This document shows positions 1 to 64,000 of a stretch of 64,000 nucleotides of DNA, one piece after another; the stretch's first letter is position 1, and the number at the start of each line of letters is the position of its first letter. The notes beneath the pieces were generated by a model, which was not told the DNA's origin, searched no databases, and saw only the letters and a program-made list of their open reading frames with translations. This DNA comes from Massalongia carnosa (Eukaryota). The stretch covers positions 2,480,001-2,544,000 of the forward strand of contig OZ287068.1 in NCBI GenBank assembly GCA_965645245.1, in the 5' to 3' direction. The translations under genes were made by a program, and so were the position numbers.

Positions 1-1
1 A

Positions 2-181
2 ACACAGACTGTATTCGACGTGTTTCAAGAATTAAAGAAAACATATAACGAGAATGTTAAACAATTAAATCAAATCATCGACAAGATTGAAAATTTTCAG
101 AAAAAATTGGATCAACTGAACGTAATGAATGTTCAGATTAGATTAGATCAGTTCCAGTCTAACCGTATCGGTTACTTATGA
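2..181 (+). CDS. 3' end of an unidentified coiled-coil-like ORF running in from the left edge
   Basis: Frame 2 is open from the edge to TGA 179-181 (TQTVFDVFQELKKTYNENVKQLNQIIDKIENFQKKLDQL...), with a heptad-like pattern. No family recognised. Confidence 0.25.
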   Translation, partial: TQTVFDVFQELKKTYNENVKQLNQIIDKIENFQKKLDQLNVMNVQIRLDQFQSNRIGYL

Positions 182-638
182 CCTTTAGCGGTGTCTTAAG
201 CAGCCTAGGCTCGGATAAACTATTATCACTTCGCTTAGTAGAGGGTGACCACTTAAAAGGAGAAAACTGCTTCATAGCAACTCTTCATCTTATACATTAG
301 GGTCATACACATTGTCATTTATTACATAGCCATATAGTCATAGTCATATACCTATTTCAACAGAACGCGATAGTTAGTAGAATATCAGAAGAAAATGCTG
401 AAAAAAGCACGACGTTTGATTTTCGAGACTGTTAATTATCCTCCAACCCTTTATAGGTGTAGCGCAGCCCTGCGAGCCTTGGCGCGCTAGTAGACAAATC
501 TCGAAACTTTCGCACTTTGTAGCTAGCACTAGAAATTGCATTCGTTACCCATACAAGCCCTCAATAGTCATTGCGATCACGTAGAATTGCTCCCCGACTC
601 TGTAGCTATCTTGGCCGAAAGTTATATCGTCCCTTCTG

Positions 639-1287
639 TTGTGGCTGCATTGTGGCAACCATGGGGAGCTCTTTTGTCGTGCCCAACGACGCCCCCCCGA
701 TTCACTAGACGAGCATCGTCACTTCCTCACCAATGTGCTTAATAACTTAACTAACTGCGAGGCATATCAGAAGCAAAGACCTATGAAGGTTCAGTCTTAC
801 ACCCTGTTACTCTCCAGTATGCTCAGCCTACTGGAGAAGATGCGCAACCAGCCCACGATGGATCAGCTCCAAGCTACCATCAACCAAATAAAGAACACTG
901 CAGAGCAAACGCTCACTAAAGTCACCTATGTCGAGCGCAAGCAAGACACCGCCCGCACAACACCCACTACCTCCTCCGCGGCCACTACTGGCTACAAGAG
1001 GACGATGACCTGGGCAGAACGGGCAGCCTTTGCTGCCTCGGCCCCAACGATCTCTACGCTTTCGGGGACGTCCATCCCTGCTCCTATACTAGAAGAGAAA
1101 GCTCGTGAAATCGTCGTCAAACTGAACAACGAAGCCATAGCAAAGGATCTGGCCAAAGTGGCCTCCTCAGCGCTCAAAGACAGAATCAACGCGGCAATAT
1201 CTAACGCGTTAAAGCATCATAACAACACGAGAATTCCGACCAATCAAAACGCTCCCGCCCCCCCTATTTCCAATGGCACAGCCACGG
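639..1287 (+). mobile_element. Truncated non-LTR retrotransposon (Tad1-like LINE) ORF1/gag-like fragment
   Basis: Coiled coil followed by TWAERAA...KAREIVVKLNN...LKDRINAAI, a motif order I associate with fungal LINE ORF1. The frame is cut by the hAT TIR at 1288. No zinc knuckle or ORF2 is visible. Confidence 0.5.
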
Positions 1288-1305
1288 TAGGGCTAGGAAA
1301 AATAC

Positions 1306-1332
1306 GTCAGTTGGGCCAACTGACACGTATTA
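1306..1332. repeat. hAT subterminal palindromic repeat, left copy
   Basis: GTCAGTTGGGCCAACTGACACGTATTA, identical to 3640-3666. The core GTCAGTTGG-G-CCAACTGAC is self-complementary. Confidence 0.85.
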
Positions 1333-1483
1333 TACGTCACGTGCAGACTTGGACCCTGTCTTTTTGGTATAATATTACTTAAGCATGTCAAATTTATCTT
1401 TCTCATAGATCAATACCTGAAATTACTAGACATTTCTACCTAATTTGAGGTACCTTCCTATTATCTCTATACATACATTGATC

Positions 1484-3535
1484 ATGTCTCGACAATCTGG
1501 ACATTCTGGCGGTCGACCGAAAAATGCATTGGTAGATGAGAATTTCGTTGATGTCATCATTGAAGGCATGAAATACCCTCAGCATCGTTGTACGCATTGC
1601 GGATATCAGTCTGCCAAAGTTGCTACCAGGGGTCAGCAGCATTTGCAGACATGCAATGCCTTTCAAGAAGTGCAAGAAAGAAGACAGCAAGAGACGTCTT
1701 CTAGAAGCAGCAAATCTTTGATTCAATTGCCCATCACCTCTTTGATTCGTCCCTTAAATCAAGCCCAAGTTGCGCATGCTCATCGCGCTGCTGCAATGTC
1801 CGTCTTTATGACCAATCTTCCGTTTAACCACTTCGAAAATCCCTATGTGATTGCTCATCATCAAGCACTGCATCCTGGATATAAACCTCCACATCATAAG
1901 CTCGTTGGCGGGAAATTATTGGACGACGCCTATGAGACGGTTAAACTGAAAGTAAATCAGCAGTTAGATGCCTGCAGTTATCTCAACTTCTTTACCGACG
2001 AAACGGCCAACATTAAGAAGGAACGGGTTATTAATCTCTGTTGTCATGTCCCTTCATCAGCTACCTCTCGAGGGGGGGGCTTTCATTTAAAAGCAATGGC
2101 CGGCATCGCTGAGACGATGACTGCAGCTGTTCAAGCTGAGTGGATGATAAAAGGCTGTAGAGAAGCGACCAATAATCAGCTCTGGAGAGTCAATTGTATA
2201 GGAACAGATACTTGCTCTACTATGAAGGCCATGTGGTCTGAACTTCGAAAGTTTCCTGAGATGAGACACGTCTTTTTCGTTCCTTGCGACAGTCACGGTT
2301 TACAGCTTCTTTTGGGAGACATTTTGAAGCTTCCTTTTTTTGCAGACATCATGCAAAAAGCTCAGTCGATAGTGATAGCTTTTCGTGGATCGAATAAAGA
2401 ATTGGCCATTCTATGGAATTTTCAGATGAAGGTAAGTAGGAATGAAATTTCAATGCGGCATCAAAACGTCATTGCTAATTTATAACTTTCAAAGGCATAC
2501 AATCAACGTCAATCACTGATTCTCAACGTTTTGACCAGATGGGGTAAGACTGTAGGCCTTTTGAACTCGGTGCTAAAAAGCAAGCAGGCAATTTTGGATT
2601 ATTTTCAGCAAAATGCTCCGGGCATTGATCAGGGCAGAAGTCATCCTTTAGGAACATTCGTCAACGACTTCTCGTTTTGGAAAAAGCTGGCCATCGTACA
2701 GAAAATTCTTGATCCCATACATAAAGCACAATACATGTCCGAGGCCGAGGGGCATAAACTGTACGCGGTGACTGCCAATTGGAACAGGCTTCGATCTCAC
2801 CTATATACAATGGCCAAAGAGGATGAAGATTCTGAGATGGATTTGCATCACATTGCAGAGATAGTTTGGGAAGATCGATATCTCAGTCAAATAACTGAAC
2901 TTCATGTGGTAGCAGCTCTGTTGCTTCCTCAGAATCATAACATTCAGGTGATTGGAGTATCCACGTCGCAGGCATTTTTCTCTATCATGCATAGATTCTT
3001 TGCTAAATATCTGAACGTTGAAGAAGCAAAGTCGGCAATGAAGCAATGGCTTTCTTTTCGAAATCAAGAAGACGGTTTTTATCCTGCCTCCGAATGCTGG
3101 ACATATCAAACGGATTCGGACCTATTTTGGAACTTTTCCAGAAGCTTTGCTTTTGATCTCAGCAACATAGCTAGAAAGGTAATAATGCTGCCTGCTAATT
3201 CGGTGCTGGCAGAAAGAAATTGGTCGGTCATGAATTTGATCATGACCAAAAGTCGGAACTCTCTACATTCCATCAATGTCAATAAACTCATGTTTATTTA
3301 CATGAATGAGCGTACTCTTAATCGGCCAACAGATTTCAAAAGCAAGCTTCAGTTTGCTGGCATCGACATCAATGAGACGGATCTTTGTGAGATGGAGGAT
3401 AGACTACTGCAAGAAGAGATCTCTTTATCTGATACGTCCATGTCATCATCGAAAAGACCGGCGAGTCAAACGATATTTGGTGATGCGACGGAGAGCTTGG
3501 ATAAACACCTAGCTAGTAGAGTAGGAGATACATAA
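1484..3535 (+). CDS. hAT transposase, 2 exons (1484-2431, 2495-3535), ~662 aa, apparently intact
   Basis: BED-type finger CTHC...HLQTC, catalytic-like FTDET and GTD, CDSH (CxxH), TRW and C-terminal PANSVLAERNWS. A phase-0 intron GTAAGT...GCTAAT...AAG at 2432-2494 joins the two ORFs in frame. Confidence 0.9.
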
Positions 3536-3639
3536 AATTGTACGCAAATTGCTAACAAAATAAAGTATCTTTCCCCCACTTTCTATCTTCCCGCTTCTTC
3601 CGCCCCCCCCCTCCCCCCCTGTAGCTAATCCCTGTGTCT

Positions 3640-3666
3640 GTCAGTTGGGCCAACTGACACGTATTA
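3640..3666. repeat. hAT subterminal palindromic repeat, right copy
   Basis: Identical 27-mer to 1306-1332. Confidence 0.85.
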
Positions 3667-3861
3667 AACACTTCCCGATCTGGTTAGTCAATAAACATGT
3701 TTAATACATATCCTAGCCCTAGCCACATGGACCACGTGGATAGCGGGTAGTCTAATCTTATCCCGGAAGGCTTTAGGTTTAGCGTGCTTTGTTTGCCTTT
3801 GGTGAAAAGTCTGCTAGTTTTCCTCTTATGTAGCTGCGATTACCTGCAACAAGAGTCTCTT

Positions 3862-4384
3862 TTAACTAATCTTATGTAAATAGTTGGATTTCCACCATGT
3901 TCTAAACCATCGCTTAGTAGAACCTTTATAATCAGCATTCTGACTTCGCTTCAGACCCTTGATCGCGTTGAATATCAGTTCATGCGTCGGTTGAACACCA
4001 TATGTAAGTAACGAGCGAATGAACTCATGTATTGCTTTGATCTGATGCTTCTCCAATATCTTATTATGTCCTCTCTTCTCGACTTCATTCGACGCGCTGT
4101 TTTGAGCAAGTGAACTTAGTAAAGTGGTACGAGGAATGTCAAATATGCGAGCAGCGCATATCTTGCTTTCAAGTGGATCTTCTATTAGAAACTGCTTAGC
4201 ATCATTCAGACGCGTAAAATTATTATTACAATTCATGACTATGATGATGCTAATGCTGATAATAATAATGATCAATAATTAAATAGTTGATGTAGTCAAA
4301 TGCGTCGTCTTGATGAAATGGAAATAAAATTGCGAAAAGACGAACTTTGCTTTCCGCCGAACTTTGCTTTCCCCGACTAGAGGC
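3862..4384 (-). mobile_element. pogo/Fot1-like (Tc1-mariner) family A, left end plus N-terminal HTH fragment of the transposase
   Basis: ATG at 4236 starts MNCNNNFTRLNDAK...AARIFDIPRTTL...GHNKIL...KRWFRTW (HTH plus CENP-B-like HTH). Nearly identical to 56695-57050. The terminal 43 bp (4342-4384) match 62169-62211 at 42/43. Confidence 0.85.
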
Positions 4385-4658
4385 GAACGCCTCGAGTCGG
4401 CCGAGGTAAGCGAGAGATTAGCCGACGATTATCAGATGTATAGCAAACATCTCGAGGCTTTTTCCTCCAAGCTAGATTATTGAATGGGCTAGTGCCAATA
4501 GGAATCGTCATTGAGTCAGCCCGTTTTCGTAGCCTCATGTGGGATGGGGGCGTAGCTTGTAGGCTGTCGTACCCTTTTTATCCTTAGGAAATATTGACCT
4601 CTATCTGGCAGGTCGTTCACGACAGTCGGAAGCACGATTCTTTTCCTCGGATTCAATC

Positions 4659-6594
4659 ATGAGTTTCGGCTTTTCTATTGGCGACTTAGTTGCAGTCGGA
4701 AAGCTTGCATAGACTGTTAACAAGGCATGCAAAGACGCATCCGAGAGTTTCAAGAATTTTTCTCACGAAGTCTTGTCTCTGCATGCTGTGCTTATAGAGG
4801 TTGGAGAAATATTTTCCGATCAGACTTTGTCGGCATCTCAGCAGTCTCATCTGAAAACAATTGAAGATTCCTGTCGCGGTGTTCCTCAGGAAATGCAGCG
4901 CGTTCTCGAACATTATGAGAGTCCAGGCACATCGTCTCAGCGCACATGGGATCGAGTCAGATGGGATTCGGCGAACATTGTGGAGTTGAGAGCTCGTCTG
5001 GGTTCTAACATTCTGTTGTTAACAGCATTCATAAGGTTTTTGCTCTTGATCATCTTCATAGACGCATGAATATATATTAACTTGTGTTTGCTCACAGTAC
5101 TTCTCAAATCATGATGCAAAAGCAACTCAACAAGTTACTGCAAGATCATCGCAACGGAAAGCACGAAGGCTCGGTTGTTTCTGTTCAATCAGTGTAATCA
5201 CTTTCCACGAATGACAAATAGGCGTGGCGCGTTATTCGGAAAGAACTGGAAGATCTCGGGATAACTGTTGCAGCTATGAATGCTAATAAAGACTTTATCT
5301 TGGATTGGTTCAAGACCACCCAAAATGATGGAGTATTTGAGGAGCAATCACCAGAGGACGGCTTATGTGACATATTGTATGAGAGTAGCTTGAATAAGTT
5401 GTCGATAGTTACGGAGCATGATACTGTAAGTCAAAGTCAACCAATTTGTTTGATGGCTTTCGGTTGCAACGCGATGAAAAGTTTGTTTACTCTAATGTTG
5501 CAGAAGCCCACGCCTACTTCCGTAAGCCCTGTAGCTTTAAATTATCAACGAAAATATATCGCTCATGAGGGACTCTCTCCACGAACTCCTGGTTTGGTCA
5601 AGCGGCTGCTTCGTTATAACAAGGGACTAACTGATGCTGTTATAAGGGAGATATGATAAAAGTCCAGCGGCTGCTGGAGCAAGGGGCTGACCCTTCCGCG
5701 AGAACTTTTACTGGCGGTAAGGCGTTGTATTATGCGCTCTAGAACAGAAACGATACGATGGTACGATTGCTTTTGGAGAAAGGGGCTTTTATCGATGAAA
5801 GGTCATTGCGTAGGGCAGCTCGAAACAGAAACGAGTTGATGACGTGTTTACTGTTGGAGAAAGGTGCATATATCTATGCATTCGAGGATTCTTTCTATCA
5901 ACAATTATGTTTGGCGATCAGAAACCATAACGAAGCCATGCTGCAACTATTGTTCGAAAAAGGAGCAAATATCGATGCAGAGCATGAGCACAAAAACGCC
6001 GGTTTGATCTCAGAGGCCACAATTGGAAATGAGTGGGCTGTGCAAGAGATGCTGAAATGGGGAGCGGACACTGAGACGAGGAATGATCGCAAGAAAACAC
6101 CACTGATAGTTTCAGCTTCATGTGGACATGAGAAGGTGGTGCGGCTGTTGTTGAAAGCTGGCGTCAGCATTGAAGCAAGAGATGCTGATCAAGATACAGC
6201 GTTGATATGTGCGGCATACAACGGACACGAATCAACAGTGCGATTGCTGTTGGAACATGACGTCGATATTGAAGCAAGAGATGCTTATCAAAATACAGCG
6301 TTGTTATGGGCGGCATACAACGGACACGAATCAACAGTGCGATTGCTGTTGGAACATGACGTCGATATTGAAGCAAGAGATGCTGATCAAAACACAGCGT
6401 TGATATGTGCGGCAACAAAGGGACATAAATCAATAGTCCAGTTTTTGTTAAAAAACAAAGCCAACGTTCGAGCGAGAAATATAAATGGACACACTGCGAT
6501 GGAAAAGGCGAGAAAGAAAGGATTCTATAAAATTTCCGATTTGCTCGAGACAGCTGTCAAGCTAGATTCCAAGTCGCTTCAAAGAAAATCTTGA
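4659..6594 (+). pseudogene. Fungal STAND/NLR-type N-terminal helical (HeLo-like/SesA-like) domain plus ankyrin repeat protein, disabled
   Basis: MSFGFSIGDLVAVGKLA*TVNKACKDA...TWDRVRW, then EGSVVS...WRVIRKELEDLGI, then C-terminal ankyrins (5758-6594). In-frame stops at 4710, 5195, 5219, 5654 and 5740. Confidence 0.8.
6169..6414 (+). repeat. 2.5 near-identical 99-bp ankyrin-coding tandem repeats
   Basis: Units start at 6169, 6268 and 6367 with ATTGAAGCAAGAGATGCT, and differ at only a few positions. Confidence 0.95.
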
Positions 6595-7415
6595 GATCCC
6601 AAATTCCTCGACCTTTGTTTTATCCTAAGTGTAAGGCAGTCGTGTCAAATACACATATACCTACCTAGTCGAAGTTCTAGTGTTTCGAGCATCCGAAAAC
6701 CCCGTGGGGGGTGTTGACTTCTCCAGCGCTGCTTTTCGAGGGCTCGAAAACCTCGCACAACTAAGCCAACAGACACTTTGACCAGCAGCACTTCCTCGCC
6801 GAGACCCCACCGCTCGGCATAAAGGGGTAAAACAACGGATCTTTTTCAAGCGATTCCCTCTATTACGCTTGCGCGCACCTTATTTCTCCACCCTCTGTCT
6901 CGTCGCGCATTTCTGTTTTCACGGTTTTTCTTCTCTCGAACGGATCCATATACCCAGGTATGCATTGAAGGGAGGAACTTTTTGCATGAGTGATTCAGCT
7001 AGTTAGGATGAAAAGAAGATAATGAAATGCCGGGACCGAGTTAACTTGGTTATCAATAGGCAGGTAGGTAGGCAGGCAGGCACGCCGTGAATGACTAGTT
7101 AGAGGCGGAAGGTCGAGCGAGCGATGGCAACAGGGGTACTAAAAAAGAGCAGGAACAAAACGAAGAGGAGGAAGATGAAAAAGGGCACATATTAAATAGG
7201 TGGTATTTTTAGGTACTCTCCTCCTCACCATCATCGATCCGGATGGGGACTTCAGTACTAAAAAGTCTCATTCCCTTCCGCCCATCCACTTCCTTTAAAT
7301 TCAGCCGCATAAGGGAAAATGAGGTGTTTTCCACCTCCACCCGCCGGCAGGATACATGAAGCTGCTCGCTATATAGGAAGGGCTCTCGGCATAATCGAGC
7401 TCTAGCTGGTTAGCG

Positions 7416-7450
7416 GTTAGGGGAAGAGGGGAGGTGGGGAGGTGGGGGGG
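7416..7450 (+). repeat. G-run tract (potential G-quadruplex)
   Basis: GGGGAAGAGGGGAGGTGGGGAGGTGGGGGGG: four G-runs with short loops. A C-run tract lies at 7681-7770. Confidence 0.5.
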
Positions 7451-7782
7451 CAGTTAGAAAGGGGATTTTGAGAACGGGAATGGGAATATTAGCTTAGCAT
7501 GTTTGAGGCAAATTCCATAACTTAGCTAGTAATGCATCTAAAAAGAGATAAAGTATTGGTACTTGATCAGATCGTCAATGCACAGCTTCATGCTGTTTAT
7601 TTTTTTTTAAAAAAAGACCGTTAGATGACTCCGTAACGCATAGATTCATTCATTGCCAGGTTCGAAAACCTCATTATCTCCATCCCCCCCATTCCAACCC
7701 TCATCCTCCCCCCAAAACACCCCCCCTTCCCCATCCAGAACCAAAACCCCATAAATCCACCCACCCTAAGGCTCACTCACAA

Positions 7783-8805
7783 TCACCTACCCCCATACGT
7801 CCGCAAAAGCCCCCGCATAACCGCCACCGCTCCCGCGCGGTACGAGTTTCCAAAAATAGCCGCGTGGTTCAGATGATGGTAGAGCTCGTACAGGCGCAGG
7901 CGATCGTCACGCTCGTGGAGCGGTTCCAGCCTGGGGCAGAGGGCGTGATACTCGTCGGCGAAGGCGGCGGCGCCGAAGCCGCCGAACATGCGCATGATGC
8001 CCCACTCGTACTCGCTGCTCGCGTAGCACGCGCTGGGGTCGAACACGACGTCCTCGATGGGCCCCGAGCGGCCGATTCTCGCGCGGCCCCGGTTGCCGGA
8101 CCAGAGGTCGCCGTGCACTACGACGGGGACGATGCGGTGCCCGTTGCTCTGATGGTGATGGTGGTCGCGGAGCAGCGCGGGCACTACGGTGTGGGCGACA
8201 CTCTCTACTAGGGTCCGGAGCTCGGCGTCTTGCCCGTGAGCGGTCTCGTACGTAGCGAGGACGGCGAGGAGGCGGTTGTCGGCGTAGAATTCTGGCCAGC
8301 TGGCTTTGTAGGTGTTCGGTTGCGGCGTGTTTCCGCAGCAGGTCGGGACCGGGAATCCGAATACCGGGGTGGAGAATCCCTCTGGTATAGGCGCGGGTGT
8401 CGTGTGCAGCTTGCCTAGCTTCGCCGCGAACGATTGTCTGGAGCTGTTACTGTTTTCCGAGGAGGAAAGCGGGGATTCAGTAGCAGCAGTAGTAAAGTTT
8501 AAGAAATCCGTCACGAGAAACGAAGCGCCCGGGGTATTGGCAAGTAGGCCGTGCGCATAGCTTTTGGGGCACAGAGAGGGAACGATTTGATGGATTGCGT
8601 TTAGGGAAGTGTGTTCGCCTCGAAACATGACCTCTGCATCTGGTCCGGCAGCTGTCTTGAGAAAGAACTCGTTCTGCACACCATTGTCGGAGGTGACTGT
8701 GATTTTGGCGGTGGTTGAGAATTCGCTACCTCCGTGCCTGGAGACACTTGCGCTTGCATTGGGGCTAAGCGAAAGGGCGCTCGCGACGGCTGGATCAAGC
8801 TTCAT
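7783..8805 (-). CDS. Fructosamine/ketosamine-3-kinase family protein
   Basis: FFLK, GEHTSLNAI, FGFPVPTCCGNTPQPN, VVVHGDLWSGN, FDPSACY, MFGGF, LYELYHHLNH. Single exon, 340 aa. Confidence 0.95.
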   Translation of the reverse strand: MKLDPAVASALSLSPNASASVSRHGGSEFSTTAKITVTSDNGVQNEFFLKTAAGPDAEVMFRGEHTSLNAIHQIVPSLCPKSYAHGLLANTPGASFLVTDFLNFTTAATESPLSSSENSNSSRQSFAAKLGKLHTTPAPIPEGFSTPVFGFPVPTCCGNTPQPNTYKASWPEFYADNRLLAVLATYETAHGQDAELRTLVESVAHTVVPALLRDHHHHQSNGHRIVPVVVHGDLWSGNRGRARIGRSGPIEDVVFDPSACYASSEYEWGIMRMFGGFGAAAFADEYHALCPRLEPLHERDDRLRLYELYHHLNHAAIFGNSYRAGAVAVMRGLLRTYGGR

Positions 8806-9195
8806 TGCTGACTTAAAAGAGTATATACAAGGGATACGTAGAAATGAAGCAACTGTGATAGAGGTAGAGTGGTCCGAATCATTAACACGAAAACAAACTA
8901 GAAAAAGAAATGCCCATTTAGCAATGAAGACCGGGGGTTTTCAGACGTCATTCCAACCGCCTGAGCCATGCATTACCTAACAATAAGTGCTTCTAACTCG
9001 GCATGCAAGTCCAACGACTTAATGGGCCATAACTCTAAAAAGACATCCAACTCGTGTTCGTAAGCATCAAAGTTTCTTATACATGCAAGCGTACAGCTGT
9101 GACTGCCACATACCCCCATACTGTCGCATGATACCGACAGCATTCAATGCGTGTGAAAGCTCGAAATAAAGAAAATCTGTGTAATCCCTTCCCCG

Positions 9196-12100
9196 TCATT
9201 GTAGGAGTTTATTCATCTGAAACATAGCCGTCTTCGTTCTCTCGCGGACGTCCAATTCTGTATCAGACTCCAAACTCTGAAGTTTCTGATAAAAGCCCAG
9301 CTTTAGAAGTTCCTGAGCTCGTGCTTTGCAATTGAGCTTGTCTGATTGATCGTCTTCCCATGTCAAGTTGATGACCAGCCAAGCGCAGGAAACTCGGACC
9401 TCGCGATGCGGATGGCTGAATAGCGGCAGCAGCAGCTTTAGCAGCTCCGGCTGCGAAATTAAGAGTTGACGGTGCTTGGACTGGCCGGCAGCTATGTGAA
9501 CTATGATGTAGCATACAGATGCTATTATCTCAGGGTGTGGCTGAAGATGTTTCAACCCGCTTCCAGCTGATCGTCTGTCCCGATTGAAAGCATTGAGCAC
9601 TCTGGGCCGGAGCTTTCTGGCGAGCATGTCGAATGTTTTGTCTTGGCCGAGTTCTCGGAATATATATTCAATCATATCTGGTGCACCTTGTCCACAGATG
9701 AGGTTTCGGATAAAATCCAGGCCTTGTTTCTGCACCGCAAGATCATCCACACGGGTTTGACTTGTTGGACTTGGTTCACCGTCCTTAACATTGGCCATAT
9801 ATGATGCTTCCAACGTCGACGAGCGTCCGTTGGCTTGTCGCATAAACAGCGGACTTTGCTTGGGATCTGGCTCAAAGTTGTTCAAAGCTCCAATACTATC
9901 AGCCATCCGAAGATCCTCCTCGCCGTCTTCATCAAAATCTTGACTTGACGCTCTAGACTCCTCCACGGCATTGAGCAAATCTACTTGCTCACCAGCAGCG
10001 TTTGGAGTACCCATTGCTATGGGTGTTCCCATAGTTATGTCCTTGTCTCCTCGAAAGCCTGGAGCGATACCCATGTCCTCTGCATCATTGGAAATGATCT
10101 GCTTTAGCCAGCCAGGGCCAAGTTCCTCAAGACAGGCCATCTTAAGAGACATTGGGGCCGTGAGCACCAGGTGTTTGAGAGCCCATACAGAGTTCAGACG
10201 TAAATTTACATTCATCGAATGTGCGTGCTCGCAAAGAATCTCAAGGATTCCAGCTTCAATGATAGCCTATTTTTATACATTAGCTCGCATGTCGGGCGTT
10301 TGGGGTATCTTGGATGGCCTACTTCTCGCATTGGACTAAACTCAAGGACAAGATTACAAATAACCGCAGTTGCCCCAACCTGAATATCTGCGTCATGGTT
10401 TCGCAAAAGAACAAACAGAGGAGCTGCAAGACCCGCGTCCATGAGGCTCGTCCTTAGCGTACTCACGGATCTGGAAAGCGCTCTGGCAGCTCCACAAGCC
10501 GCTAGAATGACAGAGCGTGGATTTCCAGTAAGAGACTTCCGGTTCTTGGATGACTCCTCCAGGGGTGTTGCCAGGTTGCTACCCGTTGGAGGTGCTATGC
10601 TCATTGGTTTCAAGGACTCAATCACAAAGGGGACAACGTTGCTATCTATAATCGCTTTCCGGTACTCATCTTTGAGCGACGCAATTGCAGCTATGGTTTT
10701 GAGAACAGATTCCCTTACCCTCATGATATGATTACCCGCTGGCAATATGCCTGAGGCGCCTAATCTTGAAGCATATTCCGTGAAACCCGTATTGTCTACG
10801 TTTGATGGTTGAGGCGTCCAGCGGTAGGTAGACGTGTTAATGGGCAAAGGGTCGTAAGACTCCTTTAAGAGTTGAGATAGTTTTTTTATTGCTCCTGCAT
10901 CGACGGCAGCTCGTTGGAGCTCGAGGCTCTCAGTCGCCAGCGTAGCTAAGACTGAAGGAGCTTGTTCCTTGATGATCCAGTCCGACAATCTGAGGGCACT
11001 GACATCGTAGAGGCTTGTATTTCCTGGAGATATTTTCGAATCCGTGTCAAGCATACGTACAAGGAGCGGTATTAGCAGCAACGCGAATCCCGTTTCTCGT
11101 CGCCTATTGGCAAGCCCAAAATGGTAAAATCTCGCCAAGACCGACGCAGCCATTAGTCTTGTTACCCCATGTTCTGCTCTAGCAATATACATCAACCAAG
11201 CTATCAACGGGTTTTCAACCTCTTCTGCATAATCAGAGCCCTGACTCTGGATTACTTCAATTGCCGAGCTCACGGTTCTTGATACTGGAAGCTGCTTGGC
11301 TGATGTTCCAATTGCACCCAGTGGCGGAAAATTGCATGTCTGCGCCAATGAGCCCCGATAGTGTAAGCTTGGAAGTTGTGGTAATAAGGTTTCTATAGGA
11401 TGCTGTGTTACGTAACGATTCATGAACGAAGCCGAAAAGTGTAAGTTCCGGGCATTTTCCTTCCTTTCAAAATCCGAGAGTGAATCCACTTCTGGTCTTG
11501 GGAATACTATAGCTAGCGCAGGCGCCGAAAGGAACTGACTGGCTCGAAGTTTTGAATCCTTTATGATCGTGCTCACTGCCTCCAAGATTGGTGCTAAACT
11601 TGACCTTACCGTCGCCGATGGAAGGCTGGTGGTAGAAAGCAAATCCTCTCGAACTGTATCGGGAGGGAGAAAACAGCATCCCGTAGCTATGACAAAGGTT
11701 GATAACTGTGTAGCTAACGCTTCCAAAACCCCTGCCTGGGCGAGTTTTCTTCGTTGTGCTTCTTCACGGCATGTTTTGGTGATCAGCGCAGCTGCTAAGG
11801 AGATTTGCTGCTGGACAGTCAGAGAGGAAGAGGTTTGAGATATGAGCTGTGTGAGACTTGTCAAGTGCTGCTCCGTGTATAACAGGTTGTTCAGGTTAAC
11901 TTCGCCCGTGTCCAGGGCCGAGTTTTCCAAAGACAGTGAGTCTGCTAGAGAGTTTAGAGTTCTTAGGGTCGCTAGGACTACAGACGGAGAATACTCGTTC
12001 GGTGACAGGACTGCAAGAAGCGGAGAAATAATATGAGTTGCGTTGAGAGGAGGAATGTAGGCAGGGCCCCCTATATTGCACCGTTAGGATGCTATTTGGA

Positions 12101-12454
12101 AGGATTCGTCTACATCACGACGAAGAGTCCTTTCTCCGCCCACTCACCATGCGCTAGACTCCCTAAGATAAGGATGGCTTGAAGGCGAGCCTCTTCTTCG
12201 TCTGTGCGACTTCCTTTGCGTTTCGTTTGCATTGGGTTTCCGTGAAGCTCACGATGTCGTTTCTTCCCGTTCCCCTTCTGTGATTTTAAAATGCGTACCA
12301 AAGGGTCCAACACTCCCAACCCAATCCACATTTCCTTCTTTTGCTCGTGCCCAATAATCTCATGTTTCAATGCCCGCAAGGCGGCCACCTGGCCGGCGGG
12401 GGATGATGAGCTTTGAAGTTCCGACAGAATCGGAGGGGTTGAAGGTCGAGTCAT
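9196..12454 (-). CDS. VID28: Armadillo repeat-containing protein 8 (Vid28/Gid5, GID/CTLH E3 complex), 3 exons (~12454-12148, 12070-10323, 10267-9196)
   Basis: ALRALKHEIIGHEQKKE, ARALSRSVSTLRTSL, CNLVLEFSPMRE, LRLNSVWALKH and LDVRER. GT-AG introns link the three ORFs. Confidence 0.9.
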
Positions 12455-12951
12455 GATGCGGGCGGTGTGGTGGTCGGAGTGTTTGGCGCGGCAATCGATA
12501 TAGTTTGTACGTTACCTGAAGGCAATAAGAAAAAAAATGGCCTAAGCACCGATCAACCACTGTGGACAAATGACGGAAGAGATGCTACAGTACTCTGTAC
12601 CGTGAAGATCGAATGATGCGTGGCTCGTGGCTTGTGGATCTGGCGGTTTGATCAGATCATGCGCGGATTTGCCGAATTTTCCGCTACAGAGTAATACAGC
12701 CAGTGAATTGATTACTCTGTAAGGCATCCAGGGAAATGAGCTGGAGGGGCCTTGCGCCGCTACGCTCTACCGAGGTACAGAGTACTACAGAAGGATTTGT
12801 CATTTTTAGCAGGCAAGGTACTCTGTACTATGTACGAAGTATGTAGTACTCAGCTCCCTTGGTTTAAATGGTTAGCAGAAGAACAGATTAGCAACAGGGC
12901 CGGGGGCTACACTCTGGAGGACTTATTCTAGAGGATTTGTTGCTTCCCGGT

Positions 12952-12957
12952 CACGTG
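12952..12957. promoter_or_regulatory. CACGTG E-box (candidate Pho4/NUC-1 site) in the ARMC8-PHO80 divergent spacer
   Basis: Exact hexamer only; function inferred from the neighbouring PHO80. Confidence 0.2.
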
Positions 12958-13661
12958 CCAATACTCCGTACTTTGAACGAATTCCCCCCCAGCCAGCTAG
13001 CTAGTCATAGTAATCGAATAGTAGGCGACTCGCTTCGATTACTAGTGTCTTGACACGATTACAGAGTTCTATCTGAATGCACAGTACTTAGTACAGCATA
13101 GGCTCCTTGATGCGCGAGTTGGTAGGTACCGAGTATCTACGTTACTAGCATGCTCTGGGGCTATGAAGAGCCTAAGGGATCAGCCACTAATGGAATAAAA
13201 TATAGTTCTCGTAACAGAAGAAAGCGTTGATATCTTCATTGCATATCATATCCCTCAGGCCCATGTCCAGTCCAGAACCCGGCCGAAAACAATCTGTTCC
13301 TGATCACCGATGCCTGAAGCCCGGCCGGAGTGATATGATGTAGGAATTTGTATATCAAGAGGCATTTAAACTACGATAGCGGTGGTTTGTCGATATACTA
13401 TTGATGTCAAAGGATAAATGGACTGAGGCAATTAAATCTCGTGGGCATTGAAGAAGAAAAGAGTCAAAATGTACTTACTCAACCCCCTATAGCGATGAGG
13501 ACAGAGCACATGGGATTATGGATCTTTGACCTCGATTGGAAGTTCCTCGAGTTAAATCTGTCATCCCCCGATCATGCCTTGATACGAAATGCCACCCTTT
13601 TCCGCCGTCTAGACAAATCCCTCCTTATCACATCTCTTACGCCCTTCCGCTGAAAAGAGCC

Positions 13662-13667
13662 CACGTG
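13662..13667. promoter_or_regulatory. CACGTG E-box (candidate Pho4/NUC-1 site) upstream of PHO80
   Basis: Exact hexamer only. Confidence 0.25.
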
Positions 13668-14844
13668 TTTCTTCTACGATTTTGAGTGGTTCACTATGAT
13701 TATCCTAGTGCACCCACCTCGCGTCCCGCAACTCGCGCAGACGCTTGACGCCATGACCCAGGTGCTTGCTTTGCACGAGACTGACTCGAAACAAGTCTGC
13801 ATATTGCATGCACTCAAATACTCTGTACTCATCTCAACGCGTTTGAATCTGTTGGGCCGACCCTCACGGTCCGTGGGCTTACCTCGGAGACAAAGCGGTT
13901 GTCGGCAACCTTTTTGGGGTGATGGAATCTCATGATATAAGGAATCCTGCGGGGAAGAAATCCGGGGAAGAAATCCGGGGTAATATCACCGGCTGGATGG
14001 GAAAATGCGCCAAAAGCGAAATGATCGTGTGACCATAGGTATATAAATGTCAAGCTGCCTCGAAGCCATCATGATTCTTGCGGATTACTCCTCTTTATAT
14101 AACCGTGTGCCGTCCAACACTCGTTGACGTTCTCATAATGTCAATTACGCAAAGCAGCATACCTTGTGAGGGCCGAGATAGCAAAAACTATCCATCTTCC
14201 AAAGGATTGAATGACGTGGTTTGACCAGTAGATCTCGCGGAGAGACAAGAGAAGCCAGGAGAAGGGAAGGGAAAAGGGGATGGTTGTGGTGTACTCTGTA
14301 TTGGTGATGCTGCATCATCCTTAGGGACACCTCGGCTCCTAAACCCTAAACCTCAAGTATCACCCCATTTAGCTCCAAAATGCCAGGAGCAACCAAACGC
14401 GCACGATACCACGGCTCTCTCTCCAATCCCCCTCATCCTCTCGAACCTCGTCATCTTCATCATCTCGCACTATATGAACGACACTGTATTAACTCCAAGA
14501 GTTGCTCACACCCGCATTCTTACTTTCTCTCTCATCCCCCCCCTCATTTCTTCTCGCACTCGCACTCACACTCCCAGTCCTGTTCCAATTCCCGTCCGCA
14601 ACGCCATTACTACGCCAACGGCGCGTGGCAGCATCCATCTGCCACCAGGGAATCCCGCTATTCTGACTTTGTGCCCTGCGCCTACGACGAACGCACCTTA
14701 ATCACCAAGCTTTACCACTATGCCCGAACCTTGCTCTCTCAGACTAACGGCAGCCTGTTATACCGAAGTCCTTTCTACGGCGGTAGAGGCGGTAGTAGTG
14801 GCAGCGGCACGACTAACCAGATCCAGAGCCAGTCGGATTTTGAG

Positions 14845-15987
14845 ATGATAACTTCCACTCCCTCGCCCACTCTTCACGCAAGCATTGCTTCGTCCTCGCC
14901 TCGGGCAGCCCTTCAATCTCGTGGTCATAATGGATCGTATCGCTTCCTCAGCTCAACGTCCTCACATCCGATCGTCCGAACACCACCTGCAGCAGCGTTC
15001 CCGCGACCAGCACCTCCCACGCCGGCAGTCGCAACCCACTCCAATAAGCGTGTCTGGTCTACCTCAAGCCACTTGTCATCTAACCCATCGAAGGTGACAG
15101 TAGATGCAGGCACGCAGTACTCCCCCCCGCTCGCTCCTGTCCAATCACTTGTTAACCCATCATCATCACTCGGCAAGCGGCGGGACATGTCAGTCTCGCC
15201 AATAGCTCCGCCTGAGCCTGCATTGGAACCTCAGATGGTTTTCAAGCGTACTGATGTCCAATCGTCATTCTCTCAACCCACATCTGCCTCGTCAATCACG
15301 CTTGCCAAAACCTCCTCAGCAGCATCCTCCTCCAGTCAAGGCTCATCCCCAAAGCGCTCGCGGCAAGCTAAGCCTGCAGTGAAGGAAATGCCCGAGCAGT
15401 ACGAAACTTGCGATGTGAAAGATCTAGTGCTGCTAATCAGCAACATGCTTATGGAGCTTGTCAGATTCAACGATGAGATTCCGTTGAAGGATGGTCGATT
15501 GACAAGGTTTCATTCCCGGTCCCCTCCAGCAATTAGCGTCAAGGACTATCTTCAGCGCCTCACCACCCACGCTACACTTTCGCCTCCCATCTTGCTGAGT
15601 ATGGTATATTACATTGACCGTCTCTGCGCCTTATATCCTGCCTTCACCATTTCGTCCTTGACAGTCCATCGCTTTCTTATCACTAGCGCCACTGTTGCTA
15701 GCAAAGGTTTGAGTGATTCCTTTTGGACCAACAACACATATGCTAGGGTTGGCGGTGTGCGACTCAAGGAATTGGCGCTGCTAGAGCTGGAGTTTCTATG
15801 GAGGGTCGAATGGAGGATTGTGCCGAAGCCCGAGGTCCTGGTAGATTACTACCGGAGCCTTGTGGAACGCAGTGAAGGATATAGAATCGAAGGGAGAACC
15901 AGCGCTGCAACGTCTGAACGCGCTGCTAATATCCAGCTGGACGAAAATATAACTTCAGCTGGGGCCAAGGATGATCAGCCCAAATGA
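14845..15987 (+). CDS. PHO80: Pho80/PREG-type cyclin (phosphate signalling); ORF open upstream to ATG 14380
   Basis: LTRFHSRSPPAISVKDYLQRL...LLSMVYYIDRLC...LTVHRFLITSATVASKGLSDSFWTNNTYARVGGV...LALLELEFL. Start codon uncertain. Confidence 0.92.
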   Translation: MITSTPSPTLHASIASSSPRAALQSRGHNGSYRFLSSTSSHPIVRTPPAAAFPRPAPPTPAVATHSNKRVWSTSSHLSSNPSKVTVDAGTQYSPPLAPVQSLVNPSSSLGKRRDMSVSPIAPPEPALEPQMVFKRTDVQSSFSQPTSASSITLAKTSSAASSSSQGSSPKRSRQAKPAVKEMPEQYETCDVKDLVLLISNMLMELVRFNDEIPLKDGRLTRFHSRSPPAISVKDYLQRLTTHATLSPPILLSMVYYIDRLCALYPAFTISSLTVHRFLITSATVASKGLSDSFWTNNTYARVGGVRLKELALLELEFLWRVEWRIVPKPEVLVDYYRSLVERSEGYRIEGRTSAATSERAANIQLDENITSAGAKDDQPK

Positions 15988-18604
15988 AGTCACAGCTCGG
16001 ATGGGTATACAAGCATCTAGAGTTTTATCGACTCATAAAAAGATGATCGAATAAGAATATCTACCGTCAGGGATGGAGGGCCGCCGGCCGCTGTCTAGAT
16101 AAGCCGCAGGGTTAGGCTATGAGCGTTAGGGTTATGGCCCAAAGGTGCACTCTACAGAACTACACATTCCTCATTCTATACCATACTTTTGACAACGACT
16201 TTCTGAATGGGGGGATTTTTGTTTATTTTTGGCGAAGAATGAAGTAGCTGTTTTGTGTATATACATTTATACCTACGTGGACGCTCTACGATGCCAAAAA
16301 CAACCAGTCATCGGATTCATGTACTTATGCCTGGTGATGCATGAAGCTGGCTGCCCTACTCAAGATGTAGTTAGTGGACTTTTTCCATCTAGTTAAGCTC
16401 AATTGCGATAGTAACGTACACGACCGAGATATGGAGTATGGATTACTACTCTCGAACTATTGGATAACTATTCCGTGACCTAGTCCCCATCCACTATGTA
16501 TCTTCGATATCTCCTGAACAGCCCCTCCCCGCACCTTGTCACTTACCTATCCTCGGCACTAGAAGTTTTGAATCTGGGGGATCCCTAGTAGTTAGTTCCA
16601 TTAGAACGTGGAGGTGGAAAAGGAAATGGATAGGATAAGATGAGACGAAAAGAGAAGACATAGGTTGGTAGGGATATTATAGGTAGGTAGGTATTAGGTA
16701 GGTACACCCAGCCAGCCAGCGATTTAGCAATCTGAAAGCTGGCGGAATCATCCCTTGCTGTTGTGCCGGGCTATTTCGACTCGTGCGCAAAGTTCCACAG
16801 CCGGGTTTGTGAACCTCCGTATGCCAGAATTGAACTATTCCGGCTGACTCAGAAAGGCAAGGTTTTATTTTTTTTTCCTTTTCGGATTTTCTCCACAAAC
16901 ACGCTTAACGGCCGGATCTGTGCCATTGAAACGGCTAACGCTAACCTCAGAGGAAAGCGTAGAATATATTCTTACTTGGTCTTGCGTGTGCTTTTTTTAA
17001 TTGGATTTTATGCGCTTATTAAAAGCTCCAGGCTGAGGGGTTGCTGGGAAATTAATAAGGATAGTAGTTGAGCTTCCGCTATGGTAGTTAAGGTTAAGCG
17101 GGAAAGAATGATTTTACGGCGTCCGGGAGAGCTGCAATTTCTCCATCGATATTGTTCTTATAGCAGCTCTAGAGATGATATTTTCTTCTTCGATGAGTTT
17201 TAGCTTCAAATCTTAATTAAATGATGTAAAAACAACAACCTACATCTTTTTAGCGATTTTGCCAGGTTGATGCAAATATAAACACTCGAGAACGTTTAAA
17301 GAAGTCCATCCTGCGAGGGCGTACCGAAGCCATTGTGTCCCCCCACGTCACCGAAATATTGGTTAAGGCTACATATTGGCTCAGGGTGATTGTGATAAAG
17401 AACGCCTTCAAAAAGACAAGCACCTTTGCAAATAAACACCTCAGCATCCGGAGGCCTGAGCTCCAACTGACCGCTTAGTCCCTATGGCGGCTATTGCTTC
17501 TTTGGCTCGGAAGATTGAGAAGGGAGTAGCTCCTTCTCAAGAAACTGACTAACTTCGTGAAACGATTCTTGGATATGTGGTCATGAATGAGAGCAAGCAT
17601 CCTTGCAGACAGGCCCTGGTGTTAAGGATAAATGCTGATCGTAGGTCGAGAAATCATAGGACAAGTTTTCTTGTTAAGAGGACCTTGTGTATCTCTGAGC
17701 TATGTCAAGTGCAGATACAATAGTGGCAACTTAATGAATTCCGACAACATTTTCTCGATCTCATACGATCACAGAAAGTACATGATGACCGCTAATGACT
17801 CCTATATGCTCAAGTTAGCCAGCCATCATGTTTGGAGAAGAGGTCCTCTTACACGCATGCCGCTCGCCCTTTAGATTATCGAACGATTTAGCCCGTTCCA
17901 CAGCAAATACAACATGATTTGAGATTGAGAATGCAAATAAAATCAAGTAAGACAGACAGTTTAATGAGGCTGGTGAACTTTACAAGACGATTGAGTGTTG
18001 GACGGAAGTGATTATCATATGGGAGGGATATAGGCTTAGGATTTATGAACTCGATACTAGACCTTAGGGGTAAAGCCAGACGAAGCTAGCGTTAGGGGCT
18101 CACGACGCTATTCATAGGTTGTGAAATCATTGTACCACCCGGCTGGAGGTACGATACCTAGGTACCTATGTACCTAAAATCGGTAAGATGAAATAAGGCG
18201 ATGCACAATGCTCCGCGGCATTCCAGAGAATCAGATCACTGGAAACTCAAGTTTGCAGCCCACGTGAGAATGGATATATCATATATTTATAAAAAACCCC
18301 AAGACTCTCAGTTATCGGATATCCTTTATTTATCAAAGTTTTCAAACAGTCAGGGAGTATCTCATAGGTTGAAGGAAAATAAGCATATAGATTCATACGT
18401 ACAATATGTAGGACAAGAAAAGTAGAAAGCAATCATGCTTTGTGCTTGCGTTACCGGCTGGTATTTTAGTTTGGCCTGCGCCGAGGCCAAAGGCATAAAA
18501 ATCCAAAATCAGATGACATCAGAAAAACCAAGCTATGTTTGCTCATTTTTCGCTAGTACGGTTGAGTTGTGATTTCCCCTCTAATGGAAGAAATGATTAT
18601 ACAT

Positions 18605-21111
18605 TCATTTTAAGTCATCGCGTAACACGGTCATATTTACGGATTCGATGGGATCGAGACTCGTGGTGAAAGCAAGTGGAATCTGGTTCGAGGACCTATC
18701 ATAATTAGTTTCATTCATAGCCTGCCGATACTGCAAGTCCCTTGTCAGCAACCATCCCTGCCTGGAACGTTCAAGGCCTTGGGAATCTCACTTTGAATCC
18801 AAAATTTAGGCACAACGCAACAACGAGACTGGTGCAGATGATAATGGGGCCAATCACGTTATCAAAATCCTTTCCGCTTCTTTCTTGTATCATGCGGCTG
18901 CGAACAACGTACTGCCACCATCCCCAGGCACTGGCGAAAATTGCTATCAGGGTATAAACAACGGCTAGAGAACGTGCCACATTGTTAAGCTCTCCTGCTG
19001 CGTTATAAAGACCCAGAGACAACGATGCCAACAACACTGAAACATGCTGCCACTTAATGAAAGTCCGCTGGTTTGCAAGCCAGACCTTAGGCTCAACGCG
19101 TACAGGACCTGAATCTTTGATCAATCGACCAGGCTCTCTGACGCCTGGAGGGAGTCGGAGTGAATTACTCCGATGTGCACGAGCGTATTTCGAGGTAGAG
19201 AACGAAGGAAAGAGTGAGCGCATCCCAGATCTGATGCCTAGAGTATATTCGCCTGTCTGGTCTGGTTCATGATCCTTTGCATTAGTCCCAACCCCAGAAT
19301 CATGCTCTCCCCTTGAAGCATTCGGTATACCAACGGGCGATCCAATAGCAGCGGTGAAAGGCGAAGCAGATTTGGAGCCCAAGAAACTACCTACTGCCAA
19401 TTCGTCCTCTGCCTGCTTCGTCTTTTTCTCTTGCTCCTCTTGGAAAGCGGCTTCAGGATCCCTTCTAATGTCCGTATCTAGATCACTTAGCCAAAACGGG
19501 AAGCTGTTAACGTGGTCTTCAAACAACTGGGCCACTCCATGCACGAATTTTGAGAATTTGGGTGCTTCCTTTACGAGATGCGAAGACATCAAATCCTCTA
19601 TCCACTCATTTGTCCTTTTAGCTAAACCATCTCTTACTTTGAGCTCCAAAAGCCCAAAAGGGAACCGGGATATATCTCCTTGTCCAATCAACGGATATGG
19701 AAACTCCATACCGGCGTCATCAATCTCCTTACGATGCCACTCATTCGGATTTCTACAAGGATGGTCGCTATCCAGAGAGTCTTCACGGATGAAGACTACG
19801 TCCGTATCAAGGGAGATTCGTATGCGATCATCACCGGGGATCTGAAAAGCGGTCCGGGTGTAATTGGCTCTCAACATGGGCTGAAGCTGGTTATTTTTGA
19901 TATATCGCTGTATATCATTGATGCTTTGCTCCAGCTGTGCCACACGATTTTCATCATTACCTTGTCGATCCCGTAACTTCTCTACGCTTTTTTCCATCTT
20001 ATACTCTCCAGCAATGAATGGCTGCACGTATTTCTCTTTGATCAGGAATCGGGTTTCCTGACTTTCACCACTATCATCTATGGTTTTCTTCTCGATTATA
20101 ATTTCGGGCTTTTCATTTAAGTGTCCAAACCATCTAAGACGCAGCGATGAAGCATCTGAGGCTCTGCGGACCTTGCTATCGTATATTGTAAATTGAGTGT
20201 TGTCAAAGTATAAAGACGTAATGGATGGATCGGATTGGCCACTCTCAATAATCTTGGACGTCTGAGGGTTATATACAAGTACTGGTAGACGTCGGAGTAT
20301 GTAAGTTTTAACCTCAAGTATATTTTCAGGGTGAACCCAGACTGCGGCAGTGATCAGAAAGATTCGTGGTAGCAATCGCCATTCAACTAACATTTGTACG
20401 ACCTGTATTTCTCTGCACCTATTCTAGGTTCACTTACGGATTGAGTTCTTTGAGGGCCCCCATGTAATACCTGTCTTACAAACGAGTACATTGCAGAAAG
20501 ACTGTTCTCAAAAGTCAGCCTGGGGGATTGGTAGACGGTCATGAGGACAATGGATAATAAAGGATTTACCGGTAGAGTAACGGCGAGTAATCTTCCGAGT
20601 TAAAAGGCAGCGCTGCGAGCCGTACCTGCAGTAGTGGTCTCACTCTGTACTTTGAGCCTCGGCGACGGTCATGCTTTTTGGCAGCTTTGAGAAAGCCGGT
20701 AAAATTAAGGCGACTGTATTTCTCTAACTCGTTGAGCTCTTGGGTAATCTCGTCCAATTCTCCGAGCATCTGACGAAGCAGGTGTTCATCATCATCCGAG
20801 CGATTATTTTGCGAGCCTTCACCTTCACCCTCGCCATTACGTATGTCTCTTAGGCTCTCCAGTTTCCCCTCGCATTCGAAGGTTCGTTCACGAAGACGTC
20901 TGTAAGTCTCTATTTGAAAGCCATTGACCTTTTCTAGTTGAACATTCACTAACTCCTCGACAAATCGACTCTCATCTTCCTCTGTCCACGGTTGAATATC
21001 CCCCTTCATGGACTCATGCTCGCGCAAAAGCTTTTTCAGCTTCGCATAGTCAATGTAGTTAGACTTCCATGGAGCATAGATGGAATTCTGTAGCGTCTTC
21101 CCATAGCGCAT
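18605..21111 (-). CDS. Vacuolar transporter chaperone subunit Vtc2/Vtc3-like (SPX + VTC + DUF202), multi-exon
   Basis: SPX start MRYGKTLQNSIYAPWKSNYIDYAKLK and LNFTGFLKAAKKHD. VTC domain WVHPENILEVK...ITSLYFDN...LRLRW...YTRTAFQ...KFSKFVHG. KVWLANQRTF favours Vtc2/3 over Vtc4. Last exon 18730-18605. Confidence 0.92.
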
Positions 21112-21367
21112 GATGATATTAAATGAGAAAAGACACCTTGCCAAACTTGATTCTTAAAATGTAATAGTAATAAGGTGATGAATGATGCTATTGATACGCT
21201 TACACATATAGGTAACGTAACCATAGCTAATTAACTAGTTAAAATTAGACGGGCTAGACGCGCGGTTACGAGTACTTAGGGCCCTGTTTAATCCCCTACC
21301 TTCTGGTAGGCACGGAGTACATAATCTTCTTTGGATTCGATTCATCTTTTATTTGTTGCGCGAGTAA

Positions 21368-22707
21368 ATGGGACCAACTAATGTAGGATATGCTCCTCCA
21401 AAGAAAGCCTCCCTGCATCTCAAAGCTCTTCTGCATGAGCTTCATGATGTTCGGTGTCCACATGTACCCAATCCGCCTACATGTATGAAAAGGGCAGCTG
21501 TAGCTCTGATCATTCGAGTTCGACCTATACATCCGGTTGAAGCGGTGTTTGAGGGTGCACAATGGGGTTCGCCGGAAGAATCGTTTACAAACCGTCTTGA
21601 TCTTTTCTTCCAACAACCTTGGGTCCAACATGGGGAACCGGAGGTGCTGTTTATCAAGCGCACTGTAAGATCTGGTGATAGATGGACGGGCCACATTGCG
21701 CTGCCCGGGGGCAAAAAAGATCCTGGAGATCTTGATGATTTACATACTAGTAGAAGGGAAACTAAAGAGGAGACAGGACTCAATCTTGACAACAGCTATT
21801 GCATGTTGATTGGTAAATTGCCTGAGCGATTAGTCACATCTGCGTGGGAGAACCGGCCGTAAGTCTTCCTTTCTTCCGCTGAGCTAGGGGCACGCTGACG
21901 ATAAATAGTTTGATGGTGCTCTGTCCTTTCGTTTATCTCCTAATGCGTCATGAGGATCATCCATTGATGTTACAACCTACAGAAGTAAGTTCTGCACATT
22001 GGGTTCCTCTGAAGGCCTTGCTCTCATCTGGCGTGAGGACTGTTGAGCGCTCCGATGTCTTCGAACGCATGACCAATCAAGGAAATCAAGTCACACGCTT
22101 TGTTCTTCGAACAATTTTCGGTCGTATGCTTTTCGCTGCCACACAGCTCATACCTACGGAGAGTCACTATTTTATTTCCATACCGGACTTTCATCCGGAG
22201 GATAGTAAACTAGGATCTCCGATCCGCTATGTTCTTCGCCAAGTGAAAATCTATTTGGCCGGGAAGACGGCTTCCGCTAGTACTTTGCAACACCCGTTGC
22301 TACTATGGGGCCTTACTTTAGGAATCTTAGCAGACTTTCTCGGTCCTGTTTATGTAGATGGCGCGTTAGGATTATGGGACTGGCCAACTTTCTCTCATTG
22401 GGACTTTCGGTTAGCCATTTGGCTTTTCACTTACTCTTTCCGCGCTCGTAAGCTGCGTGAAATGCATGAAGACTGTCGTAGGGACAATCAGGAACAGCTC
22501 GAAGCGGATAGTTCCGGACCTTGTGAAGGTGATATCAATACTTTCTCCACAAGCGCAAAACTACCCAAAAGGTTATTGTCCACAAGCATTGTTGAGAAGT
22601 TGTTGGATGGCTACTACAGCCTCATGAAAGTGGCCGTGCTTATAGTCCTACTCTGGAGATTGAGCCTTATCGTCGTTGTGATTTTGCTATGGGAGAGAAT
22701 CTTCTAG
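21368..22707 (+). CDS. Nudix hydrolase (CoA-pyrophosphatase/NUDT7-8-like) with C-terminal hydrophobic tail, 2 exons
   Basis: RAAVALII...LFIKR...GHIALPGGKKDPGD...RRETKEETGL Nudix box and later LWGLTLGIL. Intron GTAAGT(21859)...GCTGAC...TAG(21908). Confidence 0.88.
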
Positions 22708-24126
22708 GGACTAATGCGTCTTACACGGCATGGAGAGAAAGTACGTGTTACTGATTGTGAGGGTGATGGCATGATTTCAGATAACAGTAAGGGCTACCAT
22801 ATTGAATCATCAGTTTCAATACGATCCAAATGGTTATTACTTTACAATATTTCTTGTTAGAGCGCAACGTGTCCGGAGAAACAACACGAAGGATATTTAT
22901 AGGATGTCATTCAATAGGCTATGATAAGCTGCAAGATGAAGTCGAGCACAGAGTACATGAAACCTCTACCCTGTGTCTATGTACCAAAAACTACTCCTTT
23001 ACAGCCATTGACTATTCAGATCAACATACTATGGACCATTCATGATATACCTTAATACAATGTAATTGTCATAGTATTCGAGTTTTTATCGTAGGAAGTA
23101 GGAATCATGGCGATGACTCCCAGATTTGCAAGCCAGACCAAGTAGTTATCTGGAGGTGCGCTTGAGTTGGTCTTGTTTTGTTTTATGTTTACCTTTTGTG
23201 ATTTCGCTCGACCGATTAAAAGTTTCAGTTTCAACGAATTCCTGTCAGTCCGTAGTTTGAAAGTTTCCGAAGTGGGGTTTTACCATTCGATTTGACGACG
23301 ATCTTTTAGGTTGCTACGAACCGGAAGTACTCACTTTCTACTATGATGAGTTCTATTGGTTTCGTCGTTTTCGATATTCTGTCGGCGAGCTGATTGCGAT
23401 CAAACATAGAGCGTGGAATTGGTACAAGCTACAGCGTACGGAGTTCCCCATACAGTAGTTACCATGTCTTTTAATGGGGTTTCATCGCTTTGACTCTCGA
23501 GTTTTAACCAATTCGTAAATACGCCCTACTATAGCCTTTTTGCTGCCTTTTCCCCAATGCAGGGTTAAAATCCCCTCTAAAATAACCCAAGCAAGTGACG
23601 CTCGGTCAGGATAGACCTAGAGAGCATGAAGAAGTGATATAGGAGCAAATAGGACAAGCCTGGGATCTGCCAGCTGAAAACGTTTATTGTCAAGTGTGAA
23701 TTCGTCCAATTATCAATCTTAAGTACTCTGTACGGAGTACACCAAAGATTTGAATGCCGGTCGCATAATCACGTCAAAGTCTTCTCTGTATGCGCATTAT
23801 AAAGCACCGACGTCGATGACAGTGATAACATGCGATGACAATCAATTTTGTTTGACTTTCGCTAATCTTTTATACTCGTATTCGCCTCCATTTGCAACAC
23901 GGCTAAAGTTTACTACGGCAGAACGATTCAAATAGTATTGGAAGATTGGGAATACGACTCTTTTAGCGTGTTACAAATGGGGATGAATACGAGTACTTGT
24001 TTTCTTAACTGATTCCTTACGACGTTGAATAACTTTAATCTAATTGCTTTTTTATGAAATACACTGAACGACGTAACTCATTCGACGAGAAAGAACCTTT
24101 CGGCTGGACTTTTACACGAAGTGTCT

Positions 24127-25800
24127 ATGGCAACTCCCACCTCTTTCAACTCTCCCACCTCTTTCAACTCTCCCGCCTCTTTCAACTCTCCCACCTCTTT
24201 CAACTCTCCCGCCTCTTTCAACTCTCCCGCCTCTTTCAACTCTCCCACCTCTTTCAACTCTCCCACCTCTTTCAACTCTCCCACCTCTTTCAACTCTCCC
24301 ACCTCTTTCAACTCTCCCACCTCTTCAACGTCCTCCACTTTCTCCATCTTATCCACCTCTTCTTTCTCTTTTATCGAACCCGTCTAGAATAACTTTATCT
24401 CGGTTTACAAGAGCTGTGCTATTGATATGTACTATAAATCATCTCCTAAATAATAATAAATAAGACAGATTGGTAAAGGAAGCTTAAAGCAATTTTACTT
24501 ATTGTTATATATTGGTGAATCGTTTTACTACAATAAAGTTTGACGTTACCTTTCACATCTCTCTGAAGAAGTTGTCACTTATAAGTTCTTCAAGTCCTAG
24601 CAAGAATATCTGCAACACAATAGCCACTTCCAAGAAACGAATTGAGTTAAGTTTGAATGGGTCGACGAGAGTATTATAGCTCATATACCCGTCAAATTTA
24701 TGGAGAAAGATGAAGTAATGCGTAAAAATTTCGAGGAATGGTAGTGTATGGAAGAGACAGGTCTTTCATCTGTAGTTTATTTGAAACTCTTAGTTTATCA
24801 TTAGCTAAGTCTTCTTTTCAAGCAATAGTTGCCGGCCGGGTCGCTGAATCCGCAGGATGTGTTTGACATCTTTCATCTATATTATCAAGAGGACATAACC
24901 AGAGTACGAATTCGGGGAGAAAGAGATGTTTGCCGTTCCTTCGGAATTAGTTAAGTGGGAAACTGGGCCTCAAATCGATCTTTATATTGATGCAGTTACA
25001 ATACTTAGAAACCAGCTTCGTGAAACATTGAAGTGTTTCTGGGAAAACGTGTACCCCGAACGAAGCACTTACCCGATTTTTTATAAACCTTGTTATCTTT
25101 AACTATATTTTAGAGAAGAGACTGTTAATTCAAACAGCTAAAACAGAGGCATCTTTTATCCCCTCCTCTTCAACTTCGCCATCGCCTATCAAGATCAATT
25201 TCTCGACTGTCAATCCCCCTTTCTTAGAAAAACTTTTCTTAAAACTAAGCTTAATCAGGTCACTACGTTAAAAGGGAAAACTCATATATTATGCGGTATT
25301 GTCGACTACTCGCTTGAATATAGGCATGATGGCACCGAATCTAGAAATCTTGTTGTTGTTAAAGCGAAGATGAGATTCCAAATGTACAAAGCATATGGGC
25401 ACTTACTCTCCTACATGGGTTTGTGATGATCAAAATATTTAATTTTTATACTTCTATATAAGGGTAGGCATGATCCACAGGTCCGGAAAACCGAGGGAAA
25501 AGACAATACAACTATTTCTCGAGTTGCGACAGATGGCTTTCATTGCCATTTTTGAAGGATTGATAACAGCAAAGCCAATGAACTTTATATTTATCACTCT
25601 TACTTGAACAAGCTGAAAGAAAGCATAAATTTCATCAAGAAGCGTTTACGATTAGTCAAGAAATTCCCACACGCTGCACATTTCTACAAATTTTCGAGTT
25701 ATTATTCATGCAGCCATTTTGTTAAGCACTACCACATCATCCGTGAAAGGGCAGGATTCTATGGCGAGCTTTCAGGATGTTGATCATCTGAAACTTTGAT
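24127..25800 (+). pseudogene. Decayed gene with a PD-(D/E)XK/restriction-endonuclease-like C-terminal domain
   Basis: Remnants near 25290-25570 read LCGIVDYSLEY...NLVVVKAK...YGHLLSYMG / MIHR...ATDGFHCHF*RIDNS, resembling the fungal 'VVEAK...GQLLAYM...ATDG..F.F.RI' family. Many stops and frameshifts; boundaries approximate. Confidence 0.5.
24131..24326 (+). repeat. 18-bp minisatellite, ~11 units (CAACTCTCCC[A/G]CCTCTTT)
   Basis: Directly visible. Essentially one variable position; encodes (SFNSPT/A)n after ATG 24127. Confidence 0.97.
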
Positions 25801-26719
25801 TTTGGAGCGATCTCAAGATGGCAAGAGCTTCCCGCTCATGGGGACGACTCCAACGTTGAATTTATGGATATTTCTAAGAGATTAATTAAAACCTAAAGTT
25901 TAGGAAATTGACATCCATCCACGCTTTCCCCATTCTTAATGGCTGCTGTACGCACGCTATAGGCCAGACTGCGAATAACATGCCACCGCTTAAATTCATC
26001 CGCGCGTACCTAGTTTTGGAGCAAATACATGTGGTTTTCAAGCGGCCACTATGGGTATGCCCAGCCCTTATCCACACCACGTCTTCTAATCGTCCGGCTC
26101 GCAAATTGAAGCCTTTACACCAGATCAAAACCGCAAAGAAATCTCGATAGTCGTGCCAGCTACTACTCCCTCTCTACCACTTTCACTCTACTTTGCATTT
26201 CCTCCGTCGTTCAAATCTAGTCCGGAGTCTATGCACTCAAATTAATTCATCCAGGATGAAGGTGGATGTGGAGGTATCGGAGTACAGAGAGGTGGATGAA
26301 GGTAAAGGTAGGAAGAGGTAGAGGTGGAAGGTGATGGATCTATTGTTGTTGCTATATGATCTGGGTACATGATAGCCGCTGAAGACTACACGTCTGTAAA
26401 AGACACTCGCGGAAATACTTTTAAAGCAACGCAATCCTGTCTGAAATAGATGTATCGTCGCCTTTCATATATTTACGATAGGAATGCGGATTTCGGGTTC
26501 TTTCCCACTGTAAACCTAATTCCATAGGCTATGATGTATCGGATATGACTTTGTATGAGTCTTTGAACTTATGAATGCGCTTTAGTTCATCATTTTACTG
26601 TTGAGTACTTTGATTCCTTTCCAATACGCACTGTTGTTGTCTTTTTATCACGAGGTCTTGATGACTCTCAAAATACTAATATGTATTCCATGTGTACAGC
26701 GCACTTTATGCATGGATTG

Positions 26720-28562
26720 TCAGCTCAATTCAAGATTGAACGTCACACAGGAGTTGGTGGCGGGGACATTTTCTTTAACTGCCCCTTGAACAACGCCAAC
26801 TCCGGGTGGTCTTGAATGAATGATTGAGCCTTCCAATGGGCCTATGGAACTAGAATTCTCCCCGCTGATACGTTGCTCGGGTTGTCGTATATCCCTCTGG
26901 TGTAGCGATGGTTCGACATGCAAAGTACGCCCTGGAATGATCAACGAGCCAGGCTCGATCCTTGCTTCAGACTCTACTGTGCTTGACAGTGTCTGCGGCA
27001 GACGGTATCCTAGTTTTCCAACAGGTACGCTTAATCCATGTACAACCTACGTCGATCAATCAGCGAATTTTTATGGTAAACTGGTTCGAGTAAAGATACT
27101 TACCACGCTGCATATTGCGAGAAACCAGATCACAACCGTCATGACATCTATCAGCCTGGAAGCATCCTGCCGAATCACCCCATCCACAGTTATCTGTTTC
27201 AGAAAATCGACACTTATATAGAGATAGAAGACGGCACTGACGCCTATCGGACCAAAGAATCCGACAAATAGAGCCTGCCGCTTCTCTTCGATTTGTTTGA
27301 TCTTCGAATGTAACGCATAAATGACGGGTAATCGGCGGAAAAGAAGGATGAGAATGCCAAGGGGAATAAGACGATAAATTGGAATGACGTCGTTATGAAT
27401 GAAGAGCGCCCATGGGCAGACGGCTCCAAACCACATAAAAATGGAAAGATTGAGGAGCATATCGATTGTGGGTTGTAATGAGTCGTCCAAGGTAGCCAAA
27501 CGAAACCAATCACTTCAGCCGGGATTAGCTGAAATCTGTTCCAATCTGAGAATCAGTACACACTCTATCGTGAACACATTCCCAGCAACGAAACAGGCCA
27601 ACACATCGTCACTACCAATCATACCACAAGTGCCAACGATAAAAAGCTGACGATCAGGCGATTAGCACGATTTATATTAACCACTGAGTGAATACTCACG
27701 GCTAAAGCAATAGAAAATACAAGAAAACTTTCGCGATCCACGAATCTATTTTCTTCAGCTCGATGAAGAAGTTCTTTTGCAATCCATCCGACTATAGCAC
27801 CAAATATAACACTTAGTAGCACTGTATAGCCTAAGGTCTCTCCGACCCAATAACCCATGGCTTCCTTAGCGCCGCCTGCCTGAACAGATCCGTCAGGATT
27901 AATGTATTTGATTAAATAAAGGGCCAAGAACAAGTACGGGTACCCCAAACCGTCGTTAGCACCAGACTCTGCAATTATTATCTTTTGCAGAGCTTTTGGG
28001 ATATTTTTATCAGCAAATTTGCCCTTCACAATTGAGTTCGAGAGTACCGGATCCGTTGGAGTCACGCAAGCACCTACTGCCAAGGAATGGAGGAAGCTTA
28101 TTTTTGGGACCATGCCCCACACAATAAGAGTGCTGCAAATCCACATAGCTGTCATACCAGGCCCCAGCAAAAGGGCGAGGCTCTTCCATTCGCGGTGCAA
28201 ATACTTGCTTGGTAGCTGTACGCCAGCTAGAACTAACTGCACGCCTAGGACGAGACGCGTGAAGTATAAGGTGATGATGTTGAGGTTCTCTTGAGATCCG
28301 CCAGCATAGTGCAGTGGCTTAACTAGATTTGCAGCGTGAGGAGAGAAAGCAATTCCCGCCAGTAATGAGATCACTATGTGACAGAATTAGATTTTGAAGT
28401 GGTATACGAACTAAGTCGTTCAGTATCATGCGTTAGGAACATACAGGCTTCCGAAAGATATAGACGTTCCTTGAAAAGATACGAGACAAGACCAAATAGC
28501 GTTATGAAACCTCCCAGTGTAGCACATACAAGGTTAAAATCATTGACCGCGAGTGTTGGCAT
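26720..28562 (-). CDS. Na+(K+)/H+ antiporter, CPA1 (Nha1/Sod2-like), 4 exons
   Basis: GLVSYLFKERLYLSEA, VTPTDPVLSNSIVKGKFA, AESGANDG, GSDDVLACF, LFRRLP, GFFGPIGV and VVHGLS. Confidence 0.93.
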
Positions 28563-29224
28563 TTCCGAATTCACAGCCAAAGTGATAGCCACACGCCTGC
28601 ATATGTTTCTTAGCACAGGCTGAATTTTCAATTATTAAGCCGAAAGGAGGGCTCCAAGTTGCCACAGCGGTCATACGACTAGAGTGCGTGAAGAAATCAT
28701 GAAGCCTCGGATCGTGGTGCATAAAGACGATATCTTGCCTGACATTTGACAAAGTTGTAGGACGAGGCTGAAAGTTAACGTTATCTTATCGGAAATGTTC
28801 AGATAAAGAAATTTCGTAACGACTAAGATCATCGGCAACTCGAGGGCCGAACGCCGATAACTACGGAAATGTCCCGTGATGCCCTAGCTGCATCGGCATC
28901 TCAACCCGTCACTTTCCTTGCGTAAAACATGTAAAGAAGACATTAATACAAAATGCGTACAACTCTCCGATGATATCATGGATTTTTTGCAAACTCAGTC
29001 AATTGCTAAGGAAGCGACGTCACAGTAATAATATAAAAAAATGAAACAGAGACCTTAGATGAGCAAGGGCATTGATAAGTTTAGCTCGTTCATCTGGAAT
29101 ATGATCAACATAAACTGCTTTTCCCACAAGCCTGGTAAGTAACATTACCAAGATAGCTTCAAGCACGCAAAGTACGATACAAGTGTTCGGCAACTCATAA
29201 GGATTAGGAGAGGGAGGGTAATGC

Positions 29225-30554
29225 CTATTGAACCCCTTTTCTTGCCCCATTAACTGCGAGCTTGTCGGCTTCGACGTTTCCAGGATGATTGGCATGGCCT
29301 TTGATCCACTCGAAAGCGGTTTGTACGCCTAATGAGTTTCGTTCTTCGATCTTAGCTAGAATGCTCTCCACTAAGTCCTTGTTCTCAACCGCTTTTCCAG
29401 CGGACGTCTTCCACCCATTCCTGCGCCAATTGATATGCCACACGGTGACGCAGTCAATTGCATACCGGCTATCAGTGATAATGCTCACATCTCGATTTCT
29501 AGGGACAACTTCTAATGCGCGCGAGATTGCTGTGAGTTCAGCTCGTTGATTGGTTTGTCGTGGCCCGGGCAGGGTCTCAGATATATTCCTGCATATCAGA
29601 ATATAAATCGCGGTTAACCCATCCAGGTCGTCTATCAGGGCTTACCTCTCGTCGCCAGGCCCAAAATAGACTCCAATACCTGCGAAAGCCCCAGCAGTAC
29701 CATTACCGGGAGCGCTGCCATCAGTATGTATTCGTAGCATGTCATTCTGGGCCCTCCATCCTTCTTGAAACTTTGTAGCATTCCGCTGTTGTTGTGTCTT
29801 GTAAAAAACCTGTCCTGTCCCAGGATCCAAGAGTATATTAGGATCAAATCCATCATCGGCTTCAAGTGGAAGCGGCCCGGTGCCTGCCCCGTAGTCGGCT
29901 TCATTATATTCCACAACCACTTGCTTCGAGCCCCTGGCAGCACTAATGGCGCCTCTCTTTGCTTTCTTTGCGGGCGTGAGCTTTGAAGACAGTCTGTCGA
30001 TTCCCTCGAATGCAAAGCCCGCAACTGAATTTTCTGCGCTCGCTGGAGCTGACGGTGAGGCATCCATCGCTTTTTGCTCGTCCTCGTCTAGGAACCTTTG
30101 GGCTTCATCGCGGGTTGCAAAACATTTGTGCCTTGGCTTCGTCCAACCGGTGATCTGATCCTGAGCTGAGGGCCAATCGGTGTATATCCCGGGGATTCTC
30201 CCATTCTTAACGGCATAGAACTTGGAGGAAGGCGACGAAATAGAGCCACCATCTTGGGACGGGTTCTCTCCAGCAAGAAAGCGCTCGGCATCTGTCAAGG
30301 TGGGGAAAGATTTGTCTAGAGCGCTAACATCAGCGATAGAAAACATGGTAGCGACACATTATCGAGCTTAGCATACATGTAGCCTTCTTGAACCCTTTGA
30401 CTTGCTCCAGACAATCAGCCCAAGAATGATAGACTCCAGGAACATATCCAACGCGAACAGCATAGAACTTATCAGCTCCTCGCTTTCTCTTTGTGCCAGA
30501 GGATACTGTGGTTCCTGTTGGAGAGGCTGACTTTACAGAGATCGTGTCATCCAT
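29225..30554 (-). CDS. RNH1: Ribonuclease H1 (two N-terminal hybrid-binding domains plus catalytic domain), 3 exons
   Basis: KFYAVRVG and KFYAVKNGRIPGIY repeats; HTDGSA, TNQRAEL, ITDSRY, WIKGH and GNVEADKLA. Confidence 0.95.
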
Positions 30555-31667
30555 GGCAGCAGCGGTTACACAAGCTTTATCAATTTCGTCTCATGGTTGT
30601 GCTCAGCCGGAGAAGGCTAAGGTTCCAATGTTATACAACACTAGTGTCTGTAAGCTTAAAGATTGGTATGTAGGCACGTATGCACGATATCTCGATACTC
30701 CGTAATCTACCTCACCTACCTAACTACAAGGCTAATCTTCGTACTAACATGGATTTAGAGAAGAAACAACACGGTTCCTTTGTACGTAGGCAGTGATCTT
30801 TAAAAAAGGTACATATTAATATTTACGTTTTTAATATATAAGCTTTCTCTCTACGCATATTTAAATACAGTACTACTTCCCATCCTTTATGTTCGAGCAA
30901 CCACAAGCCCTTTGGAACACTAATTCTTATTGTAGAATTTAACTACTCGTTGAGCAGGATCTAAATATATCACCCATTATGATGCATTTGAAGTTCACAA
31001 TCCCCAGTCGTCATGGTTGGTAGTACACTTAGACCGATGGATATCGCAGGGCTTTCATTCCAGTTTGACAAAGGTACAAAACCACATGCAGTTGAAAGGA
31101 ATTTGTAACGAGTAATTCTGAAATCCTGTTCAATGCCTTGCTATTCTCCAAATACAGAGATAAATAGTTCTTTACCAAGATTTCTGCGGAATGCAAGTTA
31201 TTTTTAAAGCTCTTGCGGGCTGAAAGACGACGACTTGGCCGAAAAACCTTTGACTAGCCTTTTGGTTCTCTAAGCATACGGCCTGACAATATCTCTTGGC
31301 TTGGCAAGCCCACGATATACAGCATTTCGCTCATGGGAGGAACCCCTTTCTCAATGCAGCTAATTCGTTTGTGTGGGTGATGAGCAGTGGCCTCTAGTTA
31401 TCTTGGAATGGACCTTGATTCTTTTGGGTAAAAGAAACTGGGAGCTTACGTAGACTTCTAGAAATCCCACGCTGGCAATTATCTCATATGCGGTGAGAAG
31501 AGTCTGGCATATCGCATGTTTTCTAATATATACATTTTGGATTGTATCCAGAAAACAAAAACACTGGTAAGCTCAACTACTCGTTCTAATAAGACATGTA
31601 AAATAACAACCTGGATGCGTTCTGCCCCAACGATTGAACATCAGAAAGAGATGGAAAAACTTTGATT

Positions 31668-34250
31668 TCAGTTGACACTATTGGTCGTTTCCCGTCGCAG
31701 ATGGTACTCCGGTACATGATCAAACCAATCAGTCTTCTTGTTGTAGCGGTATGCTTTGAAGTCCACCCCATATGGTTTCTGATTAATTTGTCATACATGA
31801 GTGTTGATCACCAGTTGGATTTATGGGTAGGCGCTTACCGGTTCGAGCATGTACAGCATACCAAGGGGAACATCCAGCTCTGCCACTTCCTCACGTTTAA
31901 GTCCCTTGAAATAGGCTAAGAGCACCCTTGCCACTGAACGATGCCCAACAAGGAGGACGTGATCCGTCATTCTCTCAACCTCGACAATGACGGCGCGCAG
32001 ACGGTTAATAATGTCCAAGTAGCCTTCACCACCAGCCCCAGGATAGCGGTAATGCAGTTTATCTTGTTTCCGAAGTTCATATTCGCCCAGATATTTAGTC
32101 TTGATTTCTTCGTACGTCAGTCCTTCCATAGTTCCTGCGTTGAGTTCGTCAAGCATTTTCATCTGTTTTATGTCAAATTCATCCTCGTCAAAATACTGCG
32201 CTGTTTGGACACTTCGCTTAAGCATGCTGGTCCACACACAGAAGCTTTTCGTCTCATCACCGCCTTTATCATTGCCATGGGCAGAATACTCGGGATTAGG
32301 GGGTGTTGTGTCACCTGGAAGCGGAGGAAAATGAGTTGACATGGCCTTGTCTCGTTGACGAATATCCCATGCTTTGCGCTCGTGGTTGATAAATCTTGTT
32401 AAAGCCTTTGCGTATAGGTGGCCCATTTTGCTAAGTTCTGAGTCTCCCCCAATCTTTCCATTCACATTGTCAAATGATTCTCCATGTCGCGTTATCCATA
32501 TTTGTCTTGGCGACAGGTTAAAGTTCAGGAGGTAGTAGACAGTCTGAGCAGAAAGGAAGCCTCTAATCTGATGAGAAACAATTTTTCGACCGACGTCAAT
32601 CATCTTTAATGTTGGTTAACGTATATACTACCATTAGTTACTTGTATAGGCTAAGAGTACATACCTGGACATACGGCATGTTATTTTGTTCCTCATATTC
32701 ACCAAGAGGTACATATTTCTGCTGATAAAGGGCAACGCGCTTTTTGAAGTCGTCTAAAGCCGCAATAGGATCTTGGTCTTTGTAGTCCGGACCGGAAAGT
32801 TTCAGGCGCATGTTTGACTCGAGCAGCTATTTAACGTCAGAACTAAACTCGTTGCTAAGGCGGAACATATCAAAACAAACATTTTCGTCAATGCAAAGAG
32901 ACTCTAGGAATAGCACTCCAAGCTCGTGACCCGCCCTTTCTCGGATTTTTTCCATGATTAGTTTCCGCCTTTCGAGGGTGCTGTTCGTTGCGTCGAAAAT
33001 GCCTACAGATCCACCATCTTCAAGTATGTAGTCTAACAACTCGTCTAATGTGGCCATGGCGACATCTTCACGTATCTGAGCAGCTTTAGTATTGTTAGGA
33101 TCAAAGAAATGAGCAGACTGATCCAATGAATCTGTACCAGAGGGATCATCAACAGCCGATGGGAAAGTTTGGTTCTCTATTTTGCCATTTAAATGGGTTG
33201 AAGCGTTCGAACGACTGATCAGAGTGGAAGGGCGAGGATGCGAATCTACCATCTCCAATGCACCCAGTTTCGGTGAAGGGAGCATTTCGTACAACACAGA
33301 CTCCGGTGCTGGCTCGTCATTGATGAGGATTTTTGTAGGTGCTGAATGAAGGTTTGTGTAACCGTTGTGGTCCAGGATAGTTCTCAGTGAAGCATTCAAC
33401 ACGGCTGGCTGCTCAAAATAGTTGTTTTGCTTCCCACCTGATGGGTTCCCTATATGGGGAGAAAGGCATGTAGCACCAGCAACAACCCGTCGCCTTTCGC
33501 CAACATTGAAAATCCGGGTGTCATGTTGAAGCCAGTTGAGGTACCGCGTAATTTTCTTGGTGATATAACTCTTTCCACGGGCGGGTAAGCCTACCATGAC
33601 AATTACCAGCTTCGACCCAACATCGCGTTGGGCAATGCGTCCATCAGGAGACACCTTCGACTTGGTGAGACCAGGGATATCAAGTGTCGTCGGGCGACTT
33701 CGAGACGAAGGATATGAACCCGAATCCTGGCGACGTGGTGGGCTATTAAAAAATTAGCTTAGGAACTTGCGTAAGGAAACGACCAAAAGAAATCAAACGC
33801 ATCAAAGAACAAGAATATAGATAACTTTAAGTTGGATTTATGGAATGCAGAAGGGCAGGCAGACTGTAAGTCCTTGGCTAACATTGGACAACGTTACATA
33901 TAGATGCGATAGACTTACATTCTGGGGCTGCTGGGAGCTGTAGATGCCGGCGTGTCAGTCAAGGCCGCGCCATGCCCATTGTTATGCTTGTGCGCTTGTT
34001 GAGGGGGTAAGAGACTGGCTTCTGGAGCTCTGGTTGGAACTGAATTGCTATCTCGTATTTCTACCCCTGTACGAGATCCTTGAGAGTCTTCATTAGAAGG
34101 TGCTACTCTGTGGCTTAAAATGGCCTTCTTTGCCATCATCGAATGTTGACTCTGAAAATGTGTATGACGAAGAAACTGCAAACTGTGAAGTAGAGGAACT
34201 CGCTTTGTTAGATTCGATGTGTCGAATCGCTCATCTCCTAGTAGTGGCAT
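31668..34250 (-). CDS. 6-phosphofructo-2-kinase/fructose-2,6-bisphosphatase (Pfk26-like), ~5 exons
   Basis: VMVGLPARGKSY P-loop, IFDATNST, NMRLKLSGPDY, ITRHGES and LDELNAG. Last exon ends ...RRETTNSVN*. Start uncertain. Confidence 0.93.
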
Positions 34251-36556
34251 TTTGATTGTGGTATATGAGCCAGTGTTGCGAGCGTAGAGAAGTGCTGAAG
34301 TGGTCTAAGTTTGGAGTCCTTAGAATGGTCAGAAGCTGGGGACGAGCGGGTATATAATGAGACATTATCAAGTCTCTTCACATGCAAAGGCATGAAGCCT
34401 TAAGGGCAATGTAAGGTGAACACATGTAAAAGCTGGGATGGAAGGATAAAACGCCTTCAAATCAACACTCTGTGGCTTTGACGTATGACGCACCGACCGG
34501 TTGTGGCGGTAGCAGAGAGCTTTTAGGTGTTTTGATCATGTCTTAATTGGCTTAGATCCTAAGCTTCTAGAGCTAGAACGTTATGGGGTTTGGTGCTAAC
34601 CCCTTCTTACTCAATTCCATCGGAACCGAATGGTCTCATACATAGCTTCTGGATTGTGGTTTCCAGTCTATCTTCTATCTTCCTATTGAGAACTGTTTTC
34701 TTCTGCTCACAAATGCTCGTTTTTTTATTACTGTATGGTTACATCTGCAGGGCAGAGCCAGATTACGGTACTCCATACCTCACTTTGTACTACTTAGTAA
34801 TGTTACGCAAACCTCCCTCAAGGTAATTAGCCAATAATTGAAGCAGTATTCAGCACGATTTGCTATTAGAAATGGAACAATAATCCTGCATTAGGCAACC
34901 ACTGCAGCGCAAAACATTCTCACGGAGGCCGAAGAAGACAATCTTCTCAGCTTTTCCGTTGCAACAAGCCCGCTTCGTGAGACCTTTTCAGAGTACTCAG
35001 TATTGGCTAAGTACTCATGGAATCTGTATATACATTTCGTGATGCCGCTCCCCGGCCGTCAGGTTCACAATTTCAACGTCAAACCCAATAAACACCCATA
35101 CGCTGCCACGGATAATGCAGTTAGTACAACGACGACATTGCCACTCGTTCTGAATCTCTTCTGGCTCAGCCCGTCCTCTCCAATCTCAGAAAAAAACTGT
35201 TTATTTCCTTGCTGCCTTCGAAGTAGACTGGTAAGGAGGATTCCAGTACCGTAAAGGGCAAACAGGGCCCCAATGCTATAGAACTCGGAGGTGAAGATTT
35301 TCAGGATTACCTAATAACAACATGCGTATTAATAGACTGAATTCTTAACTTCCTTTCCCTTTGTTTTTCGCATCGCTCGTGAATGAGTGAACCCTCATGA
35401 CAAGGCGACCAATCTGTACTTCAGTGGGTGGAATTTACCAGAGCAAAAGAGAACTGTCCAAGAGCTGTTCGAATGTAGGCACCTTCGAAGGTCCTTTGTG
35501 CAGCTCGGATCTCGACCAGCTCGTTAGTGGTTAGTATCACTGACCGAGCTCTATGGTCGCGAAGGTGATATCTGTCCTGAGGGTGGGGCTACGTAAGGTG
35601 AGCAAAGTCTTTCGCGAACGATGAGATTGGTGGATGAAGATATTAGTACCTCAAACATGACATGTAACGATATATGGAGCTTTTCTACGATTCCAATACT
35701 GGCAAATGAGACAACCTATAGACCACGTCTATACAAATCTTGGTACAGATTGGAGACATTGAAAAAAAGTCAAAATAAACCCCACTAAGGGACCGAAGCG
35801 AAGGATCATGCAAGGTAGGGTACGTAGGGCCGGAAAATAGTTCTCGCGTGCAAATGCCAAAAACATTCTTGAAACCAATTTACGAAGTTTAACGAAGAAT
35901 GGAGATCTCTAATGCGAGAAAGCCGTTAGAAAACTAGAAAGCATTATGATCCCTATTCTCTCGTTTTCTAAAAGTCCCCAAACGCTAAGATTTTATAAAG
36001 GCAAATAAAGCTGAGTGATGAACCTTACATGGACTTGAGAATGATTTAGGGGACCTAGTACGAGCCTCCCGGACGGGGGGCATTAGATTCTGCTATATGT
36101 TAATAGCTCTGAAAAGAACGCCATGGAGTACGATAACATACACCTTCTCGGCATTCTAGAGGGGAACCTGCTTCTAGAGGTTAAGCGGCAATGTTGACTC
36201 GAAAACTTTAGCTAGAGTAGTTATAATCGAAGTCTTGAAGATAGACACAAACCTTGAGAGTTCGCATGTTTCGGATACGATGAAAAGGGTACAAGAGAAA
36301 AATTTCCGACTAATTAACCAGTCCATTATGGGTAGCAATTGTAAGTGAATGCAGCTGATGTATTTCATTAGAGTAAGTCTATTTTTCGGCATCAGGGCGG
36401 TTAGGATAGGACTTCTTGCTTTATTGGGCTCAGCTGACAAAGCATTTTTAATAAGATGAGATGGTTCTATGTCACGTGAGGCCCCTGAGTCAAAGTAAAT
36501 TAAGAATCACCCTCTGAAAATTCTTTCCTCATCCACTTCTTCTCACTCGGCCTCAT

Positions 36557-36695
36557 CCATCTCACTGACTCGTCGTCGACCCCACGTTGTCTCGGTGCCC
36601 CTACCTCGCTGTCAGTGCTTGCTGCTTTTCCCATCTCACTGACTCGTCGTCGACCTCACGTTGTCCTCGGTGCCCCTACCTCGCTGTCGGTGCTT
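36557..36695 (+). repeat. Two ~65-bp direct repeats (period 74) in the element's 5' leader
   Basis: CCATCTCACTGACTCGTCGTCGACC...CTCGGTGCCCCTACCTCGCTGTC(A/G)GTGCTT at 36557-36620 and 36631-36695; 3 differences. Confidence 0.95.
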
Positions 36696-36702
36696 TTTCC
36701 CA

Positions 36703-37716
36703 ATGACGAACACCCGTTCCCAAAGCACCCCGATGGACGACATAGTCCCCGACTCCCAGGAGATTGTCGGATTGACGCAGGCCCAGTCCAATCAAATCTT
36801 CGCCCTACAAAAGAAGAAAGCCGAGGCAGAAGCGAAGGCGGCCGAGGCTGAGGCCAGAATTGCCGAGTCCAAGGCATTGGTCGCCGAGAAGGAGGTGGAA
36901 AAAATGCAGCTAGAAATCGACTGCATGCGCCGAGAATCTGACGCCCGAATAGCGGCCGTCATTCCTGCTGGCAAGCCGAGTCGTGTCGTCGGCGATGACG
37001 ACGAGGACCTAGGTGAGATCCCTCTCGAAGTAAGAAGTATAGCACCCCGTTTCGCGGGCCTACCACAGGACGAGATCATCAAGATCTTTTCAAATAAATT
37101 CAAAGCCATCAACCTCTCCCGCCTCCGACACATGCACGGCATGCAATACGAGTCCTACAAGGATCAGGACCGCATCGGCATCGAAGACGGCGCCTTGAGG
37201 TTGAGAAAGGCATCCGGGACCTACAAAGATTTCGGAAAGACAGTTCATGACGTCTGGACCGAGAGCTTCATCAACTACACCTCGATCATGGTCAGTCTTT
37301 TCGGGAAATCGAGTCAACAGCTTCACGCCACCATGTCGGCATTCCACGGAAAAATCCTCACGCTGGCCAAGGTGTACGAGTGGCAGGAAGCAGTCCTCCC
37401 CCTCGCCATCGAAACCCACACTCACATCATCGCGTCTCAGCCATCCGACGCATCCCAATGGAAAATGCCCGACGAATTCCAAGCTCGATTCTGCACCCCC
37501 CTCACAGTCCTACGCCGTCGCCGCTCACGATCCCCGCCGTCCCGGCGACCGACCCCGAGAGGAGACAGGGCCGATAGGGCCGAGAAGGCAGCGGGGGAAA
37601 TCTGCGACAAGTACAACAGCGGCACCTGCACCTGGCCGTCGTGCTACCGACAGCACAAATGTAAATCGTGCGGCGCGGCTGGGCATGGCCAGAAGACATG
37701 CCCAACGAAGAAATAG
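36703..37716 (+). CDS. gag: ORF1/Gag-like protein of the YR retrotransposon
   Basis: First ATG at 36703. N-terminal coiled coil (KAEAEAKAAEAEARIAE), Arg/Ser tract, and CDKYNSGTCTWPSCYRQH + CKSCGAAGHGQKTC zinc fingers. Confidence 0.9.
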   Translation: MTNTRSQSTPMDDIVPDSQEIVGLTQAQSNQIFALQKKKAEAEAKAAEAEARIAESKALVAEKEVEKMQLEIDCMRRESDARIAAVIPAGKPSRVVGDDDEDLGEIPLEVRSIAPRFAGLPQDEIIKIFSNKFKAINLSRLRHMHGMQYESYKDQDRIGIEDGALRLRKASGTYKDFGKTVHDVWTESFINYTSIMVSLFGKSSQQLHATMSAFHGKILTLAKVYEWQEAVLPLAIETHTHIIASQPSDASQWKMPDEFQARFCTPLTVLRRRRSRSPPSRRPTPRGDRADRAEKAAGEICDKYNSGTCTWPSCYRQHKCKSCGAAGHGQKTCPTKK

Positions 37717-37761
37717 GGGGTTGGTGCAGGAGGCAGTAGAATAGCTTCAATAGCTGAATTC

Positions 37762-39465
37762 ATGACGTCCCATCCCTGCTTACCTGCACCAATCAGACCA
37801 AATACAATCCCTTCGTTTCAACTCGTAGACGCATCTCGTCAGCGTTTGAAAGACAGCCCATCTCCCCTCGTACCGTCCGCATGGGCAACTCTACTTCAAG
37901 AGTATCCGGGCCCCCTCCGAGTCCATCTGCCCATGATCCTTCGTTTCGGAGTACAAATCGGATACGAAGGCCCCACAGACATCCTTCGGATCGAAAAAAA
38001 TCTGACATCAGCGAATGAGGACCCGGAAACGATCGAGAATAAGCTCCAAGAGGACCTCAGGAAGGGCCGAGTCAGACGAATAGCCGCCCCGAGTCAGCCA
38101 TTTGTGGCCTCCCCCCTCGGCTTGGTCCCGAAACATGACGGAGGATGGCGACGCATTCATCATCTGTCTCATCCCAATCAAACATCAGTCAACGACAACA
38201 TTCCAGAAGAGGCATCCAAATTACAATACGCCAGACTCGACGACATTATTCAATTGATTCTGTCAGCGGGCAAAGGTGCTGTCATAGTGAAAAGAGACGT
38301 CAAAGACGCCTTTCGAAACGTTCCCGTCGCACCTCATCATCAATGGCTTCTGGGTTTCGGATGGAATGACGAATTCTACACCGAGACATGCCTTTCGTTC
38401 GGACTGTCGACGGCCCCGTTCATCTTCAATCTTTTTGCGGAAGGCTTTCATTGGATTTTGGAATCCTTTCTACAATGGAGATTACATCACTATCTAGACG
38501 ACTTCGTTGCAATTTTCCCATCCGAGACATCGTCAGAACGATTGCACCAAGAAACAAAAGCCTACAACATTCTCACCGACATTCTTGGCATCCCGAGAAA
38601 CGACTCAAAAGACGCCGAGGGAACGACAGCGACAGTCTTCGGACTCGAGGTCGACACCATCAACAGTCTTATTCGTCTGCCAGCGGACAAGCTGGAAAAA
38701 GCGAGAATCATCACTACAAAGGCACTAAACGAGACGACAATCAGCCTCGGCGACATGCAGTCAATAGCGGGCTTCCTAAGCTTCTGCGCACAGGCAGTCA
38801 AATTGGGCCGAGTCTTCTTACGATTATTCTGGAATTTTATAGCCTCATTTCCCTCGGGCAGTCATCGTCGGGTCAAAAGAAGAATTCCCACATGGGTCAG
38901 ACAGGATCTCATCTGGTGGAACAAACTTCTAGTGGACTTCAACGGTATTGTCTTCTTCGAGACGTCAACACGAGACACGATCAAGGTGCATACGGATGCA
39001 TGCCTCACGGGTCTCGGAGGCTATTTTCAACAAGACAACGAGCTCGTGAATCAAAAAAACGCATGTAGGGCCCGAGTCCTAGTCCTCAATCAGGAAGGAT
39101 CACCGAGCATAAACGTCCGAGAAGTCGAAGCTATCCTTCTAATCCTTCAGAAATGGGCGCCGACATGGCGACATCGACAGATCCTTGTCTTTACCGACAG
39201 CAACACAGCATACACAGGATTCACGAATCTAACCCTCAAGGGACCGGCCAACGCGCCTCTACGAGAAATACTGTCCATAGCTGCAAAGTGGGACATCGTA
39301 CTACGTTGTCAATGGATCAGTGGCACTTCCAATGGACTAGCAGATGCCCTGTCACGTTTTGATGATGAAAGATTGGCTAACTTTTGCCCTCATTGGCAGA
39401 ACCCATACAATTCGATGAACCTCCCTCCACCTACCTATCCTCCACACCAGGGTCAGCCCTGGTAA
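37762..39465 (+). CDS. pol: Reverse transcriptase-RNase H
   Basis: SPLGLVPK, WRRIHHLS, KRDVKDAFR, LSFGLSTAP and YLDDF. RNase H: TDAC, INVREVEA, FTDS, NGLADALSR. Confidence 0.96.
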   Translation: MTSHPCLPAPIRPNTIPSFQLVDASRQRLKDSPSPLVPSAWATLLQEYPGPLRVHLPMILRFGVQIGYEGPTDILRIEKNLTSANEDPETIENKLQEDLRKGRVRRIAAPSQPFVASPLGLVPKHDGGWRRIHHLSHPNQTSVNDNIPEEASKLQYARLDDIIQLILSAGKGAVIVKRDVKDAFRNVPVAPHHQWLLGFGWNDEFYTETCLSFGLSTAPFIFNLFAEGFHWILESFLQWRLHHYLDDFVAIFPSETSSERLHQETKAYNILTDILGIPRNDSKDAEGTTATVFGLEVDTINSLIRLPADKLEKARIITTKALNETTISLGDMQSIAGFLSFCAQAVKLGRVFLRLFWNFIASFPSGSHRRVKRRIPTWVRQDLIWWNKLLVDFNGIVFFETSTRDTIKVHTDACLTGLGGYFQQDNELVNQKNACRARVLVLNQEGSPSINVREVEAILLILQKWAPTWRHRQILVFTDSNTAYTGFTNLTLKGPANAPLREILSIAAKWDIVLRCQWISGTSNGLADALSRFDDERLANFCPHWQNPYNSMNLPPPTYPPHQGQPW

Positions 39466-40547
39466 AACGTCTCGTCTGGCACGGACACTCGGCGGACACG
39501 AGAAAAGGGTACGGGACGGCGATCGACTCATACGAGGCATTCTGCGCGACGACGGGACGCACGTCGTGGCCTGCAACAACCGAGTCCCTCGAGGAATGGC
39601 TAGCCGGTCGACTATACGGGGGCGGCACACCCAAGCAGGGAAAGATAAAACCAGAGACGGCAGCGAGCTACCTCGCCGGCCTCAGATCATACCATGTAGA
39701 CCGAGGATACGGCCTCACCCCATTCGAGGGGCCGAGACTTCAATTGATGCTGAAAGGGGGAAAAAGGATCTTTTCTCAGACAAAAAGAAGACGCCTACCC
39801 ATTTCAAAAGAATTACTGACAAAAATCACCAGTATTCCCGCTCATTCGGCCGAAGACCTCAACATCGACGCGACATTCAAAGTTGCATGGGCAGGGTTCC
39901 TCAGACTCGGGGAAATCACCTACACTGTCGCTGATCGTAAGAAGACATCTTTTCAGAGATTGAAACCTACACGAGGTGACATCTCATTCGCCGAGAACGA
40001 TCAATACGCGACATTACGTCTCAAAAGAAGCAAAACAGACACAAATCACTCAGGAGTTCAGATAGTGCTGGCAGCGACCAATGAGAGCACTTGCCCCGTG
40101 ACAGCACTACGGCGTCTTTTCAGAAATGATCCTCAGCCATCTACATCCCCGCTTTTTCGTCTCGGCACCGCATTCACCAGAGCCTCCGTCATAGCATCCC
40201 TGAAAAAGAGACTGATAGCCGTCGGCATCAACGACTCGGCATACTCGGGACACAGCTTCAGAAAAGGAGCAGCACAACACGCCGCCGACCACGGGATGCT
40301 GGATGAGAGTATTCAGAGACTCGGAAGATGGTCATCAAACGCGTTTCAGCTATACTTTCAGACGTCCCAGGCCTCACTATTCAATTTGAACCTCAGTTTT
40401 CAAAAAGGCATCCCTCTAGCAGTCCCACGTGCTGTCGTCGCCGAGACGAATCCTACAAACTCCTACCCCTACTCAATTGGGCATTCCATTGGGCGTACAG
40501 GTCAACCAGGGCATCGATCCGGAGCGCCGCCGGGCACCTCCATCTAG
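39384..40547 (+). CDS. Tyrosine recombinase (true start unknown; no early ATG)
   Basis: SAM-like N-terminal part (TRKGY...SYLAGLRSYH) and the catalytic set FLRLGE (R), KRSKTD (K), GHSFRKG (HxxR), LGRWSS (W) and QLY (Y). Confidence 0.95.
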   Translation: MPSLAEPIQFDEPPSTYLSSTPGSALVKRLVWHGHSADTRKGYGTAIDSYEAFCATTGRTSWPATTESLEEWLAGRLYGGGTPKQGKIKPETAASYLAGLRSYHVDRGYGLTPFEGPRLQLMLKGGKRIFSQTKRRRLPISKELLTKITSIPAHSAEDLNIDATFKVAWAGFLRLGEITYTVADRKKTSFQRLKPTRGDISFAENDQYATLRLKRSKTDTNHSGVQIVLAATNESTCPVTALRRLFRNDPQPSTSPLFRLGTAFTRASVIASLKKRLIAVGINDSAYSGHSFRKGAAQHAADHGMLDESIQRLGRWSSNAFQLYFQTSQASLFNLNLSFQKGIPLAVPRAVVAETNPTNSYPYSIGHSIGRTGQPGHRSGAPPGTSI

Positions 40548-40820
40548 ATCATCGCCGTCGGGCACTGCCGTCGGGCATCATCTATCGGATCGTTGAGCGT
40601 CAGCAGACGCCTCGGGCCTAGAAGATGAGGTTCTCACCTCAGCACCGACCCCGAGTCACGTGCCTAGGCCTGCCCGGGCTGACCTGTGTCGTTCCCATGC
40701 CCAATCAAATTCAAGCATTCAAATCAATTCATCCAATTAAAAGCCCCCCCAGCGCAAGCGAAGGTAACGGCACCGATAAGGGTCATAGAATTGTCTCAGT
40801 ACCTCAGACATGCCCAGCTA

Positions 40821-40953
40821 AGCCCCTTCGGGTTAGCCTTACAGAACGTTAAGCCCCTTCGGGTTAACAGACTGACTACGCAGCACATCTGTAGCAACCA
40901 CGTTAGTCAGCTGGGACGCTAATCCGAAGGAAATTGGCTAACCCGGAGGGGCT
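40821..40953. mobile_element. 133-bp MITE-like element with TA flanks
   Basis: TA|AGCCCCTTCGGGTTAGCC ... GGCTAACCCGGAGGGGCT|TA (17/18 TIR match). A second, inner copy of the motif sits at each end. Confidence 0.65.
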
Positions 40954-41142
40954 TAGACGGCTTCTAGAGCCCACGCACGTCTTAGGCAACGCAAGAAAGG
41001 TCTTTGCCGGTGGCAGATTTGTATGTCAGAAATTGCATCAGAAAAGGCAACTGGTGAGATGGAAATGGAGGCTTCTAGAATGACTGGTGAACAGGCATAA
41101 ATAGGAGCAGTTTTACTTTAATACGTAGTGGTAGAAAAGTCA

Positions 41143-42765
41143 CGAGATGCTTAGGGCCAGTCCCTGTGTAAATCTTTGCTAGTAAACAGCCATTTCCACT
41201 GCTCATCCATTTCCACTGCTCATCCGTAATGCAACTGCCAACAGCACATTAAACTATTTTCGGTTTAAATCGTATGACCTGTTATTGCTACTTACGTTGT
41301 ATAATTATCCTACTCGGTCTGATAAAGCATACCCTCACCCACACTTACCATTTGCCCTTGCCCTTGTCCTAACCCTTTGCCCTCTCTAAATCTCTCCTTC
41401 CACTTATGCTATAACTCATATTATATATTTTACTACTCGTCATCTCGATGGAGTTCGATCCTACTTCTTTGGATGCACGAAAGCAACATGTCATTGCCCT
41501 TCTATCCTCATCTCACCTCCTTCCTCCGCAAGAAAATGAGTTATTTTCGTCTTGAAAGAAGGCAAAGACTCATCTTCAAGACTATGCCTTCACTCAAGGC
41601 TTCGCGTTGGTCACAGAAACTCACGATAAGAAAAACCATTTAATCGTATTAGACTACACACGCCATCACAAAAGAGTTAGAAACACTAGAAAAGTAGAGG
41701 AGGAAGACCGGGTGCGAGCCAATACCAAAGTTTCGTTCAATGAGTGCCCTTATCGCCTCCGTCTCAAAAAAAAAACAAAGACAATGCATGGAGACTAATA
41801 GTTACTAACTCCGAGCACAACCATGAGATGGCCACTGATCCCTTTGCATTCAGAGAACATCATAGTAGGGACCCTGATCGAACAGATGCCCTAGATCAAG
41901 GAAAGAGTCTCCGTGCATCGTCAACCCAATATGGCCAAGCAGCGAGAATATTAGGAATCCAAGGACTCCGTCTGTCGAGGAGCGATTATTACAATCTCGC
42001 TCATTCGGAGGGAGCTCACACGCCTGACGAAGAGCTTCTTTTTGCCTTGGGCTCGTTGAAAGACAGGGACTTTCATGTACGGTGTAAGGAAAAATATATT
42101 GTTAAGAATAATGTGCGCGTGAGAGACGGGTGATAGAACACTTTTTTTTTTTGCAATGCGGAGCAAATTAGGCTGGCTCGACGTTTCGTGGGTGGGTTTC
42201 TATTAGAACGGATGCAACGTTCAATACTAATATATTGAACTTGCCTTTATCCGTTTTGGTTGGAATCACTCACACCGACCTTTCGTTTCCCGTCGCTTAT
42301 TGCTATATAACTTAACCCTATCTCAGGCAGCGCCGCCTCCATCTCTTTATAGTCTTAGCCAAAACGTGCGCGCCAGTCAAATTCTCCCTACTTCCTCTGC
42401 AACAACGCGAAGGTCTCGGGGTGTGGCGAAGAAATCAAAGGCTCAGTTGGAGTTGGGATCTCAGCAAAGAGTGAGAGATCAGTCAAACAGGCTAGGGCTC
42501 AAGCGAGAAAGGAAACGGCGATGAGAAAGATGGCTAAAACCATGAAGCCTAGAAAAGATGATGTATCGCAATTGTGTGACGAGTTTTTGGAGTTGAAGTC
42601 ATCGCAATCGGTAGATTTGTAGGCATTGAATACACTTAGTCAATAACAGCAACATTATTAATACGTAGTGTAACTGCTAGCTTGTACGCACCCTGGATGA
42701 GTAGTAAAATGGCTGTTTACTAGTAAAGATTTACACCAGGGGGAGGACTGTCCCTAAGCATCTCG
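41143..42765 (+). mobile_element. Mutator-like element (MULE), internally deleted/degenerate
   Basis: ~70-bp TIRs starting CGAGATGCTTAGGG. Perfect 9-bp TSD GAAAAGTCA (41134-41142, 42766-42774). Frameshifted FAR1-like CPYRL...HNH and MULE-domain DATFNTNILNLPLSVLVGIT remnants. Confidence 0.93.
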
Positions 42766-44336
42766 GAAAAGTCAATCGTATCCCGGTCTTTTTTGCATGT
42801 GAAAAACTCATTTGTCGAACTAGTTATATCAATTGCCCAGTCCTACCATTCTGCCTGTTGCAGTCATAGTTTAAACAGTCTAAATAGTTCAAATTCTCAT
42901 AAGAGTAGCTTAAGACTTCAGTGCGAATTCCAGAAGCTCGTAGCTTTATAGAACTCGATTCGGAATATATCAGCGCAACTCAAGCTCCCTTTCTACCCCT
43001 AATCCAAGTCGCTCCGTTTGTCCCAGGGTAATACGACAATTCTCGAACAGATTTAGGAGGGGCCCCTGAGTTTGAAGAGCTTGAAATGCGGTTGTCGTCC
43101 AGGCTCCGAGGCCTACTTATTTACTTTGCGCAAGGGGTGCCGCTTTCCATTTATTGATAGGGATTTCCTATATCCTGTCTGATCTGGTCATATTAGGCTC
43201 ACTGTTCTCGCCAACTTGAACATATGACTAACAATCGTCAATCAGAAATACAGAGTTGTACTGTTTATAGCTTTATGGGCCTGCAAAAGCCTTTCATTCC
43301 TTTCTTAATGCTTTGGTCTAACAAGTAAAAATGGTCATCAAGCCTAGGCTTTATTTGAAGCCTGACTTTAGAGCTAAAAGATTATTCACATTTGTCCATA
43401 TATGTTCATAGCTCGAGTATCAACTTTTTGAATGTCGATTTAGAATCCTCGGCCAGTGTCAATATGACGTAAATTGAATCATTAAACCTTACCTCTGGGA
43501 GAATGCGTTTCTTGATGATTCAATGTTCGCGTTAGTCAGCGCTCTCATTTTCTTACTTTGTAGCCCTGTCTTGTTAACTTCATATCATACTTTTCATCGC
43601 TTATTTGCGTGTTACGAGAACTTACATCATAACGAAAAAGCGCGTCTCGGGGATTTCGAAAAGAACGTGATCAGAAAATAGTTGATTCGTTAGTCGATGG
43701 ATTTGAAAAACCGAGGACGATAATGAGGAACACATGAAGGCTCATAAGGGGAGGAAATTTGTAAATGAGACTTGTCTGACTAGAGAATGCCAAAAGTGTA
43801 ATATAAAATTCTATAATAGACCTAGCGGAACGAGCGAAATCTAGTAACCTTTCAACGGCTTTCACCTTCCACAAAATTTAAGTTAGGCTTCCCTATCTTA
43901 TTTATACTAGCAAGATGACGACTGAAGCCTATCAAATGATGCAAATACTTCGAGTAGCTAATTCAAACCTCCTTATACATCTGTACGCCACAAAATACAA
44001 ATGATGTCTTAAGTGCATTAAGTGAGCACACAATTTTTGCTTTCTGAATTAATGATCCTTCAAGCTTCAAGTCAAGATAAAGAACAGTTCTCGCTTGGCG
44101 GACTGGTCAATTGTAAGTTAGTGTACAGAGCGTAGGAAGTTGATTTTAGTTTAAAGATAGAAATTTTGCGGTTTTGGGCATAACGAGCAAAAGCTTGATT
44201 GTTTGGGAAAGATTGGGAACGCCGTAAAGAAAATAACAGGTAAGTCAAACGAATCACACGGTACAGTATCATAACAAGGAATGGAGAAAAAAGTTTGGCC
44301 TAGATATCTTTCCCATGCCGAGTTTTTGGATGATGC

Positions 44337-45702
44337 CTAGGCGTGCACATATGTACTGCTTAAAGCTGGCAGTGAACAGTCTGCATTAATCCACTGCCAG
44401 GCCAGAAGTTTCCAATTTAATTCAGGGCGCCAGAAAAGGCCATAATTCAGACTTTCACTGTTACCCCAAGGATTAGCGGCGGTATTGCTCGGTTCCACTA
44501 CCATAGCTCCTGTCCGTGGCAAACGCTGCCCAAAAATGACTCGCGAGAATCTGGAGTGTAAAATGGCCATTGAACACATGGTGCAAGGCTCATGAGTTAC
44601 GTAGATATCGAGCCTAAGGCACAAGTATCCTCCTGCTGATAGCGTGCTTTTGGAGTAGACATCAGTTTCGATAGGAGTGAGAGGCTCGTCCGCGAGAAAT
44701 TTCGATACTTTGGCTTCACCGTGTAACGTTTGCTCAGTTAGCCCCCGTCGTTTACTAGCAATTAATCCAATTGCCCGCATTACCGCGTGGGCCATGACAT
44801 TGCCAGAGCCGTTCTTCATATTCGCATCCAGTCCATACCATCGAGCATCCCCAGCTGCAACTATACTCGATGGTACCTTTCCGGAAGTTCTATCAACCAC
44901 AACTGCACCGATTGGCTCTCCAATTTGAGCCTCTGAGACCTCTATACCGGCTGTTTCTGCAACGTTCATCCACTCTCTAGAAAATCTCAGCATACCAGCT
45001 TCTGCATGAGACAGGACGCTTGGGTGTGGGCCAAATGGATTGTTTTTTTTGTAAATCGTTGGCCAGAAATCATGACTCCAACGAGTGGCTTGATCTACAG
45101 AAGTCGGTGGAAGTAAGGGGACAGTTATAATGCGAAGCGAAGGCCATAAGCCATCTAACTGGACTACAGGAAGTGACGTAAGGAGTCTTAGTACCTCTTC
45201 AGAAGACAAAGCCGATGTCGTGCAGACGAGAAAATGTAAGACTGGCTGACAGAATGAATTCGTTGAAAGTTGAGGTTCACGAAGCTCTATATCCTGATGC
45301 AATGGCTTGCACTCTTGATTCAAAGGGGCTTCATTTGCTTGCACACTTGCACTGTGAATTGTTTCACGGAAGTGTGAAATCCGTTTAAGATGAGGCGGCA
45401 GTTGTTCCGGTTTCACAAAGCGGCGAAAGTGGTGTAAGTCATAATCCTTAATGGCGTCATTAACTGCTCTTTCCACTTAATTAGCTTGGGTCTTGATGCG
45501 TGATGCATGTAACAAACATAAGGGCTTTGTTTGCAGATTTCAGCGATATCTCAATCACGTATACTTTCGTGGTTTCGAAGGAGTTATGTAATTCTCCTTT
45601 CGTACGTAGTGCGACCAGATGATGACCTTTATTAGAAGAAAATCCTTGTCGGCCATCATCTTGAACGCCGGAATCACAATGTGTGAGCAAAGAAGAGCGC
45701 AT
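44337..45702 (-). CDS. TAD3: tRNA-specific adenosine-34 deaminase subunit Tad3, 2 exons
   Basis: LHHFRRF, WSHDFWP, HAVMRAI (HxV in place of catalytic HxE), GYLC, HEPCTMCSMAILHSRF and LFWRPELNWK. Confidence 0.92.
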
Positions 45703-46570
45703 TCAGAACACACCAAAGGACTAAGGAAACTGAAATAAAGAAAGCCAGGAAGCCGTGGTTTTTCTCTTTTTTAGGAATGCTAGATATCGATTGTGTTGAG
45801 GTGGAAATGGTTCAATCTGATGATCCAACTATTTAGCGGATATCAGGTTCGTTACATACTACCCGTTTATGATTGGAAAAGAGTTCTATGCCTAGACAAT
45901 CTCATGATCAGTATGAGATTAAACATCTTATCTTCATTTCGAACAATGAGACGGAAATGAACGTACGAGTATCGAGGTAGTTTTCCCCCTAGTGTACAGA
46001 GTAACTCCTCAAGGAGTAATCTCTACAGGTATGTGTGTAACAATCCAAAAATCTACTAGTAACATAAGTTCATAGGATTCGCTTACGCGGTATTCTGAAT
46101 CACGCTATTCATGGATCAACAATAACTCCGTTTCTCTACAGGGGTGCAGTATTCCGTCTACTTATCAATTCTCGGATACTAATCTGTGTGTGGCTGTTTT
46201 GAGTGTAGAACCGGTTCAAGCTCACGCTTTCCCACTTATGCTTCACATGCTCATGCTTCACAGATCAGCATCGATCCAATCCTTCCTTATTTGAAAAATC
46301 GTATTACTTGCTCATGCATGCACAGGTTATAAAATGTTAATGCTATAACCATTATCGACATAAGGCCCAGCCATATACTCTTTTCGATTCCAACGTTCAC
46401 ACACTTTTCAAGAAGAACAGCTTACTATGGTTACGATGACGGGCGACTCAGATCAAGACGAAGAAGCTTGAACTCTTGTACAGAGTACCTATCGCTCCAC
46501 TACTTGATCTCTCTCCACCCCAGCTGGGTATACCTCAAAATTGCAGATCGTTATTACGACAAGCGTTTCA

Positions 46571-49500
46571 ATGGCTTCTGATGGAGATCCTTTTCCTTCT
46601 TCCTTGCCAAGCTTTGTTGGCTCCTCTCCTATGATTGAAACCAAGATACATGAGTCGGAAGGGGACGGCCAGGTTGACTTCTTCGAGTCAACCGTGGGTA
46701 TTGATTGGCATCTTGATTCCTTCTTGAATCAGGAGTTTCATGACTTGGCAGATGCCTCATATCAATTACATACATCTGCTGAACCCAATAGTAGTCAATC
46801 GCCAATGAGTACTCTGCAAGGCCTGAGTTTTTCCCAGTCCCCGGAGAGCTCCCCTTTAGATTATTCTTCTGGTTCTTCTATCCATCAACGCAATGGCTCC
46901 TCCAACTCGTCTCGTTCTGGATTTTTAGCGAAGGATATTGTAATGCTAGACAATGGTCAGATTAATACATGGGGTGTGGAAGAAGAGATGAGCCAAGTCG
47001 ATCCTCAAAAAAAACATGGGACTACCGATTTCTCAACCACGAATGAGTTGAATACTAGTAATAGTACTATGGCGAAGGTCTTTGATTTTGAAAATGCTGC
47101 TAGCAGTCCTAGCCCAGATATCAAGTCGAATGCTCTACTTAACAGCCCGCTCCAAAACTTGAAGATGCCATATCGTTCATCTTCACGAAATAATATTTCC
47201 CGGGCACAAAACTACGTTCACCGCTCTGCTATTTCGGTGGTGAGAGACTTTTCCCCCAGCCATACTTCATGACAACCCAAGATATCTTGATGCGTCGAGT
47301 TAATGGGTCAGATGCTTATTTCTTCTTTTTAGAACCCACCTGAGATATCTCCATTCTCACCAGTGTATGGGCATCCAGGAGCTTTACCTTATGTACCTCC
47401 ACCCAGGGCATATCCAATGGGAGAAGTATCCGTTCAACCCCTTGGAGGTCACCCACAACCTTCGCCATGGCCTCATGCCAGCGGCCCGGCAAGTACTCAA
47501 ATTTCAAGCCAGGTATTTAGTAGTCTTCATCATGCTACAGTCAGTATGCCTTCTACGTCTCCGATCGAGATCTTCAGCGCAGACCAGCGGCCCTCGCAAC
47601 CACCAATGCTCATTGTTCACCCTATAACCGAGAAATCCCGAGTAGAGACTCAAATACCCGTGAAACTGACTCTGTGTCAAATGCCGCCTGGAGTTACAAA
47701 GCTTCACATAGCTACACATAATATTGCGAGACCTAAGCATATTGCTAAGAAAGCGCCAGAGAGATGTCCTGAAATGTTAGAGTTGCATGTTGAGCTAGTA
47801 TGTACCAGCGCAATGCGTGATCTAAGCAAAAGGTCACGGGCTTTAGCTCGTGCCGCTACCTTACCAGAAATTGAAAGGAATGAGGAAAACCGACGGGAGG
47901 CTTCTTTCAAAATTCTTCCATACGCAGACGATGATCTTGAGAAGCCATCGAACGGTGGCTGTGTTCTAATTTGTGATGGGTGTATGAAGAGAGAGTTGAA
48001 ACGAGCAGACCGAAAGAAACTAAAAAATACTGAAGAGGAGGCTTTATGGTTGCCTCACAGCGGTAAACGGATTATCATGTTCAACTCCCCGCAAGTGAAA
48101 GATTGGGAAAATCCATTAGCAACCAAGATAAACATTAAAAAGAAAGATAAAGCTGCAAGACCTTTAGAGGAGGAGGTTATTGTTAAAGCCACCGAGTCAA
48201 TGGAGGTTACCGGTGGTATGCAGGTGTTTTTGCCTATGAGAATCTGCTGTTATTGTCGTCACCAGGAGGAGAAAATCGGTTTTCAGTAGGCTGTGTCTTT
48301 CAACTTTTTAAAGCCGATCATTAATGAAGCAATTTAGGGTCATTTTTACAATCAAGGATTACCAGGACAGATGCGTTGCGCAAGCAATGACAAATTCTAT
48401 CATGATTACGGATGATCACAAAACGCATGTTGCTCCTGTCTCAGCAGCGCTGTCGATGACTTCTCATACGGATAGTGCACAGCTGCCTGGTGCTGGTGTC
48501 TTTTCGCAAGAGCCTGCAGGTCAAATCGCACCTACACCATTCAGGCATGCTTATTCAGCCACTGACCTCCAAAGGTTTCCGCAAAAGTTCCATGCTCGGC
48601 TCCCACCGAACCCATTTGCATTCTCTGGCCCCCAGGATCTCTCTCACGCTAATTCTGCAAATTTAACCCCCCAAAGTTTATCGCGGCCAGCATCACCATC
48701 AGTCTCAGTCGAACGTCAACAAAAAAGAAGGAAAGGTAGCGGATCTGGAAACCTAGCCAGGGATCTCACTATGACTAAAATCAACACAACTGATGCTCCT
48801 AGAACTTCTATGATTGACCAGATATCACACGGTGCTTCTAATGGCCTGCTTTCAACGGGGGCATCTTTTACCCATCCACTGTATAGTACTCATCAACTTC
48901 CAAGGGAAAACTCGCAATATACAACGCCTTCTCAAAGCCACACTCGCCCAGCAACTCCAGCATTTCCTGGAAATGGCCTCGTCGAGCCTAGACTAAGTTC
49001 TCAAAACCTAGAAATCGTAGACTCCCTATTTTCACCACCGATCGCAACTCATACTCCCACCAACATGCAAAGCCGCATGTCAAGCCTTATATCAAGCGGT
49101 ATGTCGAGTCCTGTCACCAGTGGGTCCCCACATCAACCAAGGAATGTAAATTCAGATGTACCAGAGCATCAACAACAGAATGCATTGCTGTTTCAAAGAG
49201 AAGCTGTACCTATTGCAATTGCGACCACACGTCCGCCAACTATTCATAAGATTATTCCTAATGAGGGGTCTAAGTCTGGAGGAATTGAGGTTACTTGCCT
49301 TGGTACTGGCTTTCACCAGGGTCTCCAGGTCATGTTTGGGGATGTCTATGCAACTACAACGACATACTGGGGGGAGAGCTCCCTTGTTTGCCTCTTACCT
49401 CCAGCTCTACACGCTGGCCCTGTCACAGTCCGTTTCACACAAGATTATCTACAAAACACCCCTACTCCATCCAGACAGCAAATAATCTTTACATACATTG

Positions 49501-51078
49501 ATGATGATGAGCCAGAGATTGTCAAGCATGCACTTACTACTCTTGTTCATAAGATGACGGGACGGACGGAGGATCCAGGTGAAATTGTTCGTAAAATGAG
49601 GAATGGTACCCTTTTAGGACCAGAACTTAGAAACGGAAATGGCGTGGTTAATGGCAATGGCGTTATTGGCCATGCGGCAGTCCAGCACCTCCAACCTCCT
49701 GATATGAGTTCTGGTACTGCTGACCCAGTCGAGCTTGAAGCATGGCTGTTGAGGTGCCTTGATCTTATCGATCTTGATGACAGTCCCTTCCCACCACGCT
49801 TAAACACAACAAGGAGTAATGGGCAAACTATGTTACACCTCAGCGCTTCGCTTGGGTTCCAACGCTTTGCTGCTGCACTGCTTGCACGAGGAGCTCATCC
49901 AGATATGAGGGACAAGAATGGCATGTCTCCAATGCACATGGCATCTCTTAATGACCACGACAAAATTGTGCGGAAGCTTCGTGCAGCGGGGGGCGATCCG
50001 ACACTACGTAGCTTGCGTGGCTACACCCCAGCTGATATGGCGTCTACGCAAGCAATGTGCGATATTATTGAAGTTCTGGAGCGTTCTCCTTGGTATCAAA
50101 GCGCCAGAGCAACCCCTTCATCTCAACAAACCCGAAGCAGCAGTGTTGTGTCTCTTCGATCCTTGTGGGGATGTCGTTCAGCGTGTGGGTCCGCCAGATT
50201 CGAAAGCGTACAGCATGATGAATACGACGATGCCATTTTGAGCGATGATGGGGCTCCATCGCTCCTGAGTAATATCAACTCAATGCCTCAATTATGGTCT
50301 CAGTCTGGAGGGAACAGCGAAGCAAGAGAAGAATCATTTCTGGACGGCAGGTCACCTAGTGACCCTGTTGGGAATGATCGCTTACTTGCTGCCGCAACTG
50401 CGTGGTCTGCATGGAGAGATCAAATTGCTACGCAAGTTCAACAACTCCAACAAAGTGTGCATCGAACTTTGCCCAACCTACCCATGCCAACTTTACCGCC
50501 TATGCCTAACCTTCCAGACTACCAAGGCTATCCTATGATGAAGAAGATCAGCTCACTAGTTCCGCAGCGTTATCCCCGCAACGCTGCTCGAGGTCCAAAG
50601 GACAACGATTATCGCTGGTGGGATTTGTTGAAGGGAACGGCTGCGCCTCCTGCCTATAATCAGCTGTATCCTCATGATGACCAGGAATCCTTAGATATCA
50701 AGAAAGGCACTATACTACGTGCGGTAAGCGACACATTGCAAGATAAGAAATGCTCGGTCGAACTCGACAACCGCATCCATCGGGACGCTTCGATTCTAGA
50801 CAACATAAAGATTGACAATGACATCCTTACCTCGCGACAACAAAATGAATTGAGGGCTGCTCATGCCATGAAAGTGAAACGATTACGAAGTGATAGAAAC
50901 CTGTTTTTCTTCTGGGTATTGCGCAGTAGCATCATAAGATTTGGCTTTGCTGACAACTATACAGATTCCGCTGCTAGTGCTTGTAATGATGGCGATGCTC
51001 AAAGACCGTGTGCCCCAGCTTTGGCATAACGTTTGCCACGCAATCACCTATGTTCACACTCATTACCACGGATATTGA
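46571..51078 (+). CDS. MGA2: Mga2/Spt23-like membrane-bound transcription factor (IPT/TIG + ankyrin + TM), 4 exons
   Basis: KSRVETQI, MRICCYCRHQEEKIGF, IMITDDHK, IPNEGSKSGGIEVT, GQTMLHL ankyrins and SDRNLFFFW/IPLLV TM segment. Confidence 0.93.
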
Positions 51079-52012
51079 ATAGGAGTACAATGATCAATGA
51101 TGAGCGATGCCTGATGCAATGATCTTGATTTACGATAGAGGACGTGTCCAAGGCTTTGTGGACGAAAGCGAGAATGATCTAACTTCTACAGGCTGGAACA
51201 AATGTTACGCACTTCCAGCGATACCACTAAGCCGAGAACTCGGTGAATAAGATTGCATTATTTTCACATATGCAAGTATAGGTAGCTGAACAGACCATTT
51301 TCGCTGATTCATAGAAGACTTCCCAAGCCCTGTACTTAACAGCTTTTCTTTTATTACTTGATTTTCCATTCGTAATGTAACTACTGAAATGGTGTCTTTG
51401 GCTTAATCTACATAGTGATGATCCCCACGCGGTTTTCTATGAGATGGTCTGTTTTCTACTGGCGTACTTAGACTCTGTATTTGAGTAGTGGATAAATCCC
51501 AAAATCTGTATATAGCGACACAAATTTTCTGTATCGATCTATTTAAAGAGACTATGGCGATAGCCAATTCTTAAATTCTATGATGAATAGTAGTATTTGT
51601 CGATTTGCACTTTTTTATGTACTAAGGAGAGAAGTGTCCTCTTGAAAGCATTGGTCCCTAATTTGATAGGGCTTGCAGATTTTCAGTTGTGTGTTATTTA
51701 GGAAGCCCCATTAAGGAGAACAGCGTGCTTTGACATTTGATATGAGAGTAAGAGAGAACCAGCCGCGGATTAAATACATGGTAGCAAATTATTTGAGCTT
51801 TGGTCGGCAGTTTTCGGTCTCTCTATTATGGAACTCGATTTTAAAATCGTTGATACCCCTGTCTTTAAAACGTAGCGCTGGCAATCATATATGACAGCTT
51901 AGAATAATTTACTTATATTTAAATGGAAAATTTAAGAACCTCGCTCCTATCGAGATTTAAATTGCCGGCATTCTCCTATGAAATCGACCGTTAACGTCGC
52001 TGCTAGCAAATC

Positions 52013-53225
52013 TCATCTCCTATGCGTCTCCTCCTCCAAGCCAACTCCAGGCGGCACCTCTGCCGTTGGTAGAACCACGTCTTCATTGTCCCAAAACCTA
52101 GTGTTCATGTCTTTCCCCCTGACGAGGCCCACCAAATCCATCGGATCCAGGATCGTCACCAGAACCGGCCTCTTGTCCTTCCAGCCCGGCCCCTTGAGCT
52201 CGGTGACGCCGTCTCTGGAAAGGTAGATTTTGTTCGACCGCGGCAGGTACAAGCGCGGATGGTAGACGTTGAAAATGACGCTATTGATTAGCATCAAGCC
52301 ACCATCGAAGACGTAGAAGAAGGCCTCATGCGTTTCCACGTAGCCGTCATATCCCTGGAAGATGTTGACGACGCGGTAGATGTTGCGGATCACGATCAAA
52401 GCGCTGCTCGCGTAGAGCAAGTTGATGACGGGTCTTAGTTTGGGGCGCACCACGTTGGCGCGCAAGCACCGTCGATGGAAGACTCCCACCAGAGCGATGA
52501 AGGCAAGAAAGCACGCCACCTGCAACAAGATGGAGGCTCGGATTTCCCCCTTTCCTTCCTTGATCTGTCCCAGGCTATTGGAGAAATTACTCACTTTGGC
52601 GGCGCCGTTGGCGGTAAGAACGGCGACAATGAGATCCAGGCCTAGGAAAGTAGAAATCACACGGCCCGGGTGGATAGGCGAGAGATAAGGGACGTAGTAG
52701 AGCGTGCGGCCCAGGACGAGGTAGTTAGTCAACGAGTAAACGGGTCTAGATTGTATCAAAGAAAACGTCAACACCGGAGTGTGCCTTGTTTGGATCGGCC
52801 AGACGGACGAGGAGAGACGAACGGAGCGCAGAGAACCAGAATATTGGTGGCGATGAAGATGCCCAGGTCGTGGGGGTGCTTGACGGAGACTTCCCGCATG
52901 GCGAAGCCAGCGAGGAAGAGCAAACCACCCCACGGTAAAGCGGCGGTGATATGCCAGGACTTGTATTTGCTATTGATAGGCGCGAACCGACGTTATCATT
53001 TGGTTCATCACAATGGGGCGGTTATGCAATGAAGCTTCTAGCTGCCTTACATGTTTTGGTAGATGTGCCAGGCCATGGTCATCCCGAACAAGCTGCAGAA
53101 GACGATAGGGGCTGCTTTGTTGGGCTCGTAGCCATAGTAGACTGGGAGTATGGGCTCTGTCAGTCGTTTGGTTTACAAGGGGTTCGTTGAAGGGATTCCC
53201 CACGATTATTATACGATTTACCCAT
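52013..53225 (-). CDS. RTA1-like 7-TM protein, multi-exon
   Basis: ATG G|GT intron then EPILPVYYGYEPNKAAPIVF; NYLVLGRTLYYVP, TFLGLD, IRNIYRVV, HEAFFYVFDG and VYHP. Confidence 0.88.
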
Positions 53226-55046
53226 GTTTAGGTGGACTCAAGGTGGAGCTAGAAAACAATGTTCAATGACCGAAATCTGTTCGAGTTTATTGTATTGCTG
53301 GTGATATCAGATCATTGTTAACGCTTCAGAAATCCTGACCGAACAAGGAGAGAGAGAATCAGGAGACTTTGAAAGCAAAAACGAAACGCCATCTTCCGAG
53401 ATTATATAGCTCTTAAAAGCAACTACTTTGAAAGAAAAGCTTCTGATATGAGAGAAGCACTTGAGAAGGCTGCCGGAGTTTAGTTGAGGGGGCCAATATA
53501 TTCCCGACCCTGACCGACCAAAGCTGGCCTCTACTCTGTACATAATAAACATTAGGTTACTCAATCGCCCGCAAATGGAGCACACTGAAGTGAGATTTTC
53601 CTTGTATTTTATTTGCTTAGTCTTCCACCGCCTGATCGTTATACTGTTACCCGAAGTCTCCGCCCCTCCCGCTCTAGCGAAGGCTTATCCGAGTACCATC
53701 GAGATTCAAACATCGCTTACGACCCCCATCGTGTGCTCGGCGGGAGACTTATACTCCTAACAGTTCTTGGCATTTTCGCACTGACCGCAAGGCTCAAGTA
53801 TCATAGAACAAGTGCGCTGTCTTTAGTCTTTAATAATCATTAAGCCGCTCTAAAAATATCTCTTGTTGCTCAGCAAAATAATTGGAGCTCTTTTCCTTGA
53901 CCACTGTGACTTTTGCGATTGATATACATTGGCGCAGGTATGCCTTGGCTGCCAAACATTCAAGCTTGAGGGAACTTCCCCACCCGTGATTCTTTTAGAT
54001 CAGGAGATCAGCAGTGCCTCACTCTTGCGCCGAAGGCCTGCCTTTGTATCTAACCTTATCCTGTAACACAGACATGAGAGATCAACCTCGCCACTAAGGG
54101 TCAACTGGAGGCATCATGGTCATTCAAACTATCTGCAAACCAGCAGTCATGAGTATGCTGTCCGATTTGATGCACTACCTGGGCAGACTAGATCACGTTA
54201 TTTGCAGGTCTAGAAACTCCGTTGAGAGCGAGGCTCGTCCATCTTGTTAAGGTGCAGAACAACCTGTAAGGCTTCCCCCGAGGACAGTATGAGTGAAGAA
54301 CACGGAATTAAGATGCGTTGATCGAAACCGTAATCGAGGAGAAATCTGAGAGACAGCAGTATAAGCGGGCATCTGATATTTGCTTAAAGAATATAAATTT
54401 CCGAGTATCGGCAAGAGCTTTAGATACCCGAGGCTTCCAGTATCCTTTGTAGAAGTAGCATCTGTTTGGTTTCCTTCAAAGCCTTGTAGTAACAGCCAAT
54501 CCGGCCTGCTAGGTCAGAAACCTCTACGTGGTGCAGGCTATCAACACCTCCTCGGAGGTGGCCAATATCTGATCATCGCCAACGCGGAAGCCCACCTTGG
54601 TGGCCGTTTGAGTGATCGACGTCTCTACTGATCATTCACCACTTCGAAGGCATACAAAGCCCATTCATTCGGAATGCCCACACTTCCACACCTTCATTTA
54701 TACGACACCACAATCTACCCTCGATCACGGCCAGTCTTTCCTTCATTGAGTCAAAACGGTTAAAGAGAGAGAACGTTCGTCGAACGTGTGGAGATACACT
54801 GTCTAGTTCATCAAGTCTACAGGATTCCTAGCACTTGAAGATCTGGGTGTATGCACCGCGTGGTAGAAGAACGTTTTCGAAACGCTCAATATGGATTTAG
54901 GGAGTGGTTTTACCCTGAGGGTCAGGTTTCCACTTCCTGACTGTTGTTCATGTACCTCGGGGGAGCACCAAACCCTTGTGTCCCAGCACTGTGGGATTCC
55001 CATGTATTCGCTGATCCCAGACTCATGTACTTTGAATTCGACGAGT

Positions 55047-55863
55047 CTAACTCGTTCTTGGGGGTCTGATTAAATCCATCGGGTGTGTTGATTCATCAAC
55101 GTTGCTAGCATCTAACCTTTCCAAAGATCCTTCAGGTTTTGGCGGTGTTGAGTTGTCCGCCCTGTTGTCCAATGGGATCTCAAGAAACCCTTTTTCTTTC
55201 CTTCGATCGAAGCCGGAATTCCACATTCTAACGCCAAATACAACGGCGACAATAATGCTGACGGTCGGTAATACAACCCCAATAGCGATTGTCCCCGATG
55301 TGCTCAAGCCTCCCCCTGTATTTCCTTTTCCGGAAGCCAACTATGATGATGCCGATTGTGACGAGGAAGAAGTTTGCGGTGACGAAGATGCGGTGGAGCT
55401 TACAGTGGCTGTAAAAGAAGCAGTCGCCTTACGCGAGTGACTCGCAGAAGGATCATTGGAAGCAGAGGCTTGAGCGCCACACAGTAGCTCCCAGGAGACG
55501 AGATGCTCTGAACTGGTACAGGTTCCTACGGGTTCTGTTGCTGGCGCGCGAGTTGCGTTGAAGGAGCAGATATCGTTGCTATAGAAGACTACTGAAGGAT
55601 TCACACGAATCAGAGGGTTTTGCATGCTACTGTAAAAATTGCTACCCACCTCCGCAGCCATCATCAATCTCAGCTGTGCGAAAACTATGACCGATTGACT
55701 CTCCCAGATGACAGCCTTTGCTCGCTTCGCTTCCTGTTGGAGACCAAATGGCACTCGTATTGTGGCACTCAAAATCATGGTAAATCATCACCGTCGTTCC
55801 TGCGAGAATCTGGGAGCCATGGAGAAGCAGCAGGAGGGTATGAAAAAGGTGCTCGAGCAGCAT
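55047..55863 (-). pseudogene. Signal peptide + Cys-rich + Ser/Thr-rich + single TM surface protein with an in-frame TAG before the TM
   Basis: Exon 1 is 55863-55650 (MLLEHLFHTLLLLLH...), phase-1 intron 55649-55592. Exon 2 reads VVFYSNDIC...SSSQSASS*LASGK...GTIAIGVVLPTVSIIVAVVFGVR. TAG at 55343-55341. Confidence 0.65.
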
Positions 55864-56609
55864 CAAAAGTCTTGCAATGGCTCCAGAACAAGCCAGGGGC
55901 TTGGATTAGGGGAGAAGGAGACATTCTGGCTGCAGACATTAAGTAAACGTCAGGAAAGAAAGCTGCTGACATGGAACACGGCTGGTAGACAGAAATTTAT
56001 TTCCAGAGCGGGAGAGTTTTCGCAAGAGGTAAATATCCTAGCCCTATTACACAGACGAATATGCTCAGTTTCATCCGCATGTTTGTACACAACATAGTTT
56101 TCCTAACGAAAGATCTTCAAGCAAAAGAGATGGTTTGCTGATAGTGCAAGCTATCAATGGATACGTGAATGCTCATCACACCTACTCATTCCCTTTGATT
56201 TGCGCGTTAATGCTTCAGATGGATTTCTTGCTTGAATATCTACAACTCCCTCGCAAATTAGTACTCAATGAGCGCCCATTGAAGATTTAAATTATCCGCG
56301 AGTGCATTCGCTCATTTTGATTTTCAGACGCATCAATTCTTATTTCAAATCTATAGTTTGACGTCATGCTAACCAACAGGAATTCGTGGATCATATGCCT
56401 CTTAAATACCCTGTCACGCCCCTTTTAGGGTCCTTATGTCCGGGGTTATTATTAATTCATTAAGCGTATGCATCCTAAGGATATGACGCTGTGACGGCTA
56501 TTTATGTACAAAACATCCCCCAGCACCAAATTTCGTTAATGATGAGTCACAAGAATCTCAGGGTTTTGCAGAACTGCCGGTAAATAATGCTAATCGTCGG
56601 CTTGTCTTT

Positions 56610-56694
56610 CATCATCATCATCATTAGCATCATCATCATCATCATCATCATTATAATCATCATTAGCATCATCATCATCATCATCATCATCATC
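56610..56694 (+). repeat. Imperfect (ATC)n microsatellite
   Basis: ~28 triplets with ATT/AGC/ATA interruptions. Confidence 0.95.
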
Positions 56695-58586
56695 AATTGT
56701 AATGATACTGTCACGCGTCTGAATGATGCTAAGCAGTCTCTAATAGAAAATCCACTTGAAAGCAAGATATGCGCTGCTCGCATATTTGACATTCCTCGTA
56801 CCACTTTACAAAGTTCACTTGCTCAAAATAGCGCGTCGAATGAAGTCGAGAAGAGAGGAGGACATAATAAGATATTGGAGAAGCATCGGATCAAAGCGAT
56901 ACATGAGTTCATTCGCTCGTTACTTATGGTGTTCAACCGACACATGAACTGATATTCAACGCGATCAAGAGTCTGAAGCGAAGGCAGAATGCTGATTATA
57001 AAGGTCCTACTAAGTGATGGTTTAGAACATGGAACCATTTACATAAGATTAAGACTAAACCGCTAGCAGTCGTTCGCTATACGGCGTAAAGGAGTATTAT
57101 TCTATTAGTCCTGAGAATAGAAAATCTATCACCATTTTCGAGAATATAAACGCCGCCAGTGATTATCCGCCACCTCCTTTACTTGTCATATAAGGTCATG
57201 ATATGATGAGCAATTGGTTTGCAGACGAACTGCCTAAAGGAACTCGAATTGTTTCGTCAGAAAATGGATTCACATCGGATAAAATAGCGATTGCATATCT
57301 GCAACATTACATTGAAAATTCTGATCCAGGATCTGAGAGTGATTGGAAGTTGATGCTCATGGATAATCACGGTAGTCATGTTACTCCTGAATTCATCAAG
57401 CTTGCCAATGAAAACTGGATTCGTCCTTATCCTTTGATACCACACTTGACGCATTGTATGCAACCGCTTGATGTAGGAGTGTTTCAACCTTATAACATTG
57501 GCATGATGTGGCCATTCAAGATGCGATTGCGGAGTTCAATGTAGAGTATACAATAACTCGATTTTGTCAAGATCTCACCAAAATACGAGATAACACATTC
57601 AAGGAATCCACTATTCAATCTGCCTTTGAAAAATCTGGAATGTGGCCTATTAATGAGGAGAAATGCACTGAACAGCTAAAGAAGTTTGTACCTTCGCAAA
57701 GTGAGAATAATTCTTCTTCTTTTTTAACATCATCTCTCCCAACATTGCCACGAATTCAACCTAAAACGTTTGATGATGTTGAAAGAGGATTACCTGAATG
57801 GCTACCCAAAATTCGCGACAATACACAATGGAGTGATCCAGTCCGGGAACAGGAGTTAGAGGAATTCGTGATTAATACGAAGGAAGTTGTTGCCAAATCG
57901 ACGCTTACGAAATTCGAATTATCACTTCATCATGAGCGAAGAAGCAATGAATTACTACAGAGAGCAACTTCTCGCAAGCGATTAAGACCTAATTACTCGA
58001 CAGACGGAGGATTAGGACTCACGAAGGAGGATGCGCAACGAGCAATTGTTGAAAGACAGCAAAAAGATGAGTAGATAGAAAAGAAACGAGAGCACAACAA
58101 CTTCATGAGAATATGGCGAATGAAAAGAGATAGTGTACAGTGTTATCACTCGAAAGAATGAAAAGATCAGAATAAAACATGTCAAAGACCTCGCAAAACA
58201 GGGAGTTAGCATATCCGATGAAATGTTGACTCCCATTGATGATCCTGAGGCCATTTGGAAGGCGAGCGACATTACTTGGCAGACGGAAGAGACCAAAAAA
58301 TAGACGAAGAAAGGAGTAAAAGATACTCATATATTCAATGATGAAGAGGAAGAGACAGAGACTATCTTTATCATGGATACTGTAGGTGATCAAAATCTAC
58401 GATTTATAGGTGAGGGTGATTCTATTCGTCTACAAAAGAACTTCGTTGCCTTTGAAATGGAAGAGGAAGACGCTGTCGACGACAGCGACGAGGATGATGT
58501 TCAGGAGCAGTTGGGTTATTATTGGTATAACTACTATTATAACATTTTTGATGCTTGATCTTTGTACAAAAAAATCCCCATCGTTA

Positions 58587-61500
58587 ACGTAACCCACCAC
58601 TACTTTAAACACCAGGATTGCTTCATTTACCTTGCTGTCGCCAGCTGCAACGTCGTCGATATGAATAACTTCATGAATCTAACTAAAGGCGCCTCTTATT
58701 CAGCCATTAATCTAACCCCGGACCGAAGGAATTGCTTCAATTGGTCGCCCAGAGCCCAAACCAACCACCCTTTTTGATCCGACTTCCCCATGCCTTCCGA
58801 GTCTCCCCAGGCGAAAAATCTCTTCGTAATAGCTTCATGATCGACAGTATTAATTATAGTGAGATGATGAGTGTGATTTTGAATGAAAGTAGTTCGATTA
58901 GCTACAAACAAGATCAAAATCAAAGGGGTTGGAATTATCAGAGGCCCAGTAGAAATCATCAGAGGCCCAAATGAACATAAAAGCTCTTTTTTCATCGGAT
59001 ATTTCTCCCAATCTTCGTTGTCTTTTGTATGTAAAATAGTTGTATAATTGTCGAATTCCTGGACAATCTTCCATCTTTTTCCTGCCTCTTCAAAGACCTT
59101 TCGACATGGCCAGTTCAATTGAACAATTCCCATCCGGCGCGCGCCCTTTCATCTCTTTCAATCAGGAGAACGTATAGGTTTCATGCTCTGATCTTGTCGA
59201 GGTCTCCGAAACTCCCGATACCAGTCATCATCCATTGTTTTATTCATCCCCCCCCTCCCGCAACGTTCAATCAATCCGGTGTTTCAGGCCGTCGCCATCC
59301 GACGACAGTTCGAAGAGCTTGTCGAAGAACCTTTTGTAGATGGCATATCTGGAAAGAAGTGGAGAGAGCGAGTGCATCGACAATTGAACACGGAACTCGA
59401 GGCCGCTTTGAAGGATAATGACCCTGACCAGGAGCTTGATCTACTGCGTCAACTAGCATATTGTCAGGTCTTAGAACGGGAGGGCTATTGGACAGGTCTT
59501 GTACGCGTACCGGACATGACCATGGATCATGTGCGCAAAGAAATTCGCGGAGAAGTGAAAGAACAGTTGGAGGCTTTTTATGCATCATCGCCCTCTCCAC
59601 CTCGCATGAACTCGGTATGATCTTTTCTGTCTTTCTCGCCCATGTCATCGCCTTTGGCCAGGCGGGTGATTGCGCCGCTTTTCAGAGAAGATCGTGTAGG
59701 TTTAGCTGTCATAGCTGCAAAGAGCAAAAGAAAAACAGCGAACGAAGTCGCTCTTATTTACGGGGTCAACAGGGGAACTGTGGCCCGTCGAATGAAAGGA
59801 AGTCGAAATGCCGCGGAGTATGGTCTGACTCGTCGCCCTTTGGATGACAGCGAGGAGCAATCCATTCTTAATTACATTGATTCGAGCACTGCTTTAGGTT
59901 TTCCCGCTCGCTTTGATATGGTTCGTGAAAAGGTCATGAAGTTGTTGAGACTTCGCGTTGAATCTCCTGCATCTTTGAGAATTAATTGGACGAAGCGCTT
60001 TCTTGATCGATATTCGAACTATCGTTCTCGGTTTTCTCGTCACTTGAATCAGGAACGACACCGGAACACTGATCGCAAAGTGTTCGAGGATTGATTCTCG
60101 TTTGTTCGAAGAACAATGGACAAGTATGGCATTGCAACAGGTGATGTTTACAACATGAATGAAAAGGGACATCTGTTGGGAGTTGCGGGAAATATTCGGT
60201 AAGTGATCATATTTCAGCTAAGTCACTTTCGGTTAGAAAATATCTGAGACAAGATGTTTTACGGTTAATAAGCTTGAGCGGGGCTACATTTCAGATCATC
60301 GATTGGTTGAAAATTTAATCTTGATTTAAAGTTTTAAGCCTCATCGTTTAAGGTTTGATGTTTACGCTAAAATTTTTATTATTTTGTAGAAAGGTCATCG
60401 TGCGACGATGCGACAAAAACGCCTTTTCCGTTCATTCTGGAGACAGAAAATGGAGCACCTATAGAGTTCGTTTTTACTCGAGGATGCGTGTTCAAGCTCA
60501 TGATTATCTTCGAAGGTAAACGAATAGTAAAAGCCTGGAAGAGGGAATTTCCCGAGGCAACCTTTGCCGTTAGCAAGAATGGCTGAACTGACAACAGTCA
60601 TGGACTGACCTGGGTGAGAGAGTGTTTCAATCCTCAGACAGTTCATTTGGGAGGCCGACGACTTCTTCTGATTGACGGGCATGCGTCTCATGTCTCTGTT
60701 GATTTTATCGAGTATTGCTGGTCAGTGGATATAGTTTCGCTGTCTTTCACCTCATATTACTCATTTTCTACAGCCTTTGGACGTAGGATGTTTCGGGCCT
60801 CCGGACAAAGCATACAAAAAACAGCTGAAGGAGCGAAATAAATTCGGAAAGGTGTACGTGAATAAATTGGATTATCTAAAGTTTCTAAAGAGGGCAAGGA
60901 AAACGGTCATGATTTTCGATGTAATCATGTCAGCTTGGGCTGCAACTGGTGAGTAAAAGTAACATTCTTTTCTTAATGTTTTGCTGACAAGTTCAGGTAT
61001 TTATTCTTTTGACCCGCAGCGAGTAATTGAGAAATTATTTCAATTTCTTCAATCGGTTCCTTCGGCCCCTTCGAGTTCAATCGTATTTTCCTTGACCTTC
61101 ATCTTCATCTTCACCGTCATCTTCATCAACAGTTCATTTTCGAACAATTCTTTCGATAGAACTTATTCTAACAAGCGCGATTACTCTGCTATGTTGAATT
61201 CATTAGAAATGTTCATATTCAAATCATATCAAGACCGGCTTCGGCGTCTCAAAAGAACAATCGCTATCGTCTTCGCAGATCAAACACTTCTTCAAGACTC
61301 TACTCAGTCATTATTCAAAGCGAATCTGGCCAAGGAGGAGAGAAAGAAAAAGAGAAAAGAGGCAGGGGAAAGGGCTACTTATGGTAGCGCTTTCGGACGT
61401 GTTCTCATCGAGGCTCAGGCCGAGGCATATCGCATAGAAGAGGAGGAGAAAGCAGAGGTCATTCGTCTGAGAAAGGAGGCCGTTGAGACTAGAAAGATGA

Positions 61501-62138
61501 ACGCTGCTGAAAAGAAGAAGGAGGCTGAAAGAAAGAAAGATGAGAGGATCAAACGCTTGACCGCTCAGGCTGAGAAGAAAGAGAAAGAGGATGAACTGAA
61601 GGCTGAACGTAAGCGTGAACGAGTGGCAAAGGCCATGCAGAAGAAGGAGGAAAAGAGGTTGAAGATGTTAAATCAAGGGTCATCGAAAAGAAGACGAGGT
61701 AATTTGCTTACAAATGCTTCATTTACCTCTCAAAGTCAGATGAAGTTTATCTGAGATTTCACTCAAACACAATTGAATTCCGTATGAGATTCGCCTACTC
61801 CGCAAGCTCGTTCTTTGGAAGCATCTCCAAGTCTTTACGGGTCGAGTTTGAACGCGCCTTATTTTATCAGGCCGGTGATGAGGGAGGGAAGTCCTGATTT
61901 ATGAAGACATAAATCTTGAGAGTTGAAGTTCGACGACGAGGTTTTTCGGATGGTAATGGAAGGGGGGTGGGGGATGTAATTACTCTCGGGTGATGATCAG
62001 ACTGTTTTCGAGTGACGAGGCTATTCAGATTTCTTTAATTCATCGTTATTGTCGCTGTCATTGATGATGACGATGAGGGTATTTAGATATTCTGGTGTTT
62101 AAAGTAGTGGTGGTTGACGAACTAGTGGTAGGTTACGT
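58587..62138 (+). mobile_element. Fot1/Pot2-like family B element (3552 bp), TA TSD, degenerate intron-containing transposase (~59279-61754)
   Basis: TA|ACGTAACCCACCACTACTTTAAACACCAG ... CTGGTGTTTAAAGTAGTGGTGG...GTGGTAGGTTACGT|TA. HTH (YGVNRGTVARR, NWTKRFLDR), YNMNEKG, LLIDGHASH and LQPLDVGCF. Intron-like GTAAGT(60199)...TAG(60388). Several stops. Confidence 0.9.
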
Positions 62139-62904
62139 TATTTGATTGATATTTTGCGTGTAAAAGTTGAACTTTGCTTTCCGCCGAACTTTGCTTTCCC
62201 CAACTAGAGGCAAGCGAGTCACCGATGAGAGGCCAATCACCAAGCCCAGGAAGATTTACCGAGTTACCCACGTGGAAAACCATTCATCCGCGCCCAGGGC
62301 ACATGACTACTCGTCAAGAACGTAAGGGTTTGAACTGGGGAGTGATTCTTTCTGTCAGCATGTCTCCATCAATCAAGTCAGATAAACTCTTCAATAACCT
62401 TCTCCAATGCAGCGTCTTTTATGTTTCATGGTTATATATTATAAATACTAACTACACCTTTCACACAAGAAGCCTTATTATAAAAATTGTGTCTCCTTTT
62501 ACGATGTGTTTCTCCTTGGGAGTGATCGTGATCTTAGCATACAAAGTTTAATGCACCGCTGAGCCTTTTGCTTTTGTACATCAAGTTGCATTTTCGCAAC
62601 TGTCCTTTGCTCAGATTGAATAACATGAAGATTGCCCACCAGATCGTTGGCGGATATTTTGAAATCCAAGTCCGAAAATGACAAGTGAAGTCCTTTTAAA
62701 CCCACTACGGAAACGGCAATCTGTAACTTTGGTTCACGAAGCAAGATTCACAACGTATAAACAGTGGGCCTATTTTCCACCCCTTTATTATTCCGCCTTA
62801 CGGTCCATCCTCACCTAAAACGCAAGCGGCAGCACCACATTTCAACCTTCAACCATCAGTATAACCCATCACCTTACAGTATCAAAATCCGCAGAGTTCC
62901 CAGA

Positions 62905-63506
62905 TGCTGATGTGAGTGAGAGCAAGGTTCGAAGCCAATTCGAACGCTCTGAACAATGCAGTACACCATCTGCATAATGCAGCCGTTGCAAATACAAAAT
63001 ATTGCAGAACAAGTTGGCCGGTTATCTCAAGCGCCGATAATCCAAGGCCAAGCCATCATGACTTCCATTCAAGAAGTGCGAGAAGAGCTTGGATGCGAAA
63101 TTCGACAGATGCGTGAGGAGTTCCGAGCCAGGTTCGTCTAGGAATCTTGTCTTCTTCGCCATTAAGCCAACCTAATCCTAGAGATTACAACATGCAAGCT
63201 CGGATTTCCAACGGTCGAGTAGCACTACCGCGGAGACCTTTACGCGTACTACTCGATGTTTGTACCGCACAACCTATTGCCAACTTTCCTGTCCATCTAG
63301 CAGCAATACAATCAGAAAGCACGTTTCTTTTGCCTTCATTCCGTACTTCTTGCCGTGATTGCTGATACAGCAACTCTTTAGATTATCGGAACATATTTCG
63401 AGAGTTGCTTGAGGCCCTGGAGATAACCTCTCAACCGAATGCACAATGGTCGATTGAGGATGCACGCCTAGACTTTCGGGTAGCAATAGGCTGCTTGCCA
63501 TTATAG
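62905..63506 (+). pseudogene. Small coiled-coil protein with Mug135-like (DUF1773) C-terminus, probably frameshifted
   Basis: Segments IQNIAEQVGRLSQAPIIQGQAIM..., DYNMQARISNG...PLRVLLDVCTAQPIANFP and ...LLEALEI...LDFRVAIG, separated by short intron-like gaps. Family call from motif recall only. Confidence 0.4.
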
Positions 63507-63726
63507 GGAGGAGATGTGATGTGATATTCGGGTGAGTTGCCGGCCAAGTGTGCCTGAGTGATATGGGTGGTTGAAAATCAGAACAGGCTTGGGAGCAGGA
63601 TAAAGTGCGGAAGTGGAGAAGTAGGCATATATTCCTTCATATTCCGACAGGCTGGCAATGCTTGTAACTAATTGTCCCACAAGCTTTCCCAGCCTGAACA
63701 GCATCTCTCGTTGTACCTCTTAACAC

Positions 63727-63759
63727 CCCTCCCTCCCTCCCTCCCTCCCTCCTCCCTTC
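63727..63759 (+). repeat. (CCCT)n simple repeat
   Basis: Directly visible. Confidence 0.85.
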
Positions 63760-64000
63760 CTGGTGGAAACTGTGTTTCAGGGGGCAAAATGCCAGACGCT
63801 TTCGCTTTGCGGGGTATCTTTCCACCAACACACTACTCGTATGACTCGGCAGGTAGTGTAGAACAACTGTGAAAATATTTGCGAAGAAGAAAACTTCCGG
63901 AGAATTGGAATCTCCGCTTTGGATTTTTTTCCCCCTCGCTTCTACCTACCCACCTACCCACCTATCTCTCCAAGCATCTACATAGTACATAGTACATAGT

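Follow-up and report, generated by a model that had tools for sequence, protein, structure and literature searches.

Introduction

Readthrough of a stop codon is itself well known as a means of making a Gag-Pol fusion. In gammaretroviruses such as murine leukaemia virus, one in-frame UAG lies between gag and pol, and a fixed minor share of translation events yields the fusion. The stop is followed by a G, by a purine-rich downstream start, and by a stable RNA structure immediately 3'; in murine leukaemia virus that structure is a pseudoknot after an 8-nt spacer, and known readthrough signals use a spacer of about 8 nt. The available portions of one article describe type I, II, and III readthrough motifs and the effect of AA, the type III signal being UAG-G plus a downstream structure (PMC4615788); types I and II comprise UAG-CAA-UYA of tobamoviruses and the contexts UGA-CGG and UGA-CUA.

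Tca2 (pCal) of Candida albicans, a Ty1/copia element, is a fungal case in which gag and pol lie in one frame with one stop between them, after which come a stretch rich in purines and a predicted structure (accessible parts of PMC2194720 and PMC7175516). Its in-frame UGA and predicted pseudoknot were insufficient for readthrough when placed in S. cerevisiae, and the junction had weak promoter activity (PMC2194720, in the portion available). Because the Tca2 junction gave no readthrough there, readthrough-like anatomy need not equal mechanism.

For tyrosine-recombinase (YR) retrotransposons, the setting of the Gag:Pol ratio is essentially undescribed. The initial annotation of the locus studied here held that YR elements are usually described with overlapping ORFs; this holds for DIRS1 but not for Ngaro elements, which, according to the accessible text of PMC3266345, usually lack ORF overlaps. 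Absence of a methyltransferase domain is a Ngaro rather than a DIRS1 trait (PMC3783388 and PMC3266345, in part), and one truncated Ngaro element has been reported from Neosartorya fischeri (available text of PMC3783388). No description of readthrough in YR retrotransposons was found in the literature searched, and the accessible portions of PMC3783388, PMC3266345, PMC6681497, PMC8547959, PMC12440569, and PMC7175516 do not mention it; the founding Ngaro papers (doi 10.1093/molbev/msh072) and the 2005 DIRS review lay outside the reach of that search, and a prior description is possible.

Results

An intact Ngaro-like element

The window, the whole 64-kb stretch of DNA that was analysed, contains a single copy of the element, at positions 36454 to 40773 of the forward strand, on which all features given below also lie. 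Its 5' end is at about 36454–36457, where matches to contigs of sequencing runs X1, X8, and X9 start; the X8 contig has unlike sequence upstream of 36457. The 3' end lies beyond 40700, and record 7 of X1 extends about 73 nt past that position. The leader contains a tandem duplication of about 75 nt (36557–36695, comprising 36557–36620 and 36631–36695) with 95% identity between the copies. In the leader of run X9, 1 + 17 nt are missing at 36665/36681.

The gag CDS (36704–37716) starts at 36704, the first ATG of an ORF open from 36661; its stop is the TAG at 37714–37716. No Pfam family matched gag. A C-terminal gag profile fitted the last 200 residues of the window's gag, a match that is partly by construction, as the profile consisted of 35 relatives plus this gag itself; homology to the gag parts of proteins P0096 and P0103 was confirmed by BLASTP. 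A zinc knuckle of the form CX2CX4HX4C (C-K-S-C-G-A-A-G-H-G-Q-K-T-C; 37660–37701) was read from the translation close to where gag ends, and in relatives, too, the gag ORFs finish with similar Cys/His motifs.

The pol frame, taken as a readthrough extension, occupies 37717–39465, with RVT_1 at about 38125–38559 and RT_RNaseH at about 38974–39210; counted from its ATG, the ORF spans 37762–39465 and encodes 567 aa. Pfam matches of this 567-aa ORF were RVT_1 (E 2.1e-12) and RT_RNaseH (E 1.6e-4; 22.3 bits, below the 24.8-bit cut-off). Homologues of pol numbered 358, some of them named reverse transcriptase or RNase H in their source, and the named relatives came from Talaromyces, Penicillium, and Aspergillus. 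The YR ORF (39384–40547) is in the −1 frame relative to pol and overlaps it by 82 nt; its match to Phage_integrase was weak (E 0.0054; 17 bits, under the curated cut-off of 27.1 bits). A YR ORF was found downstream of RT by tblastn in 63 of 80 sequences.

Two of the features by which Ngaro elements are recognised were found: a retroviral/LTR-type RT joined with RNase H in one ORF, and a YR ORF standing where a DDE integrase would. The order gag, RT/RNase H, tyrosine recombinase, without protease or DDE integrase, is shared with both Ngaro and DIRS1 elements, and a YR ORF frameshifted relative to pol is one of the two Ngaro arrangements given in the accessible text of PMC3783388. The Pfam scan of four ORFs reported no integrase or protease family, and neither the pol nor the YR ORF had a Dam-like methyltransferase domain at E <= 0.01; because pol ends 82 nt inside the YR ORF, there is no space for a further domain. 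The defining A-pol-B-A-B split direct repeats of Ngaro elements may be lacking from this copy, whose 3' end lies somewhere past 40700: comparison of the 5' region with the post-YR region for an A1-internal-B1 A2 B2 arrangement (blastn, short words included) gave only matches of 7–12 nt. The 567-aa product falls in a 59-member cluster, one identical 567-aa member of which occurs on 8 contigs, indicating recent activity, and the copy is otherwise intact, with a gag ORF of 357 codons and a pol ORF of 582 codons. We conclude that this is a Ngaro-like YR retrotransposon that is intact and has been active recently.

The gag-pol junction

The junction sequence is as initially described: gag ends with TAG at 37714–37716, beyond which 15 codons without a stop lead in the same frame to the RT ORF at 37762. 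This linker (37717–37761) reads GGG GTT GGT GCA GGA GGC AGT AGA ATA GCT TCA ATA GCT GAA TTC (G-V-G-A-G-G-S-R-I-A-S-I-A-E-F), is free of stops and starts, and is followed by the ATG at 37762. In the proposed leaky context, AAG AAA UAG GGG (37708–37719), A occupies −2 and −1 and G occupies +4. Taken alone, the frame relation and the 15 open codons could have arisen by chance (estimated at about 1/3 x 0.5).

Protein homology continues upstream of the ATG. The linker end S-I-A-E-F aligns with a motif conserved in relatives upstream of the window's Met, and the position of that Met is occupied by I or L in relatives. With T at −3, the ATG at 37762 stands in a context that the initiation consensus ranks as poor. 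Contigs of three other runs (X1, X8, and X9) carry the same TAG and the same arms of the stem described below; together with X10, which does not span the junction, the contigs of these runs show a handful of differences anywhere. Removal of the stop by splicing was also considered and rejected: the sole upstream GT near the stop is in GTAAAT at 37661, and splicing from there to the AG of the TAG would, as judged by eye, remove 56 nt and break the frame.

A single stop codon among relatives

Of 79 related metagenomic loci retrieved with an RT alignment, 61 were informative, the end of gag and the beginning of RT both being visible. Gag and RT shared a frame in 49 of the 61. Exactly one stop lay between them in 46, which is the conserved in-frame single stop that the initial annotation had proposed to test for, and more than one stop in 3. 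Because locus counts are not phylogenetically independent, p-values based on them overstate the case; the fairer count is by clusters at 70% RT identity, 27 of 33 of which have a single-stop member. Linkers among relatives reach about 138 codons. Of 47 junctions, the window included, 26 belong to intact copies, in which gag has at least 250 codons, pol has at least 500, and the junction stop is the sole one between the two ORFs.

The frame relation, for which the initial annotation looked for constancy, held in most relatives and not in the remaining 12 of the 61, where gag and RT were in different frames; most of these 12 are near-identical to single-stop copies and look like products of decay. 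In a five-row clade (L017, L018, L019, L031, and L033) the single-stop state was never seen, and thus not every member of the family uses the strategy. A sense codon in sister copies, another outcome that would have told against readthrough, was observed at the junction stop in none of the 61 loci; the only such case was in the proteins P0096 and P0103, both truncated or decayed, in which gag and RT form one continuous ORF with W at the stop position.

All three stops were used at the 46 single-stop junctions (TAG 22, TGA 19, and TAA 5), and stop identity differed between strongly supported sisters in a quick tree: L002 (TAA) and L003 (TAG); L005 (TGA) and L010 (TAG); L028 (TAG) and L021 (TGA); L030 (TAG) and L037 plus L041 (TGA); and L007 plus L009 (TAG) and L011, L012, and L014 (TGA). 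Judged from these alignments, the comparative pattern is far beyond chance.

Leaky-type contexts and coding constraint in the linker

The sequences flanking these stops agree with the type I, II, and III motifs, and with the AA effect, given in the accessible part of PMC4615788. Position +4 was C in 34 relatives, G in 11, A in 1, and T in none, against a background of 0.288 for C, and AA stood at −2/−1 in 26 of the 46 against a background of 0.062. The codon after the stop was CAA in 18 relatives and CAG in 2. Many relatives carry an exact type I or II context at the gag stop: UAG CAA UUA in L010 and L036, UGA CGG in L006 and L049, and UGA CUA in L025 and L052. The window copy, with UAG-GGG, has neither type, and here the contexts sit in retrotransposons rather than in RNA viruses or cellular genes.

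Pairwise comparison within 8 groups of related loci gave pN/pS of 0.24–0.93 for the post-stop linker in 38 of 39 comparisons, the 39th being one near-identical pair without a synonymous change, and all linker indels were multiples of three. By this pattern of substitution, the linker evolves as coding sequence under relaxed constraint, some pairs lying near 0.8–0.9. Of 42 loci, 26 had no in-frame ATG from the stop as far as the conserved R-P-N-T motif, the first ATG coming 30–400 codons further on, or not at all; the other 16 had one, as does the window (37762).

A stem downstream of the stop

Folding confirmed the stem that had been noted by inspection, of about 18 bp with a 10-bp core, two G-U pairs, and one bulge, enclosing the pol AUG. 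Its 5' arm (37719–37736) lies within the poorly conserved linker. Its 3' arm (37776–37794) consists of codons for the conserved C-L-P-A-P-I, just before R-P-N-T. Positions 37719–37730 pair with 37794–37783, including the core of 10 perfect bp, and 37731–37736 pair with 37781–37776; A37782 is bulged, and the G-U pairs are 37720–37793 and 37732–37780. The 39-nt loop (37737–37775) forms two small hairpins and holds the ATG at 37762–37764. Pair probabilities in a 300-nt context were 0.63–1.0, and about 1.0 in the core. The fold of 106 nt had −34.5 kcal/mol, compared with −21.9 +/- 3.0 for shuffled sequences (z = −4.15; 0 of 200 shuffles as stable), and the 80 nt after the stop folded better than all 150 of 150 background windows from the element's RT ORF. 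The stem is beyond chance.

Loci with G after the stop folded better downstream of it than loci with C: the 12 stop-G loci had a median structure percentile of 0.29 and the 34 stop-C loci one of 0.52 (p = 0.011 by one-sided Mann-Whitney test, uncorrected for kinship); a median of 0.52 represents no enrichment in the stop-C loci. Unusual post-stop structure was absent in stop-G loci L040, L011, L012, and L015, and stem position was not conserved between L037 and L041. In L011, L012, and L014, an 8-bp arm 9 nt past the TGA has the same conserved P-A-P codons as its partner. The sister loci L007, L009, and L050 carry TAG-CAR-CUA; L007 and L009 are without such a stem, and L050 has a percentile of 0.16. 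By predicted pairing, one other lineage, that of L011, L012, and L014, has a similar stem design.

The near-identical copies of X1, X8, and X9 had no arm changes, with so few differences overall that they carry no power for covariation. Neither a scan of genome contigs with the window protein nor one of viral contigs with alignment A1 turned up a relative, and none close enough for covariation was found; P0003, the nearest protein at 58% identity, has a protein record alone, with no junction DNA to compare.

A pseudoknot, which had been put forward for checking, was unsupported. The loop can pair with sequence downstream at −21.5 kcal/mol, a value reached by 1 of 300 mononucleotide shuffles, but 6 of 38 other segments of RT did as well or better. 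No Rfam family matched 36400–41200 at E <= 1.

Discussion

The window copy probably makes Gag-RT-RH by programmed UAG readthrough, as first proposed. This reading is computationally well supported because the single stop is conserved, stops interchange between sisters, the linker evolves as coding sequence, AUGs are absent from many relatives, and the stop contexts are of leaky type. Full-length RNA would be translated from the gag AUG at 36704, and most ribosomes would stop at the UAG at 37714–37716 and release Gag. A minority would read the UAG by means of a near-cognate tRNA, keep to the frame, and cross the 15-codon linker into RT/RNase H, yielding the Gag-RT-RH fusion; readthrough would in this way fix the Gag:Pol ratio, as in gammaretroviruses. 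The UAG would be leaky by context, with AAA before it and G after it, and the 18-bp stem 2 nt downstream would probably aid this leakiness. With the UAG in the A site, about the lower half of the stem would be opened and its upper 10 bp or so would stand at the mRNA entrance.

The likeness to a gammaretrovirus signal is partial. The UAG-G, the purine-rich start of what follows, and the stable 3' stem stand; the long hairpin begins 2 nt past the stop, has no pseudoknot support, and shows neither sequence similarity nor an Rfam match, and the host element is a YR retrotransposon of fungal type that has neither protease nor integrase. Tca2 differs in other respects, being an LTR element with protease and integrase, with UGA as its stop and a weak promoter at the junction (accessible parts of PMC2194720 and PMC7175516).

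Whether the stem stimulates readthrough is evenly balanced on the modelled folds. The main competitor, to which we give roughly one chance in three, is that readthrough is real and leakiness comes from the AAA-UAG-G context alone, the stem serving instead to mask the AUG at 37762, to package or dimerise the RNA, or to protect it from decay, or being a by-product. Most relatives get by on sequence context alone, the median percentile at stop-C loci being 0.52; stop-G loci such as L037 and L041 differ in the place and form of their stems; the pseudoknot and Rfam results lend the structure no further support; and the spacer is 2 nt rather than about 8. Against this, no other 80-nt fold in the element's RT region is as stable as the stem (z = −4.15), which is placed exactly at the recoding site, the stop-G group folds better than the stop-C group, and L011, L012, and L014 share the design while their CAR-context sisters L007 and L009 are without it.

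Two further explanations dispense with programmed readthrough. Pol could be made apart from Gag, from the AUG at 37762, by way of a subgenomic or internal-promoter transcript, an IRES, termination-reinitiation, or a Tca2-like non-canonical bypass, the shared frame being incidental. The window's ATG 15 codons after the stop, the 16 of 42 relatives with an ATG before R-P-N-T, and the promoter activity without readthrough in S. cerevisiae at the Tca2 junction (PMC2194720, PMC7175516, as far as their available text goes) all fit such a scheme. It is nevertheless unlikely: independent expression needs neither a shared frame nor a stop-free linker, yet both are widespread among the 61 loci, where a linker can reach about 138 codons; 26 of 42 relatives have no ATG ahead of the conserved RT start; homology extends upstream of a Met that is I or L elsewhere; the stop flanks are those of published leaky contexts; and the ATG, with T at −3, is buried in a stable hairpin. 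Less probable by far is that the copy is dead and its TAG arose as a plain nonsense mutation, such as TGG to TAG, in what was ancestrally a fused gag-pol ORF. The W at the aligned position of the continuous ORFs P0096 and P0103, one G-to-A change away, is what suggests it, and these proteins are themselves truncated or degenerate; a stop in 46 of 61 loci and a sense codon in none, the use of all three stops, the intact gag and pol of the window copy, the identical 567-aa ORFs on 8 contigs, and the unchanged TAG in three other runs speak against it.

If programmed readthrough is the mechanism, a conserved leaky stop would be the same solution as in gammaretroviruses and some LTR elements, in a lineage without protease and integrase. 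The dozens of natural variants of the recoding site, with three stops and three types of signal, would form a comparative set for the leakiness of stops in fungi. Gene callers split such elements at the stop or invent introns, as seemingly in gene models P0100 and P0102, and with the programmed stop known, intact, active copies become separable from dead ones.

A broader reading, which we offer tentatively and rate at somewhat below even, is that the whole of this abundant soil-fungal YR family makes Pol only as a Gag-Pol readthrough fusion and has repeatedly swapped all three signal classes: stop-CAA-UYA, UGA-CGG/CUA, and stop-G combined with a hairpin that takes its 3' arm from the conserved P-A-P codons of pol. 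The family would then be a natural evolutionary series for the gain and exchange of leaky-stop signals. As part of that reading, a second recoding event may reach the recombinase: a YR homologue lies downstream in the same −1 relative frame in 32 of 35 loci, and the YR ORF of the window copy has no early AUG, being Met-free across about its first 120 codons.

Organization of the element

The window contains a single copy of the retrotransposon, on the forward strand, extending from ~36454 to beyond 40700 and carrying three forward ORFs. Its 5′ end was placed at about 36454–36457, where matches to contigs of three sequencing runs begin; one of these contigs extends past that end into a flank unlike that of the window. 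The gag frame is open from 36661, has its first ATG at 36704, and ends at TAG 37714–37716. Its translation contains a zinc knuckle (CX2CX4HX4C) at the C-terminal end (37660–37701), and it matched no Pfam family. The pol ORF (37762–39465; 567 aa) matched RVT_1 (E = 2.1e-12) and, slightly below the cut-off, RT_RNaseH (E = 1.6e-4). The tyrosine recombinase (YR) ORF (39384–40547; 387 aa) gave a weak match to Phage_integrase (E = 0.0054); it occupies the −1 frame with respect to pol and overlaps it by 82 nt. Among the element ORFs, the Pfam scan reported no protease, DDE integrase, or Dam-like methyltransferase. Split direct repeats, an expected feature of Ngaro elements, were not found in the window copy, whose 3′ end extends beyond 40700, and the label Ngaro-like therefore refers to gene content and order only. 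The 5′ leader contains a 75-nt tandem duplication directly upstream of the gag ATG (36557–36695), the second unit of which lacks 1 + 17 nt in one run's contig.

The junction between gag and pol

The initial annotation proposed that the gag TAG is read through to produce a Gag-RT-RNase H fusion. As it had described, 15 sense codons follow the TAG at 37714–37716 in frame and lead to the pol ATG at 37762. The stem that it placed around this ATG was also confirmed exactly: 18 bp form between 37719–37736 and 37776–37794, of which the 10-bp core is perfect and two pairs are G-U; A37782 bulges out, and the ATG lies in the 39-nt loop. In a 300-nt context this stem is the minimum-free-energy structure, with pair probabilities of 0.63–1.0 (~1.0 in the core). 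Compared with 200 dinucleotide shuffles its fold had z = −4.15, with no shuffle as stable, and it was more stable than all 150 80-nt windows drawn from the element's own RT ORF. The fold check thus upheld the hairpin; pairing of the loop with downstream sequence as a pseudoknot was not supported, since 6 of 38 control segments paired equally well. By a rough estimate, a common frame with 15 open codons would arise by chance about 1/6 of the time, so the window sequence by itself cannot carry the readthrough interpretation.

A single in-frame stop is conserved in most relatives

Searching proteins with the RT ORF as query identified 358 homologues at E ≤ 0.001. The best 120 of these were mostly ORFs of 550–590 aa on 3–5-kb contigs, and the few named ones among them came from Talaromyces, Penicillium, and Aspergillus. 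When 28 homologues were aligned with the window sequence, linker included, similarity extended upstream of the window Met (S-I-A-E-F-M aligned with S-L-Q-K-F-I, L-L-T-Q-F-L, and similar stretches) and the Met position was not kept; ATG 37762 is therefore not a conserved start. Scanning metagenome contigs with this alignment gave 499 related stretches, from which 79 loci (L numbers) were kept. At each locus the RT N-terminus was located by tblastn and the gag C-terminus with a profile made from 35 loci and the window, and the frame between them was then read. Both ends were present in 61 loci; the remaining 18 lacked one.

The single in-frame stop was conserved widely: gag and RT shared a frame interrupted by exactly one stop in 46 of the 61 loci, and 27 of the 33 clusters formed by 62 sequences at 70% RT identity had such a member. 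Three loci (L017, L062, and L066) had more than one stop in a common frame, and in 12 the two genes were in different frames. A sense codon, whose presence in sister copies the initial annotation had named as the mark of a simple nonsense mutation, was found at none of the 61 junctions. A fused gag-RT reading of one locus, L007, was rejected, its junction being AAG AAA TAG CAG CTA. With the window counted, 26 of 47 sequences had gag and pol ORFs of at least 250 and 500 codons, respectively, and no stop between them other than that at the junction. The single-stop state was present in both deep clades of a maximum-likelihood RT tree made by a quick search; six of the 62 rows, whose RT matches were <380 residues long, were omitted from this tree, leaving 56.

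The frame relationship, whose variation the initial annotation had counted against readthrough, was not constant in all relatives, but most of the 12 differing rows look like decay: for the most part they have a near-identical single-stop sister (L073 with L074, L044 with L027). L064 (other frame) pairs with L066 (several stops), in a cluster that also has single-stop members. Exceptions to this are one clade of five rows (L017, L018, L019, L031, and L033), the pairs L043/L048 and L068/L069, and L075. The clade and the two pairs may use something other than readthrough, which in the clade may be frameshifting. There, four rows have RT in the −1 frame with respect to gag, and L017 has it in the common frame with three stops; the gag and RT ORFs overlap by 196 nt in L018 and by 10 nt in L031, the latter showing no evident slippery site.

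Stop identity and coding capacity

The 46 single-stop loci used TAG (22), TGA (19), and TAA (5), and stop identity differed between well-supported sisters: L002 (TAA) and L003 (TAG), L005 (TGA) and L010 (TAG), L028 (TAG) and L021 (TGA), L030 (TAG) and L037 plus L041 (TGA), and L007 plus L009 (TAG) and L011, L012, and L014 (TGA). Among eight groups of related loci, the stretch after the stop had pN/pS values of 0.24–0.93 in 38 of 39 pairwise comparisons, the other being a near-identical pair with zero synonymous changes. Indel lengths there were all divisible by three, and one indel spanned 15 codons. Judged from these patterns, the sequence 3′ of the stop evolves as coding sequence, and in these comparisons the junction stop behaves as a selected stop. 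Among the 42 loci in which the conserved R-P-N-T motif near the RT start was found, 26 had no in-frame ATG between the stop and this motif, the first lying 30–400 codons further downstream or being absent; pol is unable to start independently in those elements.

Sequence context of the stop

Bases flanking the 46 stops were skewed. The +4 base was C in 34, G in 11, A in one, and T in none, compared with a background C frequency of 0.288 at pol first codon positions, and AA occupied positions −2 and −1 in 26 of 46 against a background of 0.062; the nominal p-values (3e-10 and 6e-20) overstate this enrichment because related loci were counted as independent. The codon after the stop was CAA in 18 loci and CAG in two. 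By reading, the 26 single-stop clusters other than that of the window comprised 9 or 10 with CAA or CAG, ~8 with another C context, and 8 with G. Exact UAG CAA UUA occurred in L010 and L036, UGA CGG in L006 and L049, and UGA CUA in L025 and L052. Three leaky types, UAG-CAAUYA (I), UGA-CGG or UGA-CUA (II), and UAG-G with a downstream pseudoknot (III), as well as an increase in readthrough in yeast by two adenines 5′ of the stop, are described in a review (PMC4615788). As matched by sequence, the flanks of the relatives' junction stops are published leaky contexts. The window, with AAA UAG GGG followed by a stem, falls in the third group; across the family, the three signal classes all occur at a single homologous site.

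The stem as a possible stimulator

The best-matching loci were only 52–53% identical to the window in RT, and the closest protein (P0003; 58%) is known as protein alone. Further scans found no closer relatives, and none close enough for stem covariation. The TAG and the two arms are unchanged in near-identical copies from sequencing runs X1, X8, and X9, which differ from the window at few positions anywhere. The indirect evidence points both ways. Favouring a role for the stem, loci with G after the stop had more stable folds downstream of it than those with C: the median percentile within each locus's own RT was 0.29 versus 0.52 (one-sided Mann-Whitney p = 0.011; n = 12 and 34, with L011 and L012 being duplicates). 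Also in its favour, in L011, L012, and L014 an 8-bp G-rich arm 9 nt past the TGA pairs with the P-A-P codons, the same conserved motif that forms the 3′ arm in the window. Their sisters L007, L009, and L050 carry TAG-CAR-CUA (CAR, CAA or CAG); L007 and L009 are without the P-A-P stem, and L050 has a fold percentile of 0.16. Speaking against it, the related loci L037 and L041 fold differently after the stop, and L040, L011, L012, and L015, all with G after the stop, were unremarkable by fold percentile. The window spacer of 2 nt between stop and stem also counts against a stimulatory role, as do the unsupported pseudoknot and the absence of an Rfam match. We consider the chances about even that the stem stimulates readthrough.

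Alternative explanations and precedents

If the TAG were a plain nonsense mutation, the copy would be a defective one. In two related proteins, P0096 and P0103, gag and RT do form a single ORF, W occupying the stop position, but both are truncated or degenerate, and a targeted search of limited sensitivity for junction-spanning proteins found P0096 only. The nonsense reading is contradicted by the conserved single stop, its switching identity, and the coding signature after it in relatives. Signs of recent activity also oppose it: the ORF product belongs to a 59-member cluster, one identical 567-aa member of which is on 8 contigs, and runs with at least eight different organism labels contain near-identical copies. 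Independent initiation of pol at ATG 37762 would not explain the pattern, as it leaves the common frame, the open linkers, the relatives lacking an ATG, and the leaky contexts unaccounted for.

That gammaretroviruses use gag-pol readthrough is textbook knowledge, and some LTR retrotransposons are known or proposed to do the same. No mention of it for tyrosine-recombinase retrotransposons was found in full-text searches, including passages of a fungal DIRS/Ngaro survey, a DIRS1 overview, a VIPER/TATE study, and the Cafeteria Ngaro paper; because this literature did not extend to the founding Ngaro paper, the 2005 review, or supplements, we make no claim of priority. A real caution comes from Tca2, whose in-frame UGA, together with a predicted pseudoknot, did not suffice for readthrough in S. 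cerevisiae and whose junction had weak promoter activity (PMC2194720; PMC7175516): anatomy is not mechanism.

Expression of YR and other observations

The YR ORF has no Met in approximately its first 120 codons, and tblastn similarity to relatives begins at its first residues. YR was in the same relative frame as in the window in 32 of the 35 loci with a downstream YR match, and no canonical slippery heptamer was seen by eye in the pol/YR overlap (39384–39465). Given this arrangement, a further recoding step, or another way of reaching YR, seems to be needed.

The decayed proteins P0096 and P0103, from different sources, read K-K-R-S-W-Q-S and G-Q-K-S-W-R-L, with Trp at the stop site; a UGA-to-UGG change gives Trp. 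Gene models P0100 and P0102 (Talaromyces and Penicillium) join a gag-like N-terminus to RT, skipping the zinc knuckle and the stop, which looks like a predicted intron across the programmed stop. Six contigs (L022, L030, L051, L076, L077, and L079) have a second unit's gag or YR match adjoining the first, with YR upstream of gag or gag again past YR; L076 and L077 are both 4434 nt. These contigs resemble tandem or circularly permuted assemblies, which might be expected if the elements go through a circular stage or lie in arrays. Runs X1–X10, with at least eight coded organism labels, had 23–93% of sampled words in common with the element, and the 5′ flank in one differs from that of the window; either the element spread recently or the run labels represent close relatives.

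A repeat search of the window also found a 30-nt inverted pair 1.5 kb apart just past the element (41166–41195 and 42707–42736), inverted repeats of 69–204 nt ~52 kb apart (3895–4272 and 56656–57032), three 99-nt tandem units within a coding-looking stretch (6139–6435), and an array with 9/18-nt periodicity (24080–24394).

Follow-up and report, generated by a model that had tools for sequence, protein, structure and literature searches.

We consider it quite probable that the tyrosine recombinase (YR) of the retrotransposon described here is expressed from a spliced gag-N::YR message, in which position 37012 is joined to position 39400 of the window (the whole 64,000-nucleotide stretch of DNA that was analysed). 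One full-length RNA would be transcribed from the 5' repeat and would also serve as the message for Gag and, via readthrough of the TAG at 37714-37716, for Gag-RT/RNase H. In a fraction of this RNA, G37012/GT would be spliced to CAG/A39400 (slashes mark splice junctions), which would remove 2387 nt, namely the gag core and the whole of pol. The spliced message of ~1.95 kb would contain a single ORF from the gag ATG, encoding 103 Gag codons (a long helix and an acidic linker), the codon GAA and 382 codons of tyrosine recombinase. Because this ORF would start at the gag ATG, YR would take its start codon and its N-terminal helix from gag. We infer that the splicing occurs in the host and that it is partial; the helix common to both proteins may be what recruits the recombinase to Gag and to the cDNA.

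The element and its genes are arranged in the window as follows.

36454..40790, + strand: Ngaro-like YR retrotransposon copy (A1, gag, pol, YR, B), from contig ends and domains
36454..36702, + strand: 5' repeat (A1) with leader; 36557-36695 within it is a tandem duplication of 74-75 nt
36703..37716, + strand: gag ORF, 337 aa, from ATG 36703 and closed by the in-frame TAG 37714-37716
37717..39465, + strand: pol (RT and RNase H), in the gag frame, with stop TAA 39463-39465
39400..40547, + strand: YR exon, 382 codons of tyrosine recombinase, with stop 40545-40547
40548..40790, + strand: 3' untranslated region and B repeat, from X4 contig 16

The ends of the element were placed where contigs of four runs start (36454) and behind which loose ends with differing flanks start (40790); no second copy was found within the 64,000-nt window. 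The A2-B2 part of a split direct repeat is absent from the window copy. In X4 contig 16, 40786 is joined to 36454 and 40490-40519 follows again after the A copy, which indicates a B-A-B arrangement in the window's family. The relative L033 carries A1 at 2916-3023, A2 at 7324-7431, B1 at 7173-7330 and B2 at 7501-7658, and the same split-direct-repeat pattern is present in L008.

The gag and pol genes share one frame, with the single TAG between them. The Gag sequence is 99% identical to P0124, which has 39 member sequences, and its C-terminus is zinc-knuckle-like. Pfam searches matched pol to RVT_1 (E = 2e-12) and to RT_RNaseH (E = 1.6e-4; 22.2 bits, under the 24.8-bit cut-off). No methyltransferase follows RNase H: pol ends 35 codons past the ADALSR motif, with no further Pfam domain. 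The YR, with 339 homologues, gave a weak Phage_integrase match (E = 0.005, under the cut-off). Its residues R175, K218, H291, R294, W317 and Y325, which we take to be catalytic (R..K..HxxR..[H/W]..Y), occupy columns that are invariant or at least 90% conserved in 36 sequences. Fungal Ngaro elements (order DIRS) are described as having gag, RT/RNase H and YR without a methyltransferase (Muszewska et al., 2013, PMC3783388), and the absence of a methyltransferase after RNase H is given as separating Ngaro from DIRS1-like elements (PMC13465315). Judged by its sequence, our element is Ngaro-like, having RT/RNase H, a tyrosine recombinase and a gag-like ORF and lacking a methyltransferase.

The candidate splice features are listed below.

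36703..37012, + strand: candidate coding part of exon 1, Gag 1-103 plus 1 nt, with helix 26-86 and acidic linker
37010..37018, + strand: candidate 5' splice site TAG/GTGAGA, phase 1, from sequence and a homologous GT in relatives
37013..39399, + strand: candidate intron, gag core and all of pol, 2387 nt
39061..39070, + strand: secondary (cryptic) donor CAT/GTAGGG, in one X2 contig; second-best in-phase donor
39377..39381, + strand: candidate branch point CTAAC, whose TAA is the stop opening the YR frame
39382..39399, + strand: candidate pyrimidine-rich tract ending in the 3' splice site CAG (39397-39399); distance to the branch A, 19 nt

GT..AG ends, a consensus donor, a branch point and a pyrimidine tract are thus all present in the window. 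The initial annotation had the YR frame open after the TAA at 39378-39380, and it does so at 39381, running to the stop at 40545-40547. The first ATG, which had been put about 120 codons in, is codon 123 (nt 39747), past the N-terminal domain common to relatives. Among 34 loci (33 relatives and the window), 22 have no ATG from the upstream stop to the conserved LLWxGL motif, and the other 12 have a Met upstream of it at unconserved positions. Since the first ATG lies at codon 123 and 22 of the 34 loci are ATG-free before LLWxGL, YR appears to have no start of its own.

The 3' splice signal described in the initial annotation was recovered as GCTAAC at 39376-39381, followed by TTTTGCCCTCATTGG and CAG at 39397-39399. 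The gag donor was likewise found as described, CCTAG/GTGAGATC, with G37012 before and G37013 T37014 after the junction, in phase 1. On a simple ad hoc consensus score, 37013 is the best donor match among the 29 phase-1 GTs in the 898 gag and pol codons of the window. Counted from the gag ATG at 36703, exon 1 would span 310 nt, or 103 codons plus 1 nt, which agrees with the Gag N-terminus of about 103 aa proposed earlier. The predicted joint, G37012 with A39400 A39401, reads GAA in the YR frame, and the intron length of 2387 nt was reproduced. An intron of 2.4 kb is very long for a fungus, which counts against the proposal.

The proposal that this part of Gag forms a coiled coil stood in part, as a single long helix predicted for Gag 26-86. 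In a single-sequence AlphaFold model of Gag, the helix spans residues 26-86, with block pLDDT values of 73-87 over residues 21-70. The stretch after the helix is modelled as a low-confidence acidic linker, and the donor sits in this linker. Mean pLDDT was 47.6 for Gag and 43.1 for the related protein P0201, these single-sequence models being poor beyond the N-terminal helix.

Relatives were compared in a set of 80 metagenome loci, many of which are close copies of each other, so that the locus counts given here overstate independence. The check suggested in the initial annotation, conservation of the donor, CTAAC, YAG and their phases, bore the sites out, with the donor present in 26 of 30 loci and the acceptor in 70 of 75. 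At the acceptor, these 70 loci have CTRAY-N-YAG with its G at YR codon position 1; the other two phases occur once each. The branch motif is CTAAC in 43, CTAAT in 15, CTGAC in 8 and CTGAT in 4 loci, the YAG is CAG in 49 and TAG in 21, and the spacing from CTRAY to YAG ranges from 8 to 31 nt (19 nt in 35 loci). The location of the acceptor is also where YR-frame conservation starts in relatives: at the AG, conservation switches from the pol frame (..IANxCPHWQ) to the YR frame ([EG]PLxFxxPP).

The nucleotides of this signal seem to be selected beyond the peptide that they encode. In all 35 junctions with both flanking motifs found, the pol Ala or Thr codon within CTRAY is NCT, although only 26% of Ala codons are GCT; synonymous sites are evidently constrained at the putative branch point. 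Two loci, L050 and L060, have lost the pol Gln codon (CAG), and there the His codon two upstream has become CAG, 6 nt nearer the branch point with the phase unchanged. The candidate AG is retained here though the peptide changes. In L014/L007 and in L003/L004/L033, CTAAC..YAG lies 60-390 nt past the pol CPHW motif, still directly before the YR N-terminus and in phase 1. In these two lineages the predicted acceptor tracks YR rather than pol.

The candidate donor shows a comparable pattern. In 26 of 30 loci, the position that aligns with Gag G104 carries a phase-1 GT, although Gag identity among relatives is only 21-32% and the residues coded at the donor vary. When every gag and pol position was scanned without bias in all three phases, Gag 104 phase 1 was the sole peak, with 17 of 23 loci; the runner-up reached 10 of 66. 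The 26 donors have A at -2 in 19 and G at -1 in 25, followed by G26 T26 R26 A24 G26, giving the consensus MAG/GTRAG. GGT serves as the donor codon in 25 and CGT in one, although GGT accounts for 23% of Gly codons, and the next codon is GAG in 19, AAG in 5, ACG in 1 and AGG in 1. Across 36,878 gag and pol codons there are 29 donor-like phase-1 sites, a background against which the candidate donor stands out.

Homologous introns of 2351-2691 nt can be delimited in 22 loci including the window, and the joined gag-N::YR ORF is open in 15 of these 22 loci having both sites. The intron length modulo 3 is 2 in 14 loci, 1 in 7 and 0 in 1. Relative to pol, the YR frame is -1 in 48, +1 in 13 and 0 in 7 of 68 loci, and the fused frame is open in the 15 intact loci independently of the pol frame. 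At the nucleotide level, what the clade conserves is the putative donor and the putative acceptor.

A sequence from a sister family, P0201 (a 2222-nt ENA contig), resembles the predicted product. It has a helical acidic N-terminus ending ..TADEDDE, which is followed by G62-LLLFNPP... Identity to the unspliced-type ORF P0279 starts exactly at G62, equivalent to G6 of P0279. Matches of P0201 in tblastn start at nt 189 of L005, 1519 of L016, 2535 of L017 and 75 of L018, which are the acceptor G positions found independently in these loci. P0201 has a 6-residue deletion and a frameshifted tail, and is a single contig without a recorded molecule type. Taking these features together, we interpret it as a natural joined form with its junction at the predicted acceptor and its N-terminus matched by architecture. 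P0025 (Logan), also a single contig without a recorded molecule type, looks like a second joined form, with a helical N-terminus ending ..DEDDIL/G joined to YR ~36 codons further in. The joined forms have the order long helix, acidic linker, junction.

In tblastn searches of the 80 loci and of all proteins collected for comparison, the N-termini of P0025, P0201, P0215 and P0189 matched only themselves, so that their identity as Gag exon 1 is judged by architecture only; the sequences compared with the P0201 N-terminus contain no gag of its own family. When Gag 1-104 was the query for fusions, two ordinary Gags of the window's family and no fusion were retrieved, and no processed gag-N::YR copy occurs among the 80 metagenome loci. 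An in-frame pol-YR ORF, P0064, was rejected as a mechanism and is read as a single copy with a ~35-nt deletion.

Joints were sought in contigs of four public runs, and none of the six runs with the element is recorded as RNA. The joint 37012^39400 was not among the 15 of 45 joints listed. The acceptor of the window is used in one X2 contig, from the unconserved donor 39065: 39064 is joined to 39400 with GT..AG ends and 29 letters on the shorter side. As the only joint seen at this acceptor among those 15 of 45, it could represent the main splice, a 335-nt intron from 39065 to 39399 that would truncate RNase H and leave YR to readthrough or reinitiation. Its donor is the second-best in-phase donor of the window and 335 modulo 3 is 2, but the junction codon T/AA is an in-frame stop, the RNase H catalytic core would be destroyed, and a GT stands at the aligned place in 3 of 60 loci including the window. 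A single contig from a run not recorded as RNA supports it, and we rate this alternative as very improbable. An X4 contig is unspliced from 37232 to 39469, and the loose ends in X4 include a SMART cDNA primer; this contig is as expected for genomic RNA and gives no support for splicing. The same acceptor would serve a 44-nt intron from GT 39356 to AG 39399, which would join full-length pol to YR. Its length (44 modulo 3 is 2) restores the frame, its product is colinear with the ascomycete gene model P0001 (..ADALSR/PLGIEPP..), and CG/GTAAYA occurs at the donor place in L021, L053 and L054. However, the GT requires Arg to be encoded by CGT, and L001, L002, L016, L032, L049, L057 and L071 have CGA, CGG or CGC; the window donor GTTTTG has no G at +5, a branch point 24 nt from the donor and the overall length are at the lower limit for introns, and P0001 is an annotation model only. 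Because its donor is unconserved we reject this intron as the general mechanism; it also leaves the gag donor unexplained, and we hold it to be very improbable. A 49-nt intron from GT 39351 was discarded for its wrong phase and an 80-nt intron from GT 39320 because the conserved ADALSR motif would be deleted.

Two further routes to YR involve no splicing. A programmed -1 frameshift or other recoding in the 85-nt pol/YR overlap would give a Gag-Pol-YR polyprotein, and the -1 position of YR relative to pol in the window and 48 of 68 loci suits it, as does the heptamer CCCTTTC that L023, L031, L049 and L078 share 36 nt inside the overlap. As the initial annotation had noted, no X-XXY-YYZ slippery heptamer lies in the 39381-39465 overlap of the window, and such a heptamer is missing from 38 of 44 -1 overlaps and present in 6; in 20 of 68 loci YR stands at +1 or 0 to pol, with stops between, and in L057 the pol frame ends in HW and a stop, directly on the YAG. 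Such recoding is distinctly improbable, and it leaves unexplained the CTRAY synonymous sites, the relocation of CTAAC..YAG with YR and the conserved gag donor. Translation of YR could instead be independent, from a non-AUG codon (e.g. TTG 39384), an internal promoter or a subgenomic transcript that begins near 39380; ORF callers begin many relatives at a homologous TTG or GTG, and the 12 of 34 loci with some Met upstream of the LLW motif point the same way. Those Met positions are unconserved, however, and none exists in the remaining 22 loci, while the residues before the AG follow the pol frame rather than the YR frame and are replaced by another N-terminus in P0201, which makes an independent start highly unlikely. 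No accumulation of molecule ends was listed near 39380 either, although contigs of the kind examined cannot reveal transcript starts.

The gag-to-YR splice therefore remains our preferred reading. Expression of the recombinase in DIRS-order elements has so far been open, its ORF often overlapping pol out of frame and without a start codon; if true, the conserved splice would be the answer for an extensive clade of fungal elements. The odd conserved stop where the YR frame opens would be accounted for as well, because this stop would be the branch point. With the splice model, annotators would have a rule by which the true YR protein can be predicted, and the Gag-N fusion suggests a testable route of recombinase delivery to the cDNA. 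A wider scenario is conceivable, and we put it forward tentatively as rather doubtful. Throughout the fungal Ngaro clade, YR might be made only as a Gag-N::YR fusion by partial splicing of a ~2.4-kb intron, with the helix carrying YR into the Gag particles together with the cDNA. Occasional copying of spliced RNAs into DNA (P0201, P0025, perhaps P0215 and P0189) might produce helix-YR genes that stand alone, and retrotransposons might in this way give rise to YR-only (Crypton-like) elements or host-captured recombinases.

Retroviruses express env and accessory genes from singly spliced subgenomic RNA, and their unspliced RNA is both genome and gag-pol message. The arrangement proposed here is similar in having one promoter, partial splicing over gag-pol, a donor near the 5' end and, where pol ends, an acceptor overlapping its coding sequence. 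It differs in that the downstream gene encodes the integration enzyme instead of an envelope protein, retroviral integrase being part of Pol, and in that the donor lies within the gag coding sequence, which would give a Gag-N fusion product. If true, the retroviral logic of an unspliced genome and a spliced subgenomic message would have arisen here without an envelope gene or a DDE integrase.

Spliced subgenomic gag RNAs are described for Ty1/copia elements of Arabidopsis (PMC5580714) and for barley BARE (PMC3735527), which are likewise env-less retrotransposons that set a protein ratio by partial splicing. In those accounts splicing drops pol and raises Gag (PMC5580714, PMC3735527), whereas here the gag core and pol would be dropped and the recombinase would gain a start codon. 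Like our element, DIRS-1 of Dictyostelium is a three-ORF YR retrotransposon; its proteins work in trans, and introns inserted into its transcript are spliced out ahead of reverse transcription (PMC7192593). Unlike our element, it has inverted repeats and an internal complementary region, and the splicing reported in the part of that paper used here concerns an engineered marker intron, not a native YR message (PMC7192593). Ngaro elements share the gene order, and their split direct repeats (A1 ... B1-A2-B2) are those of the window's relatives, the window copy differing in its lack of A2-B2 (PMC3783388). The portion of PMC3783388 drawn on here gives no expression route for the YR ORF, whereas the donor and acceptor in our element suggest a spliced Gag-N::YR. 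In the literature, as far as the sources cited here cover it, we found no report of a native splice expressing YR in Ngaro or DIRS elements, though Goodwin & Poulter (2004) may mention one. From the conserved sites, the gag-to-YR splice seems to be a retrovirus-like strategy that, to our knowledge, is undescribed for YR retrotransposons.

A retrotransposon copy with three coding parts, ending in a tyrosine recombinase (YR), was delineated from its open reading frames, domains and matching public contigs:

36454–40790, + strand: retrotransposon copy (gag, pol, YR)
ATG at 36703, + strand: gag, 337 aa, zinc-knuckle-like C-terminus
37714–37716, + strand: single in-frame TAG separating gag from pol
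after that TAG to TAA 39463–39465, + strand: pol (RT/RNase H ORF)
39381 to stop 40545–40547, + strand: YR frame, −1 relative to pol

The 5′ end at 36454 coincides with the start of contigs from four public sequencing runs, and beyond 40790 the flanks diverge among public contigs. No further copy was found within the 64-kb window. The leader 5′ of the gag ATG carries a tandem duplication (36557–36695; two 74–75-nt units, 97% alike), within which a variant in run X6 lacks 17 nt and 1 nt.

The initial annotation proposed that YR is made from an mRNA in which a donor inside gag is joined to an acceptor where the YR frame opens, and re-reading of the sequence confirmed the sequence features behind this proposal. 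The frame is opened by TAA 39378–39380 and its first ATG is codon 123, close to the estimated 120. GCTAAC (39376–39381), a pyrimidine-rich stretch and CAG (39397–39399) are all present, as is the phase-1 donor CCTAG/GTGAGA with its GT at 37013. Joining G37012 to AA 39400–39401 gives GAA in the YR frame, with a predicted exon 1 of 103 codons plus 1 nt and a predicted intron of 2387 nt. A single-sequence structure model predicts one long helix for Gag 26–86, followed by a low-confidence acidic linker that contains the donor. Conservation of donor, CTAAC, YAG and phase, which the annotation had named as a check, was found in relatives at both sites.

The protein collection holds 339 homologues of the YR frame. 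In dozens of them the called ORF begins with the counterpart of TTG 39384, which means that the stop immediately 5′ of this codon is positionally conserved. An alignment of 36 YRs retrieved 80 metagenome loci (YR identity 34–50%); many are close copies, and counts among them overstate independence. The order gag, pol, YR holds in all loci with a long enough contig. Several copies of one metagenome family (L036, L037, L033, L034, L052, L056) are AT-rich and full of TAA/TAG, a pattern suggestive of repeat-induced point mutation. At L008, L027 and L061 the gag of the next copy lies within ~1 kb 3′ of YR, so head-to-tail arrays appear to be frequent.

Among the 35 junctions with recognisable ADALSR (RNase H) and LLWxGL (YR) motifs, YR lies at −1 relative to pol in 33, and in 32 it opens exactly 41 nt past the ADALSR start, behind TAA or TGA. 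The consensus of the junction DNA is [GA]CT[AG]A[CT], ~13 nt, CAYTGG[CT]AG. When every locus with enough upstream sequence was counted, a predicted branch point and 3′ splice site (CTRAY-N-YAG) with its G at YR codon position 1 occurred in 70 of 75, between −21 and +6 nt of aligned YR residue 7; each of the other two phases was represented by one locus. Four lines of comparison mark the motif as a signal at the nucleotide level that does not simply follow from the pol peptide ..IANxCPHWQ: its codons are biased, the conserved frame changes at the AG, a lost CAG is replaced and the signal relocates with YR. Inside CTRAY, the Ala/Thr codon takes the form NCT without exception, yet GCT accounts for 26% of Ala codons. 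Pol-frame conservation ends at the AG, where YR-frame conservation ([EG]PLxFxxPP) begins; the pol tail beyond is unconserved and variable in length, and at L057 pol terminates on the acceptor TAG itself. L050 and L060 have lost the Gln CAG, and the His codon two codons upstream is now CAG, with phase unchanged. In two lineages (L014/L007; L003/L004/L033 and kin) CTAAC..YAG lies 60–390 nt past CPHW and still adjoins the YR N-terminus in phase 1. The L014/L007 lineage has the pol C-terminal motif without CTRAY and without CAG, and carries an internally repetitive insert of 200–390 nt between the pol end and the branch point/acceptor (L014 1–275, L007 325–700).

The 898 gag and pol codons of the window contain 29 GTs in phase 1; scored by a simple scheme of our own, GT 37013 matches the donor consensus best. 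In 26 of 30 loci, window included, the residue aligned with Gag G104 carries a GT in phase 1 and a well-matching hexamer; identity of the relatives' Gag to that of the window is 21–32%. Of the four exceptions, the aligned site reads CAG/GTACTA in L068, L077 has ATG/GTATGA 12 codons away, and in L045 and L064 gag is decayed, with stops inside. Across the 26 donors, −2 is A in 19 and −1 is G in 25, followed by G26 T26 R26 A24 G26. The predicted intron interrupts GGT in 25 and CGT in one (GGT makes up 23% of Gly codons), and the next codon varies (GAG 19, AAG 5, ACG 1, AGG 1). Gag homology starts right at the donor, the part N-terminal of it being poorly conserved. Elsewhere in gag and pol, 29 of 36,878 codons hold a donor-like site in phase 1. 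When every residue of gag and pol was scanned in each of the three phases, Gag 104 phase 1 was the only peak (17/23 loci; runner-up 10/66).

Donor and acceptor share phase 1. Where a locus has both sites (22 loci), predicted introns measure 2351–2691 nt, with remainders modulo 3 of 2 (14 loci), 1 (7) and 0 (1), and the joined frame is open over at least 300 YR codons in 15, the remainder being visibly decayed copies. The frame relation of pol to YR varies (−1 in 48 loci, +1 in 13, 0 in 7). The conserved reading is therefore gag-to-YR, not pol-to-YR.

This variability also disfavours a conserved −1 ribosomal frameshift from pol into YR. The slippery heptamer X-XXY-YYZ that would serve it is absent from the window's pol/YR overlap, as the initial annotation had stated, and from 38 of 44 overlaps. 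A 44-nt intron from GT 39356 to the predicted acceptor would reproduce the ascomycete gene model P0001, but is disfavoured since that GT is missing in at least seven loci. Independent initiation of YR fits poorly with the absence of any ATG ahead of the conserved N-terminal motif in 22 of 34 loci, and with residues 5′ of the AG that track the pol frame.

The gag-to-YR junction has probable natural counterparts in two homologous proteins, P0025 (Logan, 11-kb contig) and P0201 (ENA, 2222-nt contig, one member), the latter returned by a full HMMER search with P0025 as query. In a structure model, residues 1–61 of P0201 form a long helix (2–44, pLDDT 75–90) and an acidic linker ending ..TADEDDE; from G62 onward the protein is YR. 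Compared with P0279, the family's ordinary ORF (beginning MPPLAG..), identity sets in exactly where G62 meets G6 of P0279 (247/271 identical), and tblastn matches of P0201 begin at nt 189 (L005), 1519 (L016), 2535 (L017) and 75 (L018), the independently found acceptor G positions. The predicted 3′ splice site is thus the exact point at which homology breaks off. P0201 lacks 6 residues and its tail is frameshifted, so it may represent a spliced message that was copied back into DNA and decayed, not an mRNA. P0025 has a helical N-terminus ending ..DEDDIL/G, followed by YR ~36 codons further in, where the window reads AAAAG/GG; this looks like the same donor joined to a different acceptor. Neither N-terminus matched any Gag among the 80 loci and retrieved proteins. 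The more distant P0189 (KAF5365565.1, Collybiopsis confluens) and P0215/P0270 have non-pol extensions of ~95–165 residues before a complete YR; these may be additional cases of joining, or YR genes that stand alone.

Within the window's own family, a single contig from run X2, at depth 1962, connects 39064 with 39400 across GT..AG ends and has 29 letters on its shorter side. It is the sole direct observation at the predicted acceptor among the 15 joints listed out of 45; the predicted joint from 37012 to 39400 is not one of these 15. Its donor, CAT/GTAGGG in RNase H, ranks second among the window's in-phase donors and is present in 3 of 60 loci, window included; the junction reads T/AA, an in-frame stop. 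We read this joint as probable cryptic splicing, or a retro-copy of such RNA, which would confirm that the acceptor is functional. A contig of run X4 (37232–39469) is unspliced across the acceptor and has a loose end that matches the SMART primer for cDNA synthesis, so X4 may be a cDNA library.

Ngaro-like elements are defined, in the relevant passages of PMC13465315, by the lack of a methyltransferase and by split direct repeats A1 ... B1-A2-B2. No methyltransferase domain was found in pol. The repeats are present in L033 and L008; A2-B2 is absent from the window copy, which ends after the first B. X4 contig 16 (290 nt) runs from 40786 into 36454 and then back onto 40490–40519, so the family appears to have a B-A-B arrangement, either as the split direct repeat B1-A2-B2 or as a tandem/circle junction. 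Next to the 3′ end, 40791–40990 holds TAAGCCCCTTCGGGTTA twice, together with a 21-nt inverted repeat (40818–40838 / 40936–40956). Run X2 has many differing internal joints and replacements here, which marks the stretch as a variable repeat family abutting the element. Directly past the element, ~1.6 kb (41143–42765) lie between inverted repeats (41166–41195 / 42707–42736 and 41143–41163 / 42745–42765); the ends of this stretch, probably a small DNA transposon, are abundant in X2.

A single in-frame stop separates gag from pol in 22 of 24 junctions, window included; in L006 and L011 pol is at −1 relative to gag. The stop in relatives is mostly preceded by AAA and followed by CAA, many reading AAA-TAG/TAA/TGA-CAA-TYN (L003, L008, L010, L012, L015, L026, L040, L053 and others), a context we take to resemble the tobamovirus-type readthrough signal. 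The window differs (AAA-TAG-GGG-GTT, 37705–37730).

No native splice expressing YR in DIRS-order elements is reported in the portions of the literature searched, a scope that leaves Goodwin & Poulter 2004 outside; in the sections concerned, Muszewska et al. 2013 (PMC3783388) note the YR ORF only as in frame or frameshifted. We propose that one promoter would give three products, with unspliced RNA yielding Gag and, by readthrough, Gag-Pol, and spliced RNA yielding Gag-N::YR. The sequence data demonstrate the predicted splice signals, how these are conserved and phased, and one natural joined form; that splicing occurs in this host, with partial efficiency, and that the shared helix plays a role is our inference. 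Partial splicing is well known in retroviruses. It is also reported for Ty1/copia elements (PMC5580714, PMC3735527). Since partial splicing is established in both, the gag-to-YR splice would represent a new form of a known strategy.
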